Positions 1 to 64,000 of a DNA stretch of 64,000 bases are shown in pieces. The position numbers and the translations under genes were made by a program. The DNA is from Mobula hypostoma (lineage: Eukaryota). Position 1 is the first letter of the stretch. Each line of letters opens with the position of its first letter. Below the pieces are notes generated by a model. The model was given only the letters and a program-made list of their open reading frames with translations. It was not told the origin of the DNA and searched no databases. The stretch is taken from NCBI RefSeq assembly GCF_963921235.1, contig NC_086097.1:50284001-50348000 (forward strand). Reading direction: 5' to 3'.

Positions 1-558
1 AGTATCCTGGCCTGCTATGAAAACACCAATGCCCTTGAATAGAAAAACCTGCAAAACATAGTGGCCATGGCCCAGTCCATCATGGGTAAAGCCCTTACCA
101 CCACTGGGCACATCTGTATGGATCATTGTTGCAAGAAAACATCATCCGTTATCAAGGACCCCCACCATCCAAGCCATGCTGTTTTCTCACTGCTTCCATC
201 AGGAAGGAGGTACAGGGGCCTTAAGATCCACACACTCAAGTTCAGGAATAGTTATTACCCCTCAACCATTAATTCATGAACCAGAGAGGATAACTTCACT
301 CACCCCATCACTGAACAGTTCCCACAAGAACTTCACTCACTTTCAAGGATTCTTTATCTAATGTTCTCGATTTTTTTTTTCTTTTTGCTTTCTGTATTGG
401 CACATTTTGTTCTTTTTTGCTTGTTTGTCTTTCTAATTGGGTATGATCTTTCATTAATTCTATTGTTTCTTGCTATTTACTGCACATGCCCATAAGAAAG
501 TGAATCGCAGGGTTGTATGTGGTGACAAATATGTACATTGATAATGAATTTACTTTGA
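1..558 (+). mobile_element. Rex1/Babar-type LINE 3' fragment
   Basis: Decayed ORF with IKDPHHPSHAVFSLLPSGRRYR...FRNSYYP, the C-terminal motif shared with other copies in this window. Confidence 0.75.
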
Positions 559-1801
559 ATTCTGGCACCTTTCCCCTTCCTTTCCGGCCCCGATCAAAGG
601 TCTCAGCCAGAATCCTCGACTGTTTATTCATCTCCATAGATGCTGCCTGAATTTCTTACTCGTATTTTTCCAAAAATAAATAACACTTTTCTTTTGAATT
701 CAATTTCATTCATTTGTAATTCCCTTGGTCCTTAAAGCAGAAAATCATATGTTAGAGCATTTTGTTGTTGTACTAAGAGTTGCTACGTTGTCAGAGGTGT
801 CGTCTATCAAACGAAATATCAAACAAGGCTTTATTTTTATGCAAATATGGAGAAAGGTGCAATGGCAGTATTATGAAAATTAAATGTACAATATTTTTAT
901 TGTGCTGATTAGCATTCTTTCAAAAGTACCATCAGTAACAGATTATTCACTTAAGTCTTCTACAGTGTAAGAAAAAACACAGAAAACAGTTTAATGCTAA
1001 AATAGAGTAGAAATTATTGACCTTAGGTACTCTGGGGATCTTGGTGGTACAGCTTATCTCTGGCAAGGGTTTCTACTCCCTCCGGCATTATCAGTGGCTG
1101 CCATTGAGAATGTTGGGCTTGATTGTCTTATGTCTTCTGACTTTTGCAGAGCCTCAGTCCTTGCTGTTAAGGCTTGTGTAAAGCGTAGGCAGTATCTTGT
1201 CCATCCAGAGTCCTTAAAGGTGGTGGAAAGCTTTTCAAATGGACCATTGGAAGATAGCTATTGTGCCAGAATTGATGTTAGCCTGGTTAGAATAGCCCTT
1301 TGCTTGCGTTTTTAATTCAGTATCTGATATTACAGCAACCTTTCACTTCCTAATGTTTTATATTTTTAACAGACTAAGCTGACTATTAGCATAAATCCTG
1401 AAGATCATGTGAAAACAATACAATTAGAGGCTAATCTATTCTATTTAATAATTTAATGTGACTAATGTATAATTGAAAAGTAATGTCCATGTTGTGCAAA
1501 TGCTATTTTCAAATCATTAATTTTTCTTGAAGTTACATTATTACTAGTTTTACCTCTAAACTAATTTTAGCTGTAAACTTGAAAACAAAATACTGAAGAT
1601 AATTTTCCATTTTTTCTTCAGAACCATTAAGTCCTTCGTGAACCACTTTCAATTTCTGAATGTGTTAAAACTCCAAACTAATATTTTTGAAGACTATGTA
1701 CCATCAACATAACTGCTTTTATACTGTGTTAAGAAAGATTACCAGCAGCAATTTTGCAACAAGATGAAGAAAATTAGAATGCAAATATTTTTTCCTGGAA
1801 C

Positions 1802-2650
1802 ATGGCAGGACACTCCATGAAACAAAAAGAAATAAATGGAAATGTGGAAATTTCTGTTCCATTGGATGACTGTGGATTAGATGTCAGAAATCCATTAGCA
1901 AATCAAATATATCTTAAACCTAAGGAAGCCTTCAAAAGAGAGACAATAAAATCAGATGCAAATATATCTTTTGATTCTGAAGCATTGGATTCTCAGGAGT
2001 CAAATGTTGCTGGTCATGTAATCTACATGGAGGACGCTGTTTCAGAAGAGAAGCCCATTTTAACCGGGGCTGAATTGGCAGAGGACAAACAAAAAAATGT
2101 TTTGCCAAAAGAATTATCGAGTGCATGGATGGAGGAAGGAAGTAATGATATATGGAGTGACTTTGCAAGTTATTGTAAAACGCCTCTTGTTCTACAGCAG
2201 GGTGTTGGTACTTGTGGGTTTCCCATGATAGAAGAGAATAATTCCGTGGAAGAGCATTCCCTGCAGCAGAGAAGCAATGTTTTTAATGACAACTTCAGGA
2301 GCCATCATCCCTTTCCCGGCCAGGGTCATAAACCTCATACACGGGATGAATTTGACGGTGAATCCAAACTCTCTGTATCAGCAGCCAATGCTTGTGCACA
2401 CTCGGTCAGCACTTCAAAATTAGACGTTTCTAGGGATGCCAACGACAATCCAGGCCAGTGTGTTGGTTTTGCAGACTCCACTCTAAAATGGACACCATGT
2501 GAGAGTAATGACTGGTTAATGGAAAGCACTTTTCAGAGTGACTGCAGAGAAACTGCAACTTCCGACTTTGGTGCAGGTGGTGTTCTGTGCCCTACTACCT
2601 CGTCACTTTTGCACATCCAGGAGGTTCTCTCTGCAAATTCTGCTTTGAAG
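1802..2650 (+). CDS. CLBA1: CLBA1-like gene, coding exon 1 (283 codons, acidic low-complexity N-terminus)
   Basis: ATG in strong Kozak context (aacATGG) after in-frame TAG at 1775. Acceptor (polypyrimidine ttttcttcag) ends at 1621; donor AAG|gtcaga at 2651, phase 0. Contains a WSDF (WxxF-type) motif. Confidence 0.75.
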
Positions 2651-3002
2651 GTCAGAATGGCAACTTCTTTTATAAATACTGATTGTCATTAAAATTGGTA
2701 AAATGTAATCACAAAAATACTGAAAATGCAACATATCAGGGTGTTGGAAAACAGTCCGATTTTTGAGTGTACCAACATTTTCTGTATTTTTACCTTATTT
2801 CAGGCATCTGCAATGGTGTATTTCTGCTGGTAATCCCTACATTGACTAGGCATCTTCTTTCTCCAGAAATCTTTTAGCAGTTTTTAAAATCTTCAGAACT
2901 TGTTCCTTCATTATAAGTAAAATAATGCTGATAGCAGCAAGGTGTTTCAATGAATGTTAAAAATGGAAAATTACTGATTGAGATTTTGTGACGTACTAGA
3001 TG

Positions 3003-3508
3003 GAAACATAGAAAACATACAGCACAATACAGGCCCTTCGGCCCACAAAGCTGTGCCGAACATCTCCCTACCTTAGAACTACCTCGGCTTTACCCATAGC
3101 CCTCTATTTTTCTAAGCTCCAAGTAGCCATCCAGGAGTCTCTTAAAAGACCCTATCGTTTCTGCCACCACCGCCGCCGGCAGCCCATTCCACACACTCAC
3201 CACCCTCTGCGTTTTTAAAAAAAAACTTACCCCTGACATCTCCTCCATACCTGCTTCCAAGCACCTTAAAACTATGCCCTCTCGTGCTAGCCATTTCAGC
3301 CCTGGGGAAAAGCCTCTGACTATCCACACGATCAATGCCTCTCATTATCTTGTACGCCTCTATCAGGTTGCCTCTCATCCTCCATCACTCCGAGGAGAAA
3401 AGGCCAAGTTCGCTCAACCCATTCTCATAAGGCAAGCTCTCGGATCCAGGCAACATCCTTGTAAATCTCGTCTGCACCCTTTCTGCACCATGTCCTTCCT
3501 ATAGTGAG
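3003..3508 (-). mobile_element. CR1 LINE 3' fragment
   Basis: MRGNLIEAYKIMRGIDRVD...TRGH peptide; (catagaaa)-type tail repeat at the left end. Confidence 0.9.
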
Positions 3509-4481
3509 GAAGTATTAGGAACTGAGCTACAAGGCTGTAAATTCTGGATTACTGGGAATGTCAAGTTAAATTACAAAGCTTATTTGTTAATTAACAACTT
3601 GTACTGACGGATTTGCTGTAATAATGCAAAAAATGCCCCCAGTAGTCAGGAACAAATTAAATTGTTGCTAGTTTTCAATCTAGTAACGCTTTTACGTGGA
3701 TATTGAATCTAGTATCATCACTGAGCAAGAGTGTTGTACCCTTTGGGTATCTAAGTTGTGCGTCGCAGAATAACCAGGTTAAAATTGGCAAAAGGTAAGA
3801 AATTGGTTGGATGAATAGAAGAGAAACTACTGCTGGATGACATTGGATAGCATCTGTCTGAAAATGCATTTATAAGACTAATGAGCCCTATCCACTGAGC
3901 CAAGTTCAAGGAGCTAAAAGGAGAATAGAAATTAAACAATGGAAGCTATTGAACAAGTTATAGCGTTCAGGAGTGCAATGGAAGAGGAAACCAAGTCTAT
4001 ATCACGGTGGGAGGTTATACCGAAGTCACTTAAGAGAGAGATTCTGCCTTGAACTCGAACCTCCATTTCAACACTGACCACCCTTCTACTTCCCCAGACA
4101 TAGTGGCTAGGAGAGAACATTCTCTAACCCGCGTACCTTTGTGAATCAATCACCTTAGGGGCTTTTTCCTTTCAAATTTGTTTTGCCATTGGTCATACTT
4201 GTGATTGGCCCTGCTTGGTTCAAAACTACTATGGCGTCATAATTGCATGTCAGAGTTTCATAGATGTCCTCTCAGTTCCTCCCATTCACTCCATGGCAAC
4301 CCACAATTAGAAACTGTCTCTATCTGCTGGAGAGTGAGCATTAATATCCCTTCCCTTCACTCTTATCTCAAGATGGTTTTATCATTAGTTTCCAGTAACC
4401 ACCATTGTTCCTCTTTTCAATTATAGCTTGTTTTGTAATTGGCTCCATTTAAAACCAGTGTTCCCTCTACAGGGAAGTGGA

Positions 4482-4562
4482 ACTATGATGGACAGGTGGT
4501 GAGGGGGTTGACTTGAAATCCAGTAGGCGTTCCCCATGCTGGCTCGAACCCTGCTCATAGTG
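4482..4562 (+). pseudogene. Degenerate tRNA-Ser(TGA)-derived sequence
   Basis: 7-bp acceptor stem actatga/tcatagt plus G discriminator; gacTTGAaatcca anticodon arm; long variable arm; ggctcgaaccctgc T-arm with mutated GTTC; degraded D-arm. Confidence 0.7.
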
Positions 4563-5479
4563 CAAGTTCTTTAGGCATCCACTGATGATTTCTGTAAGAT
4601 GTGCTGTGACGTCCCGCCCACGTGGAGTTGCGTTCCCCCCCACCCCCCCCCCCGCACGTGTACTTGCATGTATGATGTTAAACTGGATGGCTTAGCCAAT
4701 GATGTTGATTATGTGCTGTTTTTTGGAGAATGGAAGGATGGTATTGACAGAAGATTGTATTTACCATGTCAGAGATACCAAGGGTTATATGGGTTATAGA
4801 GCAGTTATAGAAGCCATCTGTGATTTCTGATTGGAATTATTTCAGTGTCTGATTTGAAAGATCTGGAGGTAATGGAATGGAAATGGGTGATAGTTTAGGG
4901 CAGAGTGACTCTTTTTAAGTGAAGGTGCCAATGTCACAAGAGACCCATCTCCTAAATTGAACTGCATTTGAGTGTGAAAGAAGGTGGATGAGTAATTGCA
5001 ATGAACTTGAGGTAACTTTGGCTTGTTAGCAAGGGGAAGAGCCAACTGACTGGTGTGTCAAATATTCCTTGGAGCTATCTGAAGTGTGTGTAATTGACAG
5101 GGGAAAGCAAGGTCTAATTGTGCTAAATGTGAACACTGGCGCAGTGAAGTCTGCATTGTGGTCTTTAAGCACAGAAGTTAAAGCTCTGCTGGGACTAGGT
5201 ATGGGAGAAATAATTCATTTTATAAACTATTTGTGGGGAGCAAAGGGCAGAAACATTAAAGATGCAAGTGATATCAAATAAAAACAAAAAATTCCTAATA
5301 CTCAACAAGTCAGACAGCATCTGTCGCTAGAGGAATAATTAATGTTTCAGGTCAGATGGGTTTTCAGTCTGAAACATTTCAGTTTCTTTTTCTGCAGATG
5401 CAGCTCACCATTATCTTTGCAACATTTTGTTTTTATTTCAGATTTCCAGCATGTGTAGTTTTATTCACTGGATAACTTG

Positions 5480-7579
5480 CAGTGCCTTGTAAAAGTATTC
5501 TACCCTGATTTTTCACATAAATGAGTGTTACAACCAGGGATTTTGATCAATTTAACTGAGAATTCTTTATTTGTGAATCGCATGTGAATCAATTTTCATA
5601 ATAGAGCCCCAAAATAAACAGGAAAGATTGTAAAGCATGAAAAATTAAAAATTCAAAAACTAAAATGCCAGCAGTTCAAAAGTATTCGTTTTGTTTTACT
5701 CAGTACTTTGTTGAACCACCTCTCGTAGCTATTAAAGCCAGTAGTCTTTTTGGATAAATCTCTGGTAGCTTTGCACAACGTGATGGAGCAAGATTTGCCC
5801 ATTACTCCTTCCAAAATTGCTCAAGTTGTGCCAGGTTAGTCGGGAACAGCAGTGGACAATATTCTTGAGGTCTTGACAGATATTTAATTGTGTTAGGGTC
5901 AGGAATCTGACTGGGCCAGTCAGGACATCAATTTTCTTCATTTGAGCCACTCCATGGTTGCACTGGCAGTGTGGGGCCAACTTCCTCCCCAATTTAAGCT
6001 TTCTGGCAGAGGCTAGCAGGTTTTCATCCAGGATTTGAAAGGGGCAGCTTGACCTAGGCAGCATAACTGTGGTTTCATATTTTTCCCACATTTTCACAAT
6101 GGACTGCACTGAGCTCCGAGGTATGTTCAGTGCCTTTGAGATGGTCTTCTACCTTTCCCCATAGTGGTCACCAACCTTTTTAAGCCAAGATCCCCTACCT
6201 CGACCTTAGTGAAAGGCAAGATCTACCTACTAAATTGTTTAGAGAAAAGAACAGCTCAGATTGTACTGCCAATTTGAGGCCTTTTATTTGGGCTAATTGT
6301 ATTTGAATTACACAAAATACTTTTGTCAAACTTTCAAATTAATTCAAACAAGAAAACACTGTAACTAGCATATCTTTCTTTAACAATATTACAGTACTTC
6401 ACATCTTAAATTCTAAGTTTCATTATTTGATTTTATTTCAACACGAAAAATAAATGAATAAAAGTTGACTGTTGCACTCAGTGTGGTGACTGGGGCTGAA
6501 TACTTATTGCTAGTTCCCTGAAATTTGGCTCATAACTACAGACAGCCTGTCTGAGACAGTCTGTGAGGTGTCTGTCAGTAAGACAGTTCCTGTACTTAGA
6601 TTTAATAATTTTTCATCTGTGGAAATGCAATTTCACATAGATAAGTTGACCCGAAGTAGGCACTGACTTTTAGTGCTATAAAACCCAACGCACACTGCGC
6701 ATTGCTGGGGCCCCATCAGTAGTAATTGCCTCTGATCTGGGCCAACATTTATAATTAGCTTGTTTATTTCGGCTTTTTTCTTAAAGATGTGCTGGGTGCG
6801 GTCTGACTACCGCTGTACCGCTGCATCCTTCGCAACCCGATGGTTGGGGACCACTGCGTACCTAATTTAATTGGTCACGTTGATGCAGCACGAGCTACGC
6901 GGAAAACGCAATTCATGGTGGGGTGCTGCACACATGCGCACTGGGCAGGAAGAACCGAACTAAAACCCCTCAACCCGGAAACAATCTCTCTTTACAAACA
7001 GCTTTGTAGCAAAAGTACTGCTATATTACCATTATCCTAATTAGTATTACTGATTTTTATAATGCTCACATTACAACAGTATTTGTGCATTTATTTTTGA
7101 TTTTTTTTCGGGATCTACTGGGAAAGTCTCAAATATCGACGCGTTGGCGACCCCTATTTCCCCAGATTTGTGCTTCTCTATCATTTCCTTGACTTGCTTT
7201 GAATGCTCTTTGTCTTCATTTTGGTTTGGTCTCTTGAAAATCTACCATTCTGTTGGACTTACAGAAGAAAAGGGTATTTATTCAGGTAGAAAATTGCGAT
7301 TTTCAACATCGACAAATTGGGTGAGTTGGTGAGGTAATACACTGCACCTGAATAAAGTTAATGTAGTAATTACAGAAGGGAAGAATACTTTTCCAGCCTC
7401 CCAATTTGGTCTTTTTTATTTTTGATCTATTGACAGGTGTTGGAATTTTTCTTTTGATTTGACGTGATGCACAATATTTTGTAGTTTAGCTCAAAAATCC
7501 TACTTCAATACATTTTAAATTTAGAAAATGAGACAGTAAAATGTGAAAATAGTTGTGGGGGCTGAATTTCAAGGCAGTG
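5480..7579 (-). mobile_element. Decayed Tc1-family DNA transposon (interrupted by a hAT element)
   Basis: Left TIR cagtgccttgtaaaagtattc; degenerate right TIR gggggctgaatttcaaggcagtg. Minus-strand transposase remnants (ILDENLLASARKLKLGRK) at 5732-6109. Confidence 0.8.
6162..7156 (-). mobile_element. Non-autonomous hAT (Charlie-like) element
   Basis: TIRs TAGTGGTCACCAAC / TAGGGGTCGCCAAC (reverse complement). Perfect 8-bp TSD tttcccca (6154-6161, 7157-7164). Minus-strand hAT dimerization-domain remnant FGSTYLCEIAF...KSKYRN.LTD at ~6490-6680. Confidence 0.9.
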
Positions 7580-8519
7580 CGGATCGTCCAGTCAATGAAA
7601 CTGGACACCATTAGTTCTGTCCATTTTGGGTGTCACATGCAAAGCCAGTGTTTATTGCTCGTCTCTGATTGCTCTTGAGAAGGTGGTGATGGGCATCTTC
7701 CTTGAACTGAAGATATTCTCTTCGACCCATTGAGTTGGAAGTACAAGGATTTGCACCCACTGATATTTGAGTATGGATAGCGTGTGACTTGGGGGAGCAA
7801 TGCAGTGATGCTTTGCCATACACCTTGAGGTTGCAGGGCAAGTGTTGGGGTGAGCAATAGTTTGAGAGTGGTTCACACTGCAGCTACTATAGGTTAATGG
7901 TGGGGAGCACTGGTGGGTAGTGATTGCGGGTACCAGTCAACAGGACTGCTCTGTCCTGGATGGTGCTGAGTTTCTTGAAAGTTGTTGGCCATATGTTCAT
8001 GAAGAATATTTCACTATACTTCTGACTTGTACCAAATGCAGTAAAATTCCAGTAATCTAGTTTGGCAGTTCTGGCCAACTGGGTGTTACTCCTATTACTG
8101 CACAGGCTTCATTTTGATTCTTTTACTTTAATCAGTGAATTTAAAGGGGGCAGAGAATCTAGAAATACTCTGGACCCCACTTCAGCTGAAAACCCACCCA
8201 TGTTTCAGAGCTATGAGTCCGAGTTGTATGCTTTTATTATTTTCTCTATTTGAAAATGGCAGTGATGGCATTTGCTAAGCCATTTGAAGGCACTTAACAG
8301 TGAAACACAAGGCACCAGACTGGGTACAGTTGGCAGATTTTGTATTCCAGAAGGGTGCCGCTGAACCAGATGTAACAGTCCTATACTGGTCATTATTACC
8401 AGAGTTCTTGTCTTCCCAAGTTCCAGATTATTGATAGTTGCTATGTTGGAATTTGAAATTGGGTCTGTGAATTAACGTCTGGTCACTTTACCACTATATC
8501 CATGTCAATCCTACAACTG

Positions 8520-9340
8520 TACTGTGGAGAACATTCTGACTGACTGCATCACCGCCTGGTACGGCGGGGGGAGGGAGTTACTGCACAAGATTGCAATAGG
8601 TTGTGGAAAGTTGTAAAATTAGGCAGCTCCCCATTGGAGTATCCAAGACATCTTCAAGAAGCAGTGCCCTAGGAAGGTGGCACCCATCATTTAGGATCCC
8701 CACCACCCAGGAAATGCCCTCTTCACACTGTTACCATTGGGAAGGAGGTGCAGAAGCCTGAAGGCACACACTCGGTGATTCCGGAACAGCTTCTTCCCCT
8801 CTGCTGTCTGATTTCTAAATGGGCATTGAACCCATGATCTCCAGCTCACTACTTCTTTATTTGCACTACTATTTTAACTTAACTAGTAAAGGCATCTGTT
8901 AGTCTTGCGAGACCATGGATCTGCACCTGGAAAGTCTTCACTCTCCAGGGCGCAGGCCTGGGCAAGGTTGTATGGAAGACCAGCAGTTGCTCGTGCTGCA
9001 AGTATCCCCTCTCCACAACACCAATGTTGTCCAAGGGAAGGGCATTAGGACCCATACAGCTTGGCACCGGTGTCGTCGCAGAGCAATGTGTGATTAAGTG
9101 CCTTGCTCAAGGACACAACACATTACCTTAGCTGGGGCTCGAACTTACGACCTTCAGGTTACTAGTCCAATGCCTTAACCACTTGGCCACACTTAACTAT
9201 TAATAGACATATATATACACATACATACACTTAATGTAACTCAGTTTTTTTCTCTATATTTATTTATCATGTATTTCATTGTACTGCTGCCATAAAGTTA
9301 ACAAATTTCACGAAATTTGCTGGTGATATTAAATCCAATT
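8520..9340 (+). mobile_element. Rex1/Babar-type LINE 3' fragment interrupted by a SINE
   Basis: Same 3' sequence as the copy at 1-558 (gatccccaccacccagg...ggaaggaggtgcagaagcctgaag); resumes after 9190. Confidence 0.75.
8886..9190 (-). mobile_element. tRNA-headed CORE-type SINE
   Basis: Minus strand: A box gtggccaagtgg, B box agttcgagcc, CORE-like gtgtccttgagcaaggcacttaa. 9-bp TSD acttaacta (8877-8885, 9191-9199). Confidence 0.85.
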
Positions 9341-10399
9341 CTGATCTTTGTCTGATTGTGAGCTGAAGGAGCTTCACGTTTTCCCTTTGCTTTGCTTTGC
9401 TTTGCCCAGTTAAACTGTGCCATATCTGTATGTTTCTTCTGCCTTTCTAATCTGCTCCACTGCATTAACGTTGTATCAAGATCTACATCTCTCCCGATCA
9501 GAGGAAACACTGTTACGTCCCTCTGATAAAAGAACCTGAAAAATGAAACTGTTTTTAGATTGGATCTAACATGCTTATCCCAAGATTGCACCCATCACTT
9601 TGTAAAAATGAGTGCAGGATTAGATCACTCAACTCATCAATCCATCTCTGCCTTTTCATAAGGTCATGATTACAAATTTAAACACCGCACAGCAAACTTG
9701 CACAAACTTATTTATCAATTATCTATCTACTTCTGCCTCAGAAGCTGTGCTCCCTCCCCCTTTGAGGAATCAATCTTCAAAGACTTGAAATCTTCTGAGT
9801 GGGAAAAACAAAACTGCCTCATTGTACCATAATTGAGCAACCCTTTTTTAATGGAGACCTTTTAAATCGAGACCTTTTGGGATCTTGTATGCTTTATAGA
9901 AGATATTTTCACTCTTCAGGCCTAGCCTAACCATCTTTTACTCATAAAAGTGGCCAAAAGTTAAGGACAGCACCCTCTCGTCTATTTGGCCAGAATAGCC
10001 TCCAGGGCTCAACACAGATTTCTCTGACTTGAGATGACATATTTTCTCTGTCTACATCAGAACTGGCCAAACCACATGTTATATATTCAAGAGCCTTTCA
10101 TTTCGCAACCTTAACATTCCTGTAATTGCATGTTTACTTGCAAACAATTCTTTTTATTGACTTTATATTTGTTCATGATCTGTCTTGTTGTAACTGTCCA
10201 CATTGACCAGATGAACGCACTTGGTTTACAAACGAATGTATAAACTAGTATAGTCAGAAATACTCCCTGTATCATATCTATCCCTCTCCCATCCTTACCA
10301 GCTTTAACGTACTTTCTCTTTCGCTGTCTGACAAAGGCTCTTTAACCTAAAACATTAATTCTCTTTCTATAAATACTGTCAGTCTCTTAGTTACCAGTT

Positions 10400-11062
10400 C
10401 TTTGCTTTACTTTATTGTCGCCAAACAATTGATACTAGAGCGTACAATCATCACAGCAATATTGCTTCTGCGCTTCGCACTCCCTGGAGTACAAATCGAT
10501 AGTAAATATTAAAAATTTAAACTATAAATCATAAATAGAAAATAGAAAAGGGAAAGTAAGGTAGTGCAAAAAAACCAAGAGGCAGGTCCATATATTTGGA
10601 GGGCACGGCCCAGATCCAGGTCAGGATCCGTTCAGCAGTCTTATCACAGTTGGAAAGAGGCTGTTCCTAAATCTGGCGGTGCGAGTCTTCAGATTTCTGA
10701 GGCTTCTCCCGGAGGGAAGAGGGACGAAAAGTGTGTTGGCTGGGTGGGTCGTATCCTTGGTTATCCTGGCAGCTCTGCTCGCGACAGCATACAGTGTAAA
10801 GTGAGTCCAAGGATGGAAGATTGGTTTGTGTGATGTGCTGGGCTGTGTTCACGATCTTCTGCAGCTTCTTCCGGTCTTGGACAGGACAACTTCCATACCA
10901 GGTTGTGATGCACCCTAGAAGAATGCTTTCTATGGTGCATCTATAAAAATTAGTGAGGATTTTAGGGGACAGCCCAAATTTCTTTAGCTTTCTCAGGAAG
11001 TAAATGTGCTGGTGGGCCTTCTTGGCAGGGAACTCTGCTTGGTTGGACCAAGTCAGGTCATT
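10400..11062 (-). mobile_element. Rex1/Babar-type LINE 3' fragment
   Basis: Minus-strand remnant NTAQHITQTNLPSLDSLYT; short-repeat tail at the left. Confidence 0.7.
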
Positions 11063-11369
11063 TCCATTCCAGGAGAAGCCCCTATTTGGCAGTTGTTCCT
11101 TGTTAGCCAGTCAGTCAAAATTCTACCTCCTACACTGAGTCACTCTTTCATCCGAAAACTTTAAATGTCATTGAGCATTTCTCCTCTTCAGCGTCAAGTG
11201 AAACATTACTCCCTGCAAGTTGAAGTTTGACCTTAAATGCATGGCTGTTAAATATTGAATAGTCACCATAATTATATTTTCTGTCTCGCTAGGTATGTTA
11301 GGTTGTTGACATTGACTGGACTTTTGGTAATGGAAGGGTAAACGTTCTGACTGGGTGTTTAGAAAGTGC

Positions 11370-12100
11370 ATAGCCCATTGCTCTGCTCTACACTGCCAAA
11401 TGCCATCTATAAATTTGTCAATGACACCACTTGACAGTAGAATCTGATTTTGATGAGAAGGTGTACGGGAGTGAGATAGCTTTGCTGGCTGAGTACTGTC
11501 ACAACAGCAGCCTCACACTCAATGTTTGAGTGTGGGGGAAGTTCCTGGGCATCAGTGTCTCAGAGGATCTGTCTTGGGCTCAACACACTGATGCAGTCGT
11601 GAAGAAGGCACACCAGCAGCTTAACTTTATTAGGAGTTTGAGGGATGACAAAAACTCTTTCAGATTTCTACAGATGTATGGCAAAGAGCTGACCAGTTGT
11701 ACCACTGCCTGGTATGGAGCTTCCAATGCACAAGATTGCAACAGGCTGCGGAGGACTATAGGTGCATCCAGCTTCACCACAAGCAGAATCCTCCCTACCA
11801 GCAAAGACATCTTCAAGGGGCAGTGTCTCAGGAAGGCAGCATCCATCATCTAAAACCCTCACCATCTGCGACACGCCCTCTTTGCATTGCTACTATCAGA
11901 GAGGAGGTACAGAAGCCTGAAGACGCACACTCAATGTCTTAAGAACAGCTTCTTCTCCTCCACCATCAGATTTCTGAACAGTCCATGAACACTACCTTGT
12001 TATTTGCCTTTTGAACTATTTATTTATTTTGTAATTTATAGTAATTATTTTGTTGCATTGCACTGCTTCCACAAAACAACACATTTCATGACATGCATCA
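11370..12100 (+). mobile_element. Rex1/Babar-type LINE fragment
   Basis: KFLGISVSEDLSWAQHTDAVVKKAHQQLNFIRSLR RT thumb-region peptide. Confidence 0.8.
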
Positions 12101-14153
12101 CTGGAAATTTTCTAAAAGCTCCGTCTCAAATTCTCTGCTTAGTCCTCAGTATAAATGTTGCTGTTTACACCTAATCTGATAAATCCCAGCATGCAGGCTA
12201 AATGACTCATTCTACGTGCTTGAAGAACTGAGCTAACGTGCTCAAAATACACCAATACTTCACTGGTCCATTCACGGAATTCTTTGGGACTGTCTTCCAG
12301 CAGGGTAATTAACTTAGTTAACATGTGCATGGGAATTGAAATGTTTGTATTTATCCAACTTCCAGACCCTTAAGATACTTGGACAGATAACAGTACAAAT
12401 TGTAATCAGGAAATGCTTCTGCTGAGATTAATCCAGATGGACTTAATGGTAACGGAAGTCTTCTGGACATTAAATGCAAGAACAAAGTAGCCACTATCTC
12501 GCAAATCTGTCAGGAATTTTATTGTGGAGATGTACTTAATTCCCTATGGTTATGAGTTTGTCTTGACATATCTATGCTGTAGTTAAAAGTTTACTTTTTA
12601 AAAAAAATTTATAGCACGCCCTTGCTTCATTTTGGCTGCTGGTTCATCTATTTCAATAGGTACATGATAAAGTACTACTGCCTCAGTAATCACAGTTCGG
12701 TTCTGCCCTCTTGTTCTGTGTCTGTCTGGGTTTTCCCTCTGTACTTCATTTCCCTCCCATGTCACAAAGTCCTGCTAGTTTATAGCTGGTTACTGTAAAT
12801 TACTCATGGTATAGACCAACAGCAGGGGAATTCAGAATCAAGTTTATTATCACCGGCATATGTCGTGAAATTTGCTAACCTCACGGCAGCTGTACAATGC
12901 AATACATGATAATGTCGAAAAATAGGTAAGTCAATTACAATAAGTGTGTGTGTGTGTGTTGTATATAGTGCAAAAACAAATAATAAAAAAGGGAGGTAGT
13001 GTTCACGGGTTCAGTGTCCATTTAGGAGTCGGATGGCAGAGGGGAAGAAGCTGTTCCTGAATCTGAGTGTGTGCCTTCAGGCTTCTGTATCTCTTTCCTG
13101 ATGGTAACATTGAGAAGAGAGCATGTACTGGGTGATGAGGGTCATTAATGATGGACACCGCCTTTCCGGGAAACCACGCCTTGAAGATGTCTTGGATACT
13201 ACGGAGGCTAGTACCCACGATGGAGCTGACTAATTTTACAACTTTCTGTAGCTTCTTTCGATCCCTTGAAGTTGCCCCCACCCCACCTGCTAGACAGTGT
13301 TGCAGCCTGTCAGAATGCTCTCCACTGTACATCTGTGGAAGTTTTTGAGTGTTTTACATAACAAACCAAATCTCCTCAAACTCCTAATGAAACATAGCTG
13401 TCGCCTCGCCGCCTTTACAGCTGCATCGATATTTTGGGTCCAGGTTAGACCCTCAGATCTTGACACCCAAGAACTTGTAATTGCTCACTCTCTCCACCTC
13501 CTGATCCCTCTGAGGATTGGTTAAAGTTCCCTCGTCCTACCCTTTTTGAAGTCCACAATCAGCTCTTTGGGCTTACTTACGTTGAGTGCAAGGTTGTTGC
13601 TGCGACAGCATTCAACTTGCTGGTATATCACGCTCCTGTATGCCTCCTCCTCTTCAAATGAGATCCTGCCAGTGAGGAGGAGATACTGTTACCAACCCAC
13701 ACAGTGTATGTTCTTCTGGTTAGGAAGTCGAGGATCCAATTGCAGAGGGAGGTAGAGAGACCCAAGTTCTGTAGCTTGTTGATCAGGACTGTAGGAATGA
13801 TGGTGTTAAACACTGAGCTACAGTAAACAAACAGCATCCTGACATAGGTGTTTGTATTGTCCAGGTGATCCAAGGCCATACAAAGAGACATTGAGATTGT
13901 GTCTGCCGTAGACCTATTGTGGTGATAGGCAAATTGCAGTGGGTCCAGGTCCTTACTGAGACAGGAGTTGACTCTAGCCATGACCAACCTCTCAAAGCAT
14001 TTCATCACCATAGATGTGAGTGCTACTGGGTGATAGACATTAAGGCAGCTCACACTACTCTTCTTGGGCACTGGTGTAATTGTTGCCCTTTTGAAGTAGG
14101 TGGGAACTTCCAACTGTAGCAGTGAGAGGTTGAAAATGTTCTTGAACCCACTA

Positions 14154-15413
14154 CGGGTGCACATTCCTTTATCCAAAATTCTGAAATCCAAAAAGCTCCA
14201 AAAACCGAAGTTTTTTTTCACCAACAGCTGACATCACTCAGGTGTGACGTGGCAGTACTAGCAGAGGCTGCCAGACGTCAGTCGTGGCTCAGCACTCGTA
14301 CTGGTTACACGTGCATTTGCTCGCTGATATTTTGTGTTCACTGTTGATTTTGTGTTTAATTTCACTGTGAAAATGTCAAAAAGTGCTGCAGATACCCCTA
14401 TAGGTAACAATGAGAACAAGAGAAGGAATCTTTTTTATCAGTAATGCAGAAAGTGGAGTTATTGCAGAAGCTTGATTGTGGTGTGTCTGTGCGGCATCTT
14501 ACTGAAGAAAGTAGTGTCAGAACTACCACTGTATATGATTTAAATAAACAGAAAGACAAGTTACTGAAGTTTTACAGTGACAGTGACGTTCTATATTTAT
14601 TCCAATAAGTCATTTACCATGTGTTTGGTTCAGTTCGTTTGAAGCGGTATACAGTCGGCCCTCCTTATCCGCGAGGGATTGGTTCCGGGACCCCTCGCGG
14701 ATACCAGAAAACGCGGATGCTCAAGTCCCTTATTCAACCTGTCTCAAAGCCGTGGACCTTAGGACCCAGCGGAACCCCGGACCTTATTTAACCTGTCTCA
14801 GTGCCTTGGACCTTAGGACTTGGGAGCGATCTGTCACCGGATCAAACTTGGGAACTTCCGTTCCCAAGCCCAGCGCTGAAACAAATGTTTCTTAAGTATT
14901 TTATATGCATAGAAAGGTAAAATATATACTATATACTAAGACATACATTTAACTAACTGATGCTAAATAATACCGGATGTACCTGTTTTGAATTACATAG
15001 TAAGAGAACTTCTGGTTTTTTCCCGCTCCCGATCCATGATAACCCACGCACATCCTCCCGTATACTTCAGATCATCTCTAGATTACTTACAATACCTAAT
15101 ACAATGTAAATGCTAAGTAAAAATAGTTGTTATACTGCATTGTTTAGGGAATAATGACAAGAAAAAAAAGTCTGTACATGCTCGAACAGCAAGTGCTGGA
15201 AGAGCACTAACCGGGTTTTCTCGATTCGCGGTTGGTTGAATTTGCGCTGCAGAACTCACGGATAAGGAGGGCTGACTGTATTTTTATGTTTTATTGAATG
15301 TTTTTGTTGGAAATAAAATTTCTTCATTATTATTCCCTAAACAATACAGTATAACAATTATTTACATAGCATTTACAAGCCCCAAGGATTTCGGATAAGG
15401 GATTGTGGACCTG
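14154..15413 (+). mobile_element. Tigger/pogo-family element (internally deleted)
   Basis: TIRs cgggtgcacattcctttatccaaaatt / caggtccacaatcccttatccgaaatc (reverse complement), TA TSD. N-terminal CENP-B-type HTH remnant (QKVELLQKLDCGVSVRHL...TTVYDL.KQKDKLLKF) at ~14373-14590. Confidence 0.88.
14652..15278. mobile_element. MER2/Tigger-like non-autonomous element nested in the Tigger element
   Basis: TIRs cagtcggccctccttatccg / cggataaggagggctgactg, TA duplicated on both sides. Confidence 0.9.
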
Positions 15414-17012
15414 TAGTTGGTTGGCATAAGTTTTCAGAGCCTTACCAGGTACTCCATTCGGACCTGTCACCTTACGAGGATTCACCCTCCTGAAAGGCAG
15501 CCTGACATCGGCCTCTGAGACAGAGATTACAGGGTCACTGGGTGCAGCAAAGATCTTCACAGCTGTAGTTGTATTCTCCCCTTCAAAGTGGGCATAAAAG
15601 GCATTGAGCTCATCTGGTAGTGAAGCATCATTGCAATTCATGCTATTGGGTTTTGCTTTGTAGAAAGTAATGTCTTGCAAACCCTGCCAGAGTTGACGTG
15701 TATCCGATGTCGCCTCTAACCTCACTTAAGTTGTTTCTTCACTCTTGAAATAGCCCTCCACAGGCCCTACCTGGTTTTCTTGTACAGACCTGGGCCCCCA
15801 GACATAAATGTCACCGATCTAGCCCTCAGCAGATGAAGAACCTCCTGGTTTTTGTAGGCACACACTCATCCACACAGATTCTAATGAAGTCAGTAACAAC
15901 TGTGGATACTCGTCCCGATTTGAATCCCTGAATACAGTCTAGTCCACCGATTCCAAGCGGTCCTTTAAGTGCTCCTGTGCTTCCCTATTCCATATCTTCT
16001 TGGTCCTCACTGCTGGTGCTGCAGTTTTCAGGCTCTGCCTATATTCGGAGTAGAAGTACAGCCAGGTGATGAGACTTCCTGAAGTGAGGGCGTGGGATAG
16101 CACAGTAGGCATTCTTGATGGTGGTGTAACAATGGTCCAGTGTGTTATTTCCTCTGGTACTACAAATGATTTGTTGATGGTAATTATATTGTGACTTTTT
16201 CAAGATGGCCTGGTTAAAATCCCCCAAAATGATGGGGAAGGCATCAGGGTGTGCTGTTTCGTGCATGTTGATCCCATTGCTCAGATCAACTAGAGCCTGT
16301 TTGACATTGACCTGAGGTGGAATGTACACCGCTACCGAAATGATCAGAGAAATCTCCCACAGCAGGTAAAATGGACAGCACATTACTGCTAGATATTCCA
16401 GGTCTGGTGAGGAGAATTGGGACAACACTGATACATCTGTGTACCAAGAGGAGTTGATCATGAGGCATACACCTCCAGCTCTGCTTTTGAGAGATTTGAC
16501 AGTCCTGACTGTGTATAGTGAACCAGTCAATCTAAGTTGCTGTGTCTGGTGTGGAAGGGGTTAAACAGGATTCCTTGAAGCAGAGGGTTCACGCAGTCTT
16601 AACGTCCCTCTGATACAGCACCCTAGCTCTGAAATTGTCAGTTTTATTTACTAGACGCTGCACATTTGCCAGCAATATAGTCGTTATCGGGAGTTGAAAA
16701 CCTTTTTTTTTAAAAATTGCACTTGTAGTCCCAAGCAGCAGCCACGTTTCTTATGAGAAGTCTGACAGGAAGTACGGCCACAATCAGCAATATTTCTGTT
16801 TGTCTTGAACAGTGATCGATAATTCAATTCCATTGAAACATCTTTACTAACTGTACAGATCTTGGATGCAGTTGCGATTCTCAGCTGAGGCAAGCTGAAA
16901 TGGGAATATTTAATCGTATCCATCAAGCTGCTCCACATCATATTTGCCCTGATGATAGACCCAAAAGTGAATTGATAGGTATATGAAAGGGAATCAAAAG
17001 AATTACTGGGAA

Positions 17013-17350
17013 TAGAAACATAGAAAACCTATAGCACAATACAGGCCCTTCGGCCCACGATGCTGTGTCAAACATGTCCTTACCTGAGAAATTACCCAGG
17101 GTTACCCATAGCCCACTATTTTTCTGAGCTCCTGTCCAGGAGTCTCTTAAAAGACCCTATCGTATCCGCCTCCACCACCAGCCCATTCCACGCACTCAAC
17201 ACTCTTTGCGTTTTTAAAAAAAAAACAACTTAACCCTGACATCTCTGTACCTACTTCCAAGCACCTCAAAACTGTGCCCTCTCGTGCTAGCCATTTCAGC
17301 CCTGGAAAAACAACCTCTGACTATCCATACCATTAATGCCTCTCATCTCT
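17013..17350 (-). mobile_element. CR1 LINE 3' fragment
   Basis: Same sequence family as 3003-3508, with (catagaaa) tail. Confidence 0.85.
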
Positions 17351-18528
17351 TCCTTCTTTCTTTTCAAATCTTTTTATTATTTTTTTTCCAAAATAAACAT
17401 GAGTACATCGAAGCAAACGACACTTACAATGTCTCAAGAAAAAAAAACATTATATAAAAATTTTAAAAATTTTGTGATGGGGAGGAAAAAAAAAACCCCT
17501 ACTAAGCAAGAAAAGTGGGGAAAAAGAAAAATCCCACTAGGTGTTCAACCCCAGAGCCATGCGTCATACATAAAGCTTCTAAAGATAAACAGCAAAAAAA
17601 AGTTCCAAAAAATTTACAATTAGATCGTGGAGTATCCATCAATTAACTCAAATGATAATAACGAGCAAATGAACCCCATCTTTTCTCAAAATCAAACATA
17701 GGTTCAAAGGTTCGACTTCTAATTTTCTCCAAACTAAGACATAGCACAGCTTGAGAGAACCATTGTGACAAAGTGGGAGGGGTTGTTCCTTCTACTTCAA
17801 CAAAATGGCCCTCCTAGCTATCAATGTAACAAATGCAATAACATGTTGGTCAGACACAGAGATACCATGGATATTTTGAGGAATTATTCCAAAAAGCACA
17901 GTTAATTTGTTAGGTTATAAATTAATATTGAGTGCTTTAGAAATTGTCGAAAAAACTGACTTCCAGAACTGTTCTAGTATAAAACAAGACCAAAACATAT
18001 GTGTCAGTGTAGCTGTCTCAGTTTTACAGCTATCACAATAACTATCAACATTAGGGAATATTTTAGACAATCTCTCCTTCGTCAAATGGTAACGATGTAC
18101 AATTTTAAATTGAATCAGTGAATGACTAGCACAGATCAAAGAAGAGTTAACGAGCTTCAGAATCCACGTCCAATCCTCCGTCATAAAAGTCAAATTGAGT
18201 TCCTTTTCCCAATCTTGTTTAATCTTAAATAAAGGACGCATATACCCTTGTAATAGTAAATTATAAATTCTACCAATGGAACCCTTCATCGAAGGGTTCA
18301 TACCCATAATAGTATCTTAACAGGTCAGCATCCAATATGTAAGGAAAATTACTTAAATATTTTTGTAAGAAATGTCCAAGCTGGAGATATTGTAAAAAAG
18401 TGTGAGTATGAAAGCGAATATTTATCAACTAATTGTTCAAAGGTCATCAGTCTACCTTCTTTAAATAAATCCAAAAAAGAATTAATACCTTTATTTTTCC
18501 AAAGTAAAAAAAATTGGATCACTCAAAG

Positions 18529-20052
18529 AAACCATAGAAACCATAGAAAAACTACAGCACAGAAACAGGCCTTCTGGCCCTTCTTGGCTGTGCCGAACCA
18601 TTTTCTGCCTAGTCCCACTGACCTGCACACAGACCATATCCCTCCATACACCTCCCATCCATGTATCTGTCCAATTTATTCTTAAATGTTAAAAAAGCAC
18701 TCGAACTTACCACCTCGTCTGGCAGCTCATTCCATACTCCCACCACTCTCTGTGTGAAGAAGCCCCCCCCCATGTTCCCTTTAAACTTTTCCCCCCTCAC
18801 CCTTAACCCATGTCCTCTGGTTTTTTTCTCCCCTTGCCTCAGTGGAAAAAGCCTGCTTGCATTCACTCTATCTATACCCATCATAATTTTATGTACCTCT
18901 ATCAAATCTCCCCTCATTCTTCTACGCTCCAGGGAATAAAGTCCTAACCTATTCAACCTTTCTCTGTAACTGAGTTTCTCAAGTCCCGGCAACATCCTTG
19001 TAAACCTTCTCTGCACTCTTTCAACCTTATTAATATCCTTCCTGTGATTTAGTGACCAAAACTGAACACAATACTCCAGTTTCGGCCTCACCAATGCCTT
19101 ATACAACCTCATCATAACATTTCAGCTCTTATACTCAATACTTTGATTAATAAAGGCCAATGTACCAAAAGTTCTCTTTACGACCCTATCTACCCGTGAC
19201 ACCACTTTTAGGGAATTTTGTATCTGTATTCCCAGATTCCTCTGTTCTACTGCATTCCTCAGTGCCTTACCATTAACCCTGTATGTTCTACTTTGGTTTG
19301 TCCTTCCAACGTGCAATACCTCACACTTGTCTGTATTAAACTCCATCTGCCATTTTTCAGCCCATTTTTCCAGCTGGTCCAAGTCCCTCTGCAGGTTCTG
19401 AAAACTTTCCTCACTGTCTACTACACCTTCAATCTTTGTATCGTCAGCAAATTTGCTGATCCAATTTACCACATTATCATCCAGATCATTGATATAGATG
19501 ACAAATAACAATGGACCCAGCACTGATCCCTGTGGCACACCACTAGTCACAGGCCTCCACTCAGAGAAGCAATTCTCTACCACCACTCTCTGGCTTCTTC
19601 CATCGAGCCAATGTCTAATCCAATTTACCACCTCTCGATGTATACCTTGCGACTGAATTTTCCTAGCTAACCTCCCATGCGGGACCTTGTCAAAGGCCTT
19701 ACTGAAGTCCATGTAGACAATATCGACTGCCTTCCCTTCATCCACTTTCCTGGTAACCTCCTCGAAAAACTCCAATAGATTGGTCAAACATGACCTACCA
19801 CGCACAAAGCCATGTTGACTCTCCCCAAGAAGTCCCTGTCTATCCAAATGCTTGTAGATTCTGTCTCTTAGTACTCCCTCCAATGACTTACCGACTACCG
19901 ACGTTAAACTTACCGGCCTATAATTTCCCGGATTACTTTTCGATCCTTTTTTAAACAACGGAACAACATTGAGCCACTCTCCAATCCTCCGGCATCTCAC
20001 CTGTAGACAGCAACATTTTAAATATTTCTGCCAGGGCCCCTGCAATTTCAAC
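18529..20052 (-). mobile_element. Young 5'-truncated CR1 LINE inserted in L1
   Basis: Long RT ORFs (NYRPVSLTSVVGK, GVPQGSVLGP, KFADD; 19122-20054 and 18609-19115); (ccatagaaa)2 tail. Confidence 0.95.
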
Positions 20053-21055
20053 AAGGTTTAAAAAAGTAATTTCGATAAATTAAACTACAAAGCTTAAATT
20101 TTTAAGATTAAAAAAATTGCAGAACTGAAGCCAAGTTTGTAAAGAATGCTTAATCACAGGGTATAAGTTTAAATTAACAATTAGCTAATCATATAGGCAA
20201 AGCAGCTCCCAATAACGAGGTTAAATAAAACTGTTTCACAGCTTTCAATTCCAGGTCTACCCAGATAGGCCGATCCTTCTTATCAACCCAATATAACCAA
20301 AAGGACATGTATCGCGCATTAACAGCCCAGTAATACATTCTTAAATTAGGCAAAGCGAGACCTCCATCCTTTTTCAACTTTTGTAAATGACATTTACAAA
20401 ATCTTGGTCTTTTATTATTCCAAATAAAAGATAAAATCATAGAATCAATCCACTCGAAAAACTTCTTCGTCAAAAAAACAAGGATATTCTGAAATAGATA
20501 TAAAAATTTTGGTAAAATCATCATTTTGACTATATGGGTGCGACCAACAAGTGAAAATGTAAGTGGACTCCATCTACTAAATAATATTTCATAGTGTCTA
20601 GCAAAGGAACAAAATTGGCTTTATAAAGATCCTTATATTTTTCAGTGATTGTGACACCTAAATAACTAAAAGAATATGTGACTTTGAAAGGAGTATTGTC
20701 ATACATAGAAATGGATTCATTTATAGGAAACAATTCACTTTTACTAAAATTTATTTTATATCCTGAAAACTCTCCAAATTCATTGAATAATTTTAACAAG
20801 GCAGGAATAGATTCCTCAGGATTTGATATATAAACCAATAAATCATCTGCATAAAGAGAAATCTTATGAATAGTCTTATTCACAGAAATCCCATCAATAT
20901 TTTTAGCTTCACGGAGAGCAATAGCAAGGGGTTCTAATATTAAATTAAATAACAAAGGACTTAATGGACAGCCTTGTCTTGTCCCCCGTGAAAGCTGAAA
21001 AGAAGAAGACCTTCAGTTATTAGTAATAACAGTAGCAATAGGAGCTGTATATATC

Positions 21056-22342
21056 TTTCTTTTTCAATCTTTTTATTAATTTCATAGAATGAAAACATAA
21101 CATAGCAATAATACAAATAGTAGGAGATACATTGTTGCACTTAAAATGAGTAATTGTAAGACCAAATAGTATAAATTGACAAAGCTCCCAATCGTGTAGA
21201 ATAACAATGAATAACACAGGGCAAAAAAAAGACTGAGAAAAATCATGAAAAAGAAAAAAAAACCCCATCCCAAAAAAAAACTAAACTAAACAGAATTAGT
21301 CAACTAAACTAAAAGACTTAGTGTCGACGGCTCCATTCCTCTCAACCAACAGTATAGAGAAATAAAATAAGTTTGGAAATGGTCAAATTACATCAAATGA
21401 AAATGCTGAACAAATGGCCTCCAAGTTTTTTCAAATTTAATGGAAGGGTCATAAACCGCACTTCTAATTTTTTTCCAAATTCAAACATACCATAGTTTGT
21501 GAAAACCAATGAAATACAGTAGGAGGGTTAATCTCTTTCCAATTCAGCGGATTTGGTGGTTTCAATTCCGAAGATTTTTTGGGTTTAATCAATTTATCTT
21601 AGCAAATCCTATTATATCTAATTTCCTTTTTCAACCTTCCACTATGGATCAAGCTTACTTTGATTGGAAAACCAAAGGTATAATACGTTATCGTGATTTA
21701 TTTTTGGATAATTGTTTTATGTCTTTTGATCAACTTTCTAATAAATATAACTTACCCAGATCTCACTTTTTTAGATACCTACAGATTAGAAACTTTTTAA
21801 TTGCTGTTTCTCCTAATTTTCCACACCCATATCCAATGGATACTTTGGAAAAAATTTTAGATTTAAATCTTTCTCAGAAAAGTGTTGTAGCAATTACATA
21901 TAGTATAATTATGAATTTATGTCCTGATGTTTCCAATAAAATTAAAGCTGACTGGGAAAAAGAACTTGAGATTATTATACCGATTGAAAAATGGGAAAAA
22001 ATTCTTCAGTTGGTTAATTTATCCTCCGTATGTGCTAAACATGTGTTGATACAGTTTAAAGTAGTGCACAGGCCTCATATGTCCAAAGATAAACTATCTC
22101 GTTATTACTCTTATATTAATCCAATATGTGATAGATGTCATTTCGAGATAGCTTCTTTAACCCACATGTTTTGGTCATGTCCTCTGTTGGAACAATATTG
22201 GAAAGGTATTTTTGACATTATTTCAATGGTTTTGAATATAGACTTACAACCTCATCCAATTACTGCTATCTTTGGACTACCAATGATAGATTCAAATTAT
22301 TTAACCTCTTCAGCACGCAGGATGATTGCATTTCTTACTTTA
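21056..22342 (-). mobile_element. Second L1 copy with 5' inversion, inserted in the first L1
   Basis: 3' part on minus (21056-~21547), inverted part on plus (~21548-22342, CDRC...LTHMFWSC). 16-bp TSD aggagct[g/t]tatatatc at 21040-21055 and 22343-22358. Confidence 0.88.
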
Positions 22343-23704
22343 AGGAGCTTTATATATCATTCTAATCAAATTATTAAAATTAATACCAAAGCCAAATTTC
22401 TCTAAAACGTTAAATAGGTATTTCCATTCGACTCAATTGAACACTTTTTCAGCATCCAAAGAGATGACACATTGTGGAGTTTTAATGAGGATGAATATAT
22501 AATGTTAAATAGTCTCCAAACATTTGAAAAAGAATAACGACCCTTTATGAAACCTGTCTGATCTTTAAAAATCATTTTTCCCAAAATATTCGCCAACTGA
22601 TTGGCCATTATCTTTGACAGAATCTTAGCATCAACGTTCAATAGTGAAATAGGTCTATATGAGACACAATCAATAGGATCTTTATCCTTTTTAAGAATTA
22701 AAGAGATAGAAGCCTCATAAAAAGTAGAGGGTAAATCACCTTTCAGAAAAGAATCCTTAAGCATTTCCAACATATACGGAGAAAGCAATTTTCTAAATTT
22801 TTTATAAAATTCTACAGGATGACCATCAAATCCAGGGACTTTACCAGACTGCATCGAAAAAATAGCTTTATGAATTTTGGCTTCAGTAATTTGGGCATCA
22901 AGAGTTTTTTGATCTTCAACAGAGATTTTGGGAAAAGCAATCTTCCGTAAGAAAGCATCCATTTTTGAAGAATCTACTGGACATTGAGATTTATAAAGTT
23001 CAGTATAAAAGGCTTGAAAAATCCTAAGCCAAAATACCATCTTTTCCACAAATTTTCAATATTTGCCTTTTGGCTCTAGCTGTTTTGAATTGAGATGCAA
23101 GCAGTTTATTATTTTTATCTCCAAACATATAAAATCAACTCCTTAACTTAAGCTTCAATAGGATGAGTTAATAATAGGTTATATTGTGATTGAAGTTCCA
23201 CCCTTCGTTTGAATAAATCTATATTAGGGGAAGCTGCATAAATATTATCTAAGTCTTTAATTTGTTTTGAAATTTTATCTAATTCTACCTTAGTCTGTTT
23301 TTTTAAGCTTAGCTGAATAAAAAAATGATCTGACCATGTAAAAATGCTTTAAATGTACCCCATATAATCAATTTAGACATACCCCCTATATAATGTTTTC
23401 TGATTTTCAATAAAACTGACAAAGTCTGAACTTTGCAATAATGTCTGAGACGTGTGCCATGGTGGATGAGCCAGAGTGATATCATTAAATTCAAAAGACA
23501 AACTCAAAGGTGCATGGTCAGATATAGCAATAGCATCATATTCACAATTTTTAACACTAGGCAAGAAGCAAGGATCAATTATTATATAATCGATCCTCGA
23601 ATATTTTTTATAAACATGTGAAAAGAAAGAATATTCTCTGTTATCACGGTGTAAATACCTCCATAATTCAATCAATCCAAAATCGTTCAAAAAGGAGTTG
23701 ATAA

Positions 23705-23811
23705 TTAGCTTTATAATTAACTATGCCAATTATAACAATGTATTCCCAATAACTTTGTACCATTACTATGTTATGTTTATTATTATGAAACTAATAAAAA
23801 GATTGAAGAAG
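23705..23811 (+). mobile_element. Very short L1 3'-end insertion
   Basis: Ends in aataaaaagattgaagaag like the other L1 tails. 16-bp TSD aaaaaggagt[t/a]gataa at 23689-23704 and 23812-23827. Confidence 0.75.
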
Positions 23812-24607
23812 AAAAAGGAGTAGATAAGTGACGCAGAACGATTTGGAAGCCGCTGATTGGTTAAGCTCTTATCCATCAAAGGATTTAAACAACAGTTAAA
23901 ATCCCCACCCGTTATCAACATGTATTCATTTAAATCAGGCAGTAAAGCAAATACCCTTTTTTAAAAAAAAGGATCATCTAAATTAGGACCATACAAATTA
24001 ACCAAAACAACTTTTTTGTTACAGATCACTCCTTTAACAATTAAGAATCTACCATTAGAATCTGACAATATCCTCTTGAGTAAATATATTAGATTTAATA
24101 AAGATGGACACGCCTTTAGTCTTACTCCGAGAAGTGGAGTGGAACTGCAAACCTTTCCACCATCCAAAAAATCTATTTTGATCTCCCACCCTGATATGTT
24201 TCTCTTGAGCAAAAATTATGTCAGGTTGGAATCGGTTAATAATTTTAAAAGTTGTTTTTCATTTGATAGGATGATTCCAACCACGTACATTCCAACTTAT
24301 TACATTAATCTGTTTAAATACCATATTATAATTTTATTCTACTTTACACATGTGCAGAGCACATACCAATACGGGATGATCAAAAATGGCAGCGATGAAG
24401 AATACAACCACATAAAAAACATGCATGCTCCGGAACCACCCAATGGAAAAAAATTCCTAACTCTAACCCCTCCCCCTCCCAAAATCCCGAACAAGGCAAG
24501 CAGACTAGATAGAATACAAAGCCAGGGACTGCTCTGTCTGTTCAGGAGAAACATTTTTTAAAGGATTATTTCTCCCTCCCCCTAGTTTAAAAAAAAATGA
24601 CTGACCT

Positions 24608-25290
24608 TGTGACCTTAAACCTGTGCCCTCTTCTGGCAACCATTTCAGCCCTGGGAAAAAACCTCTGACTGTCCACATGATCAATGTCTCTCATCGTCAT
24701 ATACACCTCTATCAGGTCAGCTCTCATCCTCTGTCGCTGCAAGGAGAAAAGACCGAGTTCACTCAACCTATTCTCATAAGGCATTCTCCCCAATCCAGGC
24801 AACATCCTTGTAAATCTCCTCTGCACCCTTTTTATGGTTTCCACATCCTTCCTATAGTGAGGTGACCAGAATTGAGCACAGTACTCCAAGTGGGGTCAGA
24901 CCAGGGTCCTATATAGCTGCAACATTACCTCTTGGCTCTTAAACTCAATCCCACAATTAATGAAGGCCAATGCACCGTATGCCTTCTTAACCACAGAGTC
25001 AACCTGCGTAGCAGCTTTGAGTGTCCTATGGACTCTGACCCCAAGATCCATCTGATCCTCCACCCTGCCAAGAGTCTTATCATTTATAGTATATTCTGCC
25101 ATCATATTTGACCTACCAAAATGAACCACCTCACAAAATGAACTGCATCTGCCACTTCTCAGCCCAGGTTTGCATCCTATCAATGTCCTACTGTAACCTC
25201 TGACAGCCCTCCACACTATCCACAACACCCCCAACCTTTGTATCATCAGCACATTTACTGACCCATCCCTCCACTTCCTCATCTAGGTCA
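24608..25290 (-). mobile_element. CR1 LINE fragment
   Basis: DLDEEVEGWVSKCADDTKVGG, EYCAQFWSPHYRKD peptides. Confidence 0.9.
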
Positions 25291-25547
25291 TCATCACACA
25301 GGCATGAATGTGTGGAAAGAATGAAATCCTGCTTATTTCCATTCAAATTAGCTCTTAACGTATAACAAGTCTTGAATAAGAGTGCTGGAAATATGGAGGA
25401 ACTTGACCAAGCAGGGTTATCTTGGTTTAATTCTATAGGGATTTGATCAAATACATCTAGAATATCGTGTTTTCCTCTCTGACCACAGTGATTCTTGTGA
25501 TGGTAGGTTTGAGAGTGGTTTTGCACCTCTGGGCCTAATCCATACTC

Positions 25548-26320
25548 TCTAGTCATAGTCATAGTCATACTTTATTGATCCCAGGGGAAAATTGGTTTTT
25601 GTTACAGTTGCACCATAAATAATAAATAGTAATAGAACCATAAATAGTTAAATAGTAATATGTAAAATTATGCCAGTAAATTATGAAATAGGTCCAGGAC
25701 CAGCCTATCGGCACAGGGTGTCTGACCCTCCAAGGGAGGAGTTGTAAAGTTTGATGGCCACAGGCAGGAATGACTTCCTATGAGGCTCTGTGCTGCATCT
25801 TGGAAGAATGAGTCTATGGCTGAATGTACTCCTGTGCCCACCCAATACATTATGTAGTGGATGGGAGACATTGACTAAGATGGCATGCAATTTAGACAGC
25901 ATCCTCTTCTCAGACACCACCGTGAGAGAGTCCAGTTCCATCCCCACAACATCACTGGCCTTACGAATGAGTTTGTTGATTCTGTTGGTGTCTGCTACCC
26001 TCAGCCTGCTGCCCCAGCACACAACAGCAAACATGATCGCACTGGCCACCACAGACTCGTAGAACATCCTCAGCATTGTCCGGCAGATGTTAAAGGATCT
26101 CAGTCTCCTCAGGAAATAGAGACGGCTCTGACCCTTCTTGTAGACAGCCTCAGTGTTCTTTAACCAGTCCAGTTTACTGTCAATTCCTATCTCCAGGTGT
26201 TTGTAATCCTCCACCATGTCCACATTGACCCCCTGGATGGAAACAGGGGTCACCGGTACCTTAGCTCTCCTCAGGTCTACCCCCAGCTCCTTAGTCTTTT
26301 TCACATTAAGCTGCAGATAA
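25548..26320 (-). mobile_element. Rex1/Babar-type LINE 3' fragment
   Basis: 199-aa ORF KKTKEL.VD.RR...KKGQSRLYFLRRLRSF; (tagtca)n tail at ~25550-25568. Confidence 0.88.
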
Positions 26321-28124
26321 TGTGGGGGGAATATGAGAGGTTCTCTCTTAATGGATACGATTCCTGAATGCCATGACAGAGTAGATGCAGGGATGATGTT
26401 TTCCTTGATTGGACCGTCACAGACTAGATGTCAGTCTCCAAGTAAGAGTTGACCATTTAGAACTGAGAAAAAAAGAGAATTTCTTCACCTGCACTGCAGT
26501 GAATGTGAGTCTGCCCTAAGAAGGCTCCTCAGTCTGTAAGTGAATTTAGCAGGACAGAGGTTGATTTGTTTTTGAATATTAAAGGTCGTAAAGGAATTTG
26601 GGAACAGTGCAGGGAAGTTGCACTGAAATAAAAGATTAACTTTGATCTTATTATGGCAAGGAAAGTACAAGGGCTCAAAGTCCAATTCCTTCAATTTCTC
26701 AAGTTCTGAGATATAAGTAGTGCAGAAACCTGCATTCATGTTTTTAAGTATGATCTGGCAACGCTCTTTAGATGCGCTTTGAGATTGACTTTGTTTTGAA
26801 GGGGGAAGCTGAGAGGAATATAGGGCCAAAAAGATTTTGAGAGGAATCACAGTAATTTCTTTTCTCTCAAGGTGTTCGAAAGGGAAGAAGGAAACTAAAG
26901 CACTTATGAAGTGAATTCAGTGAAAAATCTGAACATTGCCTTTCTGCAGTTGCATCTTCAGTAAGAAGCGATAATAACGATAGTCCTGGGATGACGGCGT
27001 AGACTTGTGTGCAGGATAGCACGTGGGCAGCAGAGTTTTGGATGAGCTTACGTTTTTACAGGATGACTGATGACTGAGTGAATGGAGGTCATCAGAGGAC
27101 AGCTGAAAGCATGTCTGGAGGTAACGCAAGATAGAAATAATGACTCCCGTGGTACTTGGACTCAGTTAGAGATGCAGGTGGACATTTATAGGAAGATTTT
27201 ATGGTCAAGAGGGTCTGAATTCTGACGCTGCACTGGGTTGATCAAGGTACTGAAGTTAAAAGGAATAGTTCATTCAGATCACAGCATGATCATATGTTTT
27301 CCATCCTTCACGTAAAAGGCATTGGTCTGGAATTGGAAGTTGTGGTGCTTGTATTAAATATTCAGAAGCATAATCAAATAAAATTGAAAACAGCTTCAGT
27401 CATCTGAATAAGCTCAGGAAAACCTAGAACTGCTCTCAGTAATACTTAACACTAGCTTAGGGTGTGCATTGCCTTTTCCAAGTGCTGCATGCAACATGTG
27501 ATTTGGCAAATTTTACTTGCATACTATTCTTGCTTTAAGTTGCTGAATGAAGCTCGTACCTTTAATCCCAAATGTATAATCCACTCTTTGTAAAATGGTT
27601 AAAGTATTAATTTTAAAAATAAATTCTTGTATCCCAAGCTGATAGGAAAGGAATTATCATTTCAGGTTGATCTTTGATCACAAAAGACCCGAAAAACTAA
27701 CTTTTTTTCCCTCTGTGCTCAGATGTTACCTGACTTACTAAACATTGAGTGGCTTGTTTTTTTTTTACTTTAGATTTCCAGAACCAGTATTTATTTTTTC
27801 TCTCTGGTTTGGTATCCAGGGATTCTGCAATCTAATTTGATCTTGGTATACTGCCTTACTTGAGATTAATTGTTATTATGCATATTTGTTCATGGCTCAA
27901 AATTGGGGCCACTGCAGCTTTTATAGACCATATCTCAGATGAGCAGAATGATACCATAAAGGGTTGAAAGGCTCTTTTGATAGAACACTGGAAGTGAAAT
28001 CCTTGAATTGATTAAAATTTTGCAAACTAGTGACTTCAGGATCCTCAAATGAATTAACATGGCACCCTTGGTAGTGATGATGTTTTAAGTGAATACAGAG
28101 TGCCCAATTTCATTATTTCCTTAG

Positions 28125-28276
28125 GTTGATGCAAGGAATCTCATCGAAAACATTTTCCAGAACTCTTTTCCTTCTCAACCTATAAAACATGGATTTGAAG
28201 ATTTTCCTGCGCTGGAGAAGTCTCTTGAGATGAACGGGGAAGGATGTGATCCAATTAAAGCAATGGAATCAACAAG
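28125..28276 (+). CDS. CLBA1: CLBA1-like coding exon 2 (VDARNLIENIFQNSFPSQPIKHGFEDFPALEKSLEM...EST)
   Basis: atttccttag| acceptor, AG|gtaatt donor, open frame, phase 0 to 2. Resembles the ENILKCAF...EDVSTIDHFLE segment of CLBA1 as I recall it. Confidence 0.8.
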
Positions 28277-28564
28277 GTAATTTCTACTATTAAATTAAAT
28301 GAGTTCTCTCATGCCTAACACGTGTCTGAAGTAGAAGTTAATACTACTGCATTGATTTTTTTTCATTAAAGGCCAAACAAAGTTTTGTGAGTTGAACTGC
28401 AAAACTTGGGCACATTTTCAGGCAGGGTTTAGCTGCCTTCTAATGCATTTCAAACACAATATAGATAATAGACATAGGAGCAGAATTAGGTCATTCAGCC
28501 CATCAAGTCTGTTCCAACATTCGATTATGCCTGATTTATTTTCCCCTTCAATGTCTGTTTTTTT

Positions 28565-28842
28565 TGTCGTGTGCGTCTGTGCATGCGCAATGTTGGCGGG
28601 ATCATGTCTTTTTCATGCCTTTACAAGGCGCGGAGCGAGAGAGACAGACTGTGTGACACACCATTTCTCACACAGACATTTCGCAGTATTTTTCCCTTTA
28701 TTTTACGAGGTCGAGTTGCGATCTGGACACTCAGCCCAGCATGGATGGAAAGCGTACTCGGGAGCAGACCCAGCAGGGCTCAAACCTGGGAGCCTCTGTT
28801 CCAGAGTCTGGAGCTGATGTCATTGCTCCACCAGCCGGCCCT
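28565..28842 (-). mobile_element. tRNA-headed SINE inserted in an old CR1 remnant
   Basis: Minus strand ggccggctggtggagcaatg (A box) ... ggtttgagcc (B box). Central module cgctttccatccatgctggg shared with 35240-35430. Confidence 0.7.
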
Positions 28843-31352
28843 TTCCCTTTCAGTTTCATTCTCCTGCCTCCTCCCTGTAACCTTTGACCTCCATACCTAC
28901 CAACCTCCACAGCCGTCTGTGGTAATGAATTCCACAGATTCACCAACTTCTAATGATATTTCTCCTCTTTTCTGCTCTAAAGGATTGTGTTTATATTCTG
29001 AATCTGTGCTCTCTGGTCCTAGACTCTCCAACTATTGAAAATATACTTTCCAAATCTGCTCTGTCTAGGCCTTTCAATATTTGGTAGGTTTCAATGAAAC
29101 CATCTCATTCTTCTAAACTCAGTTGAACACAGAGCCGTCAACGCTCACTTTTCAGTCCTGGGATCACTGGATCAAAATGGTGATCATCAAGTCACTGCAG
29201 AAGTGTAGCTAACAAAGGCTGAGATAACAATTATTACCAGACCTCCTTCAAACCAAGGCCTTAACGGACTGAATGAAGTGTTCAGCAGACCCAAGTGGTG
29301 CTCTTTGGTCACTCCAAAATCGCTTTCCAACAATTGGAGATTTTGAAGGTTGAAGTTTCTTCTTCACAATCTAAAAGCCAAAGTGTTAGCTAACCCAGAT
29401 TAACTCACTGGTTAAGGAAAGTGCAGTATCATAATGTAGTTCTTATCAGAGCTTTCATCTGTCAAATTGACAGTTAATGCAGAATTGCTTGAGGACACAA
29501 GATAAAATAGAGCATGTTAAACTCTCTGTTTAATTGTATTAGGTAACTGCATGGCTCACTCAATCCAGGACAGCTTGTCACCTAAAGCTACAAATACAAA
29601 CCACCTTTGATCACAATCTACTCTAGTTAAGAGTAAAATTCGTCTGCAATCTTTGTTTCAATTTTCTACATTCTAAATGTTGTTAGTATTAGTATTTATG
29701 AAAAACTTGGTTTAGCTGATTTTGAAACGTGTAAAATCCAGCCCCTCAGCATTCTAAAAGCAGAACTTATCCAGAATAGGCAATAGAATGTCTTTGAGCA
29801 CTTGATGGGTTTTTTAACATTATATTTCTCTGCTGTGATGTGGACTAAGAAATGGCAAGAGAAAGCAAGTTTATGTTGATTTGGATAAGGGCATAGTGAA
29901 GTGAATTCTGAGACAACAGCAACGTCACAGTCCTCGTCAGAAGTTCCAGCACTTTTGGGCAGCACAAAGAAAAGGCTATGTGCAATTCTTGGACTTTGCT
30001 AGTTTTTAATTTACTTGTATCTTCCAAGAGATTGTGTGTCTTTTCTGTGTGCAAAATTGGGGATCATGTTGCAGACATGCATAAAGTAGGTTCATGTAAC
30101 GGGTATAAATGAATTGGCTGTTGTTTCCTTAGTCATTTTTTCCACACGCCTGCATCTAAACTGCTTCTAGTTTATTCTTAGGCATATTTTGGAAAATAGC
30201 TCTCTGCAGAAAGCCTTGCAAACAAAGCTGGAATGTGATTTGTATCCAAAGGGTAGGTTGTCTGAATGAAACAGTGATTATGTACTTATGTATTTAGTTC
30301 AATCGGCAACCTCCCTGACGAGCCAGGGCCCGAAAGGAGGGTGGAGAAATACCTTGGATAAGAGCAGACAAACCAGAATGGGGAGATTGTCTAAATCCCT
30401 TAAAATCTCAGCAGAGAGAAGAGTGCGATAGCAAAGTTCTTTCAGTTTCATTGCCCCTTACATAAGTTTGACCAAAATAAAGAAACCTTGGGAGTGGCCT
30501 GAATGTCAGGCACCAGTGTAGCTGCTGTAATACCAGCTACGACCTTAAAGTACAAAATGTAAATGTGAAAAAGAAAAATAGAGAAAATGAGAGAAGCAAA
30601 CACAAAGTTAAGGGAGAAGCAGTGAAAATTGGTGGGGTTAGTGCAGATAGGAAATGCGAGATTTTATTGACCTCCTTGGCCAAAGGGAAGTTGAGAGGCT
30701 GGCAGCTTTTCTCTGTTGGGATCCTGCTCGCTAAAGCTTGAAAATTACCAATTTTATTTTGGAAAAAATGTTTAGTTCAAACAGCATTTGGTTTGAGTGA
30801 ATTGGAAACCAGGACATATGTTGCCCATGTGGCACCCTTCCTATGACATAGTGGGTGCTTGTGATTGTAACTTGCACTAAAGGCTAAAATTTTGCTATTG
30901 TTGTATAAAATTGCATCACTATTCTTGTGTCAGAAAGATCTTGAAGTTATTCTGTGACACCTCACCACCCCTGATCTTTGTGGTAAAACTTAAATCATCT
31001 TGACTCCTGAGTGAAAGTATTTCCTTCTGTTCTCTTAACTGTCTAACCTTTGTTTTACAAAATCCTCAGCTACTGACATTAAGTAATATATTTATGCTCT
31101 ATGTTCATTTTCTGAAATGCTAGCTCTGTTGGTATCAGTGGAAAGAAAATCAGAATCCAAGTGCAATGCCCAGCGTGGATAGTCGAAGGGGCGACAGATG
31201 AAATTGTACTTCCCGATTTTTTTTCTCCCCTGTAATTATAAAAGAGCTCTTTCTGTTCCATACATGAAAAGCACTTTCAATGAAAGCAAGCAACACACAT
31301 CAAAGTCGCTGGTGAACACAGCAGGCCAAGCAGCATCTGTAGGAAGAGGTGC

Positions 31353-31388
31353 AGTCGACGTTTCAGGCCGAGACCCTTCGTCAGGACT
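31353..31388 (-). ncRNA. Minimal type I hammerhead ribozyme in Penelope pLTR (left arm)
   Basis: Reverse complement reads agtc CTGACGA agg-gtctcgg-cct GAAA c GTC gact. Confidence 0.8.
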
Positions 31389-31682
31389 AACTGAAGGAAG
31401 AGTGAGTAAGGGATTTGAAAGTTGGAGGGGGAGGGGGAGATCCAAAATGATAGGAGAAGACAGGAGGGGGAGGGATGGAGCCAAGAGCTGGACAGGTGAT
31501 TGGCAAAAGGGGATATGAGAGGATCATGGGACAGGAGGTCCGGGAAGAAAGACAGGGGCGGGGGGACCCAGAGGATGGGCAAGAGGTATATTCAGAGGGA
31601 CAGAGGGAGAAAAAGGAGAGTGAGAGAAAGAATGTGTGCATAAAAATAAGTAACAGATGGGGTACGAGGGGGAGGTGGGGCA

Positions 31683-32009
31683 TTAGCGGAAGTTAGAGAA
31701 GTCGATGTTCATGCCATCAGGTTGGAGGCTACCCAGACAGAATATAAGGTGTTGTTCCTCCAACCTGAGTGTGGCTTCATCTTTACTGTAGAGGAAGCCG
31801 TGGATAGACATGTCAGAATGGGAATGGGATGTGGAATTAAAATGTGTGGCCACTGGGAGATCCTGCTTTCTCTGGCGGACAGAGCGTAGGTGTTCGGCAA
31901 AACAGTCTCCCAGTCTGCGTCGGGTCTCGCCAATATATAAAAGGCCACATCGGGAGCACTGGACGCAGTATATCACCCCAGTCAACTCACAGGTGAAGTG
32001 TTGCCTCAC
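31683..32009 (-). pseudogene. Penelope GIY-YIG endonuclease domain
   Basis: GVIYCVQCSRCGLLYIGET.RRL...EH...VATHF...E.HL...GMN; mirrored on + at ~34380-34708. Confidence 0.9.
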
Positions 32010-33040
32010 CTGGAAGGACTGTTTGGGGCCCTGAATGGTGATAAGGGAGGAAGTGTAAGGGCATGTGTAGCACTTGTTCCGCTTACACGGATAAGTGCCA
32101 GGAGGGAGATCAGTGGGGAGGGATGGGGGGGACGAATGGACAAGGGAGTTGTGTAGGGAGCGATCCCTGCGGAATGCAGGGGGGGGGTGGGAAAGATGTG
32201 CTTAGTGGTGGGATCCCGTTGGAGGTGGCGGAAGTTACGGAGAATAATATGTTGGACCCGGAGGCTGGTGGGGTGGTAGGTGAGGACCAGGGGAACCCTA
32301 TTCCTAGTGGGGTGGTGGGAGGATGGAGTGAGAGCAGATGTACGTGAAATGGGGGAGATGCGTTTAAGAGCAGAGTTGATAGTGGAGGAAGGGAAGCCCC
32401 TTTCTTTAAAAAAGGAAGACATCTCCCTCGTCCTAGAATGAAAAGCCTCATCCTGAGAGCAGATGCGGCGGAGACGGAGGAATTGCGAGAAGGGGATGGC
32501 GTTTTTGCAAGAGACAGGGTGAGAAGAGGAATAGTCCAGATAGCTGTGAGAGTCAGTAGGCTTATAGTAGACATCAGTGGATAAGCTGTCTCCAGAGACA
32601 GAGACAGAAAGATCTAGAAAGGGGAGGGAGGTGTCGGAAATGGACCAGGTAAACTTGAGGGCAGGGTGAAAGTTGGAGGCAAAGTTAATAAAGTCAACGA
32701 GTTCTGCATGCGTGCAGGAAGCAGCGCCAATGCAGTCGTCGATGTAGCGAAGGAAAAGTGGGGGACAGATACCAGAATAGGTGCGGAACATAGATTGTTC
32801 CACAAACCCAACAAAAAGGCAGGCATAGCTAGGACCCATACGGGTGCCCATAGCTACTCCTTTAGTTTGGATGAAGTGGGAGGAGCCAAAGGAGAAATTA
32901 TTAAGAGTAAGGACTAATTCCGCTAGACAGAGCAGAGTGGTGGTAGAGGGGAACTGATTGGGTCTGGAATCCAAAAAGAAGCGTAGAGCTTTGAGACCAT
33001 CCTGATGGGGGATGGAAGTATATAAGGACTGGACATCCAT
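32006..33040 (-). pseudogene. Penelope-type reverse transcriptase core (frameshifted polyprotein segment)
   Basis: Motifs DVQSLYTSI, QTKGVAMGTRMGPSYA, FLRYIDD, LPFLD, YYKPT. Flanking domains lie in other frames. Confidence 0.9.
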
Positions 33041-35001
33041 GGTGAAAATAAAGCGGTGGGGGCCAGGGAACTTAAAATCATCGAAAAGTTTAAGAGCGTG
33101 AGAAGTGTCACGATCATAGGTCGGAAGGGATTGAACAAGGGGTGATAAAGCAGTGTCGAGGTATGCAGAAATGAGTTCGGTGGGGCAGGAGCAAGCTGAG
33201 ACAATAGGTCGTCCAGGACAGGCAGGTTTGTGGATCTTGGGTAGGAGGTAGAAACGGGAAGTGCGGGGTGTGGGAACTATAAGGTTGGTAGCAGTGGATG
33301 GGAGATCCCCTGAGCGGATAAAGTCGGTGATGGTGTGAGAGACAATGGCCTGGTGCTCCTTAGTGGGGTCACGATCGAGGGGTAAATAAGAGGAGGTATC
33401 CGCGAGTTGTCGCTGTGAGGTCAGTACGCCAGACTACAACAGCACCCCCTTATCGGCAGGTTTAATAATGTTAGGATTAGTGCGGAGGGAGTGGAGAGCA
33501 GAGCGTTCCGAAGGAGTGAGGTTGGAATGGGGACAACGTGCAGTAAAGTCGAGATGGTTGATGTCCCGTCGGCAGTTAGCGATAAAGAGATCCAGAGCAG
33601 GCAGAAGACCAGAGCGGGGTGTCCATGAAGAAGAGGAGGGTTGAAGACGGGAGAAAGGGTCATCGGTGGGGGTGGAAGAGTCCTTGCCGAAGAAGTAGGC
33701 TCGGAGACGGAGACGGCGGAAGAAAAGTTCCGCATCGTGGCGAACACGGAACTCGCTGAGGTGTGGGCGAAGGGGGACAAAGGTGAGGCCCTTACTGAGG
33801 ACAGAGCGTTCTGCCTCCAACAGTTGAAGGTCGGAGGGGATGGTAAAGACCCGGCACGGATGAGAGCTGGGATCAGAGGGGGGAGGCTGGGGGTGTCAGT
33901 GGAGAGGGGAGGGTTGGGGTGAGAGGAAGATGGAGCCTCTGAGGGCCCAGGAGTTGACGGTGGGATCTGAGGAAGACGGGGCTGCGGAGTGGTGGTGAGG
34001 GAAGGGGAGACGGGAGTCACAACAGCAGCACATAAAGACCCGGCCTGGAGTTCAAGGCTAGAGTTGCAGTTGGTGGTTGCACAATCGCTGTGAAGGTGTC
34101 CATGGTCGTTGCTGGAGTCCGGGTTTTGAATATGCCCTGAGGTGTTGGAGCCGCCGAGATCAATGGCAGGGGCCGCAATCTGAAGTTCATGCCTGCTAGC
34201 GTCGGGGACGGCAGGCTCTGGAGTCCGTAGATGTAGGATCTTGCCATTCGTCCATTCGTCCCCCCCATCTCTCCCCACTGATCTCCCTCCTGGCACTTAT
34301 CCGTGTAAGCGGAACAAGTGCTACACATGCCCTTACACTTCCTCCCTTACCACCATTCAGGGCCCCAAACAGTCCTTCCAGGTGAGGCAACACTTCACCT
34401 GTGAGTCGACTGGGGTGATATACTGCGTCCGGTGCTCCTGATGTGGCCTTTTATATATAGGCGAGACCCGACGCAGACTGGGAGACCACTTTGCTGAACA
34501 TCTACACTCTGTCCGCCAGAGAAAGCAGGATCTCCCAGTGGCCACACATTTTAATTCCACATCCCATTCCCATTCTGACATGTCTATCCACGGCCTCCTC
34601 TACTGTAAAGATGAAGCCACACTCAGGTTGGAGGAACAACACCTTATATTCCCTCTGGGTAGTCTCCAACCTGATGGCATGAACATCGACTTCTCTAACT
34701 TCCGCTAATGCCCCACCTCCCCCTCGTACCCCATCTGTTACTTATTTTTATGCACACATTCTTTCTCTCACTCTCCTTTTTCTCCCTCTGTCCCTCTGAA
34801 TATACCTCTTGCCCATCCTCTGGGTCCCCCCCACCTGTCTTTCTTCCCGGACCTCCTGTCCCATGATCCTCTCATATCCCCTTTTGCCTATCACCTGTCC
34901 AGCTCTCGGCTCCATCCCTCCCCCTCCTGTCTTCTCCTATCATTTTGGATCTCCCCCTCCCCCTCCAACTTTCAAATCCCTTACTCACTCTTCCTTCAGT
35001 T

Positions 35002-35037
35002 AGTCCTGACGAAGGGTCTCGGCCTGAAACGTCGACT
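35002..35037 (+). ncRNA. Minimal type I hammerhead ribozyme in Penelope pLTR (right arm)
   Basis: Stem I agtc/gact, core CUGACGA (35006-35012), stem II agg/cct, GAAA (35026-35029), palindromic ACGU stem III, GUC cleavage triplet (35031-35033). Confidence 0.82.
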
Positions 35038-35239
35038 GCACCTCTTCCTACAGATGCTGCTTGGCCTGCTGCGTTCACCAGCAACTTTGATGTGTGTTGC
35101 TTGTATTTCCAGCATCTGCAGAATTCCTGTTGTTTGCGTTTAAATTCAATGAAAGCAAAATAGGATTGAAAGTTATACTTAAAGGGGAAAAGAAATGGAA
35201 AGGTACATTGCATCCGGAGTTTCTCCAGTTAGTAGACAA

Positions 35240-35430
35240 TTTCCCTCCACGCCTCTCTGACATAGTGGGGAATCGTGTACAAGGCAAGTTACAGCAGTGG
35301 TTTGCCGTTGCCTTCTGCCTGCTGAGTTTCCAAAGAGATCACCAGCTCGTAACCCAGCATGGATGGAAAGCGTGCAGGGGAGCCGGCTGGATTCGAAGTC
35401 CGGCACTGCTGCCAGAACGCCACCAGTCAC
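35240..35430 (-). mobile_element. SINE remnant
   Basis: Degenerate tRNA head (ttcgaatcc), module cgctttccatccatgctggg, then gaaggcaacggcaaaccactgc motif also seen at ~61535-61560. Confidence 0.6.
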
Positions 35431-36465
35431 TTACAGGGGATGAAGTGCAAATCTACCTGAGTTCTGAAATGTGCACTAAAATCGTACTGTGTTGATCTAA
35501 ACTTTGCATATTATAGAATAATATTGCCAATCCAAATGTGACATGTATACATTGACCAGTTTGGAACTGCATATGATGCAGCCCATCAGCAGTCCAATCT
35601 GTTATCATAACTATAAGGACAATGGCCTGTTGTTGTTTTTTTTGGGGGGGGTGGTTGTGGAACATTTTTCACAATTACACTTAAGTTTTATTTTCAGTCC
35701 ATTTTTTAGTCTGGCTGTCAATGCTGCTAATGCCCTTTCATTGCCATTCTGAGAAGGTGGTGGTGGCTCTGGGCTGCTTTGAGTTGCATGTTGGGAATTC
35801 CAGAATTTTGACCTTTCTGACAGGATGTGTCCATGGCAAAACTTTGAGCTGTGAAAAGGTAGCTTGTGTTAAGGTTAAAGAAACAATGCTGTCATCAGTT
35901 GGATGTGAATTTATTTCTCTACCGATTTCTCCAAACTTTGAAATGTATCCATGCTCTGCTTGTGTCTGGTTTCTACTAATTTCTATCCCTGTTTCAACCT
36001 TGGCCTCTCTCCTTGTTTCTCTCGGCTCCTACTGTGTTGTTATTAATTCATTTCTCAACAGGTGTTCCTAACCTGTGGAGATTTTTGTAATAGTACATTG
36101 CAACATCTAACATCAAAGCCTGACAATCCCATTTGCTCTGCAGTAGGCCACTACTCACAGTTAAAGATACTATACAATGCTTCTTCCACAGGCTCTTCGT
36201 GGACATGCTGTTTCCAGATCTCTTGCGTACTTGGGAAATGTGCAGTATCATGTTTCATCTCTCATGATTTTTGTACAGCAAATTTAATTGAGGATTTTTA
36301 TAACAGCCAGCCTTGGATCTAAATCATTAGCTGCACAAATTGAGCATTAAACATTTACATGTGTTACTTGTTAATAGGAATTTTAAATATGCTATTGCTG
36401 TACAATATATTTTGTGTGCAAGCCATTTGTGTACCACTTGTTCTTAATTTCTTGTTTTCCTTCAG

Positions 36466-36592
36466 TTATGAATTTGCCAATGCATTGGAAGAACTTCAGG
36501 ATCTAAACAAAGTCTGCTTAAAATCATCCTGGAAAGTATCACATTCTCGGGAGAAGCTGTTATCTACACTGGGAATTGATCAAAGTCAAAAG
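36466..36592 (+). CDS. CLBA1: CLBA1-like coding exon 3 (YEFANALEELQDLNKVCLKSSWKVSHSREKLLSTLGIDQSQK)
   Basis: ttgttttccttcag| acceptor in phase 2 matching exon 2. The W..SHS..KLL..LGID motif is characteristic of the aftiphilin/CLBA1 conserved domain. Ends at AAG|gcaagg (GC donor). Confidence 0.85.
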
Positions 36593-38167
36593 GCAAGGCA
36601 TATTGTGCATTTTATTTATACGGTATATTGTACCATTACTTTCAGTTGACAGCTCAATTATCAGATCGCCTTTGGGTGGATGTAAATGAGGAGTGAAATG
36701 AAAAAAGAACCCATTGCACATTTAAAATCATGGTACAATATGATGATCCAAAATGATTGGTGATGTTTAATTTCAAAATGGCTGCAAGAATTATTACATC
36801 AGAGGTTTTCAAAGTGACAACCAGAGGAAAAGGTTGACATGTGTCTGTTTATAATATAGGCTCTATATGTGTAAGAAGGTTCATTAAAATCAGTACTTTT
36901 ATTTGATGTAACATGCACTTTTGTCGTCATGACTTTGCAAAGTAAGCAATAGGAACGTGATTGCAATAGCAATGTGGGAAAGTGTACAATTTAGCTTCTA
37001 CATTAAATATTGAGATAAATGGCCAGATAATCAACAACATTAACTTTGATTAAGAGGCGCATTATTGGCTACCAAACCAGGAGAAGCCCCACACAAGCTG
37101 TGATCTTTTGTCTGCACCAGAACTTTTATTTAATGTAATTTAATCTAAAAACAGTGAGTCTTAATACAGAGAGTATACTTGGAGTACTTGAAAGCACAAC
37201 ATTGAATTTGAGTAAGGCTTCTATTGAAACAAGTTCTAGTTATTGAAAAACAATGTGTTCCCATTTTTCCATTCCATGTACTTGGCTGTTATAATGGATT
37301 CCAAACCTTGCCACTTGCAAAGCTACGTGTACTTCTCAACAGCTAATTATTAAAGATAAATATACTGTTGGAGCTATGTACTGCCAATTTGAAAGGTGAA
37401 AAATCAGTTACGTAAGAAATTAAAAGGGCTGTTGTACACAAACAGAAAACTGAATGTTAAAGTAACTGGGAGATACAATCTTACTGATTCTTAAAGGTAC
37501 ATACACTAGAGCTAAACATGAAAGTTGATGTTGGGTATAACACTCTGAGAGCTTATTGAGATTTAACTATCATTATTACTTTTGCAAGAACAACTTTATT
37601 TTACAAAATAGCACAATGTTTTTTTTCTTTTGGGTCATTTGCAGTGTCCTGAAGCAGGTGGGACAATGCTGAAGGGATCCTCATGTTGCAGCTGCATGTT
37701 ACAGAAACCTTAAATGTCTTGAGGCTTACACCAACACACGGGGAGGTGTATAGCTATTCCGTTGTCTTTGCCTGTTTTGGAATAAGATTTAGTACACTTA
37801 TCAGTCTGAGCAATAAAGACAAAGCAAAGAAAAGCTGGACAGGGTCGGATAGGAGCACTTTTTCTGTTCATCCATTTGCGTATATGAACTTGAATTACTT
37901 GTATTTGTTTTCCTCAGTATGCTAGCTTTGTGAACAGATTTGGTCATTTGAAGATGCCTTTGCACTAAGGTAAAAATGATATAATTCTGAACAGGGTTTA
38001 AATATTTAAATTAAAGATTGGTAGGAAGAATAAAGGTGTAGACTGTTTTCTAAATGCAAGAGAAAAATGAGAAATTGGAGGTGCCAGGGGACTTGATGAA
38101 GGGTCTTGGCTCGAAACAACTGTTCGTTATCCTCCTTGTGCTGCCTGACCTGCTGAGTTCTTCCAGC

Positions 38168-41100
38168 ACTGTGCGGGGCCTATCTATGGCAGCAACTGAG
38201 CTCGACGAAGGAGTGCTATTTGCAGGTCAGAGGCGGTTACTTAAAACGAGAGCTTCGCAGGTGTTAGTCCATTGTGCGGGACCTGTCAACGGCAGCAACT
38301 GAGCTCAACGAACTAAATAAAAGTACAGAAGGGATAAGCGGAGCGGCCATTGTCAGGAGTAGGCCAGTGGCGAGAGTAGAAGCGAGAGGCTTTGGCGAAA
38401 GCGGTCTTCGGCAAGGTAAGTGGGTAGGTGGACTTCGTTTTTGGTTTTTCTTTGCATTTTTTTGAGGAATAGAGAGCATGTCTATAGGGTTAGTATTTTG
38501 CTCTGGGTGTCGGTTGTGGGAATCCTGGGAATCTTCCAGTCTCCCAGATGGCCACATCTGCAGCACCAGGAGATACAGCTCCTGAGAGACCGTGTTAGGG
38601 ATCTGGAGCTGCGGCTCGATGACCTACAGCTTATTAACGAGAGTGAACAGGAGATAGTTAGGAGCTACAGGGAGTTAGTCACCCCGAGGCTGCAGGAGTT
38701 AGGTAAGTGGGTGACGGTTAGGGAAGGGAAGGGAAGAGCTCAGATGGTAGAGAGCATCCCTGTGGCCATCCCCCTCAGTAATCGTTATCTTATATTGGAT
38801 GCTGTTGAGGGGTGACCAGACAGAGTCTGACCAGACCAGACCACTGTGATCAGGTCTCTGGTACTGAGCCTGGCTCTGTGGTACAGAAGGGAAAGAGGAA
38901 GATGAGGAATGCAGTAGTCATGGGGGATTTCGTGGTGAGGGGAATAGACAGGAGGTTCTGTCAGCCTGATAGAGATACCCCCGTGGTGTGTTGCCTCCCA
39001 GGTGCCAGGGTATGGGATATCTCGGATCGAGTGCAGAGTATTCTGAAGGGAGAGGGTGAACAGCCAGAAGTCTTGGTACACGTTGGTACCAGTGACCTAA
39101 GTAGAAAAAGAGAGGAGATCCTGAAGAGAGAATTCAGGGAGTTAGGTAGGAAGCTGAAAAGCAGGACCTCGAGGGTAGTAATCTCAGGATTGCTGCCTGT
39201 GCCATGTGCTAACGAGCACAAGAATAGCATAATCAGGCATATTAATGTGTGGCTGAGAGACTGGTGTAGGAGGCAGGGCTTCAGATTCCTGGATCATTGG
39301 GGCCTCTTCTGGGAGAGATATGACCTGTACAAAAAGGACAGGTTACACCTGAATCCAAAGGGGTCCAATATCCTAGCGGGCACATTCAATAGAACTGTTA
39401 GGGAGGGTTTAAACTAAGCTGGCAGGGGGATGGGAACTGGAGTGATAGGGTTGAGGAAGGGGAAAACAGAAATAAATCAAAGGTAGCATGCAACAGAGAT
39501 TATAGAAAGAACAGACAGGAGATGAGTCTTAGTCACAGCCAGCAGCATGAGTCACAGGGCAATAGAGGCATGGTGCAGTTAAAACAGAAAGCAACAAATA
39601 CCGGACTGAAAGTGTTATATTTGAATACACGCAACATGAGGAATAAAATGGACGATCTTGAAATTTAGCTACAGATTGGCAAGTATGACATTGTGGCCAT
39701 CTCTGAAACTTGGCTAAAGGATGGCTGCCATTGGGAGCTGAATGTCCAAGGATATACGGTGTGTTTGTTGGAAAGATAGGTTAGTAGGCAGAGGGGGTGG
39801 TGTGGCCCTGTGAAATAATATTCAATCATTAGAAAGTGATGACATAGGATTGGAAGGTGTAGAGTTTCTATGGGTTAAGTTACGAAATGACAAGGGTAAA
39901 AGGACCCTAATGGCAGTTGTATACAGGCCTCCAAACAGCAGCCAGGGTGTAGATTACAAATTACAGCAGGAGATAGAAAAGGCATGTCAGAAAGGCAATG
40001 TCATGATCATCGTTGGGATTTTTAACATGGAAGTGGATTGGGAAAACCAGGTCAGTACTGGACCTCAAGCGAGAGAATTTGTAGAATGTCTAAGGGATGG
40101 CTTTTTAGAACAGCTTGCTGTTGAGCCCACTGTGGATCAGCTGTGCTGGATTGGGTGTTGTGCAATGATCTGGAGGTGATAAGAGAGCTTAAGATTAAGG
40201 AACCCTTAGGAAACAGTGATCACAATGTGATGGAGTTCACATTGAAATTTGAGAAGGAAAAAATAAAATCTAATGTGTCGGTATTTCAGTGGAATAAAGG
40301 AAATTACAATGGCATGAGAGGGGAACTGGCCGAAGTTGACTGGAAAGGGACATTTGCAGGAAGGGCAGCAGAGCAGCAATGGCTGAAGTTTCTGCAGAAA
40401 GTGAGGGACATGCAAGACAGATACATTCCAAATAAGAAGAAATTTTCAAATGGAAGAAGGACACTATCATGGCTGACAAGTGAAGTCAGAGCCGAAGTAA
40501 AAGCAAAAGAGAGGGCATACAAGGAAGCCAGAGCTAGTGGGAAGATAGAGGATTGGGAAGCTTGTAAAAACTTGCAGAAGGAAACTAAGAGGGTCGTTAG
40601 GAAGGAAAAGATGAATTATGAAAGGAAGCTGGTGACTAATATCAAAGAAGATGCTAAAAGCATTTTTAAGTATATAAAGGGTAAAAGGGAGTCGAGGGTA
40701 GATAATAGGACCAATACAGAATGTTGCTGTAGATACTGTAAAGAGAGAGAGGCAGAGATGACAGAGGAACTGAATGCGTATTTTGCGTCGGTCTTCACAG
40801 TGGTTGACGTCTGCGGTATATCGGACATTCAAGAGTGTCAGGGAAGTGAAGTATGTGCAGTGAAAATTACAACTGAGAAGGTGCTCAGGAAGCTTAATGG
40901 TCTGAGGGTGGATAAATCTCCTGGACCTGATGGAATGCACCCTCGGGTTCTGAAGGAAGTAGCTGGAGAGATTGCGGAGGCATTACCGGTGATCTTTCAA
41001 GAATCGATAGATTCTGGCATTGTACCGGATGACTGGAAAATTGCAAATGTTACTCCACTGTTTAAGAAGAGTGGGAGGTAGCAGAAAGGAAACTATAGAC

Positions 41101-42468
41101 ATGTTAGCCTGACATCAGTGGTTGGGAAGTTGTTAGAATCGATTGTTAGGGATGAAATTATGGAGTACTTAGAAGCACATGACAAGATAGGCCAAAGCCA
41201 GAATGGTTTTCTGAAAGGAAAATCCTGCCTGACAAACCTACTGCATTCTTTGAGGAATTTACAAGCAGGGTAGACAAAGGAGATGCAGTAGATGTGGTGT
41301 AGTTGGATTTTCAGAAGGCCTTTGACAAGGTGCTGCACATGAGGCTGCTTAGTAAGATAAGAGCCCGTGGAATTACAGGGAAGTTACTAGCATGGGCGGA
41401 GCATTGGCTGATTGGCTGAAAACAGAGAGTGGGAATAAAGGGATCCTATTCTGGCTGGTTGCTGGTTACCAGTGGAGTTCCACAGGGGTCAGTGTTGGGA
41501 CCGCTGCTTTTTATGATGTATGTCAATGATTTAGATTAATGGATTTGTGGCTAAATTTGCCGAAGATACAAAGATGGGTGCAGGAGCAGGTAGTGTTGCG
41601 GAAACGGAGAGCCTACAGAGAGACTTAGTTTAGGGGAACGGGCAAAGAAGTGGCAAATGAAATACAATGTTGGAAAGTGTATGGTGGGAGAAATAAATGG
41701 GCAAACTATTATTTAGACGGGGAGAGAATTCAAAATGCAAAGATGTAAAGGAACTGGGGAGTCTTTGTGTAGGATACCCTAAAGGTTAACCTCCAGGTTG
41801 AGTCAGTTGTGAAGAAGGTGAATGCAATGTTGGCATTCATTTCTAGAGATATAGAATATAAGAGCAGGGATGTGATTTTGAGGCTCTATAAGGCACTCGT
41901 GAGACCACACTTGGAGTATTGTGTGCAGTTTTGGGCTCCTTATTTTAGAAAGGATATAATGACATTGGAGATGGTTCAGAGAAGATTCACAAGAATGATT
42001 CCAGGAATGAAAGGGTTACCATATGAGGAACGTCTGGCAGCTCATGGGCTATATTCCCTGGAGTTCAGGAGAATGAGGGGGGATCTCATAGAAACATTCC
42101 GAATGTTAAAAGGCCTGAAGAGATTAGATATGGAAAAGTTATTTCCCATGTTTGGGGATTCTAGGACAAGAGACCACGACTTCAGGATTGAAGGACTTTC
42201 ATTTAGAACTGAGGTGCAGAGAAATTACTTTAGTCAGAGGGTGGTAAATCTGTGGAATTTGTTGCCATGAGCGGCTGTGGAGGCCAAGTCATTGGGTGTA
42301 TTTAAGGCAGAGATAGATATGTTCTTGATTAGCCAGGGCATCAAAGGGTATGGGGTGAAGGCAGGGGAGTGGGGATGACTGGAAGAGTTGGATCAGCCCA
42401 TGATTGAATAGTGGAGCAGACTCAATGGGCCGAATGGCCTACTTCTGCTCCTATATCTTATGGTCTTA
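38168..42468 (+). mobile_element. Essentially full-length CR1 LINE (ORF1 esterase type, EN, RT; multiple stops/frameshifts)
   Basis: ORF1 coiled coil plus SGNH-like esterase (VVMGDF, CLPGA, VHVGTSD, DRLHLNPKG; 38478-39417). EN (VVYRPPN, GNSDHN), RT (KSPGPDGMHPRVLKE, RPHLEYCVQFWAP), tail tcttatggtcttat. Confidence 0.95.
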
Positions 42469-42519
42469 TCTTGTGTCTGTGTGTTACTTGGGATTTCCAG
42501 CATCTGCGGAAGCTCTTGC

Positions 42520-43148
42520 TTTTGGAAGTCCTAGTTCAGGGTTCCCTTAACATCAATTTGCAGGCTGTGTTGGTAGTAAGGAAGGCAAGTTATTTGAAAC
42601 AACTAGAATATTAAAGCAAGGATATATTGCTGAGATCTTAAGGCATTGGTCAGACCACATTTGGAATATTGTAAGCAATTTTGGGTCCCATATCAAAGGA
42701 AAAATATGCTGGCCCTGAAGAGGAGATTCACAAGCATAATTCCAGGAATGAAAAACTTAATGTATAAGGAATGTTTGGGGTCTCTGGGTCTGTGCTTGAT
42801 GGTTCAGAAGGCTAACGGGAGGAACATACAGAATACTGAAAGCCTGGATATAGTGGACAAGGAAAAGATGTTTCTGTTACTCTAGGATCCAATGGCACAG
42901 CCTCAGAATGAAGCGACGTTAGATGATGGTGAATCTGCGAAATTTGTTTCCACAGGCAGCTGTGTCGGCTGAATCATTGGGTGCATTTAAGACGGATTTT
43001 TGATAGGTTCTTGATTGGTAAAAGGGTTAAGGGTTACAAGGAGAAGCCAGGATAATGGAATTGAAATGAATAAAAAGAAATGTGATTGTCAGACCAGACT
43101 TGATGGGCCAAAGGGCCTGTTTCTGATCCTATACCTTATGGTCTTACT
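42520..43148 (+). mobile_element. Older CR1 3' fragment (continuation of the remnant at ~37990-38092)
   Basis: VRPHLEYCKQFW peptide; ccttatggtctta tail. Confidence 0.75.
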
Positions 43149-43409
43149 ATCAGCAATCAGAACTTGTACTTTTGTAAGCCTTAGTATTAGCATTGAAAGG
43201 ATAATGCTGAGTCTAAAAACGGATAATTAAAACATCTCTCAGAGGTGGCTTTTGAACTGAGCTTTAAAGTAGAGCGAGTTTGAGAGAGTAGGAGACCTGA
43301 AGTTTGAAGAATGGAAGGCCAGCTGGAGGACAGTAGAATTAATTATAATCCTTGTGTTAGTTTTGGTGGAAGGTGATTGTGAAAGTGAATAATGATGAAA
43401 GTTAAAAGT

Positions 43410-43665
43410 TCTTGTCCAATTTCCTCTCCTATCAGATTCCTTCTTTTCTCCAGTCCCTAACCTTTCCCAACCACCTGGCTTCACCTGTCATTTTCTAGCT
43501 CATCCTCTTTTCCCTCCCTCCACTTTTTATCCTGGCATCTTCCCCCTTTCTTTCCAGTTCTGAAGAAGGGTCTAAGTCTGAAATGTCAACTGTTTACTCA
43601 TTTCCATAGCTGCTGTCTGACCTGCAGAGTTCCTCCAGAATTGTGTGTGTGCGCGTGTGTGTTGC
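43410..43665 (+). mobile_element. Solo Penelope pLTR remnant with hammerhead motif (43556-43591)
   Basis: cagtt CTGAAGA agg-gtctaag-tct GAAA t GTC aactg followed by gctgctgtctgacctgcagagttcctccag, as in other pLTR copies. Confidence 0.7.
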
Positions 43666-45818
43666 TCATGAATACTGTGTGCTGTAATATAGATATTTCC
43701 ACAAGGTGGCGCAGTTCAACAGTAAAACTGCAGCTTTGTCCTCTGAATTGGCATTGGTTTATTGTTATCACATGTACAGTGAAGAGCTTACCTTGCATAC
43801 TTCACGCGGATCAAATCAGTACACAGTGCATTGAGGTAGTACAAGGTAAGACGGTAACAGAATGCAGAATAAAGAGTACAGCCACAGAGAAAGTGCAGTG
43901 CAGGTAGACACTGAAGTAGAAGATCAAAATGAAGTAAGTTGTGATGTCAAGAGTTAATCAAGATGTGATAGTGTGCATCTACAAGTAATCCCAATGGTTT
44001 ATTGACCACTAGAGGGAATGAATAAAGTAATAAAATATTTTATGTTCACAATGCTGAAATGCAGCTATTTCAAGTTACTTTGATTTGCCTATCATAGGTG
44101 TCTTCTAATATTTTGGTGAAAGTCCTAGTTGCAAATGACCAATGGTTATTTGACTGTCTTAAGCTTAGATTCATAGCGTTATGCAATGGCAAACATGACC
44201 TTTGGCCTAACTCATCCATGCCGACCAAGGAGCCTATCTGACCTAGTCCTATTTGTCTTCATTTGGCCTATATCCCTCGAAAACTTTCCAATCCATGCAC
44301 TTGTCCAAATGTCTTTTAGGCACTGTAAGTGTTGCCACATTTACAACTTCCTCTGGTAGATCATTGCACATACCACACGGAAAAACTTGACTCTCGGGAT
44401 CCTTTTAAATCTTTCGTTTTCCGTCTTGAACCTTTGCCCCCACTAGTTTTAGACTACCAGGGGAAAAGGTATGAACATTCATCTTTTCTATGCCCTGAAG
44501 ATTTTATAAAGCTCTATAAGGTCTCCTTCACTTCAGAGAAAACAGTCCCAGCTTATTCAGTGTCTCCTTACAACAATCCCAGCACCATCCTTGTAAAATT
44601 TTTCTGCACCCAGAAATGCATGTGGTATTCCAAGTGCTGTCTCACCAACATGACAGCCCAGCTCTTGTACTCATCGCCCTGACTAATGAAGGCAAGTGAA
44701 CGATACACCACCTTCACCACCTTCTCTATGTTGCTCCAAGCATATCCTAGATACTTCTTTTCTGAAGCGGAATCAGGGGGTTTGTAATTTGACAGCCTTC
44801 TTCCCTTTACGTTTGCTTCTCAGTGGTCAGCTGTAACTTGGGGGCCTCACTCTGCCAAGATAGATTCTTCTGCATCTGCTGCAGGAGAGGGCAATGAGCT
44901 GAGAAGCTCTAGGATCTGCTGGTCTCTGTATTACTGCGGATCCATTTCTCAGCCAGCTGAACAATCTGCTTCTCTCCCCAAACACCTCCTGGACATGCAA
45001 TCTCTGGAAGTCTTTGCAATCACAATGTGCTGTGGCAAACAGCTTTTTGGAAAACAAGGCCATCCCCTAATCTGCATTCCCCGCTGGACTTTTATACAAA
45101 GCTGTATTTCCCCTTGATGCAATCACACTCGTTCACTATTGATGTCTCAAGATCTCATCTGGCAGTCACTTAAAAACTATGACACTTCTCAGTCAGACAA
45201 TACAGTATGCTGAAAATTATAATTCTTGAATTTAAATAGTTGAGCAGATGTAGTTACTTTGTTCTTTTAGATGACCAACAGAGGGCATCATATCATAGGA
45301 AGTGACCCACTGTCAGACACCCCATGGAAATCTCTTTGGCAAATGGAAGCCTGTTGAATGGCTGATACTATTTGTTTCCTGCTGATCACAAAATACGACC
45401 CGATAAACTTTACCTGACTATTTTGCCTCTTGTTACTTGGCCAGTCTTGAGCAAATGCCAAGCCCATAATCCCACCACATGGGAACACAGTCAGCGGTGG
45501 GCTCTTTTACAATGCTGATTGACCCTTTCATCAGTGTCACAGAGTATAGTGAATCTACAGGAACTCCTTCTCAGAGTACCTACATCAAAAGGATTGCAAC
45601 ATTTCGGTAAGGTAGGTCAGCATCACCTTGCCGAGGCCACCAAGGGATTGGCATTAAATGCTGGCCTCTCTAGTGGTACCTGAAAAACAAATGAGTCCAT
45701 CATTAAATTCTCTTTTGTATTGGTCAAGTGTTATAACTATGCTGACAGCCTTTCGTTTATAAGTGTTTTCTTAGATTTTTATAAGGGTTGTAATGATAAC
45801 CCGATTCGGGGTAGTGTG

Positions 45819-45979
45819 AACAACAGGAATTCTGCAGATGCTGGGAATTCAAGCAACACACATCAAAGTTGCTGGTGAACGCAGCAGGCCAGGCAGCATC
45901 TCTAGGAAGAGGTACAGTCGACGTTTCAGGCCGAGACTCTTCGTCCGGACTAACTGAAGGAAGAGTTAGTAAGAGATTT
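45819..45979 (-). mobile_element. Short pLTR 3'-end insertion of the same young Penelope family
   Basis: Near-identical to the reverse complement of ~34975-35134. 10-bp TSD gggtagtgtg (45809-45818, 45980-45989). Hammerhead core mutated to CGGACGA. Confidence 0.88.
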
Positions 45980-47240
45980 GGGTAGTGTGGCTGAGACTTC
46001 ACAGCACAAGTCAAATTGTATATGCTTTGATTATGTTTCAGAAGAGACCTGGCTTTTTATTGTGAAAATAGTCACAAGAACTTTGTATTGAAACTTGGAG
46101 AAGATTGCATTTGAAACAGTTAGATAATGCCAATATTTTGAGTACTTAATAAAAGGAAAATTAAGAGTAAATGTAAGCAGTATGGCTATAAATGCATGCA
46201 AAGCAAAAACACTTGAATCTATGTACAAAATTTTTGAAAGTGGCAAACAAATTGATATTGGCTGTTTATTTAGAAAGCACCTGGGGTCCTTGCATTTACG
46301 CTTCATTAACTAAAACCAAACAACTTAATCTAAGCATACATAAAATATTGGTTAGATCTAAGCTGTATGAATGTTTCCCTTCTACGGTGTGGTGCCTAGA
46401 GGGACTGGAGACTTGCTGGAATAGGTTCGGGGATGTGGGGTTTCTGATGTACAAAGAAAATTGACACCTGACCTGTCCTCCCCTAAGCAGAGGGCTAATG
46501 AAAAATTTAAGTGTACAAAATTAATGAAGGGTTTGATGAGAGTGAGGAAGGATATTTGTGCACTGTGGCAGAAATCTCAGCAGCAAGGGGAAAATGGATT
46601 GAAGTGATTGGCAAAGCATCCAGAGAAGGAAAGAACTGGATATATTCGAGTAGAAATTTCTCAGTCGAGATGCAGGAGGCTGCAGATGACGGAATCTAGA
46701 ACAATGTGTTCTCTGGCTCTTTGACCACGTTCTTACCAAGAGCCCTGGTGGTCCAATATTTTCTCAGCCTCTGGACATTCCTAGGGTGATATCAAAGCAT
46801 GATTGATTAATTGGCCTCATTTTTTATTAAACCATGATTTTATTCTCCCAGCACTTTGCATTTATTTTGATAGAATCTTTTGGTGTTGTTTGAAGAAAAA
46901 TTCGTATTGCCAGTAGTACTTCAGTTTTCAAATGCTTCGGGGATTGACCTTAATTTGTCAAACTGACTTTTCTCTCACTCAATGTAATTGAAAATTACTG
47001 TCAAAAATGCATTCCACTTTATTAATTGCAACATTATATATTGCAATGTGACTAAAATAATGTTATAATTTATTAATTTCTCTGAAATAGATTGTAGAAA
47101 ATATTTCTTGTAAGGATTGTATAATATTTTATGTAATTTCTGGTTGTAAATATGATTTGACAGTCTGCCATTCACACTGTTTGAATATTAGTTACTTTTA
47201 TTCAGATAATTTACATTTTTTCCTTGTGTATACCTCATAG

Positions 47241-47363
47241 GATAATGGACAAGCTGATCTAAAGGAGGCCATGGCTTCTTATTCAGACCTGGAGAAGACT
47301 GAAGTATTTGCAGGAGTTGCAGCCTTACCTCACAACGGTACAAAGGCCCTCATCCAGACCAGG
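47241..47363 (+). CDS. CLBA1: CLBA1-like coding exon 4 (DNGQADLKEA...GTKALIQTR)
   Basis: cctcatag| acceptor, AGG|gtacat donor, 123 nt, phase 0-0. KALIQTR matches the recalled CLBA1 KALIQTK motif. Confidence 0.85.
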
Positions 47364-47601
47364 GTACATGAAAATCTTGGCCTGATAGCTAGATTTGAGA
47401 GAGTAATTGTTTGACACTAGGAAGTGCATGGGGGCAAGTGTATAACTACAGAGGGAAGTGGGATTGGAATGAGATTGGTGGATGTGGATGGTGATTTGTA
47501 CAGGAAAATGGGTGTAACACACCCAACTTTTTAACTACATGGGTAGTAGTGTGTTTCTGCAAAGCATCCTAGAACTGATATACTAGCCCTTGAACTGTGT
47601 T

Positions 47602-47825
47602 GGGCACGTGGCCAAGTGGTTAAGGCATTCGTCTAGTGATCTGACTGTCGCTAGTTCAAACCTCAGCTGTGGCAGTGTGTTTGTGTCCTTGAGCAAGGCA
47701 CTTAACCACTCATTGCTCTAGTGTCTGTGCGAGGAGTGGCGTCCCACACAGACTTCCAATCTGTGCCTTGTAAGGCATGAAAATGCCCGACGCAGGCCTC
47801 TCGTGGTCTGAGTCGACGTTCCCCC
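47602..47825 (+). mobile_element. tRNA-headed CORE-type SINE
   Basis: gtggccaagtggttaagg A box, agttcaaacc B box, gtgtccttgagcaaggcacttaacc CORE-like domain. Confidence 0.85.
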
Positions 47826-50800
47826 CCCCACCCCCGAACTATATACATGTGCACAACGGGGTCAGCAGTTGGATGAGGCAAGGAAAGCAGAGAGGTTAAA
47901 ATAGTAGGAGCTCAATTCTATAGATAAAGAAAGGATGGCATTTTAGTGAAAAATTTGAGGGTGAAAGGAGCAAAAGGATATGCTGCACCACTTGTTCTTT
48001 TAGAAAACAAGTTGGATACTTGAAAGGAGAAGCAGGTGTGAGGAGGGTCGCTGATAAGGGTTTGGATAGGCTAGTGCTACATTGCTTGGTGAATACAGTA
48101 CAAAGCTTCAATAGATGGAAACATGACGATGTCTGTGAATGAGGTTTCGGGAAGGTCAATTTAACTGCCCGCTAAGGTTTGTGAGCTAAAGTCAGATAAG
48201 GTTCCTTGCACAATTCAGACAGTTTAGATGCAGGAACATCCAACTGTCTCTCCACCACTTAGCTAGTGTAATTATGTCAGGTCATCTTCATACCAATAGT
48301 ATCTCACAAGTAGTGGAAGGACAACCTGCCCAATTTAAAACTTGTTTGTGAATAGTCACTGAAAAATTTGCTGGAAGTTACTTGTTTCAGGAAATATCTG
48401 GTAGACTATTTTTCAGTTTTTCTCTGATCTTGGAAAGTTGATGAATGGAGCATTTCAATACTTGCGTTATTTTGGTCCCCCAGCGATGCACTCTCATGAG
48501 GACCACAACTCTAACTGTGGCTGCAGTTTCCTGCAGTGACATCATTAAGCTGAGGCATGTACTCTGACTTCTGATAACGTTGCACTTTTAACATGTTAGG
48601 TGAGGGCTTGTACCTTTTGGAAGTTATTACACACTTTGAAATGTAATGCTGACTATTTACTTTTGTTTTGATATAGCCATTAAGGAATCTGAGACAGATT
48701 GCACAATTTCTGCTCGGCTGTTAATTAATTTGACTGAAAATTTTAACTTGGGATATATGAACCATCCAGTTTTTATTATTCTGGAATTTGGGCACCACAG
48801 GAAAGACCAGCACTTATTGCCCATCCCTAATTCTCCTTAAATGATGTTGGTGAGGCTCCCTGTGTGAAGGTACTCCCGTAATGCTGTTGGGCAGGGATCA
48901 GAACCAGCAGCGGTGATCCATCTCCAACCCAAGACCTCAGAATCGGGTTTGACAGCACTGACATGCTTACGTCGTGGAATTTGTTGTTTTACTGTAGCTG
49001 TGCAATACTGCCAGTGGAAGTGGCGGATATGGACTTGATTTCAACGTTGAAGAGAAATTTGAATAAGTACGCAGATGGGTGGCGCACGGTGGTCTGTTGC
49101 CCAAGTGTGGGTCAATGGGATTAGGCAGAAAAACAGTGCAGCATGGGCTAAGTGAGGTGGTGCCTGTTCCTGTGCTGCAGTCTACGATGACTCTAATACA
49201 TTAAAAAATATTGCTCTAAGCTACGATAAGAATAAATAGTGCAAAACGAGAGCAAATAGCTTATGGGTTCACAGGCCATTCGGAAATCTAGGTAGAGAGG
49301 AAGAAACTGTTCCTAAAAACTTTGAGTGAACATCTTCAGGCTCCAGCACCACCTCCCTGATGATATAAATAAGAAGAGAGCGTATCTGGGTAGAACCTTC
49401 TTGTGGCATCTCTTTGAAGATGCCTTTGATGATGGGAGGCCAGTGCCTGTGATGGTGCTAGCCTGAGTGTACGACCCTCTGCGGCCTTTTCTGACTCTGT
49501 GCGTTGGTATTTTCATACAGACGGTAATGCATGGTACATCTGTAGAATTTTGCTAGAGACTTCTGTGATATACCTCATCTCCTCAAACCCCTATGAAACA
49601 TAGCAGTTGCCGTGCCGCCTTCATGATCACAACAATACCTTGGGCCCCGGATAGATCCACTGAGATGCTGACGCCCAGGAATTTGAAACTGCTCACCTTT
49701 ACTACTGCTGGCCCTTGATGAGGACGAGTGGTGAGCACCCTATGGCTGGCAGTGTTATGATGCACCTGCTACCCTGCCCTCGCCCGTCTTGTGTTTGGAA
49801 GGTGCTTTCGGAACAGCCTGAGCGAGTAAGAGTGGTACGCTTTAAGGAACAGCACTCGTTGCAGCCAGTGTGCTCTGGTATTGATGGAAGTTAATACTGA
49901 GGGGCTTAATAGGGTGGCCACTTCTCCCACATTCCCATCATTCCTACCACATACTTACACTGTGCAATCTGCGCTGGCCGATTGACCTGCAGATCTTTGG
50001 GACGAGGATGGAGCAGGTCCACCCTGTCATGGAAAACGTGTGAAGTCTACACAGACGGCACCAAAGGACAGCATGGAACTGAGGTTGCTGTACCTCTGCT
50101 CACTGTAGCGTTGTGCTATCCTGCATCGCGCTGAGCTGCTGGTGACGCACTCACCCAGACAGCTGAAGGATATTCAATCTTTCTCCTTGATGTTGTGTCT
50201 TGTGGATGGTGGACAGCCTTCTGGTGTCAGGGAGCAAGTCATGCTGTGCGTTACACAGCCCCTGACTTACTCATCACACTGATCCAGTCGATGGGGGTGG
50301 GGGTGAACTCTGATGGTAAAATCATCGAAAATCAAGGGAAGATGGTCCAATTCTCTCTTGTTACAATTGATACAGTTGAAGATTCCTGAGAGAGATGGTT
50401 CCAACAACAAAACTGTTATCCCTTTGATGCCAAGCTCAGCCCCTTGATGCCTTAATGTTAGTGGTATTCATCCCCACCTTGACTCCAGAAGTTGGCTCGT
50501 TGCTTCATGCCTGCACCATGGCTGTAATGAGGTCTGCAGCTGAGGGGATCTGGAGAAACCAAATTATGAATATGTGCCACTTGATATCACCATCGAAAAC
50601 AGACTTTGAGAGCAGACTGGTGGGATGGTAATTAGCCTGACTGGGTTTGTGCTGCAATGTGTGAAAGGACACGCTGGCCATTTTTCCATATTATCAGGTA
50701 GATTGCCAGTGTAAGTGTACTGAAACAGCTTGGCTGTAGACACTGATAGTAGTGGAGTACAGGTCTCCACTGCTATCTCTAGGATGCTGTATAGGCTCGT

Positions 50801-51059
50801 GCCTTATACTATATCCAGTGCTCTTTGCCGTTTGCTGGTATGACATGAACTGAACTGAGTTGATTGGAGACTGCCTTTTCAGATGGTGGGGATCTCAGGA
50901 GGAAACCTACAAGGGTTAGCTGTTCCCTATTTCTGGGTGAATTTGCTTCAGCCTTTTCTTAAGCTCTCAAATGATTGTTGGGGATGGGCATGTTTTTGGA
51001 GCCACCTTTTCCAGCTAGCTGTTCACTTCACCAGCAGCATTCACAACTAGAGATGTTGG

Positions 51060-53122
51060 GAAGAGTTCAATCTAATTGACAGGGGGATGGGAATTGGAGT
51101 GATAGGACTGAGAGTGGGGCAATTGGTGTACACTTTGATCTGGAAATTAGACCAATAAACCATAACACACAGGAACAGTATTAGGCCATTTGGCCCATCG
51201 AGTCTGCTCTGCCATTCTAGTCTTTTCAAAATGAATGCTAACATTGCATTTGCCTTCCTTACCATTACTTGCCAACCTGCAAGTTAACCTTGAGGGAATA
51301 CTGAACAAGGGCATGCAAGTCCCTTTGCATCTTTGAATTTTGAATTTTCTCCCCATTTAGAAAACAGTCCATGCCTTTATTCTTCCTACCAAAGTGCAAG
51401 GCTATACACTTCCGTACACTGTGTTCTATCTGCCACTTCTTTCCACATTCTCCTAATCTGTCTGTCCTTCTGCAGACTTCCCGCTTCCTCAATTCTATCT
51501 GCCTTCCACTTGTCTTTGTAGAACCTGGGGGCCACAAAGCCATCAACTCTATCATCCAAATCATTAACATATAACGTGAACAACAGTCACAATACCAACC
51601 CCTGTGGAACACCACTTGTCACTGGCTGCCAATCAGAATAGGCCCCCTTTAATCAAACTCTCTCTCTCCTGACAGTTAGCCAATCTTCTAGCCATACTAG
51701 TATCTTTCCTGTGATACCATGGACATTAGTTTAGCAGCCTCATTTGCAGCACCTTGTGAAAGGCTTCTAAAAATCCAAATGAACAATATCATCCACCTAC
51801 TCTCCTTTGTCTGTCATGCCTGTATCCTCAAAGAATTCCAACAGATTTGTCAGGCAAGATTACCCCTTAGTGCTGACTTTGGCCTATTTTATCATACGCC
51901 TCCAAGTACCCCAAAACCACATCCTTAATAATGTACGCCAACATCTTACCAACCATTGAAGTCAGGCTAATTAGCATATAATTTCTTTTCTTCGTCCTCG
52001 CTCCCTTCTTAAAGAGTGGGGTGACATTTGCAATTTTTCATTCCTCTGGAAAAATTCCAGAATCTAGTGATTTTAGAAAGATCATTACTAATCCTTCCAC
52101 AATGTCTTAAGCTACCTCATTCAGACCTTTTCAGCTTCTAAAGCACTTCTTCCTTGGTAATAGCAAATACTCATTTCTGCTCCCTGACACTCGAGAATTT
52201 CTGGCATAGTGCTGGTGTCTTCCACGGTGAAGACTGATGCAAAATACTTAATGTTCGCCCATTATTTCTTCGTCCCCATTACTACTTCTCCAACATCATT
52301 TTCCAATGGTCCCTTTATATGTAGTCTTTATATGTCTGAAAATCTTTTGATATCTTCTGTTATATTGTTGGTTAGTTTACCTTCATACGTTATCTTTTCT
52401 CTCCTTATGTCTTCTTAGTTGCCTTCTGTTGGTTTTTAAAAGCTTCCCACTCCTCAAACTTCCCACTAATTTTTGCTATATTAGATAGCCTCTTTTTAGT
52501 TTTAATGCTGTCTTTAACTTTTCTTATCATCCTCCCTATGGAATACTTTCACTTCTTTAGGATGTATCTATCTTGCACTTCCAGAATTGCTCCCAGAAAT
52601 TCGAGCTACTGCTGCTCTGCCATCATCCCTGCAGGTGTCCCCTTCCCATCAGCTTTGGCCAGCTCCTCTCTCATGCCTCTGTAATTCCCTTTACTTCACT
52701 GTAATACTGTTAATCTGATTTTAGTTCTTCCTCTCAAACTGCAGCATGAATTATATGATATTATATGATCACCATCTCCTAGGAGTTTCCTTACCTTAAA
52801 CTTCCCAATCAAATTCGGCTCATTGCACAATACCCAATCTAAAATTGCCTTTTCCCTAGTGGGCTCAACCACATACTGCTCTAAAAAGCCATCTCATTGG
52901 GATTCCACAAATCTCCTCACTTGGGATACTGGACCAGCTTGATTTTCCCAGGATTTTGCATATTGAAATCCCCCCATGACTATCATAATGCTGCCCTTTT
53001 TTTTAACATGTCTTCTCTATCTTCTATTGTAATTTCTACCCCACATCCTGGTTACTATTCAGAGGCCTGTATATAACTCTCATCAGAGTCTAATTTTTAC
53101 CCTTGCAGTTCCTTAACTCTAC
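51060..53122 (-). mobile_element. Older, decayed CR1 LINE
   Basis: Fragmentary RT/EN peptides (VRKANAMLAFI, LYVNDLDD, GDF) on the minus strand. Confidence 0.8.
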
Positions 53123-55020
53123 CCATAAGACCATAAGATATAGGAGCAGAAGTGGGCCATTCAGCCTATCGAGTCTGCTCCGCCATTCAATCATGGGCTG
53201 ATCCAATTCTTCCAGTCATCCCCACACCCCTGCCTTCGCCCCATACCCTTTGATGCCCTGGCTAATCAAGAACCTATCTATCTCTGCCTTAAATACACCC
53301 AATGACTTGGCCTCCACAGCCACTTGTGGCAACAAATTCCACAGATTTACCACCCTCTGACTAAAGTAATTTCTCTGCAACTCTGTTCTAAATGAACGTC
53401 CTTCAATTCTGAAGTCGTGCCCTCTTGTCCTAGAATCCCCTACCATGGGAAATAATATTGCCATATCTAATCTGTTCAGGCCTTTTAACATTCAGAATAT
53501 TTCTATGAAATCCGCCCCCCCATCATTCTCCTGAACTAAAGGGAATACAGCCCAAGAGCTGCCAGACATTCCTCATACGATAACCCTTTCATTCCTGCAA
53601 TCATTCTTGTGAATCTTCTCTGAACCCTCTCCAAAGTCAGTATATCCTTTCTAAAATAAGGAGCCCAAAACTGCACAAAATACTCCAAGTGTGGTTTCAC
53701 GAGTGCCTTATAGAGCCTCAACATCACATCCTGGCTGTTATATTCTATACCTCTAGAAATGAATGCCAACATTGTATTCGCCTTCTTCACAACCGACTCA
53801 ACCTCCAGATTAACCTTTAGGGTATACTGCACAAGGACTCCCAAGTCTCTTTTACATCTCTGCATTTTGAACTCTCTCCTCATCTAAATAATAGTCTGCC
53901 TGTTTATTTCTTCCACCAAAGTGCATGACCATACACTTTCCAGCATTGTATTTCATTTGCCACTTCTTTGCCCATTCCCCTGAGCTATCTTAGTCTCTCT
54001 GCAGGCTGTCTGTTTCCTCCACCTATCTTTGTATCATCAGCAAATTTAGTCACAAATCCATTAATCCCATAGTCCTAATCATTGACATATGTTGTAAAAA
54101 GTAACGGTCCCAACACCGACCCCTGTGGAACTCCACTAGCAACTGACAGCTACTTTCTGTTTTCTGCCTACCAGCCAATGCTCCACCCATGCTAGTAACT
54201 TCCCTGTAATTCCATGGGCTCTTACCTTGCTAAGCAGCCTCATGTGTGGCACCTTGTCAAAGGCGTTCTGAAAATCCAAGTACACCAGGTCTACTACATC
54301 TCCTTTGTCTACCCTGCTTGTAATTTCCTCAAAGAATTGCAATAGGTTTGTCAGGTAGGATTTTCCTTTCAGGAAACCATGCTGGCTTTGGCCCATCTTG
54401 TCATGTGCCTCCGGGTACTCTGTAATCTCACCCCTAACAATCGATTCCAACAACTTTCCAAGCACTGATGTCAGGCTAACAGGTCTATAGTTTCCTTTCT
54501 GCTGCCTCCCACCCTTCTTGAATAGCGGAGTAACATTTGCAATTTTCCGGTCATCCTGTACAATGCCAGAATCTATCAATTCTTGAAAGATCATTGTTAA
54601 TGCCTTCGCAATCTCTCCAGCTACTTCCTTCAGAACCCGGGGGTGCATTCCATCAGGTCCAGGAGACTTATCCACCCTCAGACCATTAAGCTTCCCGAGC
54701 ACCTTCTCAGTCGTAATTTTCACTGCACAAACCTCACTTCCCTGACACTCTTGAATGTCCGATATACCGCAGACATCTTCCACTGTGAAGACTGATGCAA
54801 AATACGCATTCAGTTCCTCTACCGTCTCTGCATCTCTCATTACAATATCTCCAGCGTCATTTTGTATTGGTCCTATATCTACCCTTGACCCTTTTACCCT
54901 TTATATACTTAAAAAAGCTTTTAGTATCTTCTTTGATATTAATCACCAGCTTCCTCTCATAATTCATCTTTTCCTTCCGAATGACCTCCTTAGTTTCCTT
55001 CTGCAATTTTTAAAAGCTCC
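53123..55020 (-). mobile_element. 5'-truncated CR1 LINE, same subfamily as 38168-42468
   Basis: ORFs 54136-54840, 53536-53883 and 53216-53491 nearly match the peptides of the + strand copy; (ccataaga)2 tail. Confidence 0.95.
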
Positions 55021-55239
55021 CCGATCCTCTATCCGCAAAGATTCTACTTATTCCTATCTTATGTCACCTCTTTCTGCATCATCTGCAAAACAAAATTGCT
55101 CCTACACACCTAAGGTTTCCATTCATTTCAAATCCGGTAAGTATGTCTGCTCACTTGAGATTTTCCATTAGTGGAAACAGTTCAATATTTGCCCTTTCAT
55201 GCAAATATGTTTCAATAAACTCACACATCTCTATCTCTG

Positions 55240-55670
55240 ATTTCTCTAACTTCTGATGATTTTCCCTCTCACCCTTCTTCTTCAATTCCCTACTCTGGCT
55301 TCCCTCTTACCTCTTCCTTTCTCCTCACCTGCCTATTTCCTCATCCTGGTGCCCCTCCTTCTTCCCTTTCTCCTATGATCCACTCTCCTCTCCTGTCAGA
55401 TTCCTTCATCTCCAGCCTTTTACCTTTTCTGCCTATCACCTCCGAGCTGCTTATTTCACCCTCACCCACCTGGCTTCATCTATCACCTCTGGGCTTGTAT
55501 TCCTTCCTCTCTCCTCACCCTCTTAATCTGGCTTCTTTCTGCTTCCTTTCCTGGCCTGATTAAGGGTCTCAGCCCAAAATATTGACTTTAATCATTTCCA
55601 TAGATGCTGCCTGACCTGCTGAGTTCCTCTAGCATTTTGTGTGTATTACTCTCGATCGCCAGAATCTCTT
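55240..55670 (+). mobile_element. Old Penelope pLTR remnant
   Basis: Pyrimidine-rich pLTR body, decayed hammerhead ctgattaagggtctcagcccaaaatattgact, then agatgctgcctgacctgctgagttcctc. Confidence 0.7.
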
Positions 55671-56775
55671 GTTTATAACTAATTTTTGGCTGAGTCTGTG
55701 GCAGCAATGGTGTCATAAATCCAATTCCTAATGCAAGCTTTGTTGCATATTTGGTCACAAAGAGACTTAACGTGTTGCCCAATCCAGTACTGACCAGAGG
55801 TGAGAGTCTGTCTTATTGTTGTCACATGCACTCAGCTACAGAGAAAGACTTTGTTTTGCATGCCACTCAAACAGGTAACTTTGTCACACAAGTACATCAA
55901 AGTGCAATACAGAAAGCAGAATATAGTGTTACAGAGAAAGTGCGATGGGAGTACACCCTGAGGTGCAAGGTACAAGGCCGATCGTGAGGTCAAAAATCTA
56001 TCTTATGAAGGAGGTCTGTTCAGTAGTCTTTTAACAGCAGGATAACAGCTCTCCTTGAGCCTATGTTTGTTTTAAAATGCTAAGTAGAAATTCCTGTGTA
56101 ATTTTAGTAAGGTTCAGCGAGTAATTGCTTACATGGTAGCTGGTACTATGAGACGAAGAGAAAATAAAGAGTCAAGTAGTGAAACACTAGGCAATCTGGA
56201 ATCTCAAAAAGAAACAAAATGCTAGAAATAATTCAATAAGTCTGACAGCCTCTGCAGCAGGAGAGCAGATAATGTTTCAGATTGGGAATCTTTCATCAGA
56301 AGGGGATTCCTAACACGGAAAGAATCTGGTGTCTGTTCCCACCTACCTTATTCAGCTTGCTATTTTGAGTATACAAGTTGCTTCACTGCTTTATGGACTG
56401 TTTAGCAACCTGTACTTATTGATTTTTAATGGATCAGGATCTGCATTCTGGTAAGATTAAAAATGGCAGATTTCTTTTAGTTTATTTCTTGACAATTGAT
56501 ATAATAAATGCTTTCCACAGGCTATAAATCCTCATTAAGATGAAATCTTACCCATTAAGAAGGAAACATCCCTTCACGAGAATGTGAATTGGTGATTTTT
56601 AATTTAGAAAGCGGTAATAAGTGTTCACTTGGGAAATTCAACCTGTTTCACACATGAATTGCCATATCTGATCAAATTTGTAATTCAGTATTTTGTTAAA
56701 ACCAATGCTTCAGTAATGTATTTTGTAATCCCTTCATCTAAAAATCCTACCAGTTTTTATTCTGTTTGATTACAG

Positions 56776-56913
56776 ATCTCTGTAATGCCACCCCAAAGAG
56801 TCAGCCATGGTTTCGGTCATCGGTTGGAGACTGCGTTTGTGCAGTGGATGCAGATGAATGGAAATCGAGCTTTAAAAATCCCAAAGATCAAAAGACATTC
56901 ATGGTTTATGTGA
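56776..56913 (+). CDS. CLBA1: CLBA1-like terminal coding exon 5 (ISVMPPQR...GNRALKIPKIKRHSWFM*)
   Basis: ttttattctgtttgattacag| acceptor, phase 0, TGA at 56911-56913, followed by AT-rich 3'UTR-like sequence. Basic C-terminus as in CLBA1. Confidence 0.7.
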   Translation: MSVMPPQRVSHGFGHRLETAFVQWMQMNGNRALKIPKIKRHSWFM

Positions 56914-58384
56914 TAAAATATTTAAATCAAGTGTGCTTAGATTTTTTTTTCTAGTTGTTCAGTTTCATTTCAAATGTTTACCTACATTTGTCACTTTTTC
57001 ATATAAAGCTTCATATTTTAATTAAATATTTCAAAGTAACTTTTGGAATTTAGTTATAGCACATGTTTTAAAGCAAATATTTAACAGATTGTTGATAATT
57101 ATATTTAATATTTTTAAAGCACTGTCATTCTCAGAATTTGGATTACACAAACACGGTCGTCCTGTTTTTTCCAATTCCCTGCTTTGCTGAAAGATGCAAA
57201 CATTGATTTTATGGCTGACTGATCTACCAGGCCTCTGCTAAGGGCATTTTGGCAATACCGTGCAACCTTCAACCCTCACCACAGCCACCCCGCCTTCTAA
57301 TAATTCTTGAGCTCATTAAGAGCGTGCGCGTGTGTGTGTCTATGCTTGTGTCTCTGTGCATATAATGCACCTGTTTAAAGTGCCTCTACAAAAACAATCT
57401 GATATAAATTCTTCTGCTTGCCACTGACCAAACATCATTCCCTGAAGACTACTTGTAAGCTAGTCAGATTTTCCCATATTCAGCAGCTGATTGGCCAGTT
57501 AAAGTTGTGCTGAATTCCAGGTTTTTAACCACTGGATTTAACAGTCATCGGTGGGATTTGAATGTGAGTTTGCTGTGTTCCAAATTGATCTTTGGAATTC
57601 CTAAACTACTATATCCCCTTATGTTTTGGGGCTTAAGTTTATGTATGACTACTATGACAGTTTTACCGTGGAGATTTATAGTTATTCTGCATCAATACAA
57701 AACTAGCAATATTACTCAGGAGAACACCAAGCACAAGACTGTGAAATTACATGGTTCCTTCTGACAACTATAGGGTGCAGGAATTGGGAGTTGTTAGAAG
57801 TTGGTATGATTGTTGTGGAGTTACCATGTGGTATAATACTATCCTTAACAGACTCAAGTGGAAGTTTATTCTTTTATCATGTTATATATTTGTAAATGCT
57901 CAAAATATAAAGGCTTCAAATAGTGATGTTACTTTATACAAACTGTTTGTAAATATAATGTGATGTCATTGTACAGCAGGAATATGTCTGGTAGGCTTTA
58001 TTGAATGTGCATTGTTGGATGCCACAATTTTTGGTTGGCATCTCTTGCTATATTTGTTACAATACTTATTTCTGTTTTATTTTTAATATAAGTGATGATG
58101 GAATATTTTTGGTTCCAGCTACATTGATTTAAATTTCATCTTCACTTATAACTTTAGCTGTATTCAGAAATTGATGGGCTGAATGGCCTAATTCTGCTCC
58201 TGTGTCTTATGGTCTAATACTTGCTATCCACACATTTTAATTATCAACTTATTAAGTTTCTATCCTAGAAATTTAATAAAATCTTAATTATTTTTGTATA
58301 ATATCAGGTCTTTTCTGTAATTGTATTTTTTCGTATTTCTAGCACAAGTTATGACTGTCGGAGGTTTTTACCTTGGCACGGAGA

Positions 58385-58572
58385 CACAAGACAGCAGACG
58401 CTGAAATCTGGAGCAACAAATAATGTGCTGGAAGAACTCAGCTGATCGAGCAGCATCTGCTAGAGGGAATAGGAGGGGGCACTGGCAATTTCTTCATCTC
58501 CCATCTCCTCCACTCTGCGGAGATGCTACTCGATCTGCTGAGTTCTTCCAGCAGATTATTTGTTACTTTGTT
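58385..58572. repeat. Palindromic mini-element made of two inverted pLTR-type termini
   Basis: agcaacaaataatgtgctggaagaactcagctgatcgagcagcatct ... agatgctactcgatctgctgagttcttccagcagattatttgttact (~47-bp imperfect inverted repeat). Confidence 0.75.
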
Positions 58573-58599
58573 TTTAAGATTCATTCAAGAGACTTGGGT

Positions 58600-59260
58600 T
58601 TTACAGTTTGAGCCTGCTTTTTATTGCCCATCCCTAGTTGCCCTGGAGGAGATAGTGGGTGAGCTGCTGTAGTCCTTGAGGTGTGGTATTCCCACAATGA
58701 GTTCCAAGAATTTCACTCTGCAACAGCGAAGGAACAGTGATACACTTCTAAGTCAAGATGGGTTGTTGCCTGCAGGGCAGCTTCCAAATTGTGGCATTCA
58801 GATGCTTTTGCCGTCCTGGTCCTAGCGTTTGGAAGGTGAGGTCCAAGGAGTGTTGGTGATTTGCTGCAGATGGGACAAACTGCTGCTATTGTGTGTTGAT
58901 GGAGTGAGCAAATGGTTCTGGATGAGGTGTCTATGTGCTAGCTGCTCATGAGTGTCACTGAAGCTGCACTCATCCAGGCAAATAGGGGCTATTCCATCAC
59001 ACTCCCGACTTAAGCTTTGTAATGTTGGACAGGCTTTGAGGAACTAGCTGCAGGACTCCAAGTCTCTGACCTGCTTATGGAGCCAATTGTGTGTAATGTA
59101 TTCCAGTTCAATTTTATGTCAATGGTAACTCACTCCCTCAAACCCACCAGATTTTAGTGGGTGATTCAGTGATGGTAATGTTGATAGCTTGGATTTTCTC
59201 TTCTTGAATGTTGTCATTTCGAAAGTACTTTTTTTCTGCATATACCCACATACTGGTAAA
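58600..59260 (-). mobile_element. Ancient LINE 3' region (family not determined)
   Basis: tttattgcccatccctagttgccctggaggag motif recurring at ~7650, ~35720, ~45620 (opposite strand) and ~48810. Confidence 0.55.
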
Positions 59261-59274
59261 TAGGAAATTAATAA

Positions 59275-60370
59275 CTGCAGAAGCTTCTGCGGATGCTGGA
59301 CATCCAGAGCACCACACACAAAATGGAAGAACTCAGCAGGCGAGGCATCTATGGAAATGAATAAGCAGTCAGCGTTTCAGGCCAGGACCCTTCATCAGGA
59401 CTGGAAAGAAGGAGGGAAGATGTCAGAGCGGAGGGGAGGAAGACTAGCTAGAAGGTGATAGGTGAAGCCAGGTGGGGGAGGGGGATGAGCTGTTAGGGAC
59501 TGGGCTGGGGAAGGAGAGATCTGATAGGAGAGGTGAATGGACTGTAGGAGGAGGGGCACCATGGGGAAGATGATAGGCAGGTGAAGAGAAGAGGTAAGTG
59601 GAAAATAGAAGAGGGAAGGGGGAGGGAAAGAATCTTACCAGAAGGAGGAATTGATGTTCATGCATTAGGTTGGAGGCTACCTGGATGGAATGAGATGCTG
59701 CTCCTCCACCTGAGAGTGACCTCATCGTGGCTGAAGAGGAAATTGTGGACCAACATTTCAGAACAAGAATGGGGACAGGAATTAAAATGGTTGGCGACTG
59801 GGAACTTCCATTCTTTGTGGCATGTTAGAGGTCAGTCCACCACACTAGAATAGCACCTCCTTTGTCTTCTGCGGACTTGATGGTGAGGTTGAGATTGGTG
59901 CAGAGAGAGTGGAGGGCAGTACTTGCACAGGGTGTAAGAAGAACTTGGTGTCGTGCTGATCGTGAAACTTGCTGCGCTGTGGACAAATGAGGACAAAGGT
60001 AAGGCTCTTACTGGGGACAGAACATTCCACCTCAGAGGGGAAGGTCAGAGGGAATGGAGAAGACACAGCAGGAATTAAAGCTGAGAACATGGGGGGAGGA
60101 GAGTTGGTGGCGTCAGAGGAGGAGGGAGTGTTGGGGTATTTGGGGAAGATGAGGTGGGAAGAAGATGGAGCTGCTGAGGATCCAAAAAGTGGTGGTGGGG
60201 AGCCTGAGGTGCCTGGTGTTTGGGGTGTGGTGGTAGGGGAAGTGGAGCACGGGAACGCTGCAGCAACAGGGAAGGTCTTGGCTGGAGGTGGAGGTGACCG
60301 AGATCAGGGCTAGAGCTGGAGGCTGCATAATTCACAGTCTGAAGGCGTCAGGGGTTATAGGACTTCCTTA
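59275..60370 (-). mobile_element. Older internally deleted Penelope element
   Basis: pLTR with hammerhead-like core (59367-59402) and GIY-YIG remnant homologous to 31690-31870. Confidence 0.75.
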
Positions 60371-60807
60371 GACCACAAAATCAACCTGGAAAGTCATAAG
60401 CACATGACTTTGTGCAAGGTAAAGTGCTGTGTGGCCACTGCCTGTGACAGCAGAATGACTGTTCTGTCATCCAACCATTGTGTCACCTGACTTGGGAATG
60501 ATGGAGTGTGGCTGCATGATGATGGTCTCACCCCACTACTACTGCATAATCCTTCCCGGCTTTAATGTGCAGATGGTTTCAAATACATATCTTTTCAACA
60601 TGAGCATACATTTGTGCCTTGATCCTTTCAGATTCCAGAAATCTATACTGATATAGATTGTCAGGTGTGCATTGCCCTGCAACAATGGGAGACGCAATGA
60701 TTCCAAGAACAAACCACTCGTTTGCTTTCACAATGGAAGCACTTGGCATCTGGGATTTAGTTTTCCATTAATATCAGGATATATATAATAACAGCAAGGT
60801 TGCATAT

Positions 60808-61050
60808 ATTGCTTGGGAGTAGGTACAGAGGAGATGTCAGGGGTAAGTTTTTTACGCAGAGAGTGGTGAGTGTGTGGAATGGGCTGCTGGCAACGGTGGT
60901 GGAGGCGGATACGATAGGGTCTTTTAAGAAACTTTTGGATAGGTACATGGAGCTTAGAAAACTAGAGAGCTATGGGTAACCCTAGTAATTTCTAAGGTAA
61001 GGACATGTTTGGCACAACTTTGTGAACTGAAGGGCCTGTATTGTGCTGTA
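60808..61050 (+). mobile_element. CR1 3' end fragment
   Basis: Same family as 3003-3508; (ttctatgt)2 tail. Confidence 0.88.
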
Positions 61051-62055
61051 GGTTTTCTATGTTTCTATGTTTATATTGGCCATTGCCATTTGGAAAAAAG
61101 CAGATGATGTAGAAAGCTACCTTAAATCTCTGGGTCTTTCTAGTTGACAGTCAGGAGATAGAACTAGATAGTCTTCTTAGTTCTGTAGGGATGTTGAATG
61201 CCCATGTATGGGGTGGAAACTTTGAAAAGATGTGGGCATTGCAGAAGAGGTGAGGACCTGTTTCTGATTCCTAATTACTCAGGATTTGTCCTCCTCAATA
61301 GAAGTCGTATGTTTGGAAAATACTGTTTAAATAGCCTAGGTAACATTGGCGGACATTTACTGTTCAGTGTGAATGTGACAAGGAGGTACAAATGCGTGGG
61401 CCAACCAACCTTTTAATCTACTCAAAGATCATTCTAACCCTTTCGTTCTCATTTGTTCATTCAGTGTCGTGTTGTATGAGGTGGGTGATCATGGTCTTTC
61501 CATGACCATGGTTGTTCTTGGCAAATTCTGCAGAAGTGGTTTGCCATTGCCGCCTTCTGGGCAGTGTCTTTACGAGGTGGGGTGACCCCGGCCATTATTA
61601 ATACTCTTCAGAGATTGCCTAGCGTCAGTGGTCACATAACCAGGACTTGTGATAGGCACCAGCTGCTCATACGGCTATCACCACCTACTTCCATGGCTTT
61701 ATGTGACCCTGATCTGGTGGGGGTGGGAGGGGTGTGGGTTAAGCAGCTGTTACACCTTGTCCAAGGGTGACCTGCAGGCTAGCAGAGGGAAGGAGTGCCT
61801 TCCACCTTCTTTGGTAGAATCGAATCTCCACCCAGCCACCCCCACAAAGCCCATAACCCTCCATTTCTCTTACAATCATGAGCCTGGCAAAGAATCTCTT
61901 AAATGTCCCCAATGTATCTGCCTCATCCACCACTCACTGCTGTAAAATAACCTCCCTCTGATATCACCCCGAAACATTCCTCTACTAATTTACCACTCTC
62001 TGTATAGAACATTGAACTCTACAGCCCAGTGCGGTCCTTTTGCCCACAATAGTGA

Positions 62056-62275
62056 TGACACAGTAGCGTAGTGGTTAGCACCATGCCTTACAGTTTGTAC
62101 GTTCTCCCCGCGACTGCGTGGGTTTCCTTTGGGTTCTCTGGCTTCCTCCCACTGTCCAGGGACATACCGGTCGGTGGGCGTGGTTGGTCACTGTAGCTTG
62201 TCCTGTGATTAGGCTAAGATTGGGTCCGAGGTTGCTGGGTGATGCAGCTGGAGGGGCCTATTTCACACTGTATCT
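62056..62275 (+). mobile_element. V-SINE (HE1-like), internally deleted
   Basis: A box tagcgtagtggttagc followed by V-domain tttgtacgttctccccgcgactgcgtgggtttcc...ggcttcctcccac. Confidence 0.75.
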
Positions 62276-62465
62276 CAGAAAAAACAATTGTACTGATCTT
62301 TTAACCTACTCTGAGATCTAAATCTCCCTTTGCTGCCCACTTTTATTTTGTTGCTGCTTGTGTTCTGTACTGTCCTGCCAAGCATTACGGGCATCCTATG
62401 TTGGTGCCGGAAGGAGTGGCGACACTTGCGAGGAAAATTGGCTGTTAACACAAACTCTTTGTGAA

Positions 62466-63422
62466 TTTTTATAAATGACCTGGATGAGGAAGTGGAGAGA
62501 TGGGTTAGTAAGTTTGCTGATGACACAAAGGTTGGAGGTGTTGTGGATAGTGTGGAGGGCTGTCAGAGGTTACAGCGGGACATTGATAGGATGCAAAACT
62601 GGGCTGAGAAGTGGCAGATGGAGTTCCACCCAGATAAGTGTGAGGTGGCTCATTTTGGTAGGTCAAATATGATGGCAGAATATAGTATTAATGGTAAGAC
62701 TCTTGGCAGTGTGGAGGATCAGAGGGATCTTGGGGTCCGAGTCCATAGGACACTCAAAGCTGCTGCACAGGTTGACTCTGTGGTTAAGAAGGCATACGGT
62801 GCATTGGCCTTCATCAATCGTGGGATTGAGTTTAGGAGCCGAGAGGTAATGTTGCAGCTATATAGGACCCTGATCAGACCCCACTTGGAGTACTGTGCTC
62901 AGTTCTGGTTGCCTCACTACAGGAAGGACGTGGAAACCATAGAAAGTGTGTAGAGGAGATTTACAAGGATGTTGCCTGGATTAGGGAGCATGCCTTATGA
63001 TAATAGGTCGAGTGAACTCAGCCTTTTCTCCTTGGAGCAATGGAGGATGAGAGGTGACTTGATAGAGATGTACAAGATAATGAGAGGCATTGATTGTATG
63101 GATAGTCAGAGGCTTTTTCCCAGGGCTGAAATGGCTAGTATGAGCAGGCATAGTTTTAAGGTGCTTGGAAGTAGGTGCAGAGGAAATGTCAGGGGTAAGT
63201 TTTTTTACACAGAGAGTGATGAGTGCGTGGAATGGGCTGCCAGCGGCAGCAGTGGAGGTGGAAATGATAGGGTCTTTTAAGAGACTCCTGGATGGATACA
63301 TGGAGCTTAGAAAAATAGAGGGCTATGGGTAAGCCTAGGTAATTCTAAGGTAAGGACATATTCGGCATGGCTTTGTGGTCCAAAGGGCCTGTATTGTGCT
63401 GTAGGTTTTCTGTATTTCTATG
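62466..63422 (+). mobile_element. 5'-truncated CR1 LINE
   Basis: WVSKFADDTKVGG, RPHLEYCAQFW, MRGDLIEMYKIMRG peptides and ttctatgt-type tail. Confidence 0.93.
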
Positions 63423-64000
63423 TAAATAACTTTAGTGTGTTGTACACGTCACATAATGTAGCCAGAGGATGCAAGCAGTGAAGGGAATAATTGCCCAGGA
63501 TATGGATGAGGTGACAATCAAGTGATTGCTTTGTTTTGGAATGTTGCTGAGCTCTTCTGAGTGTTGTTGGAACTGTACTTATCTTGACAACTGGAGCATC
63601 TGTTATCATGCTCCTGCTTTGTAAATGGTGGAAAGTGAATGGCAGGAGTTTAAATCACTTGCAGGATACCTGGTTCTTGACTTCCTGCTTTTACCAGAAT
63701 ATTTGTGGCTGGTCCAGCTGAGGGTGTGATTAACTTCCTGCATGTTGATGGTGGGAAGGTTGTGATGACACTGCCATTGAAGATGTGTTTGAATGTCATG
63801 AGGGTCTTGGATGCTTCATTTTCTGAGGAAGTGCAAAAGCAAATGTATCACTCCAGATGATATGTTTAATAACAGTACTGTTGACAAGGCTGCAGAGTTT
63901 AACCTCCACTGTAGTGGAATTGCTTTGCTCTGACTGTTGTTGTTTGGTGCTATGCTAGGTTATTTCCATTGCAGACTGACACCTCATTTGTTTAGACACA

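Follow-up and report, generated by a model that had tools for sequence, protein, structure and literature searches.

The 36-mer at positions 35002-35037 of the window, by which we mean the whole stretch of 64,000 nucleotides of ray DNA that was analysed, is a genuine minimal hammerhead-ribozyme motif of a known kind, and both this motif and its antisense copy are part of a single, broken insertion of a Neptune-type Penelope-like element (31290-35144). In our view, to which we assign a probability of about 0.85, the motif is a passenger of the Penelope-like element that is most likely folded shut and has no consequence for the host gene. The two copies are:

35002..35037, plus strand: minimal hammerhead of type I (U11.1 variant), on the sense strand of the host gene and predicted to be cut at 35033/35034
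31353..31388, minus strand: hammerhead motif of identical sequence, in the 3' pLTR of the element itself and antisense within the host pre-mRNA

The CUGANGA, GAAA and UH boxes are present at 35002-35037 in type I order. Stem I (35002-35005/35034-35037) comprises 4 bp plus a flanking wobble, the core boxes occupy 35006-35012 (CUGACGA) and 35026-35029 (GAAA), and stem II (35014-35017/35022-35025) is formed by 4 bp only, two of which are wobbles. The palindromic ACGU at 35029-35032 stands for helix III and would permit the formation of a dimer, while the GUC triplet sets the predicted cut at 35033/35034. The unpaired extra A is A35013, with a pairing probability of 0.86-0.95 for this register versus 0.02 for the A-U register. 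Rfam scans returned no hammerhead model, either among the six matches in the window as a whole (E up to 5) or among the two in a 151-nt stretch surrounding the motif (E up to 10); the covariance-model check proposed in the earlier note was thus negative. Since these scans neither confirm nor refute the motif, a minimal-hammerhead descriptor was used instead, together with shuffled controls. It found three matches in the window (35006, plus; 31384, minus; 43560, plus), whereas 200 dinucleotide shuffles gave a mean of 0.045 and at most one match, and the strict form of the descriptor gave none in 200 of 200. The placement of the motif at 35002-35037 in the earlier note is therefore borne out, and the antisense copy, which had been called identical, is so letter for letter. 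The description of the motif as intact holds for the core and the ACGU palindrome; it has to be qualified for the short stem II with its wobbles, and for the 10.1-11.1 pair, which is G-U and not G-C.

The 32-nt core with U11.1 is present in 42,421 exact copies in the 3.48-Gb genome, and that with C11.1 in 7,220; when CpG decay is allowed, the count rises to 93,227, and reversed-pattern controls for these counts gave 0. G10.1-C11.1 is called highly conserved in minimal hammerheads in the excerpted text of PMC4209133; the pair is typical of the minimal hammerheads of Penelope-like elements (PLEs) and lies outside the published descriptor. Because the same repeat family carries G-C in its 7,220 copies, the G-U form is a variant of the same motif. 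We considered CpG decay of this one copy as the origin of U11.1 and rejected it, as U11.1 dominates the family. In the folding model, G-U instead of G-C at this position costs 1.9 kcal/mol, and the literature drawn on here offers no source for the effect of G10.1-U11.1 on the cleavage rate. It should be noted that the dominant young subfamily has U at 11.1 (window position 35025), so that the family has been amplified with a weakened closing pair of stem II.

The open reading frame at 1802-2650 has four homologues among 764 candidates, all of them ray proteins with Pfam domain PF15045 and the best of them 94% identical; they are labelled 'uncharacterized' in their sources. Laid on the window, these homologues define five coding exons on the plus strand (1802-2650, 28125-28276, 36466-36593, 47241-47363 and approximately 56779-56910), the borders of which were read from the sequence; introns are counted here from the coding exons. 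We take the gene to be CLBA1-like, an assumption drawn from the Clathrin_bdg match and from protein sizes. Two of the exons border the intron in question:

28125..28276, plus strand: coding exon 2 of the CLBA1-like gene, bordering the intron upstream
36466..36593, plus strand: coding exon 3 of the same gene, with the Clathrin_bdg domain, bordering the intron downstream

The motif lies within this second coding intron (28277-36465; 8.2 kb), 1,428 nt upstream of the 3' splice site, and the homologue-defined exons thereby uphold its earlier assignment to the sense strand of intron 2 of a CLBA1-like gene. Exon 3 is found in assembled contigs from runs whose RNA nature is guessed, and as contigs they leave RNA ends and strand invisible. 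Exon 3 is matched by a 2,501-nt contig from organism A, which has about 826 nt upstream of it and no other piece among the matches listed, and by one of 702 nt from organism B, which has exon 3 only among the matches listed. Both are as expected of a normally spliced mRNA. Joints that skip to 35002 were also encountered in the RNA-type runs, but the intervening sequence is given there as 'not known' and they were not taken as splicing.

The surroundings of the motif identify the insertion to which it belongs:

31276..31289, plus strand: left copy of the 14-bp target-site duplication
31290..34249, minus strand: body of a Neptune-type Penelope-like element, 5'-truncated, with its RT and GIY-YIG frame broken
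34250..35144, plus strand: right arm, an inverted 5'-truncated copy of the element's 3' end (855 columns, 97.3% to 31287-32141)
34710..34999, plus strand: pyrimidine tract, 79% C/T, ending in CAG, a putative 3'-splice-site-like end
35145..35158, plus strand: right copy of the 14-bp target-site duplication

The frame of the body is preserved in three pieces (33434-33895, 32006-33433 and 31683-32201), and its Pfam matches to RVT_1 (E 9.7e-6) and GIY-YIG (E 0.012) both miss the cut-off. A CX4CxxC linker between the reverse transcriptase and endonuclease domains can be read in the 31683-32201 frame; a CX2-5CxxC linker at this place is part of the definition of Neptune and is common to Nematis (PMC8557442, excerpted text). 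The domain order of RT, linker and GIY-YIG fits the Neptune clade, which we prefer because Neptune and Poseidon are the vertebrate clades given in the portion of preprint 10.64898/2026.07.22.740005 drawn on here. Both hammerheads lie about 300 nt 3' of the GIY-YIG stop, one per arm, and thus in the pLTR position. The body, the arms and the target duplication together substantiate the earlier reading of a Penelope-type minimal hammerhead in a pLTR arm. A tail of 35-40 nt is present on the right arm and absent from the left one, and a one-sided tail plus an inverted copy recur at two further loci (L002 and L003); both features are usual in these elements, with tails of 30-40 bp (PMC8557442, excerpted text). 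The arms, which enclose a loop of 2.1 kb, differ at 23 of 855 columns, a likeness (97.3%) that marks the insertion as young. Within them, 164 nt around the motif (34908-35071) are identical, a stretch that was picked after the fact and that counts against the passenger reading. There is a weak hint that the insertion site may be empty in the related organism B: a contig of single-copy depth is 34 letters from an end at 35178, compatible with its starting at the target duplication (an empty site) but also with its ending at 35211.

The structure, the target duplication and the frequency of such pairs show that a Neptune-type element inserted once, in antisense orientation relative to the gene, and that a truncated copy of its 3' end entered with it in inverted form. 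This insertion left one pLTR hammerhead on each strand, and the antisense twin arises from the ordinary inverted-insertion structure of these elements (PMC8557442, excerpted text). To judge from the literature, the hammerhead may matter, if at all, in the RNA of an active source element, as a dimer- or protein-assisted ribozyme.

Four known systems come closest to the ray motif. The PLE minimal hammerheads described in the excerpted text of PMC4209133 possess the same core, a short helix I, the extra nucleotide between 9 and 10.1, the same palindromic 15.2-16.2 in place of a helix III, the location in pLTRs, and dispersed solo copies. The ray family departs from them in the G-U of its dominant subfamily where they have G10.1-C11.1, in a helix II of 4 bp versus 7-8 bp in Schistosoma, and in its roughly 42,000 exact copies versus about 4,000 motifs in the coelacanth and about 9,000 in Xenopus (same source). 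The Neptune PLEs of Craig et al. (2021; PMC8557442, excerpted text) have the same order of RT, Zn-finger-like linker and C-terminal GIY-YIG, the same flanking inverted repeat and a 30-40 bp tail at one end, while the ray copy differs from them in being truncated, in its broken frame and in its clear 14-bp target duplication; its clade is assigned from the domain order and not from a tree. In PAc, a Poseidon element of Anolis (Frangieh et al. 2024; PMC11167929, excerpted text), a hammerhead is likewise located just before two alternative 3' ends, and its inserted copies and those of the ray family are alike without trace of cleavage-defined ends; PAc belongs to another clade and its activity was measured, whereas the ray motif is known from sequence and folding. 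The HDV-like ribozyme of CPEB3 (PMC10274809) and the intronic hammerheads of amniotes (cited in PMC7761336) occupy the same sense-strand place in an intron near an exon. According to the portions of these two papers used here, such ribozymes are few and highly conserved, unlike the young high-copy repeat of the ray, and the CPEB3 ribozyme is active and tuned to splicing, whereas the ray motif is predicted to be permanently blocked.

Among the first 100 copies of the core listed, nine divergent minus/plus pairs (18 copies) at distances of up to 5 kb were found, while 1.85 were expected and the largest number in 10,000 random placements was 8. Extrapolated from one 6.4-Mb stretch, this corresponds to about 3,800 twinned loci genome-wide. 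Close hammerhead pairs on opposite strands were already noted by Cervera and De la Pena in 2014 (PMC4209133, excerpted text). Given this high frequency of pairs and the described inverted layout, insertion routinely yields a ribozyme together with its antisense twin. A domesticated ribozyme would be expected in a single or a few copies; the core at 35002-35037 is instead found in tens of thousands.

The hammerhead-like monomer has a computed energy of -6.0 kcal/mol, and the 36-mer alone prefers a fold in which the core is paired (-10.0 kcal/mol). Without the twin, the hammerhead-like fold has a probability of 8e-4 for the 36-mer alone and of 1e-5 to 2e-7 with flanks, partly because of the upstream pyrimidine tract, the last 13 nt of which are predicted to form a hairpin with CUGA and the 5' strand of stem II (34987-35017; -9.9 kcal/mol). 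Pairing of the motif with its antisense twin, as envisaged earlier, is indeed possible between these identical letters, and the twin duplex (-76.3 kcal/mol) is part of a whole arm duplex of -1800 kcal/mol. As the left arm is transcribed first, about 750 bp of this duplex (-1582 kcal/mol, with a cost of about 12 for closing the loop) can pair before the motif leaves the polymerase; all of these energies leave out proteins, helicases, A-to-I editing and the tertiary structure of a dimer. The two states are approximately 70 kcal/mol apart, which in the model predicts a permanent off state and not a switch. An RNA switch calls for two conformations of comparable stability, and the computed values of -6 and -76 kcal/mol are not comparable. 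Judged by the computed energies, the motif almost certainly does not work as a hammerhead in this intron. The left arm would be made first in the host pre-mRNA, the right arm would most likely zip onto it while emerging, and the motif would be held in a duplex of about 850 bp; if this were unwound, the folding suggests that the motif would be caught by local misfolds. Cutting would presumably not occur at a meaningful rate before the next exon, 1.4 kb further on, is reached, and the intron would be spliced normally.

A second sense copy had been proposed as a partner for dimer formation:

43556..43591, plus strand: older degenerate hammerhead relic, in the next intron, beyond exon 3

It differs from the motif at 7 of 36 positions, carries AUGU for ACGU and has three wobbles in stem II, and it does not qualify as an equivalent partner. 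The homodimer of the motif with stem III has -8.1 kcal/mol before stem I is formed, whereas the dimer with 43556-43591 has -0.7 kcal/mol with stems II and III; with the relic located past exon 3, this dimer was rejected.

If sense copies were harmful to transcripts, they should be scarce in introns. The strand test was carried out on 20 pieces of 10 kb (200 kb) of one plus-strand neurexin-like gene, the strand of which was taken from six laminin-G hits; Adaptin_N genes held too little intron for it. Thirty-five of 61 matches were sense (26 antisense), as were 13 of the 22 with an intact core and 9 of the 16 with core and palindrome. There was no depletion of sense copies in these 200 kb (p 0.31, 0.52 and 0.80), in a test of one gene and 61 matches that misses a moderate bias. 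Tandem retrozymes in Xenopus introns are fewer than expected (preprint 10.64898/2026.07.22.740005, in the portion drawn on), a finding that counts against the passenger reading. Copies made from cleaved RNA should begin at the cut. When an anchor was extended in the 5' direction, the count fell from 117,759 to 106,214 and then to 96,612 copies, with a loss of 9.8% over the 7 bases after the cut (survival 90.2%) and of 9.0% over the 7 spanning it (91.0%). No accumulation of 5' ends at the cut is seen in these block counts, which one of 1-3% of copies would be small enough to escape. The excerpted text of PMC4209133 reports no cleavage of the minimal hammerhead as a monomer and low cleavage as a dimer. 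That of PMC11167929 reports that the Anolis motif was cleaved only with its protein, was unneeded for insertion and left the cut site without RNA-seq ends. Splicing can still take place in introns that a hammerhead has cut, while it is aborted by a fast ribozyme (according to work cited in the part of PMC2995048 used here). The suggestion that the motif cuts the nascent transcript to any effect does not agree with published minimal hammerheads that are inactive as monomers and low in activity as dimers (PMC4209133), or dependent on protein (PMC11167929).

It is unlikely, in our estimation, that the motif is leaky in a harmless way, with a small share of the pre-mRNA being cut with the help of the element's protein or of another copy's RNA, and with exon tethering saving splicing. 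The intact core and ACGU palindrome and the homodimer energy with stem III would allow it, family RNA appears abundant in the RNA-type runs (the type of which is guessed), and both the protein-assisted cleavage of the Anolis motif (PMC11167929) and the splicing of hammerhead-cut introns (cited in PMC2995048) would accommodate it, as far as the excerpted texts go. Any partner would, however, have to displace a cis duplex of about 850 bp, the G-U pair carries its cost of 1.9 kcal/mol, and the frame of the local element is broken. We give hardly any credence to the ribozyme/anti-ribozyme switch that the earlier note had put forward, in which the host would use the pairing of the arms to toggle cleavage of the intron and to tune the CLBA1-like mRNA, similar to the CPEB3 ribozyme. 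Its geometry is possible, with a sense motif and a perfect antisense twin 1.4 kb before an exon; the arms do not differ within the 164 nt surrounding this motif, and a regulatory intronic ribozyme has a precedent (PMC10274809, excerpted text). The reading of a domesticated switch nevertheless fails on copy number and energetics, for its states differ too much in energy and the same layout is present at the extrapolated 3,800 loci; furthermore, the insertion is young, its site may be empty in organism B, and there is no evident trigger.

Similarly improbable is that the insertion acts on host RNA not by cleavage but by way of its long duplex (editing, altered splicing) or of the tract that resembles a splice acceptor. 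Long inverted repeats undergo editing, and a repeat of 855 columns with a 2.1-kb loop lies here within one intron; the 290-nt pyrimidine tract closes with the CAG at 34999, and a candidate donor is present near 35203. Against this, the candidate cryptic exons from 35000 or 35004 to 35203 carry in-frame stops, and the long mRNA contig has no repeat piece beside exon 3 among the matches listed. A further thought, which we regard as very improbable, is that minimal hammerheads are live but gated, the pyrimidine tract and 3' splice site of the element blocking the core until splicing or the element's protein intervenes, while the twin shields host introns from sense copies. If this were true, cleavage of host pre-mRNA at this locus and at thousands of others would require both the presence of Penelope protein and the unwinding or editing of the duplex, and the output of host genes would be coupled to transposon activity.

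The 5' truncations and inversion junctions of the family cluster at the 5' edge of the hammerhead (34999-35008), and not at the cut. Exact copies of 35006-35037 number 39,517; of these, 28,512 (72.2%) survive the addition of 7 bases on the 5' side, and of the latter 24,170 (84.8%) survive that of the next 7, as compared with a survival of 90-91% over two downstream 7-nt blocks that were counted on a looser set. Differences between subfamilies could add to the drop to 72.2%. Of the 15 young copies in an unselected 200 kb, 7 have their start at a position that corresponds to 35001-35008. The spot coincides with the loop of the predicted blocking hairpin and with the 3'-splice-site-like junction; in Drosophila, the Penelope intron ends at helix I (PMC4209133, excerpted text). 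Within 34710-35017 of the window, the CAG lies three bases upstream of stem I, and splicing there could change the fold of the hammerhead.

The single locus matters little, since Penelope-like elements are already known to have such a motif, tail and inverted twin, and the dimer model too has been described for them. What minimal hammerheads do in vivo is still described as a mystery (PMC7761336), and the ray genome should be useful in this respect, as it offers 40,000-90,000 near-intact copies, thousands of which are twinned. The breakpoint cluster bears on the mechanism of insertion and is in our view worth more than the switch idea. A literature search for this hammerhead family in rays found no paper, with subscription papers and the supplements of PMC4209133 outside its scope.

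Several other repeats were noticed in the course of the analysis. In intron 3, a young 162-nt fragment of the family (45819-45980, minus strand) has a long tail, CGGA in place of CUGA in the core, and a change in stem II. Older degenerate relics of related repeats with hammerhead and tail are found at 586, 38090 and 55553 on the plus strand and at 59284-59404, 5300-5354 and 58392-58464 on the minus strand, and the region 59284-60254 also contains older fragments of a Penelope body. A long hairpin of two facing tail relics at 58432-58548, which gave a below-threshold Rfam match to Plastid-psbJ-4 (E 0.0049), most likely represents another such inverted insertion, a short one. In the same intron as the motif, CUGACGA and GAAA closed by CCUCC/GGAGG occur at 30309-30349 (plus strand); this hammerhead-like stretch is without a UH site, fails the descriptor and is probably due to chance. 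One minimal hammerhead of a different family, found among loci L001-L036 or in the window, has another stem I and a longer stem II together with the same core and ACGU. A second high-copy repeat (35193-35431) with a depth thousands of times that of single-copy sequence lies about 50 nt past the right target duplication. Many intronless, stop-riddled Adaptin_N matches in the genome suggest that processed pseudogenes are abundant in it, and a tRNA-like sequence at 9127-9196 on the minus strand (23.5 bits, below the Rfam threshold) is probably the head of a SINE.
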